Source of the DNA: a virus
Reading direction: 5' to 3' (one strand)
IMG/VR virus record: IMGVR_UViG_3300028840_005768
Location: 64,987-106,101 of that record
DNA length: 41,115 nt
In this document: positions 1-41,115 of the stretch, piece after piece
How positions within the stretch are numbered: position 1 is the stretch's first letter
How the letters are laid out: each line of letters begins with the position of its first letter
Position numbers and translations under genes: made by a program
The notes under the pieces: generated by a model
The model's database searches: none
Told to the model about the DNA's origin: nothing
What the model saw: only the letters and a program-made list of their open reading frames with translations

Positions 1-1032
1 CTCCTTCTGTAAATGACGAATTGAGGTGACAGTGAATTGATCTCCATTAAAAGCACCATACACAATCGCCCCGCCAATCTGCAGACTCAACTGCTTCTGT
101 TGGGGAAAATCTTCACCACCCAAAATTCGTACAGGGTTGCACCCGGTTTCAGAGGCTCGATCTAACGTTGCCTGACGCTGCTCTGTACCACACTGAATTT
201 GACTATTCTTTTGAGCCTGAGACCGAGTAATATTCTCCTGGATCTGATTGATCCGATCCTGACATTCCTGTGCCTGTGCATAATACTGAGCCGCCAGTTC
301 AGGGTCATGCAAAGCATGAGTCGCTGCGTTGCTAAATGCACTCGCCGCACATCGCAAAGTGTTCATCTGCCAAGATTGCATCGCGAGATTCACACCCCAT
401 GATGCATCGTTCCCACCAAGGGGCATCTGTGTGTGATAGTCCGCACCGATAACGGTTCCGATCGAACAGAGCGTTGTTCCCGTGACGGCTTTGTTGAACT
501 GTAGGGCGGGTACATCCTGCACCTTCCCGAAGACCATCGGCCATGCCTTCCCGATGAGATCCTTAGGAATCCACGGAAAATCGCCCTCTTCTGCCGAGAA
601 ACCAATCTCCTTGTCCTCTATTTGGGAGATGATCGTGAAGGAGACGGATCGGTCGCGCTCGTTCCAAGTGATGGGGGAGCTGATCTTACCTGAGAAGAGC
701 ATGAAGCGGTCGGTAAGGTCCAACCCTTCAAACCACTGATATACACGCGCGGTGCGTTTGTGAATGTCGTGCGAATCGAGGATCGCTTTGATGCTTCCAT
801 TTGTGTCATCCAAGGTGATTGTGATTTCCTGTGCGCCATCGCCATCCGTTACATTGATCACATTGTCCAGGTTGCCAACCTCAAGGATTGCGCCCGGAAT
901 GGTGCCAATGGTTCGATCAGCATAGAGACTTGACGGCGCACCCTCAACCCAGTCAACCTCGAGGATGACCACCGGCTCGGTGCCGAGCTTCGTGGCAATC
1001 TTCGTGAGGGCTGATGCCGAAAGACTCCTCAT
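1..1032 (-). CDS. Tail tip / baseplate hub-like protein, 5' part only (runs off the window)
   Basis: Absent from the ORF track. ATG at 1032 overlaps the upstream TGA (ATGA) and follows a GAGG RBS. The reading MRSLSASALTKIATKLGTEPVVILEVDW...FMLFSGKISSPITW...GKAWPMVFG appears to stay open to the window edge. Position after a Dit-like gene fits a tail-tip protein. Confidence 0.7.
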   Translation of the reverse strand, partial: MRSLSASALTKIATKLGTEPVVILEVDWVEGAPSSLYADRTIGTIPGAILEVGNLDNVINVTDGDGAQEITITLDDTNGSIKAILDSHDIHKRTARVYQWFEGLDLTDRFMLFSGKISSPITWNERDRSVSFTIISQIEDKEIGFSAEEGDFPWIPKDLIGKAWPMVFGKVQDVPALQFNKAVTGTTLCSIGTVIGADYHTQMPLGGNDASWGVNLAMQSWQMNTLRCAASAFSNAATHALHDPELAAQYYAQAQECQDRINQIQENITRSQAQKNSQIQCGTEQRQATLDRASETGCNPVRILGGEDFPQQKQLSLQIGGAIVYGAFNGDQFTVTSIRHLQKE

Positions 1033-1430
1033 GATACCTCTTCTCCCTCAAACTGAATGGTAATTGTCTGAGACTCGCCGCGTGGCATCGGAGAAATTGC
1101 GGGAGCCGCTCGGTGGGGAGTGTCAAACTCGAAAGGGTTGTTGATGAAGTTCCCCACCCACACCCGGCCCGTATGATCCTTCACGAAAATCTTTGAAGCG
1201 AAGTAGGAAAGAAGAAACTCCCGCAGTTCCAAAGCCTTATTCCGCGTCAAACGGAACGTCCATTGTAGCCCGCGCCGCCCCTTTGTCTTGATATAGGTGT
1301 AAAGCGTTCCATCCATGGTTCGCCGGACACTCATATCAGTCAACAAGTTCTCTCCGTCCCCGAACAGGGGATTGGGGAGAACCGTCGTGGTCTGTAGAGA
1401 AGGATGTGGCGCCTGCAAAGTGAACATCAC
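1029..1430 (-). CDS. Distal tail (Dit / lambda gpM-like) protein
   Basis: 133 aa in the tail-tip region with a RRTMDGTLYTY...LQWTF...LREFL...DHTGRVWVG pattern. Overlaps both neighbours by 4 nt. Confidence 0.55.
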   Translation of the reverse strand: MMFTLQAPHPSLQTTTVLPNPLFGDGENLLTDMSVRRTMDGTLYTYIKTKGRRGLQWTFRLTRNKALELREFLLSYFASKIFVKDHTGRVWVGNFINNPFEFDTPHRAAPAISPMPRGESQTITIQFEGEEVS

Positions 1431-1945
1431 ACAATCCCCAACTGAGTCCTCACGTCGTCCAACTGTGCCGGCAAGAGTGCCCTCTCATCTTCCAGCAACG
1501 CCCGTTCAGCCTCCAGTGCAGCCTTCTGGGCTTCCAAAACGGGTACCTCCTCAGGATCCGCCACATCAATCTGCCCCTCCAGTCGGGCAATCTCACGGTT
1601 CAAACGACGAATCTCCCTCGTCAACTCTTCAATCCGCGTGACCAGGAGATGCTCATGTAGCATCAAAGCAGATGCTCGAACCATCTGTCGAACGGCAGTG
1701 TCCAGCAAGGGGACCCGCTGCATCTCTGCCCCCAATTGCTGAATCACACAGCCAGTCGCAGGCTGATCCGCCGTCAGCACCTCACCGGATGCATGATCGT
1801 AGTTGTTGGCGCCAATAGCCATGTGCGCACCGTTACCAGGGAGATAACGAAGACGAATCCCGCTGACAAAAAGATCGCCAAAGGTCTTTTCATTCCTGGC
1901 AGGCACTGTCACGGGAGACGGTGAAGGAATCTGTGGCCAAGCCAT
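1427..1945 (-). CDS. Hypothetical protein with C-terminal coiled coil (possible tail fibre assembly factor)
   Basis: 172 aa ORF directly after the fibre gene, with a heptad-rich C-terminus. Confidence 0.55.
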   Translation of the reverse strand: MAWPQIPSPSPVTVPARNEKTFGDLFVSGIRLRYLPGNGAHMAIGANNYDHASGEVLTADQPATGCVIQQLGAEMQRVPLLDTAVRQMVRASALMLHEHLLVTRIEELTREIRRLNREIARLEGQIDVADPEEVPVLEAQKAALEAERALLEDERALLPAQLDDVRTQLGIV

Positions 1946-1948
1946 GTC

Positions 1949-4036
1949 TTACCCATTCACTTGAGTTAGTTCGATTCGTGCCACCCAACGGATGGTCGTC
2001 GAGGCCACGCCGGTGACCGCGATCTTCAAAGAGTCATTGGTATCATCGGCGGACACCGTGCAGGAACCAAATGGCGTGCCGCTAGGTCCCCACGAGTTAG
2101 ATGAGCTGTTCACTAGGGTCGTAGTTGAGCCTGTCCGTTCAATCACCCCCTTAGTCTCATACGCACAACTGCGCTGCGATCCATTTGTCTCGCGTGCGAC
2201 GACATTGATGGTGAAGAACCAAGTATCACCATCGTTCAGCGTCATCCGCGCAGAACTTCCGTTCAGGAATAGCTCCGTGCTCGTTGCAGCATCAGTAGTG
2301 CTATTACGGGCAACCAGCACAGAAGTCTGAGCATCACCCATAGCGGCAAAACGACCAGACGCATGAGCTACTTGGCCATACAAGCCGGCCTTCCCATAGT
2401 AGCCACCAGGCACCGTGGCAACATCAGCAGTGACTTCATTCCCGTACCCGCCGCCGATAAAAACGTAATCAGCACTTGCTGTATGTTGGTACCCGCCGCC
2501 TATACAGACATAGCCTGCACCTGAAGAGACTGTGTGATCATAGCCTCCAGCAATCACACTATGGGTTCCAGCAATGCTGTGACCTTGACCGCTGCCAATG
2601 AATCCATAATCAGCAGAAACAACATTCTGATAGCCCGACCCTATAAAGCAACGATCTGCGGATATGTCATTGTCGTATCCTGTACCAATGGCACTCTCAT
2701 CACCAGAGATTTCATTGTAACTGCCGCACAGAACCCCAGAGTAATTACCCTTTGATGCGGAATTCAGAATCTTGTTATACCGACCAGCGCCTACAAAAGC
2801 ATAGAGGCAGTTCGTCGATTGAATCTCGTTGTTCCGACCACCACCAATCACACCCGCGTATCCAGCAACTATATTATTTCTCCCAGCACCAATGAAGGTA
2901 TAATAAGCGGATACGGTGTTGAGATAGCCTGCAGCAATGCCAGCAGATTGAACGCTGCTGGAAACAGTATTCGTGTTGCCGGCTCCAATGAACGAGTAAG
3001 ACCCGCTAATGGTATTGGTTGTGCCCGCCACAATTCCCGACAAGCCGGCATTTATTGTGTTGTCACCACCTGCAAGAATACCTGCATAATCGGAAGCATT
3101 CAATTCATTCCGTAGCCCAGCAACCACAGCCGAGTAATCACAATCCGAATCGATGTCTCCTTGGTAGCCGGTGACTATGCCGCATTCATAGCCGGCATTC
3201 ACATTTTCTTCACCAGCAATGATCGCACCACGTCCCCCGGATTGAACATTACTTACCCCTGTGATAATAACTGCAAAGCTCCCACTAGCAGTATTGTTGT
3301 ACCCTCCAATTATGACAGAACAAGTTCCGCTAGCACATTGTGCATCCGTAGTACGAGATCGTTGAATATCACACGCCTTGTTCCCGTATGCCGTAGTCCC
3401 CTCGTCAAGGACAAAGATCGCACCTTCACCGTTGGGTGCAATTTGAATATTGCCGTCTGTTACAGACGTCGTGATCTTCTTCCCATTGACATCCAGGTTA
3501 CCACCCAGCTTAATTGTGCCGCCGGCATCCAGAAAAATGTTGCCAGTTGCATCAACAACGGCATCCGTTCCATCAGAGAAGAGATCCATGTCACCCTGAG
3601 TCGCGCCTAAGCAAATCTTTTGATTGTCAGCAGCGACGGTGATTGAACCCGTGGTAGAGAAGTTATCCGCAGCATTGGTCCAGTCAATGTGCTCATTTGC
3701 AACAAAATCACTGAACCCATCATGAAAGGCACCGCCAGCCATTGCAGCACCGGCAGCGGCAACATTCGTAGCATCGGTCACATCAGCTCCAGCCTCAATG
3801 CCGTCAAGCTTCGCGCCATCAACAGACAAGTCCCTGCCGTCAATCAGGATGCCGACGTCAACAGTCAAATTCCCTGACAGGTTTCGAGAACCATCAGCGC
3901 GAAGATACTGCGTGTGGTCATCGTCTCCGAGACCAGTCAGCCCGCCGTGATCAACAATGGACGGATCAAGAGCATCTCCCGACTGCAGCTGCTCGATCTG
4001 CCCGGCATTCATCACAAGAGGTTTTCGTTCAGCCAT
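1949..4036 (-). CDS. Tail fibre / receptor-binding protein with YadA-head-like GGxxN beta-roll repeats
   Basis: Likely start is MAERKPLV at 4036 (AGAGGA RBS). Carries fibre motifs DHGGLTGLGDDDHTQY and DGAKLDGIEAGADVT, then many ~15-aa repeats of S/F-I-G-G/A-G-x-x-N. Confidence 0.75.
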   Translation of the reverse strand: MAERKPLVMNAGQIEQLQSGDALDPSIVDHGGLTGLGDDDHTQYLRADGSRNLSGNLTVDVGILIDGRDLSVDGAKLDGIEAGADVTDATNVAAAGAAMAGGAFHDGFSDFVANEHIDWTNAADNFSTTGSITVAADNQKICLGATQGDMDLFSDGTDAVVDATGNIFLDAGGTIKLGGNLDVNGKKITTSVTDGNIQIAPNGEGAIFVLDEGTTAYGNKACDIQRSRTTDAQCASGTCSVIIGGYNNTASGSFAVIITGVSNVQSGGRGAIIAGEENVNAGYECGIVTGYQGDIDSDCDYSAVVAGLRNELNASDYAGILAGGDNTINAGLSGIVAGTTNTISGSYSFIGAGNTNTVSSSVQSAGIAAGYLNTVSAYYTFIGAGRNNIVAGYAGVIGGGRNNEIQSTNCLYAFVGAGRYNKILNSASKGNYSGVLCGSYNEISGDESAIGTGYDNDISADRCFIGSGYQNVVSADYGFIGSGQGHSIAGTHSVIAGGYDHTVSSGAGYVCIGGGYQHTASADYVFIGGGYGNEVTADVATVPGGYYGKAGLYGQVAHASGRFAAMGDAQTSVLVARNSTTDAATSTELFLNGSSARMTLNDGDTWFFTINVVARETNGSQRSCAYETKGVIERTGSTTTLVNSSSNSWGPSGTPFGSCTVSADDTNDSLKIAVTGVASTTIRWVARIELTQVNG

Positions 4037-4046
4037 GGGAATCCTC

Positions 4047-6218
4047 TTAGAGTCGAACAGGTAGTTCGATTTCAATATCCAAGGTCTCGGCATCCAACGC
4101 GCGGCCAACCCGAACGACATACTGGCCGACAGTAGTCGGGGCGGTTGCCGTCAAGAGGCCGGCTGTGGTCGAACTGAGAAAGTAGGTGATGCCGGGTGTT
4201 AGAGCAGTGGTGCCGATAACCTCAGTCCAATCCGACCGCGTGACCTTACCCTCAGTGATGTATTTCACAGTCGATGCCGCTGCAGCATCCGACAAAGCCA
4301 CACCGGCAACCTGTACGGAACTCGCCCCGTTTGCCTGGGCCAGGTCCGCGTGACCATTGCTCTTGATGTAGAGAGCGTGGCCGATCTTGATTTGTGAATC
4401 TGCAACCGCCTCGCTGTAGTCAGCCTCGGAAGTCACAGGAGGCTCCGCCTCAACAGGAACATAGTAGCCATCCACCTGCTCCGAGCGAGTTGCCGAGTAA
4501 CGGTACGTTGGAGGCACGACCTGCGGATTCCAGGTGGGGTCCAGCTCACCCTGGAATTCAAAGCTCGCCGAGTAGGAATCAAAGCGATCCTCGATGATCG
4601 GCTCGGCCGGCGACGTGATCACGCCTTTCCAATAGCGGTGCTCCCAGTCGATCAGGCCGACCTCTTGCCCGGGATGGGCCTCCATGAAATCCAACAACGC
4701 CTGAGCCTCCACACGGAACAGGCCGGAGAATTGCAGTACGAGCGTTTGAACCTTCGGCCAAATGGGATCCGCGAAGACAATCAGCGTCCCACCGCGCGTT
4801 TCCCGCTGAATTCGATTGAAGGCCAAACGATCCTTGTTCCCCAAATTGGGCGCCCGAAGTGAGACGCTATCAGTCACCGTGCCAGTAGCCGGGTACACCA
4901 GCTGAAAGTCCACCTGGATACCCGACATCGGCCCCTGCAGCTCCGTTGGGGGCGGGGTCGGGGCATCAGGATCCGTGTTCTCACCAACGAACGGCGTGTA
5001 CTGATACAGCGATGAGCCGGAAACGATGACAAAGGCTGCAGCTTGCGACAGATTCAAGGTCGAACCGAGCGCGGGTCCCCGCTCAATGACAACAGTAGCC
5101 GCTTGTGTCAGAGTTAAGTCGCTGCCAAAGTACTCACCAGTCTTAACCGAATCAGACAACGAGAGCGACGAACTCGCACTCTCCACCTGATGGAGTGCTT
5201 GGCTCAGCGACAAGGTATTCGAAGCAGAGTGCGAAGACGCAGACGCTTTGATCAGAATGACGGAGACCGCCTGACCGAGGGATAGGGTCTGATCATCCGT
5301 GGGCGGGCTGAAATCCCCTTCCAGGTCAACACTCTGCGTCAGACCGGTCTCAACCTCAATCAGCGAATTGGTCGCCGTATCATACCATATTTCCGTCTCC
5401 ACCAACGGCGACGTCGCACTGACATAGATCGGCCCGGCAACATGGACGCTCTGCGCCAACGCCAGTTCAGTGGTAGCCGTACCGGTCAAGAAGTTACTCT
5501 TGACCGATTGGGCCAGGGCGAGTTGTGTGGTAACAGCAAGCGGCAGAGGGGCCGCATGAACGTCTTGACTCAGCGAAAGGATATTACTGACGGAAAGCGG
5601 AACAGCCCCTAACTTGACAGACTGAGTCAAAGCCAAAGTGCTCGTTACCAGCTTGCCGTGCGTTACCACGACCGCCTGACTAAGAGACAATGCGCTCGTC
5701 AGGTAACGGTACTTGATGATGTTGTCAGCAATCTGCTCCAGATCGAGCGTATTGCTGGCAGACAGGTTTCTGTCCCCACTGGGGACCACTTCTTGTGCCA
5801 GGTAAATGTCTGAAGACGCTGAGACTTCAAACACTTCCGGCTCGCGCACTGAACTGGTCAGCTCAAGCGTATTGGTCACAAAGAGCGGTTTCGGCCCAAC
5901 ATAACTCAGGTCTTGACTCAGTGACAACTGGCTATGCATGTAGAAAGTAGGAACGAAATCCGCAGCATCACTGAGAGACAGCGTGCTAGTGACACTTTCG
6001 GTATGGAGATTCTTCGCTGCCGATTGGGTCAATGAGAGCGTCGACTCCACGCTCCTCTCGATAATTGGATACGGACGAAGAATCTCCACCGCTTGCCGCG
6101 TAACACGCAGCTCACTAGATACTGGGTGCAGCACTTCGACAGCCTGCCGAGTGACGCGAAGCTCGCTGTCTACCTCGTGCAGTGCTTCGACTGCTTGTCG
6201 CGTAACACGAAGTGCCAT
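4047..6218 (-). CDS. Multidomain minor tail protein (N-terminal LRVTRQAVE repeats, SxLxLxQ repeats, Dit-like domain, C-terminal DUF2190-like beta domain)
   Basis: Start MALRVTRQ at 6218 with GGAGAG RBS. Repetitive Ser/Thr/Leu stalk. Internal segment resembles 1029..1430. Confidence 0.65.
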   Translation of the reverse strand: MALRVTRQAVEALHEVDSELRVTRQAVEVLHPVSSELRVTRQAVEILRPYPIIERSVESTLSLTQSAAKNLHTESVTSTLSLSDAADFVPTFYMHSQLSLSQDLSYVGPKPLFVTNTLELTSSVREPEVFEVSASSDIYLAQEVVPSGDRNLSASNTLDLEQIADNIIKYRYLTSALSLSQAVVVTHGKLVTSTLALTQSVKLGAVPLSVSNILSLSQDVHAAPLPLAVTTQLALAQSVKSNFLTGTATTELALAQSVHVAGPIYVSATSPLVETEIWYDTATNSLIEVETGLTQSVDLEGDFSPPTDDQTLSLGQAVSVILIKASASSHSASNTLSLSQALHQVESASSSLSLSDSVKTGEYFGSDLTLTQAATVVIERGPALGSTLNLSQAAAFVIVSGSSLYQYTPFVGENTDPDAPTPPPTELQGPMSGIQVDFQLVYPATGTVTDSVSLRAPNLGNKDRLAFNRIQRETRGGTLIVFADPIWPKVQTLVLQFSGLFRVEAQALLDFMEAHPGQEVGLIDWEHRYWKGVITSPAEPIIEDRFDSYSASFEFQGELDPTWNPQVVPPTYRYSATRSEQVDGYYVPVEAEPPVTSEADYSEAVADSQIKIGHALYIKSNGHADLAQANGASSVQVAGVALSDAAAASTVKYITEGKVTRSDWTEVIGTTALTPGITYFLSSTTAGLLTATAPTTVGQYVVRVGRALDAETLDIEIELPVRL

Positions 6219-6231
6219 CAATTCTCTCCCA

Positions 6232-6267
6232 CCTACCCGGCCTACCCGACCTACCCGGCCTACCCGA
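6232..6267. repeat. 4 x 9-bp tandem repeat CCTACCCG(G/A)
   Basis: Units at 6232, 6241, 6250 and 6259. Each supplies an in-frame TAG for the 6260..7306 gene. Confidence 0.9.
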
Positions 6268-7306
6268 CCTTCACGCCAAACTGTGCCGCATTGATGCCAG
6301 CCGCCGTCCACGCAGAGCTGGTATCAGGATCCTGTTCCATAATCCGCCCTTGACCAACAAAGGACGTACTACCAATCGAGACACCAGCATCCTCATCAAC
6401 TGTCGTATTCGACTTGCAGGAAGTGATCAATGTCTTGCTCTGAGCATCCGTCACCCGAGCGATGGTGTTGATTTGGATTCCTTTGATGCCAGTGATTCCG
6501 GTGTCAATGTTCTCATAGTCATAGAGATCACGGTCACCAGAAGTGCCGGATTCCACGTACGTGGTGTCACCATCCGGCGGCTCTTCATCAACCAGGGCAT
6601 AATGATCGGTTCCCGTCGAGCATGTGAAATCCTTTTCACCAGTCACATCACCATTCGGAACAATGCCGGTGACCTTCATGTCGCCAAGGAAGTCGTTGTT
6701 CGTGCTCCCAGTGCTGTCACAAACGTAGATGTCATCCCATGTAGTCAAGGCATACTGATCCCCATAGAAAATGAGCCTGTCTGCTGACGCATTCGACGAC
6801 GCTTGTGTGTCAACACTTGATCCACTCATCACCGCTGTTCCATTGAAGCGAACTACATAGGAACCGGTCGTATTGTGGATGGTAACCTTAACTTCGACGT
6901 AAACCCACTGATTTGTAGATAAGCCATAGGTATCAAGGACCGTTGTGTTACGTTTAAGACGCAGAGTAGCGCCTTCACGATCTAACACAATCTGATTTGT
7001 TGGGCCGGCCGAATCGATAATCTGCAGCCAGTTACCACCGTTTGAATAGGAAGAGGGGAGCTTGACGGCAAAACCAATAATCCAGGTTGCTTGAGAATCC
7101 AAATCAACCCGAATACTGTGGTGATAAGCCCCACCGCCCCATTCAATCCCTAGACCAGAACCACGACCAGCAACAATCTCACCATCATCACCACCTGCTG
7201 TGGTATTGGCTTCATCGTATTTCTGTTGTAGCGCGGTCTCGAGCGTGGACCCCGTAGTCCCCGAGGCACCAAACGTCTCGAAACCCTCAATCCAGCGAAG
7301 TGCCAT
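6260..7306 (-). CDS. Minor tail protein, beta-sandwich / LamG-like
   Basis: Start MALRWIEGFE at 7306 (GAGGAGG RBS). Contains WVYVEVKV...WDDIYVCD and a C-terminal AWTAAGINAAQFG typical of phage tail lectin-like proteins. Confidence 0.65.
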   Translation of the reverse strand: MALRWIEGFETFGASGTTGSTLETALQQKYDEANTTAGGDDGEIVAGRGSGLGIEWGGGAYHHSIRVDLDSQATWIIGFAVKLPSSYSNGGNWLQIIDSAGPTNQIVLDREGATLRLKRNTTVLDTYGLSTNQWVYVEVKVTIHNTTGSYVVRFNGTAVMSGSSVDTQASSNASADRLIFYGDQYALTTWDDIYVCDSTGSTNNDFLGDMKVTGIVPNGDVTGEKDFTCSTGTDHYALVDEEPPDGDTTYVESGTSGDRDLYDYENIDTGITGIKGIQINTIARVTDAQSKTLITSCKSNTTVDEDAGVSIGSTSFVGQGRIMEQDPDTSSAWTAAGINAAQFGVKVG

Positions 7307-7325
7307 AGGAACCTCCTCATAGTAC

Positions 7326-7820
7326 CTAGTTAACTCGCAATCCAAACACCCGGCGAACCAGTTGATTGGCAGTTGATGGATAGACTCTCTCAAGATAAGT
7401 CAATACATCCCGGTATCGATTGAATCCAGAAAGAATCGGATCAATCGTACTCACAAGCCTCAAGATCAAATAGACAATGCCGGCATCACCTTGAGAATCG
7501 GCATTCAAACCCAATTCAGAGATGATCAATTCAGCATAGTTCTCTTGAATACTCGCCGTTGATGATTGAAACAACGTGAACGTTGACTCAACACTCTCCT
7601 CAACCACTGGATACAACGGACAAAGGATCTCTACGGCTTGGCGAGTGACGCGCAGTGTGCTAGACACCGGATGCAACACTTCGACAGCCTGCCGTGTGAC
7701 GCAAAGCTCACTAGCCACTGCATACTCATGCAGTACTTCGACAACTTGCCGAGTGACGCGAAGCTCGCTGTCAACTTCGTGCAGTGCTTCGACTGTTTGC
7801 CGTGTAACGCGAAGTGCCAT
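7326..7820 (-). CDS. Short paralog of the N-terminus of 4047..6218 (LRVTRQxVE repeats)
   Basis: First ~85 aa align with the start of 4047..6218. The C-terminus is unrelated and the RBS is weak. Confidence 0.5.
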   Translation of the reverse strand: MALRVTRQTVEALHEVDSELRVTRQVVEVLHEYAVASELCVTRQAVEVLHPVSSTLRVTRQAVEILCPLYPVVEESVESTFTLFQSSTASIQENYAELIISELGLNADSQGDAGIVYLILRLVSTIDPILSGFNRYRDVLTYLERVYPSTANQLVRRVFGLRVN

Positions 7821-7825
7821 AGGAA

Positions 7826-7866
7826 ATCAAAAGATGGCCGAGCCGGGCCGCAGCCCGAGCCCGGCC
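7826..7866 (-). terminator. Probable intrinsic terminator
   Basis: Minus strand GGCCGGGCTCGGGC-tgcg-GCCCGGCTCGGCC followed by ATCTTTTGATTT. Confidence 0.55.
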
Positions 7867-7900
7867 ACCACGAGGGAGAGAATCAAAACGGCGTCCGCGA

Positions 7901-8464
7901 TTACGCGCTCACCGTGTACGTGATCTTCAGCTGATCGCTGACCGCCACCGTGACCGTCGAGGCAAAGAGAGCCGTTGCCCAGAGGCAGTGAGCTGTGCCG
8001 GCAGTATGGTCGCCTTTGGTAGCCGCATTGGTACCAGCACACAGAAACACGCCGCGCACCGCACCGGCCGAAGAAATGGTGAAGGTGGCAACCGCCGAAT
8101 TCGAGATTGACTGACCCGAAGCAGCGTCCTCCGGCCAGGTCACACGATTGGCCTCGGAGTAGCCGGTGAACTCGTCCCAGTCATGACCCGCCTGATCAAT
8201 GTCGTCATACTTGTCAGTAGCCTGGACCCCAGTGCCACCATAGTTGTTGTTGTCAATCAGGCCGAGATACCAGGTAGTGTGAGCCGAGGTACCATGGAAC
8301 ATCACGTCAAAGAGACGATTCTTCCCCTCATTCGTGATGCCATTCGTGATATTGTACTCAGCGATCTTCTCGCCCTCCCGCCAATGCTCAATGACCAGGC
8401 GGCCTTTGAGAGGCAACAGGTTGGCCGGGAGCGGAGCGGCAGGGGCGCATGCATTGTCGTTCAT
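7901..8464 (-). CDS. Tail collar / baseplate-upper-like structural protein
   Basis: NGITNEG...WYLGL...ATFTI...TVAVSDQLKITYTV pattern, common in phage genes immediately after the tape measure. Confidence 0.6.
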   Translation of the reverse strand: MNDNACAPAAPLPANLLPLKGRLVIEHWREGEKIAEYNITNGITNEGKNRLFDVMFHGTSAHTTWYLGLIDNNNYGGTGVQATDKYDDIDQAGHDWDEFTGYSEANRVTWPEDAASGQSISNSAVATFTISSAGAVRGVFLCAGTNAATKGDHTAGTAHCLWATALFASTVTVAVSDQLKITYTVSA

Positions 8465-8493
8465 CTACGAAGTCTCCACAGAAAGGGTGTCAA

Positions 8494-8524
8494 GAAATGG
8501 CAGACGCCACCTCAGGTGGCGTCT
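8494..8524 (-). terminator. Possible terminator after tape measure
   Basis: Perfect hairpin AGACGCCACC-tga-GGTGGCGTCT followed by GCCATTTCTT on the minus strand. Confidence 0.45.
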
Positions 8525-8548
8525 TACCGAGCTGTCCAGAACAAACGC

Positions 8549-11500
8549 TTAGAAGGGGCGGAGTGTCCGCTTACGAAGCTCGCGTTGAAGACTTCGTCCC
8601 ACCTCACGACCAGTCAGTTGCGGAGTTTTCGACTCATTGACTGTGACCGAAATGTCTCCGATGTTTGTGACCGAGCCGCCAGATTCACGATATACCGGCT
8701 TCACGCCCGCATTCATTGCTTGGAGCTGAGGGAAGAACTGATGAGCCGATCGGGCATTCACCACAAACTCACCCTTCGACAACCAAGCAGGAATCACATC
8801 CGTGCCCCGGCCGCCCGCAGCGAAGTACTGCCCCTTGGCCGCCGTTTGTGCCGTAGGCGCCGTCAACGGTGCGGCAAGCCTTGCTGCATTACCGATCTCC
8901 GTCTGCAGGAGTCGATACTGGCCCACCATGGCAGCAACCTTGTTCGTCCCTGCATCAACTGCCTCATTCAGTTGTTGCTGGGTCGTTACCGACTTCAACT
9001 CCTCTTGCCACCGTTCCCCAGCCTTCCGTTTGATGGCATCAAGGATCGGCAACATCTGACGAGCCTTCTCCGCCGCCTCGTCCCCTCCTTCAAAAAACTG
9101 GCTGAACGGATTCTGCTTCAGCTCCCCCATCTGCCCATAAGCTTCAGTGATGCGGTTGAGAGCACCTGCCATCACGTCGACTTCATGACGCATTTTTGGA
9201 GCGAATGCTTTTTGCCACCCTGTCTGAAGATAGTCTTCCCGGAAAGCCCGACCTAATTGGGATACACGATTGATCTCCTCTTGTGTTGGTATCCCTTGTG
9301 TCAACCCGATCAGAGCGCCACGAAGCTGATTAAAGGCAACAGCCCTTTGGTCAATTTCCGTAGACATCCCCATCTCATCCATATAGACACTTTCTTCAGT
9401 CCGTCGCCCGATGTCCGCCAACAACCGACCTGCCGTAGCCATGCTGGTGTTGTAACTATCAAGAGCCAGGGTCGCTTTCTGATATTGCTCAGGGGCAGTT
9501 TCCATTGACGTCTGCATCGCCCGCTCAGCCCTCATGAGGGTTGCTGCATCGCCGATATTGATTCCCTGTACCTTTGCGACAGCCTCGATCTCCACCTGGA
9601 AAGGATGTTGATCAAAGAAAGTCTGAAACGCGCCCTGTGTCTCCTGGAACACTCTGTCCAGATTAGCCGGCATCGATACAAGCGTTTGGAATTCAAGCCC
9701 TTTCCCCGGCTTGGCAATGCGTTCGAAGAGCTGCTGAACAAAGGGTTGACCTTCAAGGCCGAAATGCTTCTGACCTTCATCAAGCAGCGCGTAGAAACGC
9801 TTGATCTCCGTCTCCATCGTGGCACGATTCTTCTGCCATTCCTCGGCCGGAAGAACCTTGTCACCATCGAAGACTGTTGCCAGTTCCTCGATCTTCTTGG
9901 CGCTAACCTCCAGTGTTTGCATCCAAGCTGCCGTGTCCCTGGCGTTGGCTTCCAAACCCTTGCTGGCTGTTGTCAAAGACGACTGATGCGCACGCTCTGC
10001 CCGCATCATGCGACCATACATGCTCTCTGCTTGCTCAGTGAGTTTGTTGGCCCAAACCTGTTCTTGATTTGATTGAGCAAGCGAATATGCCTGCTCATTC
10101 AAGGCAACCGCTCGCTGGTGTGCCTGTTGTGCCAACTGGACTTGCTCTTCCGTGACCGCCTTCCTCAGCAATTCAGCCGCTCGATAAGATTCTCGTTGAG
10201 CCCGATCAAACAAGGCACCCAACTTGAACTGATCCGGCAGCTGTTCAAGACCACGCGCAAAGAGCGTGTCCGACAACTCCCGCTTCAAGTCACGAGCCCG
10301 ATCCGTTGAGGCATCAAAAAGCTCGTCCATGCCATTGACGGCAGCCTGAATTGCTTGAACGGCCTTCTTCCGAGAATCCAGGACCTGTCGCAGAGCCCAT
10401 TTCGTGCTGCCAACAAGAGCATCATTCTTGACAGCAATCGCGTCCGTCGCCTCAAAGTACTTCTTGCGAGTCTCTGCAACCTCCTCGTTGTAGAGCTTCA
10501 GGATCTGCTTGACTTTGTCCTTCTCAAGCTGTGTCTCTCTGGCGACCTTCTTCTTCCGCTCCTCAAGCAGTCGATCCATGGCCTTCTTTGTAGCCTCGAC
10601 TTCGGCATCCCATCCCGCGCGAATTGTGCGCCCGATATAGTCCCCAGCCATATAGGCGGCCAAGGCAAGACCAACAACGGAAATGGCACCCTTCATCGAG
10701 AGTGCCGACGCCGCGGCAGCATTCTGCGCATTGGCCAGAGACCACGCTCGAACTTCCGCCACACCCATCGCGATGGCAAACACTCCAAATGATGCCGCCA
10801 AAGCAGGAATAGTTGCCCCCAAGGAACGAAAGAGACGAATCAAAGTGTCCGCGCCACCCATGACATCGAATATCTGGTGCGAAGCGGCAATGATCTCTTC
10901 CCCGAACTCCCGGGTGAAGAAATTCTTCAATCGATTCAGCTCGCGTGTGACCCGCTCGACATCCGTTTCAATGAACATCTTGTATTCGCGATCAAAGGCC
11001 TCAGCCGCTTCCTTCTCGATCTCATCGAGATTGGCAGCGAACTTCTTCGCCCCATCGGCGCTCAAGATCAGCTCACCGACGATACCGCGAATACGAGGAA
11101 AGAGTTTGGCGATTGCTGCTGTCGAACCGTCCGTGTGCTCGGTTACCTCGAGCAGTGCTTCGCCAAGGGTCTTAGTCGCCAGAAGTTGCTCCGCCGACTC
11201 ATACCCCAAATCACGAAGAGTATCCTTCATCGCCTTGCTCGGCTTGATGAAGGCCTGCATCACGCCGCGCAACTGGGTGGCGGCCTTGTTGGTATCGATC
11301 CCAGCGATCGTCACCGTCGCAAAAGCAGCCTGCAACTCCTCCATCTCGACACCAAGCTGTGCCGCCAACGGCGCCACAGTACCGAAGGAATTGGCCAACT
11401 GATCGGCTCGGGTACGTCCTAGCTCGATCGTCTTGAAGAACTTGGCCGAGACATCCTCCGCCTCAGTGACATCCTTCCCGTAAGCGTTCAATGTCCCCGA

Positions 11501-12073
11501 GATCAGGTTGACGCCTGTATCGATATCGGTGACCGCAACCTTGGAGAACTTCGCAATGCTGCTGGTGAACGACTCCACGTCACCAACCGACTTGGCGACC
11601 TGATTCGACAACGTCTGATAGAACGCTTCGGTTGTGGACGCCAGCCCGACATTGAACTCATCCGATACCCCTTGAATGGCATCCTTCAAATGATCGAGAT
11701 TCTTGACCGGAGAAATCGTACGGACTTCGGCGACTTTTCTCTGAAACTCAGCAGCATCCGCCACTGCCGCATTGAGCGCATTCCGCAAGGTGCTCAACGA
11801 ACGGACAATCGCCTGGGTGGTCACAATCCTGACCATCGTCTTCCAGTCGACAGTCAAGCGTTGGACTTTCTTACTAGCGTCTTTCAAGCCGTCATTTGTC
11901 TGGCCCAATCCTTGAGCGACTTGGGCTCCGTTCTGATTGAACTGGCCCATCATCTCTGCCGTGCTCTTGAGGCGATCCTCAAGCTTGGCAAAGTGTTGAT
12001 CCAACTTGCGCAAAGTGTCTAAGGCTTGTGCGGCTGAGAATCCCAGTTCTTGTCTGATTTCGTCAGCCATCAT
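8549..12073 (-). CDS. Tape measure protein (TP901-type core)
   Basis: 1174 aa, alpha-helical and Ala-rich. TP901 core (LANSFGTVAPLAAQLGVEMEEL...AATQLRGVM) and C-terminal GTDVIPAWLSKGEFVVNA motif. Confidence 0.92.
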   Translation of the reverse strand: MMADEIRQELGFSAAQALDTLRKLDQHFAKLEDRLKSTAEMMGQFNQNGAQVAQGLGQTNDGLKDASKKVQRLTVDWKTMVRIVTTQAIVRSLSTLRNALNAAVADAAEFQRKVAEVRTISPVKNLDHLKDAIQGVSDEFNVGLASTTEAFYQTLSNQVAKSVGDVESFTSSIAKFSKVAVTDIDTGVNLISGTLNAYGKDVTEAEDVSAKFFKTIELGRTRADQLANSFGTVAPLAAQLGVEMEELQAAFATVTIAGIDTNKAATQLRGVMQAFIKPSKAMKDTLRDLGYESAEQLLATKTLGEALLEVTEHTDGSTAAIAKLFPRIRGIVGELILSADGAKKFAANLDEIEKEAAEAFDREYKMFIETDVERVTRELNRLKNFFTREFGEEIIAASHQIFDVMGGADTLIRLFRSLGATIPALAASFGVFAIAMGVAEVRAWSLANAQNAAAASALSMKGAISVVGLALAAYMAGDYIGRTIRAGWDAEVEATKKAMDRLLEERKKKVARETQLEKDKVKQILKLYNEEVAETRKKYFEATDAIAVKNDALVGSTKWALRQVLDSRKKAVQAIQAAVNGMDELFDASTDRARDLKRELSDTLFARGLEQLPDQFKLGALFDRAQRESYRAAELLRKAVTEEQVQLAQQAHQRAVALNEQAYSLAQSNQEQVWANKLTEQAESMYGRMMRAERAHQSSLTTASKGLEANARDTAAWMQTLEVSAKKIEELATVFDGDKVLPAEEWQKNRATMETEIKRFYALLDEGQKHFGLEGQPFVQQLFERIAKPGKGLEFQTLVSMPANLDRVFQETQGAFQTFFDQHPFQVEIEAVAKVQGINIGDAATLMRAERAMQTSMETAPEQYQKATLALDSYNTSMATAGRLLADIGRRTEESVYMDEMGMSTEIDQRAVAFNQLRGALIGLTQGIPTQEEINRVSQLGRAFREDYLQTGWQKAFAPKMRHEVDVMAGALNRITEAYGQMGELKQNPFSQFFEGGDEAAEKARQMLPILDAIKRKAGERWQEELKSVTTQQQLNEAVDAGTNKVAAMVGQYRLLQTEIGNAARLAAPLTAPTAQTAAKGQYFAAGGRGTDVIPAWLSKGEFVVNARSAHQFFPQLQAMNAGVKPVYRESGGSVTNIGDISVTVNESKTPQLTGREVGRSLQRELRKRTLRPF

Positions 12074-12074
12074 G

Positions 12075-12575
12075 TCACACCCTGTATGTACGAATCTTCA
12101 AAGCTCTCCACGGCGACGGTAGACGCACACCCGCCGCGTAGCGTTCGAAGGCCATCCGCCCTTTCTGCTGGAAGTAGTAAGGGCCGGGACGGATCAAGCG
12201 ATGAAACAGATCAGGATCAGGATCTGCATTCGCGTTGTGAAACTCGTTGTAGATCAGATGAGTCAGTGTCGTCTGATAGCGAAACAGGTAGAGGCCTTGC
12301 TGTGGATCAGTGACCACCTCACCATCACCCTGCCGTTGCCCATACGAGATGCGACTCAACGCGGACGGTGCAATCGAAAGGTGGTATCCAACCTCTCTTG
12401 CAAGCCGGAGGAACGTTGCGTGTGAAGCACCGCTCCACACAGGGATCTCGCTCAGCACTGCTTCCAACCAGACAAAAGCTGCATGAGCAATCGCATCCGA
12501 TAGATGCTCATGCAGCTGTTGTTGATACTTGCCGAGTTGGATGCGCGGTGCGCGGAACTTGGCCTTGAACTTCAT
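12075..12575 (-). CDS. HK97 gp10-like tail completion / neck protein (putative)
   Basis: IPVWSGAS resembles the PVxTG motif. Basic 166-aa protein in the tail block. Confidence 0.45.
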   Translation of the reverse strand: MKFKAKFRAPRIQLGKYQQQLHEHLSDAIAHAAFVWLEAVLSEIPVWSGASHATFLRLAREVGYHLSIAPSALSRISYGQRQGDGEVVTDPQQGLYLFRYQTTLTHLIYNEFHNANADPDPDLFHRLIRPGPYYFQQKGRMAFERYAAGVRLPSPWRALKIRTYRV

Positions 12576-12587
12576 GGTCAGCAGCCC

Positions 12588-12842
12588 TCAACGCTTTCTG
12601 GGCAGGCGCGGAGTACCCGCTTTCAGCATTGCGGCCTGCTCTTCCGACTCATCATGCTCACACGTCTGGTCGAATGCCAAAATCAGAGCTTGCGTGTGAA
12701 CACCGCAATCGTCCCAGGATTCCTTGACCCCGGGCGGGCGAACTCCTACTCTTCGACAGGCCCGCCAGATTGCGTAGTCGTGGCTCCGGTGGCTTGGCCA
12801 GAGAATTCGCTTGGCACCGGCTGCTGACCAAGTACAAAAACC
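12588..12842 (-). CDS. -1 frameshift extension of the tail chaperone (gpGT-like)
   Basis: The -1 frame is open from GGTTTTT (12836-12842) to TGA at 12588 and reads ...WSAAGAKRILWPSHRSHDYAIWRACRRVGVRPPGVKESWDDC...RLPRKR. It fills the gap before the next gene and has no early start codon of its own. Confidence 0.65.
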   Translation of the reverse strand, partial: GFCTWSAAGAKRILWPSHRSHDYAIWRACRRVGVRPPGVKESWDDCGVHTQALILAFDQTCEHDESEEQAAMLKAGTPRLPRKR

Positions 12843-13276
12843 TCGCGCGCCTTCGCCAGCTTCGCCTCATCCAGGCAGTTGGCCTGAAAGACCAGCCCCA
12901 TCACGCGATTGCATTCCACCTGTGTCATACCGGCGTTCTTGAGATCCCCGTCCCAATTGAGCCAGGTGGAAGGATTGTCGGGATCGACGGTATCCCACTC
13001 GATCTCGCTTGGCTCGAGAGACTTGATCACCATCCAAGCCAGGCGCTTGCTGTCGTAGGCGTCCTTCAACGACTTGTAGCCAGGATCATCCTTGTTAGGG
13101 ACCCAACCTTCACTCGGCACCAGCTTCCCAGGTGGCTTCGGCTCCGGGCACAACTTCAAGAACTCGTCGTAGTCAGGGACCCCTGTCGCGCGAAAGACGA
13201 TCTGCTGATCCCCACGAGGTAGAACAAGAATCTCCTCGATGGGAAGAGTAGACGGATCAACTCCACCAATCTTCAT
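12746..13276 (-). CDS. Tail assembly chaperone (gpG-like)
   Basis: Lies between the tail tube and tape measure genes, has a GAGGGAGA RBS, and contains a slippery G GTT TTT near its 3' end. Confidence 0.7.
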   Translation of the reverse strand: MKIGGVDPSTLPIEEILVLPRGDQQIVFRATGVPDYDEFLKLCPEPKPPGKLVPSEGWVPNKDDPGYKSLKDAYDSKRLAWMVIKSLEPSEIEWDTVDPDNPSTWLNWDGDLKNAGMTQVECNRVMGLVFQANCLDEAKLAKAREVFVLGQQPVPSEFSGQATGATTTQSGGPVEE

Positions 13277-13294
13277 GTGTTAGTCTCCCTCAGA

Positions 13295-13339
13295 ACAAAG
13301 AAAAGAAAGGCCCGGAATGGGGTGGCCATCCCGGGCCTG
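13295..13339 (-). terminator. Intrinsic terminator after tail tube genes
   Basis: Minus strand AGGCCCGGGATGG...CCATTCCGGGCC followed by TTTCTTTTCTTT. Confidence 0.7.
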
Positions 13340-13359
13340 AAACAGACTTCACCACACGC

Positions 13360-14388
13360 TTATGTGCGCGTCACAGTCGGCTCGGTAGCGTTGCACCGGC
13401 CGGAAACCGAAACAGCCGCTTCACCAAGATCCACTTCCTTGGAATCAGGACGAAACTCAGGGAAAAGCGTCGTTTCTGTTTGAGCGCTCCCACAAGGCGG
13501 GTTATGCACCACCTCAATATCGATGCAGTAAGGCTCGCAAGGATCAGCCGAGGCGCTCACCCAGGCCGACGCGCCGCCCTTCTGCTTGAGAGCATCCATC
13601 GGCGTGATCGCTTCACTGGTCCCGGTCGTGATGAACTCGTACACAAAGTCGAGGTTCACCTCCATAGGAGCCTGATCACCCTCCCGCACCGTATCCAACT
13701 GACCACGATCCAGCTCGTAATCATAGTTGGTATTCTCAGTGTAGGTCAGGTTGCCATCGCCGATCTTGATCTCGATCTGTGCCGGAAGGAACGTGATGTC
13801 GTCATCATCACTGGGCAAACTACCAGACTGGAGAGCAGGGCTGAAAGTCAACTTCCAAGTGGTGGCACCAGCATGCTCCACCGTGACATCAGCAGACGGC
13901 GTGGTACCTGTCAAGGAACCACCATCAGCTGTCATCGTCACCACGTTCTGACCGACATAGGTGCCCTTGAACTCGACTGTCCAAGGACCACCCGCAGAGC
14001 CAGTGACTTCCACGTCGCCTGAGCTGATGTTCGACAAGCCTTCCAGCGCTGTCTGCACATCATTTGCTGACGCATCATAGGCAATCGCAGACGTTGGGCC
14101 CTCACCGTCCCAGCTCAAAGTGAACGTGCCACCAGAAGCACCTGTCAAAGTGACTACTTGCTGCTCGTTATTGTTCACTCCAGTCACCGTGAACGTAGTC
14201 CCAGAAACCGTATTAATCGTGAAACGGACACCAACAGGCACCGTCGTCATCGAATGAGGAAAGCCCGCCAGCGTGTCAATCTCCAACGTCGTATCGGAGG
14301 CCGAAATGGAGGTATCATCGACCTTAGCCGTTCCACCGAAACCATCCTTGAATCGGATGGTACAGTGCTTCAATTCGATTCGCGCCAT
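13360..14388 (-). CDS. Major tail tube protein, paralog 2 (with an extra inserted domain)
   Basis: Shares MARIELKHC and a near-identical C-terminal half with 14400..15152, plus a ~95-aa insertion. Confidence 0.75.
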   Translation of the reverse strand: MARIELKHCTIRFKDGFGGTAKVDDTSISASDTTLEIDTLAGFPHSMTTVPVGVRFTINTVSGTTFTVTGVNNNEQQVVTLTGASGGTFTLSWDGEGPTSAIAYDASANDVQTALEGLSNISSGDVEVTGSAGGPWTVEFKGTYVGQNVVTMTADGGSLTGTTPSADVTVEHAGATTWKLTFSPALQSGSLPSDDDDITFLPAQIEIKIGDGNLTYTENTNYDYELDRGQLDTVREGDQAPMEVNLDFVYEFITTGTSEAITPMDALKQKGGASAWVSASADPCEPYCIDIEVVHNPPCGSAQTETTLFPEFRPDSKEVDLGEAAVSVSGRCNATEPTVTRT

Positions 14389-14399
14389 GAGTCACCCCC

Positions 14400-15152
14400 T
14401 TACGACTGGCTGGTACGAGTGACAGTCGGCTCGACAGCATTGCAGCGGCCAGAAATGGAAATCTGGGCCTCACCGAGATCCACTTCCTTGGAATCCGGGC
14501 GGAAGTCCGGGAAGAGAGTCGTCTCGATTTGCGCACCGCCACACGAAGGCGTATAAACCACCTCGATGTCGACACAATAGGGTTCGCAAGGATCACTCGA
14601 CGAGCTGACCCACTCCGAGGCATTCCCTTTCTGCTTGAGAGCGTCCATCGGCGTAATCGACTCATTCGTGCCGGTGGTGATGAACTCGTAGACGAAGTCG
14701 ATGTTCACTTCCATGGGAGCTTCATCGCCTTCACGGACCGCATCCAACTGGCCCTTATCGAGTTCGTACTCGTAGTTCTTGTTCTCGGTGTACGTGCAGT
14801 TACCGTCACCGATCTTGATATCAAGCTGCTGAGATTGAAACGTGACAACACCATCGTCGGCATACGAACCAGGCCCAAGAGCCGGAGAAAACTCGATATT
14901 GGTTGTCGGACTCGTAGCCGATGGTGTACGAGCCGTCACAACATGAACTTGAGTTGAATTAGTCTCACCGGCAACCGTGAACCGAGCACCAATCGGAATC
15001 AAATCAGTGTCGACAGTGTTGAGCGAGATCGTATCCACATCGAACGAGGTATCATTTTCCGCGGGTGCGGTTGTCGGCTCATTGATCTTAGCCGAACCGC
15101 TAAGGCCATCCTTCAAACGGATGACACAATGCTTCAATTCGATTCGTGCCAT
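14400..15152 (-). CDS. Major tail tube protein, paralog 1
   Basis: Follows the tail terminator gene, is acidic and beta-rich, and has a GGAGA RBS. Confidence 0.75.
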   Translation of the reverse strand: MARIELKHCVIRLKDGLSGSAKINEPTTAPAENDTSFDVDTISLNTVDTDLIPIGARFTVAGETNSTQVHVVTARTPSATSPTTNIEFSPALGPGSYADDGVVTFQSQQLDIKIGDGNCTYTENKNYEYELDKGQLDAVREGDEAPMEVNIDFVYEFITTGTNESITPMDALKQKGNASEWVSSSSDPCEPYCVDIEVVYTPSCGGAQIETTLFPDFRPDSKEVDLGEAQISISGRCNAVEPTVTRTSQS

Positions 15153-15164
15153 AGGGCAAGTCTC

Positions 15165-15656
15165 CTAGTTGTCTTCGAGGTACATCACGTAGCGGGCATC
15201 CACAGCAGATTGTCGAAGCTTGTCCGTTAGATCCACTTGCCCGAAATGGATCACCCGAACTGAGTCATTCCGTCCAGAACGAGGACGTAAGCAACCAAGG
15301 AACGAGTCATCGTCACCCGGTTCGTTGCCATACCGATGGATGTTGATGACTGTGTCCATTGCCTCCTGGAAGAGGCCCGCGTTTTTCAGGAGCGCGTACC
15401 TGTTTTTTGCTGCACCGTCATAACGACTGGTCAGAATCACATTGACGTCCATGTAAACACGGAAGTAGCCTTTGCTCTCTTCCGTTACAAACGGGCCGGT
15501 GATACGAATCTCCACCCGTTCGGAAGCCTGCATGAAATCATCAGTCCGGTCATCCATACCTTCAACGATCGCGGGAATGCTCGCATCGGTTGCCACCTGC
15601 TTCAAATAGGTGGCCACAGATGCAAACATCCAACGTGCCCAATTTGAATTTGCCAT
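15165..15656 (-). CDS. Tail terminator / tail completion protein (putative)
   Basis: Size and position immediately before the tail tube genes. TAATG coupling with the upstream gene. Confidence 0.55.
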   Translation of the reverse strand: MANSNWARWMFASVATYLKQVATDASIPAIVEGMDDRTDDFMQASERVEIRITGPFVTEESKGYFRVYMDVNVILTSRYDGAAKNRYALLKNAGLFQEAMDTVINIHRYGNEPGDDDSFLGCLRPRSGRNDSVRVIHFGQVDLTDKLRQSAVDARYVMYLEDN

Positions 15657-16156
15657 TACGTCGCCTCCCCGTTTGAGGACAGGCCCAACAGGCTGTCCGC
15701 ACTGAGAAGGTGAATCTGTTCAGGCACCTCGCCAACAAGCTCGCGGGCAGTGATAAGCCACCCTGCTTCAAACTCGAATTCCTGAAACTCCTTGATCTCG
15801 TACTTGCGCCCCCGATAGACAAGGTAATCGTCTGTGGTCAATTGCAGATCGTCTTCAACATCGTCTCGATCCACAATGAACAGACGCTGACCAGCATCAT
15901 ACGTCCCGCCAACAACAAACATCTTGTTTGCTGAGATTTGCGAAATGCTCTTCCGCACCTCGCGACCAATCCGCACAGGTAAAACAACAGCACGATCAAC
16001 ATGCACGACCGTCTTGTTGGTCGTAACTTCACCGGTCTTCGGGTCCGTGTTGGAACTGACCAGGTGATAAAGATCGATCTCGCCGCCATATTGACGCTTC
16101 AGCATGTAAAGCGTCTGTCGGATCGCCCGATTCAATGTGCGCTCGGCAGGGTACAT
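15656..16156 (-). CDS. Head closure / head-tail adaptor protein
   Basis: Likely start MYPAER at 16156. DPKTGE and DYLVYRGRKYEIKE motifs are typical of head-closure proteins. Confidence 0.6.
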   Translation of the reverse strand: MYPAERTLNRAIRQTLYMLKRQYGGEIDLYHLVSSNTDPKTGEVTTNKTVVHVDRAVVLPVRIGREVRKSISQISANKMFVVGGTYDAGQRLFIVDRDDVEDDLQLTTDDYLVYRGRKYEIKEFQEFEFEAGWLITARELVGEVPEQIHLLSADSLLGLSSNGEAT

Positions 16157-16169
16157 GGCGGCCTCACTC

Positions 16170-16451
16170 TCAACGACCAGCGCGGTCAAGAACTGTCTCC
16201 AAACGGGTCATCACCTCAGTATTCTGTCGCATGACGTCAGTATTCTGAGTGATGACTTTGGTGCATTCCTGCACCAACGGTAAGATGACCTTGCGCTGCT
16301 CATCCTCGAGTTCGTTGATTCGTTGCGACAAACGGTCTTCGCGTCGATAGTCGCGCCAGACAAAGAAGATGACCGCCAGAAAGAGTGGTCCGAAGTTCTT
16401 CAAAACCCACACTAGATCGACAAGGTCACCCATAGCAAACAGACAATCCAT
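16170..16451 (-). CDS. Small single-TM plus coiled-coil protein, BhlA-holin-like
   Basis: GAGGAGG RBS. FGPLFLAVIFFVWRDYRREDRL is followed by a coiled coil. Confidence 0.5.
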   Translation of the reverse strand: MDCLFAMGDLVDLVWVLKNFGPLFLAVIFFVWRDYRREDRLSQRINELEDEQRKVILPLVQECTKVITQNTDVMRQNTEVMTRLETVLDRAGR

Positions 16452-16468
16452 GACTACCTCCTCTGGCG

Positions 16469-16511
16469 AAACAGAAGGTTGCCCACCCGTGGATGACCAC
16501 GGGTGAGCAAA
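16469..16511 (-). terminator. Probable terminator after capsid gene
   Basis: Minus strand TTGCTCACCCGTGG-tcat-CCACGGGTGGGCAA followed by CCTTCTGTTT. Confidence 0.55.
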
Positions 16512-16527
16512 CCTGGAATGGCTGAGA

Positions 16528-17967
16528 TTAGCCAAGCAGCACGACCGCCAGATTGGTGTCCAGCTCCTTGATGCCGGCGAGCATGTCGCAGTTCACGACA
16601 GTCCCACCCGCATCGATGTCGTACTGCATACTGACACGCATGCCGACATCGTTGTAGGAACCGACGCCGGAAAGCACGCCCATTCGATTGTTGGGCACAG
16701 CCAGCGGACGGGTGACCAAAGCAATGGCCTCGCGATGCAGCGCCAGGTTCAGCGAACCAGCAGGACCGGGAAAGACCGACACACCGTCAGCAAGAGCGGC
16801 CTCAAGCGGACGATCAAGCATCACCTTGCAAGAAGTTGTGGTCACCGCTTCCGACTCGATGATCGTATACGTGTACCGAGTCGAAGTACCGATCGACAGC
16901 AACTGGCCAACCTGCGGATGCTTATTGGCAGTATACCCGTCAAGGATGATCTGCTCATCGTAGCCAACCGCATACTCAGTACCAGACTGCGCGGAAGCAT
17001 CGACAGTGGCCGGATCGTAAACAGTCACGACCGCATTGTCGAGAACAGCATACTTGAGAGCCTCACTAAGCGTAATGCCAGTCGGAGTCGAACCGCCAGT
17101 CGAACCAGTCGCCCAAGTCGGTTGATCGTTCCCGGCAACATTCACATAGGAACCAGCAGTGATCGCTGCCGACAGACCATCCACCGTCAGCTCAGTCGCC
17201 GTCCCAGCCGGGTAGCCAGTAGCATTGTTGATGGCACCGGCAACAGTGTCAGCACCCAGCGAATTGCAGTACGGTACGTTCTGGGCGAGGAACGTATTGA
17301 AGCCCAAGATCCGGCCCAAACGGGCATTCTCAAGAGCCTCACCACCATCGCCACGCTCGTTGGCCTTCAAGAACATGTCGTTCTTGAGCAAGGCGGTCTC
17401 GCTCATCGAAGAGAGAAGCAGGCTGCGAGCAGCATCCAGCGGAGCGTTGTTGCTGTTGAGCTTCTCGCGCGCCTCAAGAACAACCTCATGACTCGAAGCA
17501 GCCAAGAGATTCTGCAGACGGCCAACACGAGCCGTGGGGGCCGACCCCAGGAACCGATGGACGTGGCCCAGCAACGCGCGATCCACCGAACGAGCAATCG
17601 TCCGCATCGACGGAACCAGATACACGTCAACCAGGTCCTGGAAGCTCATGCTCTGCTCGCCGTCCTTGATGACGAACGAATTGTAGAACCACTGGTTCAG
17701 CTTGACCGGAACATTGGTCGACGTCGCGTCCTGCTTGTCCAGGCTGGTCGTCGAGTCGCTCTTCCGGCGAACCTTGAACTCACCAGGGCGCCGAGTATTG
17801 ACGGTGTCGCCATACTGCGCGACCGCATCCTCGAAATCACGGTGAACCAAGGCGGCCGCGACCATCTGCTCCTCGAGCTGCATCAGGCCTTCAAGAGCCC
17901 ACTGCTCAGGGATGAACGCATCGTTGTCATTGGCGTAACACGCCACTTCAGGAAAAGCACAGTACAT
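16528..17967 (-). CDS. Major capsid protein (P22 coat-like, HK97 fold) with two inserted beta domains
   Basis: FIPEQW...LVHRDFE...GDTVNTRRP, LGRILGFN, and C-terminal ALHREAIALVTRPL...DMLAG motifs. Confidence 0.88.
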   Translation of the reverse strand: MYCAFPEVACYANDNDAFIPEQWALEGLMQLEEQMVAAALVHRDFEDAVAQYGDTVNTRRPGEFKVRRKSDSTTSLDKQDATSTNVPVKLNQWFYNSFVIKDGEQSMSFQDLVDVYLVPSMRTIARSVDRALLGHVHRFLGSAPTARVGRLQNLLAASSHEVVLEAREKLNSNNAPLDAARSLLLSSMSETALLKNDMFLKANERGDGGEALENARLGRILGFNTFLAQNVPYCNSLGADTVAGAINNATGYPAGTATELTVDGLSAAITAGSYVNVAGNDQPTWATGSTGGSTPTGITLSEALKYAVLDNAVVTVYDPATVDASAQSGTEYAVGYDEQIILDGYTANKHPQVGQLLSIGTSTRYTYTIIESEAVTTTSCKVMLDRPLEAALADGVSVFPGPAGSLNLALHREAIALVTRPLAVPNNRMGVLSGVGSYNDVGMRVSMQYDIDAGGTVVNCDMLAGIKELDTNLAVVLLG

Positions 17968-18026
17968 GGATGTTTCTCCAAACGGAAGGTGTCAATCAAA
18001 CCCACACAACACCCCCGAAATGGTGG

Positions 18027-18896
18027 TCATGCCTTCTTCGCACGAAGGCCGAGAAGCTCGGGGTTCTCTTTTCGGAGTTTTGCGTACTGCTCAGCAGGTA
18101 GTTTCTTGATCTGCTGAGGAGTAAGACGACCACCAGAACCCGGTGACATGCCACCGGTAGCACTGTTTGCACCAACTCCCGAAACGACGTTCGCCTTGAA
18201 GAGATTGGCGTATTCCCCCAATTCCTTCATTCGCTTGACCGTCTCCTCGGGGCTGCGTTGCGCCACAAAAGACTCGCCCTTGTCATCCACGTCGGGGAAG
18301 TCGATCATCGTCTTCCACTGACCAGTCGGCTTGCCGTCAGCGGAGAGATCCTCCACCAACTTGGTCATCGGACGCAGCAAGCTGACGACCTGGGATGGGC
18401 TGTAAGCGTCATTCGCCACGGCAGCATCCTGCAGTGACCGATCCACAGTCGACTGACGGAATAGCGCTTCCCACCGCTGTGCTTGCTGATCCTTCTCTGC
18501 CAACTTCGTTTCGAACTCCTCACGCAGCTGCTTGAGTTCCGTCGCAGCCTCTGTCTCCTTGGCCCGGAAGCGTTTCTTTACGTCTTCCAGATTCTCCTCC
18601 AGCCGATTTCGCTCCTCCTGCGAAAGGCTCTGGTTCTGAAGCAGTTCCTCATACTTCTTGGCCAATTCCTGATTGTCCGCCTCACGCGCCTTACGATCCC
18701 GAGCGAGACGCTCTTGAACGATGCGATTGACATCGGTCTCCGTGAACGTCTTGTCAGCACCAGCGCCACCGGCACCATCGCCACCAGCACCATCGCCACC
18801 GGCACCATCGCCACCAGCACCATCGCCACCGGCACCATCGCCGTCGCCGTCGAAGCAAACAACTTGAGAAAGGGACAGATACAACTCGTCAAACAT
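18027..18896 (-). CDS. Capsid scaffolding protein
   Basis: Start MFDELY at 18896 (GGAGA RBS). Gly/Asp linker, KTFTETDVNRIVQERLAR motif and coiled coil. Lies directly upstream of the capsid gene. Confidence 0.85.
   Translation of the reverse strand: MFDELYLSLSQVVCFDGDGDGAGGDGAGGDGAGGDGAGGDGAGGAGADKTFTETDVNRIVQERLARDRKAREADNQELAKKYEELLQNQSLSQEERNRLEENLEDVKKRFRAKETEAATELKQLREEFETKLAEKDQQAQRWEALFRQSTVDRSLQDAAVANDAYSPSQVVSLLRPMTKLVEDLSADGKPTGQWKTMIDFPDVDDKGESFVAQRSPEETVKRMKELGEYANLFKANVVSGVGANSATGGMSPGSGGRLTPQQIKKLPAEQYAKLRKENPELLGLRAKKA
18767..18851. repeat. 15-bp tandem repeat (about 5 copies) encoding (GDGAG)n in the scaffold
   Basis: Repeated CC(G/A)GCACCATCGCCA. Confidence 0.85.
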
Positions 18897-18992
18897 GGAT
18901 GTTCTCCACAATACCCGCACAAAAAAATCCATACCGGTAGCGGTGTTCCTCGGTATGGCGTGAGAACCTGGCGCTACGCAGCCAGTAACAGA

Positions 18993-19514
18993 TTAGGAAA
19001 CTCTTGCGAGTTTGATCGCGTCATCATCACGTAGAAACGGCTTCAACCATCGCCACGCTTGCGGACTCGGGATACCGTTGATGATGTGTTCGATGGGGAC
19101 CTGATTGCGATTGTACGTAGTCCTCACCGAAGAATATCCTTGGCTCGTGATGCCAAGGTTTTCAAGTTCCAACTCGGGATCCTTCCCATCAAGTAGAGCA
19201 TGCGCAATCTCGTAGCATGCCCACCGAATCGTCTCCGGGACTTCTTCATCCTCACCACGCGGAAACTCCAGTGCTTGATCCACTTCAGCTTCACGAATCT
19301 CCTCGTCCGTGGCGTTCGGGTAATCGTACAGCAACTCCCACACCGTGCTCTTCATACCTTTGAAGTTGAGAGCATCAATGATCTGCGTGGCCGCCCAAAG
19401 AGCCTTCGGCCGATCGGCCGGCTTCGCTTTCGTCCAAGCTCGCTCATGAAGACGAAGAGCAAAGTACTCAGTGGCCTCCTGGACCGTCCCATAGTATTCA
19501 TGGGTGATCGCCAC
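18993..19514 (-). CDS. Head-tail connector / head completion protein
   Basis: YGTVQEATEYF...ALWAATQIID...QALEFPR...VPETIRWACYEIA pattern, with a GGAGG RBS. Confidence 0.7.
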   Translation of the reverse strand: MAITHEYYGTVQEATEYFALRLHERAWTKAKPADRPKALWAATQIIDALNFKGMKSTVWELLYDYPNATDEEIREAEVDQALEFPRGEDEEVPETIRWACYEIAHALLDGKDPELELENLGITSQGYSSVRTTYNRNQVPIEHIINGIPSPQAWRWLKPFLRDDDAIKLARVS

Positions 19515-19525
19515 AGGTCACCTCC

Positions 19526-20731
19526 TTACTGGCCGATCCAACAATACTGACTCGCCGCGCCCGCATCCTGGGATTGGGTAACCGTAACCGTGCAGGCATT
19601 CCCAGCTTGTGTCTCACTGACGCCAATGACCGCAGTGACTCCGGCTTGCGTCTCGGTGATCGTCACCGTTGTGCTTCCACCGACGAGAGCAGTACCATCA
19701 CCGGTCATCGGATTCAAGTCTTGATTACCCAAAGTCCCTTTGAACTCAACAACCCAATCAGTTGTTGGACCCGGGCCACCGGTGACATCAACATTGCCGC
19801 TCCCGACCGTACTGAGTGCTTCCAAAGCTGCCTTGACATCAGCAGCAGAAGCATTATGGGCAATCTCACCGGTTGTCTGAGCTTCATACGTCAGATGGAG
19901 ATGTCCACTTGTGGTAGCATTATCAATACTGACCGTCTGCTTCTCATTGCGACCAGCACCCGATCCATCACCGGTCAAAGCATTGAGATCCGTACGAGCC
20001 AGAGATCCAACAAACTCCACAACCCAATCTGTACTTGGACCAGGGCCGCCGGTCACTGACACATTGCCAGAACCGATAGTCGACAAGGCTTCTAGCGCAG
20101 ACTCAACATCTGCAGCTATTGCATCGTAGTCAAGAGGAACAGTCGTTTGTGATTCGTAAGTCAATGTGAACGTGCCATTGTCAGCAGTACTCGTGATAGA
20201 GACTGTCTGCTTCTCGTTACGACCAGCCTCGGAAACAGTCATCAATGGTTGATTGACTTTCTGATACTGGCCCGTCCACTCCACGACCCAATCGGTACCG
20301 GGACCAGGTCCGCCCGTAACCCCAACGTCTGCGGCAGCCACACTAGACAAGGCTTCCAGAGCTGATTCGACTGCTGCGGCGTCCGCATTTTGAGCAATCG
20401 CTGCCGTCGTCTCACCTTTGAAGGTCAACTTGAACGTATCACCAGCCCCCGAGCCGGAGATGGAAACCGTCTGCTTCTGGTTTTGGGAGGGGCTTGAAAT
20501 CACAGAGATTTTGGACGGATCATCAATCTCAACGAACACTTCATCACCCGCATCCAACTCAAACCCTGTTGTCACCGCAACCGTGGACGGGCCCACAAAT
20601 ACACTTAACGTATTGGTAGACATCGCCTTGACACGAACCCCCTTAAGCAGACGGCGTGAGTTGCCAAGGGCTCGGGCAAGAGCATCAGCTGAACCCCAAC
20701 CAGTAAAGAATTCAGAAACCGATTCGATCAT
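19526..20731 (-). CDS. Virion decoration protein with three nested copies of a ~90-aa domain
   Basis: Three copies of NxKQTVSI...F/HxLT...ALEALS...VTGGPGP.TDWVVE. Confidence 0.7.
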   Translation of the reverse strand: MIESVSEFFTGWGSADALARALGNSRRLLKGVRVKAMSTNTLSVFVGPSTVAVTTGFELDAGDEVFVEIDDPSKISVISSPSQNQKQTVSISGSGAGDTFKLTFKGETTAAIAQNADAAAVESALEALSSVAAADVGVTGGPGPGTDWVVEWTGQYQKVNQPLMTVSEAGRNEKQTVSITSTADNGTFTLTYESQTTVPLDYDAIAADVESALEALSTIGSGNVSVTGGPGPSTDWVVEFVGSLARTDLNALTGDGSGAGRNEKQTVSIDNATTSGHLHLTYEAQTTGEIAHNASAADVKAALEALSTVGSGNVDVTGGPGPTTDWVVEFKGTLGNQDLNPMTGDGTALVGGSTTVTITETQAGVTAVIGVSETQAGNACTVTVTQSQDAGAASQYCWIGQ

Positions 20732-22512
20732 TGCTTATCCCTTCCTTCACCGCGAGTGCGGTCTTTGGTGTTCTCACGTAAGGTTGTGTCGCGGCTTGCC
20801 GCCTTTTCATCTTTGCCTGACTGTGGATTGTCATCCAAATCCACCACGCCACGCGAAGCGGGGTGAGCAGGTGCTTTGTCAACCCCTTGTGCCTCGGCGA
20901 TTCGTTGAATGCGAGCTAAGTGATCTTCACGCGCTCGCTTGTACTCATCATCATCGAAGCCCAAAGCAAGCGAGGCGGTTTTGTCCCCACAGATTCCGGC
21001 TTCCTTGGACTCAATAATGGTACGCGGATCCGCCGTCGTGAATGGAGCCTCATCGATCTCTCGATTGATTCGCGCGATCGTATCAGGATTCACCTTCCCC
21101 GCCAGTAAGTTGGCGACATTCGTTTTCCAGAGTTCCTTCTGTGCCGAACGGCTCGGCGTCTTCTGGATGACTCCCGTCAGCTTCTCCGCTTCATCGATAC
21201 GGTCCTCATCGCTCTTCAGACTGTATCGATCCGGGTACTTGATCGTAGCGACCTGTCGCAGTTTCGGAGCACTCTCCTCATATGCAGCCCAGTGTTCAAC
21301 GATCTGACGTTCAGCACTCTCCAGCACCAAACCAATAAAGGACAGCCCTGCTTCCAACCCCTGATTGTCCAGCTCTTTCGATTCGGCCGATGCGCGAGTT
21401 GCCAGCGTCTCGACGGCAAGATTGACCAACCGGCGGATATCCTTCTCCAGCTTCTCCTGAAGCCCAATCGATGCCTTCAGTGGTTCACTCGACGGATGAA
21501 TGAAACCAGGTCGTTGCATACCTTTGGCATAAGCACGACCTTGAGTCGCACCAGTTCTGATCTCATTATCGTGAGCACCTTGTCCACCTTGAGTCGCGGT
21601 ACCATCAGGATTCGCGGCCGGCTTGAGGTGGCCACCCATCGCACGACCATCCCTTTGCTCTGTGTAGAACGGGAAATTGGCCTGCAAGGCATAGTTCACA
21701 TCGCTGGAGACCAGGTTGAGTAAGGCAATCTGATACTCACAGATGTCCTTCATCAAGCTGTCGCCGATGTCCAGCAGAATGAAAGGAATTCGCACCAACT
21801 CAAGTTGTTGGGGACCGCTCGGATTCCCCTCGCGATCAATCGGAATACCATCCGCATCATAGAACTGAATTTGAACAAGCCCGTTTTCAGTCCATAGATG
21901 CCGATATCGCGTCACAACCTCACTCGGAAGACCTGTAGCTCCGTCATAGACGGTCACATCATCCCGCAAGAGAAGTGACTCAAACTCCGAAGGTTCTTCC
22001 TGATTCGCACATGCATACGACAGGATGTTCTCAAGTTTGTAGGAGTAGACATATGGACGAAAACCATCCACATCCGCCAAGGTGCTAACTGGGGAAACAG
22101 AGGGGGCGTCAACAAATACACCCACCTTGCCCATGACGAGAAGCTCCTCCAGCACCTTCCGCCCGATGAAGGCATTCATGCTGGCGCCGCGCCGATCGAC
22201 ACCCATATCATTGCCGGCCACAGCACGATGATACGCCTCACTGCCACCACGACGAACGATATCAGTCATCCGTTGGAAGATGGAATTGCGGATATCGTTG
22301 ATTGCTGCCTTAGCAAAACTGGGAATTGGGGTCATTGATTCGCGCAGATTGAAATCCGATGTCTCCTCGCGCGCACTGAACTCACGAAGGTACTGACCTC
22401 GAAACGCTTCCCCACCTTGATAGGTAAGCCGCCACTTCTGCCAATCGGCTTGACTTGTCAAGTAGTTTGGCAAGCGGAAGTCGATGATCTTCTTCGTTGT
22501 CTGACTTACCAT
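20728..22512 (-). CDS. Portal protein
   Basis: About 594 aa directly after terL, with a WQKWRLTYQGG N-terminus and a charged C-terminal tail. Confidence 0.8.
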   Translation of the reverse strand: MVSQTTKKIIDFRLPNYLTSQADWQKWRLTYQGGEAFRGQYLREFSAREETSDFNLRESMTPIPSFAKAAINDIRNSIFQRMTDIVRRGGSEAYHRAVAGNDMGVDRRGASMNAFIGRKVLEELLVMGKVGVFVDAPSVSPVSTLADVDGFRPYVYSYKLENILSYACANQEEPSEFESLLLRDDVTVYDGATGLPSEVVTRYRHLWTENGLVQIQFYDADGIPIDREGNPSGPQQLELVRIPFILLDIGDSLMKDICEYQIALLNLVSSDVNYALQANFPFYTEQRDGRAMGGHLKPAANPDGTATQGGQGAHDNEIRTGATQGRAYAKGMQRPGFIHPSSEPLKASIGLQEKLEKDIRRLVNLAVETLATRASAESKELDNQGLEAGLSFIGLVLESAERQIVEHWAAYEESAPKLRQVATIKYPDRYSLKSDEDRIDEAEKLTGVIQKTPSRSAQKELWKTNVANLLAGKVNPDTIARINREIDEAPFTTADPRTIIESKEAGICGDKTASLALGFDDDEYKRAREDHLARIQRIAEAQGVDKAPAHPASRGVVDLDDNPQSGKDEKAASRDTTLRENTKDRTRGEGRDKQ

Positions 22513-22519
22513 CTGACCC

Positions 22520-24187
22520 TCACAGGAACTTTCCAATGTCCTCGCCAGTGTTGATCACTGCTGCGAGCGGAAGAGCGATCTCACTGTAGACCCGTGACAA
22601 GGCAAAGTGATCGGGACCCGTGCTGATGTATGTTGCGACCGGGTTACCGTTCTCATCTTTGACGTACGTGCGCACCGGGGCTTGAATATGATCCTGATAC
22701 TCCCGGGACACATCACGCGGAAGCATGATTCGTCTTGGTTGTCGAAACCGCCCCAAAGCGGCACTGAACCAGTTCGTCCGATCTACCGTCAAGATCGGCG
22801 CCCCATCACCATCGTCGGTTTCCGTGATTTCCTTGGCTGTGACACCTCGGCGAAAACGACACAACCACACGTAACTCGGGAAACGTCGAGCAAAGCGACG
22901 GGCTTCCATGATCTGAGGATCCGCGTCAATGACACAAGCCAGTACTTGCCACTCACGCATCAACTCATCCAGAAGGTGCCAATCCTCTTCATGGAACTTG
23001 AACTCATACAGAACCTTGGCCGTTGCCGCCACATTCAAATCATTGGAATACTGATCGAAGAACCATTCGGTCACCTCAACGTAGTTCCACTTACCTTGGT
23101 CCACACCCATCGTGATCACCCGTTGACCACCGATCGTTGGGCGCGGGCCATCCTTGGTATGGTTCTTCACGCAAGCAGCAACGTCATCCTCAGTGACCTT
23201 TGCCCCGTCGCCGATGTACGGGAGGCCGAGTTTGGAGTTGTGAAACTCAACCGCAGCGGCTTCATCACCCAAGCCACGGAAGTAGGCGACAACCAATTCG
23301 CCTGGCGTCACCGTGAAGGAGTACAGCTGCGAAATGACAAAGCCGCGGATATCAGGATTCGCGTTCTGAGCCGTTACCTGCCACTTCGCTTTGCCCAACC
23401 AATCCGGCTTCGTCTGATGATCGAGCTTACCTCCGCATTCCTTGCACTTGAGGAATGATTCCGCACAACGGGGGTCTTTCACATGCTCCCCGATGATCTC
23501 CACACAATCAGGCCAGATCAATTCTGTCTGGCGTCCGCAGCAAGGGCACTCAAACACGAAGTGTTCTTGCGTTGAGTCCTGAATCAGCTTATGGATGCCA
23601 TGATTCGGAACCGTTGGTGTCGAGATGCCCCACACCGTCTTCTTCAGTTGCCCGGACAATCGCTCCAACGCCAGCCAAATCGCCTTCTGATCCATCTCGT
23701 CAATTTCATCGAGAAGCAATACAGAGACGGGGATTGACTTCAGATTGGAGTTGCCACGGCTTCCCCGGATGTACAGTGTGTTCGCGCCCGCCTGCTTCAA
23801 TTCAATCGAATTGGTGTCCGTGAAGATCGAATTGAGGTACGAGCTGTTCTTGAGTGCCGTGTTGAAACGGGCCTTGGAGAAATCACTCGCGTTCTTCGAC
23901 GTTGGCAGCACGTACAGGACGTCACGGTGCAATTGATCCAACGTGTAGAACGCCAGGTTGATCAAGACTTCCGTCACACCAAGCTGAGCCCCCTTCATTG
24001 CATAGTTGAAGGGGGCTTGGCTGTTATGCATCCCCAGAACCCACGGGTGATACTTCGCGGAATAGGCTCCCGGGAAAGGTTCACCCATGACCCGGCGCTT
24101 GCGCGCCCACCGAAAACAACTCGTAAGCGTGTGGCTCTGGAGACCATCCGCAATCGATAGAGTCATCTCGGTGAGAAGATCATGCAT
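22520..24187 (-). CDS. terL: Terminase large subunit, lambda GpA family
   Basis: KGAQLGVTE Walker A variant, LLLDEIDEM Walker B, ISTPT, CPCCG...CKECG zinc motif, and MGVDQG nuclease motif. Confidence 0.93.
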   Translation of the reverse strand: MHDLLTEMTLSIADGLQSHTLTSCFRWARKRRVMGEPFPGAYSAKYHPWVLGMHNSQAPFNYAMKGAQLGVTEVLINLAFYTLDQLHRDVLYVLPTSKNASDFSKARFNTALKNSSYLNSIFTDTNSIELKQAGANTLYIRGSRGNSNLKSIPVSVLLLDEIDEMDQKAIWLALERLSGQLKKTVWGISTPTVPNHGIHKLIQDSTQEHFVFECPCCGRQTELIWPDCVEIIGEHVKDPRCAESFLKCKECGGKLDHQTKPDWLGKAKWQVTAQNANPDIRGFVISQLYSFTVTPGELVVAYFRGLGDEAAAVEFHNSKLGLPYIGDGAKVTEDDVAACVKNHTKDGPRPTIGGQRVITMGVDQGKWNYVEVTEWFFDQYSNDLNVAATAKVLYEFKFHEEDWHLLDELMREWQVLACVIDADPQIMEARRFARRFPSYVWLCRFRRGVTAKEITETDDGDGAPILTVDRTNWFSAALGRFRQPRRIMLPRDVSREYQDHIQAPVRTYVKDENGNPVATYISTGPDHFALSRVYSEIALPLAAVINTGEDIGKFL

Positions 24188-24201
24188 AGCTGCTTCTCAA
24201 C

Positions 24202-24594
24202 CTACGGACCAGATTCGTCTTCGTCTTCGTCTTCGTCTTCGTCTTCGTCTTCGTCTTCGTCGACTTCGTCTTCGTCTTCGTCTTCGTCGACTTCGTCTTC
24301 GTCGACTTCGTCTTCGTCTTCGTCGACTTCCTCAGGCTCGACTTCCTCAGGCTCGATGGTCAGCGGCTCTTGAAGCACCAATCGTTCCCCTTGCTGCTCG
24401 CCGCGGCCATCCTCGAACCAGGCAACAATGCGTACCTCGCGTTCATCAATGGTCTCAGGAAGAGGAACATCAAGAACCTCGAACATCCCTGGAACACAGT
24501 TGGCATGCACCGTGCCTCCGCCGGGAGTCGTCAACTGAAACTGGACAACATCATGTTGTGATTGGGGTACACGAATCTGCATGGGATACCTCAC
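24202..24594 (-). CDS. Hypothetical protein with a very acidic (ED)n C-terminal tail
   Basis: GTGA overlap with the upstream gene. The C-terminal ~50 aa are almost all E/D. Confidence 0.65.
   Translation of the reverse strand: MRYPMQIRVPQSQHDVVQFQLTTPGGGTVHANCVPGMFEVLDVPLPETIDEREVRIVAWFEDGRGEQQGERLVLQEPLTIEPEEVEPEEVDEDEDEVDEDEVDEDEDEDEVDEDEDEDEDEDEDEDESGP
24214..24355. repeat. (TCTTCG)n hexamer microsatellite with variants
   Basis: Directly visible. Encodes poly-Glu-Asp on the minus strand. Confidence 0.9.
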
Positions 24595-24968
24595 AAAGAA
24601 TGAATGGAGGAATCTGTAAAATCACCATCACAAATCACTTTGACAAGCATGGAGACGAGAAGATCAATGTCATCGGTACGATGCGTCTCGGTGCCGTCTT
24701 GAAGAATCACATAGACCGGCAAACGGTGGATACGGTATTTCTGTACCAACCGCGGATGCTTGTCAAAATCAACCTCCGTGACATTTACACCACACTTACA
24801 AATCTCCTCCAACTGAGAATGATCACGTCGACAGGCACCACACCACGTCGCCGTGAAAGCCAACACTTCAACCTTTGGCTCACTGGATTGCCCCATCTTG
24901 GCGACACTTACCGAAACAACAGCAAACATGAGCGCCACGAGGCAGAAGATGAAGAAAGGTGATTTCAT
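24591..24968 (-). CDS. Exported thioredoxin-like protein
   Basis: Hydrophobic N-terminal signal, FTATWCGAC active site, and downstream RLPVYVI cis-Pro motif. Confidence 0.8.
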   Translation of the reverse strand: MKSPFFIFCLVALMFAVVSVSVAKMGQSSEPKVEVLAFTATWCGACRRDHSQLEEICKCGVNVTEVDFDKHPRLVQKYRIHRLPVYVILQDGTETHRTDDIDLLVSMLVKVICDGDFTDSSIHSL

Positions 24969-25918
24969 AGGATCCCCGGATCTGGTTCGCTTGGTTCGCC
25001 TTCAAAGTCAAAATAGGCGTAGATTTCGCATTCATCATTCCTGATTTCCCTCTCAAGATCCTCAGCAAGATTCCATGCCCCACCAGGGGTCTCACCGTTC
25101 AGCGGCTCTCCATGGGCGTCAGGACCCCATTGGTTTTGCCGTCGAAATGCCACGAATGGATCGTACATCACATCCGTGATATGCATCTGGTGATACCAGA
25201 CGCCACTCGGCACAAAGACCTGGAACCCTTTGTAGAGTCTCGGCGCATCCTTGAAACCTCGTGAAGACGCAATCGTGATCATCTTGCCGGCCTCAAGGCA
25301 ATCGATCATTTGCTGAACTTCAGTAAGACGGGCGACCACGATCTTGTTGTCGCTGGCTTCTTCGAAGAACTCCTGGTATTCAGGACGCCGCCCCGCATTC
25401 CGACGATGACCCCAACGGTCGCTGTAACCCCCGTAGGGCGGAACATTCGGATCGTCTGAGAACAGAACACCGTATGTGCTGACGGCTTCTGCGCCCCAAG
25501 CACCCGTTGATCCGGCACCCTTCATACCGCCGCCCACCTGATTTCGGCTAACGGCATAAATCCAAGGGATGTACCATTCTCGGAATGTCTCCTCCTCCCG
25601 CCCAAGCGAGAGTTCGATCACATGCCTCTTTTCACCAGCTTGTGCCAATGCTGCAGCAACACAATTCCCTGTGTCTTGCACGGTCGTGGGAATAAGGGGC
25701 CAGGGGAGCTTTCCTTCGCTATGCAAAGACCGTTCCAAATCCCATGTGAAGGGGCGCTTCTCAGAGCCCCATGGAAAATCGAGCGAAACCTCATGCATTT
25801 CCTTTGCAAGGCCACATTTGAACAGGCCATCCAATGCTCGACGTTCGGTGTCAATCCCAAGCCAACCGAAATCGGACCTAGATCGCCGGCGACTGCGTCT
25901 ATTCCTTCGGTGTCTCAC
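24965..25918 (-). CDS. Papain-like (C1-type) cysteine peptidase
   Basis: QDTGNC (oxyanion Gln and catalytic Cys), WYHQM (His) and QNQWG (Asn, NSWG-like) motifs. Confidence 0.75.
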   Translation of the reverse strand: MRHRRNRRSRRRSRSDFGWLGIDTERRALDGLFKCGLAKEMHEVSLDFPWGSEKRPFTWDLERSLHSEGKLPWPLIPTTVQDTGNCVAAALAQAGEKRHVIELSLGREEETFREWYIPWIYAVSRNQVGGGMKGAGSTGAWGAEAVSTYGVLFSDDPNVPPYGGYSDRWGHRRNAGRRPEYQEFFEEASDNKIVVARLTEVQQMIDCLEAGKMITIASSRGFKDAPRLYKGFQVFVPSGVWYHQMHITDVMYDPFVAFRRQNQWGPDAHGEPLNGETPGGAWNLAEDLEREIRNDECEIYAYFDFEGEPSEPDPGIL

Positions 25919-26631
25919 TAGTGAACCTCCTTGAGCCCTGCAGCAATTTCGGTGTACAACTGCTTCAGAGTTTTCTTGTTCTCAATATCAAATTCACCCT
26001 GACTGCGTAGTACATCAAGTTCGTTTGTCAACAGCGAATCGAAATGCTGATTCCACACTGCCCAAGCATTTTCTCCTAATGCCTTGCGGTTGTTCTGGCG
26101 CAAAGCAATTCGAAGATGTTGAGCTGTTTTGAAGGAGTCCGATGCAGCAACGGTCGCCTCCATTGCTTCAGCCAGCAAAAGTGCCCGCTCCCGGCGACCC
26201 TCTGATGGTACGACTCTTTCGACTGTTTCCTTGGTCCACTTTGCCCAACCATCCAATGGAGAAGGCGAAGGCGAAGGCTCGGGCGATTCACCAACGATGA
26301 TTTCCTTGAGTGCCCATGCACTCTTGCCCTCGGAATTCACATCGAAGATAAGCGTGTGGATCCCACATTCACTCGGACGAAAGAACACATAGGGTTCACG
26401 TTGCTTCGAAAGTGCGTCATAGATCAAACAGACCTTGACTTCCGCTTTCCTGGATAGCGGGATACAAGCCCACCGAGCCTGGAGAATATCGGCTTCTTCC
26501 ATTCCCCGTATCGAGTAGAAGCACGATACGTCGGCCGGCAAATGATCTGGACCATCAAGGTAGACCTTTGCACCAAAGAGCTGCGAAACCAGCACGAAGA
26601 ACAACAGAATCGAAAGACAGAGTTTCTTCAT
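25918..26631 (-). CDS. Secreted hypothetical protein with Pro-rich linker
   Basis: MKKLCLSILLFFVLVSQLFG signal peptide and a PEPSPSPSP linker between a beta domain and a helical domain. Confidence 0.7.
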   Translation of the reverse strand: MKKLCLSILLFFVLVSQLFGAKVYLDGPDHLPADVSCFYSIRGMEEADILQARWACIPLSRKAEVKVCLIYDALSKQREPYVFFRPSECGIHTLIFDVNSEGKSAWALKEIIVGESPEPSPSPSPLDGWAKWTKETVERVVPSEGRRERALLLAEAMEATVAASDSFKTAQHLRIALRQNNRKALGENAWAVWNQHFDSLLTNELDVLRSQGEFDIENKKTLKQLYTEIAAGLKEVH

Positions 26632-26697
26632 GGATACTCCAATCCAATGTTAACGATCTCTCCCACTTTGTGGCTGAAGCATCAAAGCATGTAGGAC

Positions 26698-26967
26698 TCA
26701 AATGAAGAGAGGAAGCAACTTTGCGAGAATCTCGGCAATCTGCATGATGATCTCAAGAATCTTCTCCCAGTCCAGATCCTGGACAACCTGATCACCAACG
26801 ACATCCTTGGACTGGATGACAGAGGCAAGCACGAGACGCGCTTCTTCTTGAACCTGATCATCCTCGGAGAGTAGACGGGCCGCAAATTCACGCGGCGTCA
26901 AATCCATCTCCCTGGCAGCGGCACGAAATGCACGGCGAGCAACACGACGACGTTCAAAGACTTTCAT
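26698..26967 (-). CDS. Small protein with basic N-terminus and C-terminal amphipathic helix
   Basis: AGGAG RBS and C-terminal LDWEKILEIIMQIAEILAKLLPLFI. Confidence 0.65.
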   Translation of the reverse strand: MKVFERRRVARRAFRAAAREMDLTPREFAARLLSEDDQVQEEARLVLASVIQSKDVVGDQVVQDLDWEKILEIIMQIAEILAKLLPLFI

Positions 26968-27052
26968 GACGGACTCCTGTTGGCGTCTACTAGCCGACGC
27001 AAAGGCTCTTCACAAACACAGTAATCAGCATGTGATATCACACGCTGCCAAC

Positions 27053-27622
27053 CTACCTGAGACGCCGCGGTCTTCGCAAAATGCATTGCCGGCGCTCATA
27101 ACGGACGAAGAGGTTCGGACTCCACCGACTCACATTGGCTGTCAAGAGCAGGCCGATCTGGTTGTGGGCGGCCGCGCACAGCTCGGAGCAGAAGATGAAG
27201 CGGAGATCCTCTTGGTGCAGGAGCGACTCGAGCCAACTGAAGCCAACGCCGCCGGCTCGAAGGGCCCCGATGTAGTCATAGTCCTTGCCGATGTGATCGA
27301 GCAGGAACCCATTCAGCCGGTCTTCCTCATGCGGGTAAAGCGGCCGGTAGAGCGGATAATGCCAAACCCGGCCTGGGTATAGCTTCAGGCGATCAGCCAA
27401 ACGAACTGCTTGAACGCCCCGGACGCATTGGCCTTGAATCACGCAGGGTAGATCAGAGAGCGTTGTGGATTCGAAGAGAAGCTGCTCGCCCTGGTGCTCG
27501 CCGATGATGCCGACGTGGGAAATGCTGCGAAATGGAATGCCGTATGTGCCGCAGTTGATCAACGTGCTCAGCCAGTTACGACCGGAGAAGCCGATGATGT
27601 CTCCCGTCTTGATCTTGCACAT
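27053..27622 (-). CDS. Permuted papain-like NlpC/P60 (YiiX/YebB-like) hydrolase
   Basis: KTGDIIGF, SHVGII (His), GKDYDY and FCSEL (Cys) occur in permuted order. Confidence 0.8.
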   Translation of the reverse strand: MCKIKTGDIIGFSGRNWLSTLINCGTYGIPFRSISHVGIIGEHQGEQLLFESTTLSDLPCVIQGQCVRGVQAVRLADRLKLYPGRVWHYPLYRPLYPHEEDRLNGFLLDHIGKDYDYIGALRAGGVGFSWLESLLHQEDLRFIFCSELCAAAHNQIGLLLTANVSRWSPNLFVRYERRQCILRRPRRLR

Positions 27623-27773
27623 GGTCTGGTTCCAATGAAGTATCAACACGCTGACTACACCCGGAATAGCGGGCACTGTCTAGCGCGAAACAATCTTCGC
27701 AGCGGTCCTCATTCGCGTAGCGGATCAAATTGCCGCAGGCGCACCAGCGAGGGTGATCCAAAGCGAACCTCAC
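27576..27773 (-). CDS. Small Cys-rich (CxC...CxxC) hypothetical protein
   Basis: WCACG...RCEDC zinc-ribbon-like motif. Fills a gap in the operon. Confidence 0.4.
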   Translation of the reverse strand: MRFALDHPRWCACGNLIRYANEDRCEDCFALDSARYSGCSQRVDTSLEPDHVQDQDGRHHRLLRS

Positions 27774-27858
27774 GATCAGAAGCGCGGCGCATGCAGGGAG
27801 TCGTGCTCCGGCCGTTCGGCCTCAGCCAGTTCGCCGAGACCGCAGATCGCCGCTCGAA

Positions 27859-28440
27859 CTAGAACGGTTCGTGAGTGAGAGTTTGGAGAGGAGATGACTG
27901 GATGGCTTGATTGTTGCTGCCTTGAACCACGGCAATCAGACGAGCAGTGATTCGGTCAACGATCGCTTCGTAATCGTCGATGCCTTCTAACTCATCAACG
28001 ATGATCTGCACCATTGCCTGGGCAAGGCCGAGGACTGCATGTTTCGCCAGCAACAGACCGAGGTTCTGCTCGATCTTGTGACACGAAGAGACCAAACGCT
28101 CCATGTTCTGAAGCATCTGATTCAAGGGGCCACATGCGGCCAGAAGCTCCGCATCGTTCTTGATCAGATTGAACCGACGCTCGATCAGCATGTGTAGCAG
28201 AGCGATGGATTCGCGTAGCTCTTTGACCGGTTCCAACTCATCAGCGATCCCTGCCAAACGAGACCGATCTTCCGCTTTCGCCAACAGGTAGCCGCGCAGC
28301 TCTTCCCGCTCTGCCGTACTCCGCCCACCGCAGGCCCGACAATACTCGGAGCCGTGCTCAGCCCGATTCATGCACTGGTTCCCATCTCTCGCGGGCCCCT
28401 TGCAGCGGTTGGGATCGGCTGGATCTGTGACTCGCTGCAT
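27859..28440 (-). CDS. Terminase small subunit candidate (HGGxSTG-like Zn finger N-terminus)
   Basis: RCKGPARDGNQCMNRA...YCRACGGRST followed by a helical domain. First gene of the morphogenesis block. Confidence 0.55.
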   Translation of the reverse strand: MQRVTDPADPNRCKGPARDGNQCMNRAEHGSEYCRACGGRSTAEREELRGYLLAKAEDRSRLAGIADELEPVKELRESIALLHMLIERRFNLIKNDAELLAACGPLNQMLQNMERLVSSCHKIEQNLGLLLAKHAVLGLAQAMVQIIVDELEGIDDYEAIVDRITARLIAVVQGSNNQAIQSSPLQTLTHEPF

Positions 28441-28597
28441 GAGACCACCGCGTCAACTGAGAAGGGAAAGAGAGCGTCTCCCATACACACATACTATAGG
28501 CAAAATCCGACATTTTACGCTGAATTCCCGGGATTTCGCCAACCAAAAGCCATCTTTTCGGAGATTCTAAGATGTCCACCGAACCCAGGAGACTTCC

Positions 28598-28843
28598 ATG
28601 CGACAGTACCAGATCCTCTACCGTAAGCCCGAGACCGATTGGGTCCAGCTCGAGCCCCACATCCACAGCCGCATCTACGATCGGCCCGAAATCAACGCGT
28701 CAATTGAGTACATGAAGGAGAACTGCCGTGTCGAGGGGATGGCGATCCGGTTGGAAGCGGAACTCTTCAACCTCATTGCCTGCGACAAACCCAAACTGGA
28801 GCTGAACTCCTTCCCCATGGAGGCGGCGGATGCGACGACGTAG
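28598..28843 (+). CDS. Hypothetical protein
   Basis: GGAGA RBS. First gene of the coupled plus-strand operon. Confidence 0.6.
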   Translation: MRQYQILYRKPETDWVQLEPHIHSRIYDRPEINASIEYMKENCRVEGMAIRLEAELFNLIACDKPKLELNSFPMEAADATT

Positions 28844-29342
28844 ACGTACCCCCAAGCCGGCGCCCAAGCCTGCGGCCAAACCGCAGCTCCGCATGCAGAT
28901 CACCTACGAGTGTCGGGTCCATCATCAAGACCTGGAGGCATTCTTGGCCCAAGTCTACGGGACCGTTGGCTACGACGTCCTCCGGGCCACAGGTGTTTCC
29001 CGCGGCATGATCCCTGAATTCATCGTAACCGGAACCCTTCCGCCAGCCACCAACATTGAACAGCAGGCCGACGCAATCCGGCGGGGGCGGAGAACACAGA
29101 ATCTCCACCTGGTCTTGAACGTCCTCTGCCAGGACGGGTTCATTCCCGCCGGCAAGTATGTGATCGACACCACCAAACGTGAAAGTCCGATCGTCGTTTA
29201 CACGCGACTGCTCAATACGACCCATGACCCGAATCACCCCCGATGTCTCGCCTTCAAACGCAAACATCAGGGCAACACTCAGTTTATGAAACGCGCCGCC
29301 ATTCTCGATCGCAGAGCCAACCAGGAACAAAGGGATGTATGA
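28830..29342 (+). CDS. Hypothetical basic protein
   Basis: GGAGG RBS. Overlaps both neighbours. Confidence 0.6.
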   Translation: MRRRRRTPKPAPKPAAKPQLRMQITYECRVHHQDLEAFLAQVYGTVGYDVLRATGVSRGMIPEFIVTGTLPPATNIEQQADAIRRGRRTQNLHLVLNVLCQDGFIPAGKYVIDTTKRESPIVVYTRLLNTTHDPNHPRCLAFKRKHQGNTQFMKRAAILDRRANQEQRDV

Positions 29343-29688
29343 AGAACACGTCCTTGGCCACTACCAAGTACCATATCACCGCGGCCGTCTATACAAACCG
29401 ACCCATCGTGGCACCGCGGTCAGCACAGTCTGTGGAGATCACGTAACCATAGAACTTCACATTGCCAATGACCAAATTGGCAGTATTGCGTGGGATGGGT
29501 ATGGCTGCTGTTTCTCACAAGCAGCCGCCTCGATGCTCGTCAAGCATCTCCATGGAAGGGAGTCTTCCACCATTGATCAACTCAATGAAGCGGACATGTT
29601 CCGACTCTTTCAAGCTGATGTCCCCGATGTTCGGAGACAATGTGTCCTTGTTGCTTATCACGCCTTGAAGAACCTGGAGACAGTCTGA
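29335..29688 (+). CDS. sufU: SufU/IscU-like Fe-S cluster scaffold (NifU_N family)
   Basis: HYQVPYHRG, VCGD, GCCFSQAAASM and RRQC carry the three conserved Cys plus the Asp. Confidence 0.85.
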   Translation: MYEEHVLGHYQVPYHRGRLYKPTHRGTAVSTVCGDHVTIELHIANDQIGSIAWDGYGCCFSQAAASMLVKHLHGRESSTIDQLNEADMFRLFQADVPDVRRQCVLVAYHALKNLETV

Positions 29689-29996
29689 TGAGCATCCAGA
29701 CACCAGACGACTGGTGGAACCTTGTTGATCAAAACTGGGATTACCTGGTCAGCATCATCGGGCATCTGATGGTTCTTGGATTCCCGGCCTTCGAGACACC
29801 AGGTGATTCCGAATCGCCAGCGACCGGTCGCAGCATCCGGGAAGAGATCGTCCACCTGAAAGAGACTCGCAATCAGAAGCTCGCTCGCTATTTCCATGCA
29901 GCCTGGGGACTGGCCTCAGACGCTTACGCCTGGAGCGTCCCTGGTTGGGGCGCTCTCTGTGATCTTTGTTCCGAGGAATGGGTATTTCATCAATGA
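29688..29996 (+). CDS. Hypothetical Trp-rich protein
   Basis: TGATG coupling at 29686-29690 and a GGAG RBS. C-terminal CDLC. Confidence 0.6.
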   Translation: MSIQTPDDWWNLVDQNWDYLVSIIGHLMVLGFPAFETPGDSESPATGRSIREEIVHLKETRNQKLARYFHAAWGLASDAYAWSVPGWGALCDLCSEEWVFHQ

Positions 29997-30847
29997 AGAC
30001 GCACACCTTCTCCATCGTCGTTGGCACAGCCGCTTGCAACGCCGACTGTCCGTACTGCGTCAGCAAAATGACGCGAACGGCGGCCGGCAGACTGGACGTG
30101 AATTGGCGCCGCTTCCGCACTGCCTGCAACATGGTCTGCCACGCAAGCGACGGGTTGATCAGCGTCCTTCTGACCGGGAAGGGTGAACCATTGCTCTTCC
30201 CAGAATTGATCAGTGATTACTTGCGGGAAATGCAAGCGTACGCTTTCCCGTTGATTGATCTGCAGACAAACGGCATTCTCATCGAGCACAGCCACGAGCA
30301 GCTCAAGCATTGGAGAGATCAGGGTCTCACTCTTGTCTGCATCTCCATCTGTGACTACGACCCGGCGATCAGCCGTCGCTTGATGCGGATCAAAGAGGAA
30401 TTCAACTTCTGGTCCGCTGTCGAACGAATCCACAACGCCGGCCTGGCCGTGCGTCTCAACTGCACAATGCTGAATGACGGGATCTCGACACCGGAGCAAG
30501 TGGAACACCTCATCGATCGCTGTGTTTGCCATGGGGTCGAGCAACTCACCTTACGTGAAGTCGCACGACCCAGCCTGCCCATCGAACACCCCGCCGTTCA
30601 GTTTGTCGACGAACAGAAGCCGCATGACGCCGCCCGCCGGCTGTATCACTACTTGGAAATGAACAACGCCTTCAAACTCCTCGAATTGCCGCACGGCGGC
30701 CTCGTCTATGACTACCGCAGACAGAACGTCTGCATCGGCAACTGCCTGACCAGTACCACCGATCCCAACGACATCCGACAGATCATCTTCTTCCCGGACG
30801 GACGAATCACGTACGACTGGAACCACCTTGGAGCAAGACTGTTATGA
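29993..30847 (+). CDS. Radical SAM enzyme (no SPASM domain), function unknown
   Basis: CNADCPYC (CxxxCxxC), TGKGEP and LQTNG motifs. ATGA coupling at both ends. Confidence 0.9.
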   Translation: MKTHTFSIVVGTAACNADCPYCVSKMTRTAAGRLDVNWRRFRTACNMVCHASDGLISVLLTGKGEPLLFPELISDYLREMQAYAFPLIDLQTNGILIEHSHEQLKHWRDQGLTLVCISICDYDPAISRRLMRIKEEFNFWSAVERIHNAGLAVRLNCTMLNDGISTPEQVEHLIDRCVCHGVEQLTLREVARPSLPIEHPAVQFVDEQKPHDAARRLYHYLEMNNAFKLLELPHGGLVYDYRRQNVCIGNCLTSTTDPNDIRQIIFFPDGRITYDWNHLGARLL

Positions 30848-31494
30848 ATTACACCAAAGAGGACATCGCTGCCGCCCTGGACCTGGCCGTTCTCAAGCCA
30901 ACTGCCACGATGGAAGATGTGAGATGCGCTTGTGCCTTGGCCAATAAACACGGCATCAAGAGTGTCTGTGTTGCACCTGTCTACATTTGGCTGGCTGCCA
31001 GCATGCATGACAACGTGTCAACGGTCATTGCCTTCCCGCATGGTAACACGGTACCCAATGCAAAACTCGAGGAAGCCTACCTCGCAATGACCAACGGTGC
31101 CCGTGAACTCGACGTTGTCGTCAACTACGGACGATTCCTGGATGGCGACCATGACATCGTGTTTGCCGAGCTGAAGCCCATTATCACCCGTGCCAGACGG
31201 TATGGTGCCAAGGTCAAGGCCATCCTAGAGACCTGCTACTACACACCTGCACAACTCGTGGATGCCTGCAATCGTTGCATTGAAGCAGGTGTCGACTTCC
31301 TGAAGACATCCACCGGCTTCGGACGTGAAGGAGCTGATCCAAAGCGTGTCAACCTCATGCTCAATGCCGCTGAAGGTACCGACGTTGAGGTGAAGGCGTC
31401 CGGCGGCATCCGAGCTTACGCCGATGCAGAACGCTACCTCGACATGGGCTGTACCCGCCTTGGCTCTTCTCACTTCTTGGAGTTGCTACCGTGA
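30844..31494 (+). CDS. deoC: Deoxyribose-phosphate aldolase (DERA)
   Basis: SVCVAP, TVIAFPHG, GARELDVV, VKAILET, FLKTSTGF (Schiff-base Lys), VKASGGIR and RLGSS motifs. Confidence 0.95.
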   Translation: MNYTKEDIAAALDLAVLKPTATMEDVRCACALANKHGIKSVCVAPVYIWLAASMHDNVSTVIAFPHGNTVPNAKLEEAYLAMTNGARELDVVVNYGRFLDGDHDIVFAELKPIITRARRYGAKVKAILETCYYTPAQLVDACNRCIEAGVDFLKTSTGFGREGADPKRVNLMLNAAEGTDVEVKASGGIRAYADAERYLDMGCTRLGSSHFLELLP

Positions 31495-32030
31495 ACAGAC
31501 TTGCAGGCATGCGTGGCTACTTGTGTGGCGCCATGGACCGTGTCGACGACGGCGGCATCGGTTGGCGTCGGCGTCTCAAGCATGAGCTTGAAGACCTGAA
31601 TGTTCATTGGTTGGATCCCACACGAAAGCCCATCGATATCGGCATCGAAGACTTGGAAAATCGCCAGTTACGCCGTGACAACAAACATCAAGGCGACTTC
31701 GACTCTGTCCGTCGAGAGATGAAAATTGTCCGGTGTGTTGATCTACGAATGGTTGACATCTGTGACTTCATGCCGGTGCGCATCGATCTGGATGTCCATG
31801 CCTGTGGCACCTACGAAGAGATCACGACGGCGAACCGACAGAAGAAGCCGATCCTCGCGCATGTTGTCCAAGGAAAGGAAAACGCCCCCGACTGGCTCTT
31901 TGGGATGCTCCCGCACGAATTGATCTTCTCAACAGAAGATGAAGTGTGCGCCTACCTCCGACACATCGCCCACACCCCCGACATCAACACTCTCAACCGC
32001 TGGTACTTCTTCAACTTCTGTGGTGAATGA
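31491..32030 (+). CDS. Nucleoside 2-deoxyribosyltransferase / nucleotide N-glycosidase family protein
   Basis: YLCGAM, WR, LDP, DLRMVD and GTYEE (nucleophile Glu region), KKP motifs. Confidence 0.78.
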   Translation: MNRLAGMRGYLCGAMDRVDDGGIGWRRRLKHELEDLNVHWLDPTRKPIDIGIEDLENRQLRRDNKHQGDFDSVRREMKIVRCVDLRMVDICDFMPVRIDLDVHACGTYEEITTANRQKKPILAHVVQGKENAPDWLFGMLPHELIFSTEDEVCAYLRHIAHTPDINTLNRWYFFNFCGE

Positions 32031-32533
32031 TGAAGAACACTTGGTTCACCGCAGACACCCACTTCGATCACGAAGGCATCTTCGAGCATATCCCCGAGCG
32101 CGTCACCGCCTTCCATGACGTGCTTGAAATGGGAACGGCATTCGTCGATGGGATCAATGCTTACGTGAAGCGAGGCGATCGATTGATCCACCTCGGGGAC
32201 TTCTGTTGGAGAGCACATCGCGCCGGACACTGGAGACAACGCCTCAACGTCCGCGAACTGTGGGTCTGCCAAGGAAATCACGACGCCTCATCCCTGCGAC
32301 GGCATGTCTCACGGATGGAGTTGATGATCTTCTTCCAGAACTTGCACCTCAGCCACTACCCGTTGGCCTGCTGGCACAAGAAGTACACAGGTGGGCTCCA
32401 TCTGCACGGACACAGCCACGGTCGGATGCAAACGATACCAGGTCGGCTCGACGTCGGCATCGATCCGATCTTCCGGCTGACAGGCGAGTGGCGGCCGATC
32501 CATCTTGACGAGGTTCTCGAACAATGCCGATGA
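32027..32533 (+). CDS. Calcineurin-like metallophosphoesterase
   Basis: DTH, LGDF, GNHD, SHYP, HGHSH and DVGID motifs. Confidence 0.92.
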   Translation: MMKNTWFTADTHFDHEGIFEHIPERVTAFHDVLEMGTAFVDGINAYVKRGDRLIHLGDFCWRAHRAGHWRQRLNVRELWVCQGNHDASSLRRHVSRMELMIFFQNLHLSHYPLACWHKKYTGGLHLHGHSHGRMQTIPGRLDVGIDPIFRLTGEWRPIHLDEVLEQCR

Positions 32534-32895
32534 AGCGATGCCCAAGCTGCAGGGCAGAACACGGCGCCCGCAAGCTCGTCTGTGACTGCGGCCACGACTT
32601 CGGATGCAAACGAGCGACCAAACGGCACCCGCTCTATCCCGAGCCAGGTGGCTGGGTACTCGACCAGGTCCGTGGCCTGCCCGAACTGCCGCCGCCGGAT
32701 CCACTCCCGCGCGGCCCTGTCAGTGCTTCTGCCGTGAAAGAACACGTCTCGTTTGAAGGCCTTGGCTTCTGCATCTACTCCTACATCCCGGCGGATCGAA
32801 TCACGGACGCCAAGCTGAAGAGATTGTGGACCAAGGCGCGAGCCGCCATGCAAGAGATCGTTGAGTACCTGGAGACTGTTGACTATGACGCTTGA
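32530..32895 (+). CDS. Zn-ribbon hypothetical protein
   Basis: KRCPSC...VCDCGHDF motif. ATGA coupling at 32530. Confidence 0.65.
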   Translation: MKRCPSCRAEHGARKLVCDCGHDFGCKRATKRHPLYPEPGGWVLDQVRGLPELPPPDPLPRGPVSASAVKEHVSFEGLGFCIYSYIPADRITDAKLKRLWTKARAAMQEIVEYLETVDYDA

Positions 32896-33202
32896 ACAAG
32901 CCATCCGAGAAATGCGCAACCACACCGACCTGTGGCCATGGTACTGGCTCAGCTACGGCGAAAAGTGCTACGCCTTCGCCACAGTCGAAGCATTCCCAGC
33001 CGTCGAAGGGGACCCGTTCCCGGAGCCAGGCACAGAACTCCGGCCGGATACCGAAGGGGAATGGATCGGAGAGAACGGCACGAAGATGATCATCAACGAG
33101 ACGATCGCCGAGATCGAGCGTCAGAACGGTGACACCATCTGCCGGTTCCTTGCGACGGCGCACGCAAGACTGGTGAAGCCAGTAACAGGAGGCGGAGAAT
33201 GA
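32885..33202 (+). CDS. Hypothetical protein
   Basis: Start MTLEQA at 32885 overlaps the previous gene. ATGA coupling at its end. Confidence 0.6.
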   Translation: MTLEQAIREMRNHTDLWPWYWLSYGEKCYAFATVEAFPAVEGDPFPEPGTELRPDTEGEWIGENGTKMIINETIAEIERQNGDTICRFLATAHARLVKPVTGGGE

Positions 33203-33393
33203 CTAATGCACTGGTCACAGAATTGAAAACCCAGATCGCCAATCAGCAAAGAGTGATCGACGCAATGCTGAGCGAGATCACCGACATCACTCGAAGAATC
33301 GGCCCAGCTCGGCAGGTGGGCGGCATTCGAGAAGAACTGGAGGCATTCTGCTTCAAATATCGTTACAGACAAAGAAGCGGGGAACCATCCTAG
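33199..33393 (+). CDS. Small coiled-coil hypothetical protein
   Basis: GGAGG RBS and ATGA overlap. Last gene before the terminator. Confidence 0.6.
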   Translation: MTNALVTELKTQIANQQRVIDAMLSEITDITRRIGPARQVGGIREELEAFCFKYRYRQRSGEPS

Positions 33394-33421
33394 CTCCCCG
33401 CCCGCGCTCCTGAACGATCAG

Positions 33422-33453
33422 AAGGGCTCGCCGTCAATCGCGGCGGGCCTTTT
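33422..33453 (+). terminator. Intrinsic terminator between convergent operons
   Basis: AAGGGCTCGCCG-loop-CGGCGGGCCTTTT. Confidence 0.65.
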
Positions 33454-33461
33454 GACTTGTG

Positions 33462-33725
33462 TCACCCACTTGCCAATTCATTCGCGACCTTTTCAATCTC
33501 GGCTAACATGGCACCCATCGCAGCGTGCCAGATACGGGCATCCGTTGGTCGAAACTTGTCTTGCGGTGCCACACCGCGAAAGGAGATCCATACCTCTCGC
33601 CTCTGCCCCGGCGGCGGCTTGTGAATGTCTGCCTGGATCGTCAAATGCTTATGCCGCTTCGTATGGAACGGGGCTATGATCAGTTGTACACCCCAATCCT
33701 GGTCCGTCCGTTCAATCGTCGACAT
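33462..33725 (-). CDS. Hypothetical protein
   Basis: AGGAG RBS. Overlaps the end of the TadE gene. Confidence 0.55.
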   Translation of the reverse strand: MSTIERTDQDWGVQLIIAPFHTKRHKHLTIQADIHKPPPGQRREVWISFRGVAPQDKFRPTDARIWHAAMGAMLAEIEKVANELASG

Positions 33726-34116
33726 TGCCGGGCTCCTTGAACATGGTCGTTCGCCCGGTCATCATTGTATCAATCCAGAATGGGGTCATCCAGGCGACCT
33801 CCTCGAAATTGACTGACGCGCTAACTGTCACCCGGTCGTCCAGCTCCTCAATGACGACATGCAGACGCTTGGTACCAATGACATTGGACCACTGGAGACC
33901 GGCTTCCGGGTCCTCAAGCCCCCAGAAACAGGCATTTGCCGCCAAATCAACCTGAGAGGATCCGCTGGATGCATAACGAGCCCCGACCGCGGAAGCGGTC
34001 GTCAGCTTCTGCTGTACCTGGATCATCCGACCGAACTCGATCGTGCCCAGAAGCAAGAGCAAGAACAACGGCAACGTCACGGCAAATTCAACAGTAGCTG
34101 CACCTCGTCTCTTCAT
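33712..34116 (-). CDS. tadE: TadE/TadG-family Flp pilus pseudopilin
   Basis: RRG|AATVEFA prepilin cleavage motif (G at -1, E at +5) followed by hydrophobic LPLFLLLLLGTIEFG and A..GAR.A. Confidence 0.85.
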   Translation of the reverse strand: MKRRGAATVEFAVTLPLFLLLLLGTIEFGRMIQVQQKLTTASAVGARYASSGSSQVDLAANACFWGLEDPEAGLQWSNVIGTKRLHVVIEELDDRVTVSASVNFEEVAWMTPFWIDTMMTGRTTMFKEPGNVDD

Positions 34117-34679
34117 TCAACTGCCTTCATCTTGGTGCCACAGGCACAGGTCGGGGTACCCACCTCGATCCACCGTCGTGACATCCGGCAGATGCACCCG
34201 CAGTTCGGGCACTCCACCTTCATTTGACGGCAGCTCTGCTTGGGCTTGGAATCAAAAGACACCTTCCCATGAGGATAGGGACCCAGACGTGCCGTCAGCT
34301 CTTCCAGGCGATCTCTCAATGCAGGGCCGGCGTGCGTAGCCGTCATCTTGCCTTCAAGTCCGATTGCTGTCGCAGCACGGCGGAAGGGGGCCCGGTGACC
34401 ATGGCTCGTACCCACGGCGGCATGAACCAGCTCATGTACGAGCGTCTCGCCCACTTCCAGTGGATCAGAAAGAACCGGCGAGACAAACAGCTCATGATGC
34501 TCATCTTCCGAGCTACTACTCGACCAGCATTCACCAATTCGCCTCTGCTTCCGAGCTTTCCCAGATTGACTCGGCCAGCCACATGATGCTCGAACCTTCT
34601 CCGGGATCTCGGCCCCGGCCTCCAGGAAATCGGGACGAAGCTTGTCAATCAACTGGTTGAGCCAGGCCTCACGAGTCAT
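34113..34679 (-). CDS. SprT-like zinc metalloprotease
   Basis: TLVHELVHA (HExxH), GH...F and C-terminal CxxC...CxC. Start MTREAW at 34679 with GAGGAGA RBS. Confidence 0.8.
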   Translation of the reverse strand: MTREAWLNQLIDKLRPDFLEAGAEIPEKVRASCGWPSQSGKARKQRRIGECWSSSSSEDEHHELFVSPVLSDPLEVGETLVHELVHAAVGTSHGHRAPFRRAATAIGLEGKMTATHAGPALRDRLEELTARLGPYPHGKVSFDSKPKQSCRQMKVECPNCGCICRMSRRWIEVGTPTCACGTKMKAVE

Positions 34680-34711
34680 TAGGTGTCTCCTCAAAGGTAG
34701 CATCATCTTCA

Positions 34712-34740
34712 AGTATAGGTTGCCAGTGACGTCATGTCAA
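34712..34740 (-). promoter_or_regulatory. Consensus sigma70 promoter for the SprT-TadE operon
   Basis: TTGACA-17 bp-TATACT on the minus strand. Confidence 0.8.
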
Positions 34741-34768
34741 GTGAGCACCTTTTCATGGTACGCAAGAA

Positions 34769-34777
34769 TGTTATAAT
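34769..34777 (+). promoter_or_regulatory. Extended -10 promoter, divergent from the above
   Basis: TGtTATAAT upstream of the GGAGG RBS of 34813. Confidence 0.55.
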
Positions 34778-34812
34778 TCGAATATCCGATTCACATCAGG
34801 AGGGCAGTCCTA

Positions 34813-35244
34813 ATGGATCAGATCGTCGCCGAATTCGTCGCCAGCTACCTCACCGACCGAGGAACGGTGAACCCCTGGTTCACGCGCCGGCTCAAAGAAC
34901 AGCCTGCGATCGTGCAGAAAGCAGTGAAACAAGAACTCCGGGAGCAGGGGCTCCTGAATGACTGGCTCACTGGAGATGACTGGGTCAGGCTCACCGAACT
35001 CGTGATCGCCGACCTCGATCCCAAGAAGGATCTTGTCCAACGATGCAATGAGCTACTAGTAGAAATACATCCAGAACCAAAGAAACGGGTTACAGCCCGA
35101 AACATTCATCCCATGATTGACCATATACATGGAATGTGGATTGAGTACAAGCAGCTCAAGAATCAGCCCACTCGCGAGCAGCTCCTGGCCGAAATAGGCG
35201 CCGAAGAGCTGATGGTAGAAATCGGACGACGTCTTGCTAGATGA
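34813..35244 (+). CDS. Hypothetical protein
   Basis: AGGAGG RBS and its own promoter. Confidence 0.7.
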   Translation: MDQIVAEFVASYLTDRGTVNPWFTRRLKEQPAIVQKAVKQELREQGLLNDWLTGDDWVRLTELVIADLDPKKDLVQRCNELLVEIHPEPKKRVTARNIHPMIDHIHGMWIEYKQLKNQPTREQLLAEIGAEELMVEIGRRLAR

Positions 35245-35563
35245 GACGATGCCGCTTCAAGACGAGAGCCGTCGCGACCCCGTTCTCGCTGCCGGCGACC
35301 GCCTTCCGCCATTTGCGGACCAAACTGAAAGGGACGCTCCAGTGGTCGCTGATATCACCGATTGACTCGCAGCAGACCGCCTTCACCAAGTCGCCTGTCA
35401 AGATGGGGATCTCTCCCAACGGGTTGGGACCTTTCCGCGGCGGTTCGTCACACAATGGCCAGCGATTCTCATCCCGCCCGACGACGCGGACCGGGCCCAG
35501 CATCTTGTCCCGCAGGATCGATCCGATCCGGCATTTCGGAGGATGATAGGGGCCGCCGATCAT
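35237..35563 (-). CDS. Hypothetical protein (possible HTH)
   Basis: ATGA-coupled to the recombinase. ESIGDISDHWSVPFSLVRKWRKA is HTH-like. Confidence 0.55.
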   Translation of the reverse strand: MIGGPYHPPKCRIGSILRDKMLGPVRVVGRDENRWPLCDEPPRKGPNPLGEIPILTGDLVKAVCCESIGDISDHWSVPFSLVRKWRKAVAGSENGVATALVLKRHRLI

Positions 35564-36255
35564 GCTCTAGGCCCTCCACCTACTATCTCGCCGGTGTCCC
35601 GCTCGTGGCGGCGGATGATCCGCATTATCGCGACGTCGGTGTATGGCTTCCCGCGCTGCGTCGTCAATCCCTCCCCGTTAAATTGGTTGACAATGTCCCG
35701 GTAAGCGGCCCCTTGTCGCCGCATCGCAATGATTCGCGGTATCACGAAGGCGTAATAGTCTTGAGTCCGCTGCATCCGCACCTTAGCGGCAGCCTTCGTC
35801 CCCGCAAGGTTGCCCCGCAAATGCTCCCGATTCTTCCAATGACCGGGCCGAGCTGAGCCGAGCAGCATCCCATTCCTCTTCGCCTCTGCAAGACGTTCCT
35901 TCGTCCTCCGTGAATTCTCGATCGCATCCTCCTCCGCAACCGCGGCCAGAATACCGATTGTCTCGGAATTGAAGTGAGGATCATCGACCGCCAAAAAGGT
36001 GATTCCGGCGTCCACCAATCGAGATGTGAACGCGCGGCTCTTGGACAGCAGGCCCACGCGAGCCAGGAGCAGGGTCAACCTGTGCTTCCGGCAATAGGCG
36101 ATTGCCGAGTCCAGCTGAGGCCACCGGGGCTCGGTATCCGTGAACCGCTTCACGATCTCCATCTCATTAGCGCCAGTGAAGCTCTTCACCCGGGCCCGCT
36201 GCTGCTTCAGATCAGGGCGTGCAGGGGTCGCACGGAAGTGAACCACAACTTGCAT
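35560..36255 (-). CDS. Serine recombinase (resolvase family), catalytic motifs degenerate
   Basis: ILAAVAEEDAIENSRRTKERLAEAKRNGMLLG helix E and a C-terminal DNA-binding domain are present. YxRVS appears as HFRAT and DRLxR as GLLSK. Confidence 0.8.
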   Translation of the reverse strand: MQVVVHFRATPARPDLKQQRARVKSFTGANEMEIVKRFTDTEPRWPQLDSAIAYCRKHRLTLLLARVGLLSKSRAFTSRLVDAGITFLAVDDPHFNSETIGILAAVAEEDAIENSRRTKERLAEAKRNGMLLGSARPGHWKNREHLRGNLAGTKAAAKVRMQRTQDYYAFVIPRIIAMRRQGAAYRDIVNQFNGEGLTTQRGKPYTDVAIMRIIRRHERDTGEIVGGGPRA

Positions 36256-36296
36256 GTTGCCTCCTTAAACGGGTCAATGATGATGTAGCTACCTCA

Positions 36297-36324
36297 AGAA
36301 TACCCTGAAGATGTGGAAAGTCAA
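36297..36324 (-). promoter_or_regulatory. sigma70-like promoter for the recombinase operon
   Basis: TTGACT-16 bp-TATTCT, with AAGGAGG RBS downstream. Confidence 0.55.
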
Positions 36325-36492
36325 ACGGTTTCGGCACCAGAGCCGACAGAATCAACACACAGGTCAGGTCCGATAACACATACATGACAAAACAGGATCA
36401 GTTTCGAAAATCACCGTTTTGAGCATGACATAACGATACCTTTGAACTAGAATGATAATGAACACACCAAGCACACGGATCAGTAAATCACA

Positions 36493-36900
36493 ATGAAGAT
36501 CGACATTTACAGCGACCAGATGCAGGCCGCCTGGCAAGAAGGCGCCAACGCCTACATCCCCACGCACGATATCCCGCTCGCCCCGGAGGCTAGCCTATAC
36601 GAGGCCTCCGAGGCGAACCTCATCCAGCTCCTAGGTGCCGGGCTGCAGATCCGCCGGTTCCTGGCCGGACCGAATCAGGGTGTGCTGGCCGAGTTCGCCG
36701 ATGGGGCCCGGTACCTGGCGACGGGGTTCGGCTGGGGCTACGAGGGGAACGAGGTGGCCGCCTTCGCGCGGGTCTGCTGCGTGGCCGGCTTCGGCACGCA
36801 AGAGGACGTCTTCTACTTCCTCGCCAGCCTGCCTCGAGAGTTGACCGGGGAGATCCCCTTGGACGACATTCCGCCAGCGCCCTCGGAACCCCTCAACTAG
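36493..36900 (+). CDS. Hypothetical protein
   Basis: 135 aa with ATGFGWGYEG motif. Preceded by ATGACA-17-TAGAAT and followed by a hairpin. Confidence 0.65.
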   Translation: MKIDIYSDQMQAAWQEGANAYIPTHDIPLAPEASLYEASEANLIQLLGAGLQIRRFLAGPNQGVLAEFADGARYLATGFGWGYEGNEVAAFARVCCVAGFGTQEDVFYFLASLPRELTGEIPLDDIPPAPSEPLN

Positions 36901-36943
36901 GGGTGCCCGTGTAGCCGATACTGGGGATAGACACTGATGACTT

Positions 36944-36990
36944 GGCGTCGGGCGGCCCTTTTGATATGAGGCCGCCCGGCGTCATTTCTT
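36944..36990 (+). terminator. Probable intrinsic terminator
   Basis: GGCGTCGGGCGGCC...GGCCGCCCGGCGTC followed by ATTTCTT. Confidence 0.55.
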
Positions 36991-37011
36991 GCGCGGTGCC
37001 CGGCCCCGGGC

Positions 37012-37440
37012 TGTTCACTACGTAGTGAACATGGCTGATGCGGTGAACACGCGAGGCCGGTGGCCGGGTCGTCAGGAATTACCCTTTTCTTCAGACGGGT
37101 AATCTGACGCGTTGCGCCTAACTTGTTGTCAGCAAGGCAGTTACGTCAAACGTCTCCGGCGGCAATTACCGATTAAGTACTCATTTTTCAAAAGGGTAAT
37201 GGACTTAACCTGTTATCTCATAAGGAGTTAAGGTGGTTGAATTACCGAATTACTCATTTGGCCCATATCCTCTTATAGCGCTTTTTCTTTCCCCTTCTGA
37301 AGTACTTTTCTTCTAACTACATGTTTGGCAAAGAGTAATGAGTAATTCAGTAATCTAATATACGGAAGTGTAATTCACGTAACGACTTAAGTGAATTACT
37401 AATGTATTTTCGAGACCATTACCCAATTACCCATTTGGCC
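37012..37440. other. AT-rich non-coding tract with clustered ATTAC/GTAAT motifs (origin-like)
   Basis: About a dozen ATTAC or GTAAT copies in both orientations around a pyrimidine tract (37270-37315). Perfect palindrome TGTTCACTACGTAGTGAACA at 37012-37031. Confidence 0.5.
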
Positions 37441-37933
37441 GAAATCAGCTCAGATCCGCCTCGACGACCTCGAATTTGTACCGCCCGAGAGGGGCGTGTA
37501 CCACCCATTGGCCCGGGTATCGGATCCGGCCGGCTCGCGGGTTCGAGCCTCGATTTTACCTCTTGTGAGGGATTTTGCCCTCACAAGAGGGAGTTCTGAC
37601 ACCCATTGGTGGGGCGAATTTGAGCGATGGGACCCACGTCAGCGCCCTCGATCTGACCCACCAGGGTACCCCTCGACGCGTCGGTCCTCCATCTGGCTGC
37701 ACTGAGCGTGTCGAAAGGGCAGCGGGTTGTGAGGGTGGGAGGGGTGGTGTCATCGGTGTCGAATTTAACCCCGCCGGGCCGGCCACCCCTCGGTACCACC
37801 CCTACGATCGGTACAGACCGACCATCAAGGTCGGGTTGTGTTGGAGCTGAGGATTCCTCGGCTCACGACCAGCTAGGATACCCATTCTGAGGGGTGTCAG
37901 ACCGCGGTGTCCGATAGCCTATGTTATCGGACA

Positions 37934-38015
37934 CCGGGAGCCGGTCGCGGTCCGCTCGTCACCGGGAGCCGGGAGCCGGTCGCGGTCCGCCGGGAGCCGG
38001 TCGCGCGGTCCGGTG
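37934..38015. repeat. Short heptamer-family repeat patch
   Basis: CCGGGAG and CCGGTCGCGGTCCG units. Confidence 0.8.
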
Positions 38016-38143
38016 TCCGCTATTGTTACAATGCGCCCCATAATGTATCGAATCGGCCGCGCTTCCTAACCGCGCGCTGGTCGACGGCCCTAAGTTGTTA
38101 CCCTACAATAGTTTACGGTTCTGTTTACGTACACTTGTAATTG

Positions 38144-38787
<644 letters not shown>

Positions 38788-38789
38788 AT

Positions 38790-38984
38790 ATTTTCTCTCA
38801 GAATTTTGTAACGATTGCCCTAATTATTCACCCTAATCCCTCGCTAGGGTGTCTTATTCTGCAATCGCGACACCGCGCGCCCCGATTCTAGGCGAGAATC
38901 CGGCCGGATTCCTCATATATAGGGGCGTTTCCGCGCTTGCAGATACGACATTACTCGCAACCCCTTGTGTCATATAGGTTTACA
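38790..38984 (+). repeat. ~200-bp conserved block, copy A
   Basis: Shares 37-bp and 36-bp identical segments with 39252-39458. Confidence 0.9.
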
Positions 38985-38989
38985 ATTCA

Positions 38990-39018
38990 TTGACAAATGG
39001 TTGCGGGTGGTGTAGAAT
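38990..39018 (+). promoter_or_regulatory. Consensus sigma70 promoter
   Basis: TTGACA-17 bp-TAGAAT followed by an AGGAGG RBS. Confidence 0.85.
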
Positions 39019-39037
39019 TGAATAGGAGGAAACACCT

Positions 39038-39196
39038 ATGTCTGACTACACTAATCTTGCGGCGATTCGGTATTATTTTGAAGCCCCTCCGCACGGGCGT
39101 AAGGTCACTATTGATGAGTTAGTGGCTCTTAGCCCTGTTGAGTTAGCCGAATTGGCATATCTGGTGTGCTGTGAGATACTGCCCCAGGAGACATAA
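39038..39196 (+). CDS. 52-aa hypothetical early protein (not in ORF track)
   Basis: MSDYTNLAAIRYYFEAPPHGRKVTIDELVALSPVELAELAYLVCCEILPQET, with a strong promoter and RBS. Confidence 0.75.
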   Translation: MSDYTNLAAIRYYFEAPPHGRKVTIDELVALSPVELAELAYLVCCEILPQET

Positions 39197-39200
39197 TGAT

Positions 39201-39246
39201 ACCAGACACCGGACACCGGACACCGGACACCAGACACCAGACACCG
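39201..39246. repeat. Heptamer array (CCAGACA / CCGGACA, about 6 units)
   Basis: Starts 5 nt after the stop codon of 39038..39196. Confidence 0.9.
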
Positions 39247-39251
39247 CGCCC

Positions 39252-39458
39252 ATTTTCTCACTAAATTCTGTAGCGACTCTATCGGTTATTCACTCTAATC
39301 CCCTCGCTAGGATGTATTATTCTGCAATCGTGACAACCCGCGCCCCGATTCTAGGCGAGAATCCGGCCGGATTCCGCGCCGATACCTCATATATAGGGGC
39401 GTTTCCGCGCTTGCAGATACTACACTGCTTGCAACCCCATTGCCTATAACAGTTTACG
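39252..39458 (+). repeat. ~200-bp conserved block, copy B
   Basis: Direct repeat of 38790-38984. Confidence 0.9.
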
Positions 39459-39463
39459 TCTAA

Positions 39464-39492
39464 TTGACACCCCGTTGCCAGTAATGTAAACT
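39464..39492 (+). promoter_or_regulatory. sigma70 promoter
   Basis: TTGACA-17 bp-TAAACT, with the same 5-bp offset from the 29-bp palindrome as the 38990 promoter. Confidence 0.8.
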
Positions 39493-39531
39493 AGAGTAGA
39501 GACATAATCCTATTACCTATGGGGGTTACCT

Positions 39532-39624
39532 ATGTTCGCTTTTGCCGCTTTACTGCTTGTCGCGGTCGGATTCGGCATTGCTGCGCTTGCTACCTCAGGC
39601 GCAGGAATCGGGGGGCGTTTCTAA
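39532..39624 (+). CDS. 30-aa hydrophobic membrane peptide (not in ORF track)
   Basis: MFAFAALLLVAVGFGIAALATSGAGIGGRF, with a GGGGG RBS and TAATG coupling to the next ORF. Confidence 0.5.
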   Translation: MFAFAALLLVAVGFGIAALATSGAGIGGRF

Positions 39625-39770
39625 TGGGAGGTAGAATCCGCAAGCTTGACGTAGTTAGACACCCTATGCTGATTATCCGGGGTTTCGGCTTTCGGGTATT
39701 CATGCGGTGTCTACTGGCAAAACAGGGTGAGACGTTTCTCGGAATTCTCGCGAAAGAACACAGAATCTAG
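39624..39770 (+). CDS. 48-aa basic hypothetical protein
   Basis: MGGRIRKLDVVRHPMLIIRGFGFRVFMRCLLAKQGETFLGILAKEHRI, coupled start. Confidence 0.5.
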   Translation: MGGRIRKLDVVRHPMLIIRGFGFRVFMRCLLAKQGETFLGILAKEHRI

Positions 39771-39796
39771 GCTTTACAACTTGGGAGGATTACACC

Positions 39797-41050
39797 ATGC
39801 AACGTATTGATTGTGGCGAACAAATCGATCTTACGCTTCCCACCGGAGTTATCAGTCAATCCGGTCGCCGCGAAATTAACACCTATTTGCAATCCTTGGG
39901 TTTGCCCAGATTGCCGGTTTGGTGGGAATGGATTAGTCGTAAGGGGGGTAGGGGTGAGTACGTGGGAAGCTTCCCTAAGCGCGTCGCCAAGTATTACTAT
40001 CAAACCGTATCGTTCAAGTTGGACCCCGCCCAACTAGGGCATATCGGCAGTATGGTATCGCGCCACACAAACCGGGAGAATTGGTATTGTATCGACTTTA
40101 CTGATTCTTTCGATTGGCAGGATGGTGACTTCGGTGACGATGATTCCTGTTTTTGGGGTGGTCGGAGTCAGGCACGGTCTGACTTAGAATCCGCTGGCGC
40201 GCTTGCTATCCGATTTTACAATGCTGACGGTTATGGCATCGGTCGCGCTTGGATGCTTGACAAGGGCCCCTATTGGGCGGTTTTCAATGGGTATGGCGTG
40301 GAAACCCCCGATTGTGCTCGGATTCTCGCCTATCATCTTGGGTTGTCATATCGCAAGGTTAGTTGTGACAATCGGGGCGATTCTACCGGTTTGATCTATG
40401 TAAACGGTGGCGCCGGTTATATCGTGGGGCCTGAGGAAAACGTCAATGGTGTCGATTATGTCGACCTTGACGTTGACACCAACGAAACCGTCTGTTGTGT
40501 TTGTGGCGAGTGTGTCGACGAAGACGGTGGTATCTACTCGTACGATAATGACTATTATTGCGAGTCGTGCTATTACGACCGATTCTCGCATTGTGAGGAT
40601 TGCAGCGAAACGTACCCCTCTGACGATTTTGTCGAAGTGACAAATCATAGGGGTTATGCTCAGTATGTCTGCGAATACTGCGCTGACAATTACCCGGAAT
40701 GTGAGGATTGTAACAGGCGGTTCGCGACCGATTGTATGAACGAGATTGACGGTCGCGCCGTCTGTGACGACTGTGCTTCCGAGTATCCGACTTGTGAGGA
40801 TTGCGGAGACTGGTGCAATACTCGTCAATCTGACGGTCGTGTCATCTGTGATGACTGTTGGGGCAAGTATATCGTTTGTGAGGAATGTAACACCTATTCC
40901 GATTACTTGACCGATCTTGACGGTCGTGCGGTTTGTGTGGCCTGTTCGGTCCGCTTACGGTCCGCCGGACACCAGACACCGGACACCGGGAGCCGGGAGC
41001 CGGTCCGCCGGGAGCCGGTCCGCCGGGAGCCGGTCGCGGTTTGCCAATAG
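39797..41050 (+). CDS. Hypothetical protein with five tandem double-CxxC zinc-ribbon repeats
   Basis: GGGAGG RBS. N-terminal domain with DSCFW and IGRAW, then ten CxxC motifs. The last ~28 codons derive from the heptamer repeat. Confidence 0.8.
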   Translation: MQRIDCGEQIDLTLPTGVISQSGRREINTYLQSLGLPRLPVWWEWISRKGGRGEYVGSFPKRVAKYYYQTVSFKLDPAQLGHIGSMVSRHTNRENWYCIDFTDSFDWQDGDFGDDDSCFWGGRSQARSDLESAGALAIRFYNADGYGIGRAWMLDKGPYWAVFNGYGVETPDCARILAYHLGLSYRKVSCDNRGDSTGLIYVNGGAGYIVGPEENVNGVDYVDLDVDTNETVCCVCGECVDEDGGIYSYDNDYYCESCYYDRFSHCEDCSETYPSDDFVEVTNHRGYAQYVCEYCADNYPECEDCNRRFATDCMNEIDGRAVCDDCASEYPTCEDCGDWCNTRQSDGRVICDDCWGKYIVCEECNTYSDYLTDLDGRAVCVACSVRLRSAGHQTPDTGSREPVRREPVRREPVAVCQ

Positions 41051-41115
41051 ACACCAGACACCGGGAGCCGGACACCGCGCCGGGAGCCGGACACCGCGCC
41101 GGGAGCCGGGAGCCG
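40964..41115. repeat. Heptamer-family array continuing off the window
   Basis: CCGGACA, CCAGACA and CCGGGAG units. Confidence 0.9.

Follow-up and report, generated by a model that had tools for sequence, protein, structure and literature searches.

Comparison with related genomes revealed that six consecutive phage genes, which a preliminary description had read as a self-contained nucleotide pathway of five enzymes, are real but do not form one pathway. The window analyzed (41,115 nucleotides, positions 64,987 to 106,101 of IMG/VR record IMGVR_UViG_3300028840_005768) belongs to a 106,101-bp tailed-phage genome that encodes terminase, portal, major capsid and tape measure proteins (CheckV 100%). 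The stretch holding the six genes is probably part of an early phage operon that collects separate modules: dNMP catabolism by a deoxyribose-5-phosphate aldolase (DeoC) and an NDT-superfamily enzyme, a stand-alone radical SAM enzyme of a NAD-associated family, and a SufU protein whose probable SufS partner is encoded at a distance. From families, folds, catalytic residues and linkage statistics, all of which were observed directly, we infer the activities, substrates and purposes proposed for these modules.

All six open reading frames were recovered at the positions originally reported, together with their junctions (29335-42, overlapping by 8 bp; TGATG, 29686-90; ATGA/GTGA, 29993-6, 30844-7, 31491-4 and 32027-30) and the catalytic motifs claimed for the annotated enzymes. 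The overlaps, taken earlier as coupling of these six genes, are real; however, they do not single out the six, the run comprising 11 genes from 28598 to 33393. Since overlapping genes are the local norm of the early region, the overlaps give no evidence for a shared pathway. A scan of 28300-33800 for sigma-70 promoters and terminators returned no + strand candidates beyond those expected by chance. The product of the gene preceding sufU had no match in Pfam, PHROG or NCBIfam; 22 dereplicated loci have a homologue (41-62% identity) upstream of SufU, and the gene precedes SufU throughout the group of the source phage. The gene between sufU and the radical SAM gene is missing from 142/142 radical SAM loci, and the only homologue found (L247, 55% identity) has none of the other block genes within 3 kb. 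Its protein gave Atlas matches below 0.9, and the gene is outside any conserved unit.

Features of the early phage region (positions in the window, except for the desulfurase gene)
Feature	Position	Strand	Basis
Overlapping run, additional upstream genes	28598-28843 and 28830-29342		ORF positions
Conserved 170-aa protein, function unassigned, synteny marker	28830..29342	+	Homologues upstream of SufU
U-type Fe-S scaffold/sulfur-transfer protein, SufU/IscU-like, 117 aa	29335..29688	+	PF01592, phrog_8429, TIGR01994
102-aa hypothetical protein (from ATG at 29688), variable insert	29688..29996	+	Absent from related loci
Radical SAM enzyme, unnamed family, 284 aa	29993..30847	+	Radical_SAM, homologues, fold
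Deoxyribose-5-phosphate aldolase DeoC, 216 aa	30844..31494	+	TIGR00126, alignment, PDB DERAs
NDT-superfamily enzyme, predicted dNMP N-glycosidase, 179 aa	31491..32030	+	Model fold, triad, adjacency to DeoC
Calcineurin-like metallophosphoesterase, common phage family (aq_1665 type), 168 aa	32027..32533	+	phrog_547
Overlapping run, additional downstream genes	32530-32895, 32885-33202, 33199-33393		ORF positions
SufS-like desulfurase	genome C1:33603-34748		TIGR01979 best match

Linkage in other genomes had been expected for the whole block. It was seen for DeoC and the NDT gene, whereas the block as a whole disperses among relatives. Direct adjacency occurred in 0/25 related loci for SufU and the radical SAM gene and in 0/22 for the radical SAM gene and DeoC, compared with 35/49 for DeoC and the NDT gene, the latter in differing neighborhoods and at 39-64% G+C. 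Five complete phages carry DeoC-NDT without the radical SAM gene, complete phages with the radical SAM gene lack DeoC or SufU, and only 5/48 NDT-carrying viral records contain the radical SAM gene. In G011, ~15 kb separate it from DeoC-NDT. The order SufU, radical SAM, DeoC-NDT, phosphoesterase is kept, despite gene insertions, in ~25 dereplicated loci (47-61% identity) of one phage group, and the same group conserves to an equal degree an upstream gene with no relation to the block and late genes on the opposite strand; the conserved order is therefore ordinary synteny.

DeoC and the NDT-fold gene constitute a true module. DeoC scored 183.6 bits against TIGR00126 (cut-off 117.3) and matched PDB DERAs with E down to 4e-38; its Schiff-base Lys, relay Lys/Asp, Cys and phosphate loops (K154, K184, D90, C42, S186-G187, R205-G207-S209; phosphate loop R-x-G-x-S) are invariant among 20 sequences. 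The coupling originally noted for this pair was confirmed, with an NDT gene no more than 800 bp downstream in 48/48 dereplicated phage DeoC loci, only 19 of which have the radical SAM gene nearby, and a DeoC-seeded scan returned an NDT partner in 14/14 cases for the phage-type DeoC. About half of the NDT homologues (41/88) have no nearby DeoC, and the dependence is therefore one-way.

By HMM, the NDT gene is weak (Pfam E=0.024; PF05014/PF15891, 15.2 bits against a gathering score of 28.8), and a few homologues carry the precomputed PF05014/PF15891 domain. Its model (pLDDT 88.5) has the flavodoxin-like NDT fold: top Foldseek and VIA matches were YtoQ, NDTs, DNPH1 and MilB (Z 13.9-11), the ten best VIA rows being YtoQ, NDT or MilB entries (Z 13.9-11.2) ahead of TIR domains (at most 10.4), and proteins of Ghobes and Archimedes were among the viral fold matches. 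The triad Y10/D84/E110 is invariant in 94/94 homologues, with E110 aligned to the T. brucei NDT Glu. Ala104 occupies the Asp position of nucleoside transferases and is A, P, T or S in 90/94 homologues, thus neither Asp nor Asn, as in hydrolases; hydrolases and DmtZ have an uncharged 5'-phosphate pocket that leaves room for the phosphate (PMC12884076). Triad and uncharged position 104 agree with the features of a dNMP N-glycosidase noted earlier and suggest such an activity. No direction of transfer is claimed from the NDT tree, which is an unrooted FastTree tree.

The pair probably breaks dNMPs down to base and sugar fragments. NDT would cleave the N-glycosidic bond of dNMPs, probably released from host DNA, via an intermediate at Glu110 to give free base and deoxyribose 5-phosphate, which DeoC would split into glyceraldehyde 3-phosphate and acetaldehyde, while the base would return to ribonucleotide salvage. 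DmtZ has been assayed with its dNMP hydrolysis coupled to DeoC (PMC12884076). Recycling of deoxynucleotides, one of three options offered initially, fits the pair best, although not with a five-enzyme pathway built around it. L163 and L193 have the order DeoC-NDT-phosphoribosyltransferase (PRT)-GMP reductase, and L243 has NDT-PRT-GMP reductase; the reductases score above the NF003470 cut-off and the PRT best matches xanthine PRT. These AT-rich relatives hint at dGMP or dIMP as substrate, and our best guess is a 6-oxopurine dNMP (dGMP, dIMP or dXMP), so that the module may rebalance or clean the dNMP pool. The GMP reductase link is found in four parts of the NDT tree, including (L163) the clade of the source-phage NDT, and only in low-G+C loci (15/35 vs 0/52), an association that is not phylogenetically independent. 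Because GMP reductase and PRT are both missing from the source phage, whose G+C content of 55% gives no obvious reason to destroy dGMP, NDT specificity may differ between clades.

The radical SAM protein matched Radical_SAM (E=2.9e-11), carries C15/C19/C22 and TGKGEP, lacks an auxiliary cluster, and has 1115 homologues. Single-sequence scans of viral contigs gave no match, while alignment-seeded scans found members; cultured phage records held only two distant matches (25% identity). Its model (pLDDT 91) resembles viperin (Z 20.6, rmsd 2.9 over 237 aligned residues), GDGT-MAS (20.6) and MoaA (19.7), in keeping with the initial view of a SPASM-less viperin/MoaA-like enzyme, and falls in no named family. 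A viperin-like partial barrel, with a C-terminal extension closing it and a single cluster, spans model residues 2-284 (Z 20.6), a likeness rather than a membership: viperin was rejected at 29.9 bits for NF038283 (cut-off 180), and MoaA at 45.4 bits for TIGR02666 (cut-off 284). There was no Mob_synth_C match and no second-cluster Cys motif, C251 being the only conserved Cys in the C-terminal half. QueE is represented only by phrog_2076 (E=3e-5), its structures (Z 9-11) lie far below viperin and MoaA, and no que genes were among the recurring neighbors. A second CxxxCxxC protein, beside SufS, had no detectable resemblance to this family (hhalign probability 3%).

The nucleotide-pathway view had missed the NAD-operon link of this family, which neighborhood analysis showed. 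NAD genes or an NrtR-like Nudix gene lie within 6 kb in 20/31 cellular and 5/28 viral loci outside the group of the source phage, in operons such as nadA-nadC-rSAM-nadB and pncB-pncA-nadE-rSAM-nadM; these members, L127 and L134 among them, belong to small-genome archaea and bacteria and to other phages. The source protein retains 47/53 residues conserved in NAD-linked members. Because its own 45-member phage clade has no NAD neighbors and tblastn of the source genome with NadA/B/C/D/E/K/M/R, PncA/B and PnuC representatives gave no match at E<0.01, its role may have drifted. A sister clade adjoins Thg1 and RlaP RNA-repair genes; the radical SAM tree, built by a quick method, is unrooted, and no direction of transfer is claimed. 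Replacement of NadB was rejected, the gene adjoining nadB in L132/L134 and also occurring in salvage-only operons. The source enzyme would be a stand-alone copy of a NAD-associated family; most likely it takes a phosphorylated pyridine nucleotide or an ADP-ribose derivative as substrate, removes H from its ribose and connects with the host NAD cycle. Tentatively, and with less than even confidence, we propose that the family may perform an undescribed, viperin-like radical step in NAD metabolism on such a substrate, sometimes with a PLP partner such as that at L119:6863-7798, and that this phage group may carry the enzyme on its own as a way to change or protect the host NAD pool, beside an undescribed phage route stripping purine dNMPs to base and triose with no Z-DNA link.

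SufU matched NifU_N (PF01592, E=1e-18) and phrog_8429, and scored 68.3 bits against TIGR01994 (cut-off 92.5) over residues 1-86 only. C33, D35, C58 and C103 are present, with neither the SufU insertion nor the IscU LPPVK motif. Its partner is most likely the SufS-like desulfurase ~60 kb away (TIGR01979, 408 bits, below the cut-off of 475), and the two may supply sulfur or Fe-S clusters; SufBCD was not seen in a partial annotation of the source genome. Obligatory coupling of SufU to the radical SAM enzyme was rejected, since complete phages G003, G004, G011 and G047 have the latter without SufU, and this radical SAM gene is missing from six records in which a NifU_N gene is present. The phosphoesterase (phrog_547, E=2e-34; 1xm7, E=3e-5) directly adjoins NDT in only 3/15 loci and is a common, loosely linked passenger.

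Could the genes nevertheless act in sequence? In the group of the source phage, the radical SAM enzyme, DeoC, NDT enzyme and phosphoesterase might, for example, make a modified nucleotide and purge its canonical counterpart, SufU then serving the radical SAM enzyme exclusively. We regard this as very unlikely. Five genes are coupled and co-oriented in the source phage, order is conserved in the ~25 loci, and MilB, of the NDT family, works with a radical SAM enzyme in nucleoside antibiotic synthesis; however, direct adjacency around the radical SAM gene is nil, and each part can be found on its own in a complete genome or, in G011, far from the rest. The option of a modified base found no support either: PurZ (PF00709) was present in 0/50 genomes, 17 of which reach 90% completeness or more, and no TS, ThyX, dCMP deaminase or dUTPase was found in the source genome, so base substitution is unsupported. 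A Z-genome (PurZ/DmtZ) pathway was accordingly rejected, as was dU-DNA, with no deaminase found and no dUTPase-fold match (compare PMC12697855). Many DeoC-NDT relatives are proviruses and the source phage encodes integrases, a poor fit with wholesale base substitution.

The modules may instead be chemically separate and share a counter-defence purpose, NDT draining dAMP/dIMP (precursor of the dITP signal of Kongming) or another nucleotide signal, DeoC removing the sugar left over, and the radical SAM enzyme protecting or rebuilding NAD against defences that deplete it. Kongming is triggered by phage dNMP kinases and blocked by T5 Dmp, which removes dAMP (bioRxiv 10.1101/2024.12.20.629578). The source phage encodes such a kinase, the radical SAM sister clade lies beside RNA-repair genes, and a purine PRT adjoining NDT would also salvage hypoxanthine. 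On the other hand, single-sequence searches did not find the kinase in most DeoC-NDT phages, including complete G006, G011, G033, G040, G042, G048 and G066, and a general kinase link to DeoC-NDT was rejected; no defence context was seen, and GMP reductase favors pool rebalancing over signal removal. We consider this purpose unlikely. Still another possibility is that NDT is mainly a DmtZ-like base-exchange transferase interconverting dNMPs for an RNR-less phage, with DeoC mopping up hydrolysis by-product or supplying deoxyribose 5-phosphate synthetically. Consistent with this, DmtZ moves deoxyribose 5-phosphate from base to base (PMC12884076), the Ghobes and Archimedes proteins are among the fold matches, no class I/II RNR is present in the source phage, and RNR occurs in only 6/50 DeoC-NDT phage records. 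Nonetheless, the constant presence of a dedicated DeoC next to NDT implies that sugar phosphate is set free in substantial amounts. To attach a free base to deoxyribose 5-phosphate that is not activated is also thermodynamically uphill, and we regard base exchange as very unlikely.

Known phage NDT-family hydrolases are purging enzymes of Z-base phages. If breakdown of dNMPs by the DeoC-coupled NDT, widespread in phages that lack PurZ, is correct, it would be a new phage route from host DNA to salvageable bases and carbon, extended in AT-rich genomes by purine PRT and GMP reductase. With over 1000 members, the radical SAM family occurs within de novo as well as salvage NAD operons, yet NAD metabolism, to our knowledge, includes no described step of this kind. 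Our literature search, which covered few subscription journals and is no proof of novelty, returned no paper on NDT with DeoC in phages, on YtoQ, on radical SAM with NAD salvage or NrtR, or describing a radical SAM step in NAD metabolism.

Among known systems, phage Preiss-Handler/NARP NAD operons (PMC11662467; PMC9503650) contain members of the radical SAM family at five viral loci, while the source phage differs in having no NAD enzymes; neither paper mentions radical SAM ('radical', 0 occurrences). Viperin and prokaryotic viperins are of similar size, with one Fe-S cluster, and give the best full-length fold match, the fungal beta-5 Lys aligning with Arg154; however, identity is 11-14%, TGKGEP has an inserted Lys, and the viperin context is a defence island rather than a NAD operon. 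MoaA is the best HMM match and the label given to the family by automatic annotations, yet the basic residues preceding its GGEP are missing and no moa genes were seen nearby. Both halves of the SufS-SufU pair are in the source genome (also in G006) with three Cys and Asp kept, although the source SufU has short IscU-like spacing and the genes are far apart. T5 Dmp, a dNMP 5'-phosphatase, is likewise encoded by a phage, clears dNMPs of host origin and counteracts Kongming, but its fold and bond differ (phosphate ester vs N-glycosidic), an analogy of purpose only. DmtZ of Z-genome actinophages Ghobes and Wayne (PMC12884076) is likewise a phage NDT-family dNMP hydrolase and is among the viral fold matches (13-14% identity); the NDT studied here differs in having Asp84 rather than Asn, and in being paired with DeoC with neither PurZ (50 genomes) nor a Dut partner. 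DNPH1/Rcl and MilB/BcmB share the NDT fold (Foldseek E ~1e-4 to 1e-3), the Tyr/Asp/Glu triad and an uncharged 5'-binding residue, and the predicted product is likewise the DeoC substrate. Identity to them is only 13-17%, the Arg-Gly loop of Rcl is Asp-Arg in the phage NDT, which has a long helical insert (55-66), and, in contrast to these enzymes, the NDT described here is phage-encoded and genetically fixed to DeoC.

The window constitutes the right-hand 41 kb of a tailed-phage genome of 106,101 bp, recovered as a single contig and rated complete by CheckV, the minus strand of which carries the terminase, portal, capsid and tape-measure genes. The positions of the six ORFs encoding SufU, a 102-aa protein, a radical SAM enzyme (rSAM), DeoC, an NDT-superfamily protein (NDT) and a phosphoesterase, together with their junctions, matched the preliminary description exactly. 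Five unannotated genes flank the six ORFs, both sides counted, in one run of overlapping genes; translational coupling is thus no guide to the limits of a pathway. A small gene further downstream has, by eye, a candidate TadE/pilin-like N-terminus, which would be an odd phage cargo. Coordinates and family matches are listed in the table.

Coordinates of features in the window, on the contig (C1) of the source phage genome (G000) and in collected loci (L numbers)
Feature	Position	Strand	Remark
Overlapping-gene run	window 28598-33393		11 genes
SufU	window 29335-29688	+	NifU_N, 1e-18
rSAM	window 29993-30847	+	Radical_SAM, 2.9e-11
DeoC	window 30844-31494	+	above TIGR00126 cut-off
NDT	window 31491-32030	+	weak match (Pfam E = 0.024)
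Phosphoesterase		+	phrog_547
Small gene	window 33712-34116	-	
tmRNA and two tRNAs (Thr, Asn)	G000 C1:11798-12150, 48071-48144, 49621-49694	all -	ARAGORN
SufS-like gene	G000 C1:33603-34748	-	
SufS-like gene, then ~240-aa gene	G000 C1:32805-34748 (L144:13805-15748)	-	outside window
DeoC-NDT-PRT-GMP reductase	L163:4361-7238, L193:4286-7678		
NDT-PRT-GMP reductase	L243 (NDT at 4001)		without DeoC
YtoQ-like NDT paralogue	L172 and L177:4498-4956		between DeoC and NDT
DeoC, seemingly 5'-truncated	L151:4549-4989		upstream of NDT; provirus record
PLP enzyme beside rSAM	L119:6863-7798, L124:6730-7746, L138:5073-5993, L110:5040-5999		

The preliminary description interpreted the ORFs as a self-contained five-enzyme nucleotide pathway. 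Comparison of 142 rSAM-family loci revealed the order 170-aa gene, SufU, rSAM, DeoC, NDT, phosphoesterase in ~25 dereplicated loci of one phage group only, where conservation is equally good for the upstream 170-aa gene, of unknown function, and for late genes on the opposite strand, and variable genes are interposed between the block enzymes. Direct adjacency (gap of at most 120 bp) was found for SufU-rSAM in 0/25, rSAM-DeoC in 0/22, NDT-phosphoesterase in 3/15 and DeoC-NDT in 35/49 cases. Relatives with an rSAM 55-61% identical had no other block gene within 6 kb and, at the whole-genome level, only 5 of the 48 viral records with an NDT gene also yielded rSAM. Among complete phages, no rSAM was found in five with DeoC-NDT (G033, G040, G042, G048, G066); of those with rSAM, G003 and G004 yielded neither DeoC nor SufU, and G011 and G047 no SufU. 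Based on these adjacency counts, the separate occurrence of the parts in complete phages and the 102-aa gene, a private insert, the five-enzyme pathway is unsupported; the observed gene arrangement stands, but its interpretation does so only in part. We conclude that the locus is a mosaic of a predicted dNMP-catabolism pair, an orphan rSAM of an NAD-linked family and half of a SufS-SufU pair.

DeoC and NDT form the genuine module of the locus. An NDT gene lay at most 800 bp downstream of the phage-type DeoC in 48/48 loci with enough flanking DNA, and a DeoC-seeded scan, which avoids bias towards NDT, recovered the partner in 14/14, whereas no NDT accompanied two more distant DeoC genes, which are 27-31% identical. 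The pair is kept across several neighbourhoods and at 39-64% G+C. In reverse the dependence is not strict: 41 of 88 NDT homologues lack a nearby DeoC. DeoC retains all catalytic and phosphate-binding residues. For the NDT model (pLDDT 88.5), YtoQ, NDTs, DNPH1 and MilB outrank TIR domains as structural matches; Y10, D84 and E110 are invariant across 94 homologues, and the window NDT has Ala where the T. brucei nucleoside transferase has Asp, a site that is A/P/T/S in 90/94. Such an uncharged pocket marks 5'-phosphate-binding hydrolases, for which DeoC coupling serves as an assay (PMC12884076). NDT would convert dNMP to base and deoxyribose 5-phosphate, which DeoC would cleave to G3P and acetaldehyde, making this a predicted dNMP-catabolism pair, undescribed yet chemically familiar. 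Variant arrangements include a second NDT paralogue and a seemingly shortened DeoC (table).

In two loci the pair continues into phosphoribosyltransferase (PRT) and GMP reductase genes, and a third has this string without DeoC. The PRT best matches xanthine PRT, below cut-off, while all three GMP reductases scanned (L163, L187, L205) exceed the NF003470 cut-off. GMP reductase lies near NDT in 15/35 low-G+C loci versus 0/52 others, in every such case at under 45% G+C, an association that is not phylogenetically independent. On the NDT tree this link shows up in four positions, one of them, L163, within the window NDT's own starred clade. These strings and the low-G+C association point to a 6-oxopurine dNMP substrate, with G-to-A rebalancing in AT-rich phages, where the strings are a candidate dGMP-to-IMP route. 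Since the source phage (55% G+C) has neither GMP reductase nor PRT, its NDT could still clean dIMP/dXMP or differ in specificity. Base substitution found no support: PurZ was absent from 50 records, and TS, ThyX, dUTPase and dCMP deaminase were not found in the source phage. This phage encodes a dNMP kinase and no class I/II RNR. Possibly the pair counters Kongming, a defence with a dITP signal, as a T5 Dmp-like measure, but the kinase gene does not travel with the pair.

SufU is a short U-type protein that keeps the Asp along with three Cys. The source phage carries a SufS-like gene, and the same distant SufS/SufU pair occurs in G006; SufU is plausibly a non-obligatory Fe-S supplier to rSAM. 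The phosphoesterase, from a common phage family, is loosely linked to the block. The ~240-aa CxxxCxxC protein directly following the SufS-like desulfurase has no family match and is possibly a second, divergent radical SAM; in a further 21 phage loci, a homologue of it lies close to DeoC-NDT.

The rSAM family exceeds 1000 proteins and falls below every named NCBIfam cut-off. Outside the window phage group, NAD-cluster genes (nadA/B/C/D/E/K/M/R, pncA/B or NrtR-like), often directly adjacent, lie within 6 kb of rSAM in 20/31 cellular loci, mostly DPANN and CPR-type with some MAG labels possibly mis-binned, and in 5/28 viral loci. In loci L132 and L134, from DPANN archaea, it is placed within a de novo operon, nadA-nadC-rSAM-nadB. 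The window rSAM retains 47 of 53 residues conserved among NAD-linked members; yet none of the 45 members of its clade has an NAD neighbour, and the source phage genome is devoid of NAD genes. Most likely the enzyme would carry out a radical reaction at the ribose of either an ADP-ribose derivative or a pyridine nucleotide, and would be used alone against the host NAD pool, with about an even chance that the window copy uses an NAD-related substrate. Neither of two surveys covering viral NAD systems mentions a radical SAM (PMC9503650, PMC11662467).

A ~310-aa unnamed PLP enzyme with weak HisC/CobD similarity directly flanks rSAM in ~10 cellular loci, some of these pairs having an NrtR-like gene as sole further neighbour. 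A sister rSAM clade (L003, L036-L041, L056-L060) sits just downstream of the RNA-repair genes Thg1 and RlaP.

The rSAM carries a single cluster motif together with an unusual TGKGEP, and its conserved polar residues (Q91, R154, Q184, R188, Q244, N245, R262, W276) extend to the C-terminus. Its model (pLDDT 91) gave tied top structural matches to viperin (Z 20.6, rmsd 2.9 Å, 237 aligned), GDGT-MAS (Z 20.6) and MoaA (Z 19.7), with R154 aligning to the beta-5 Lys of fungal viperin.
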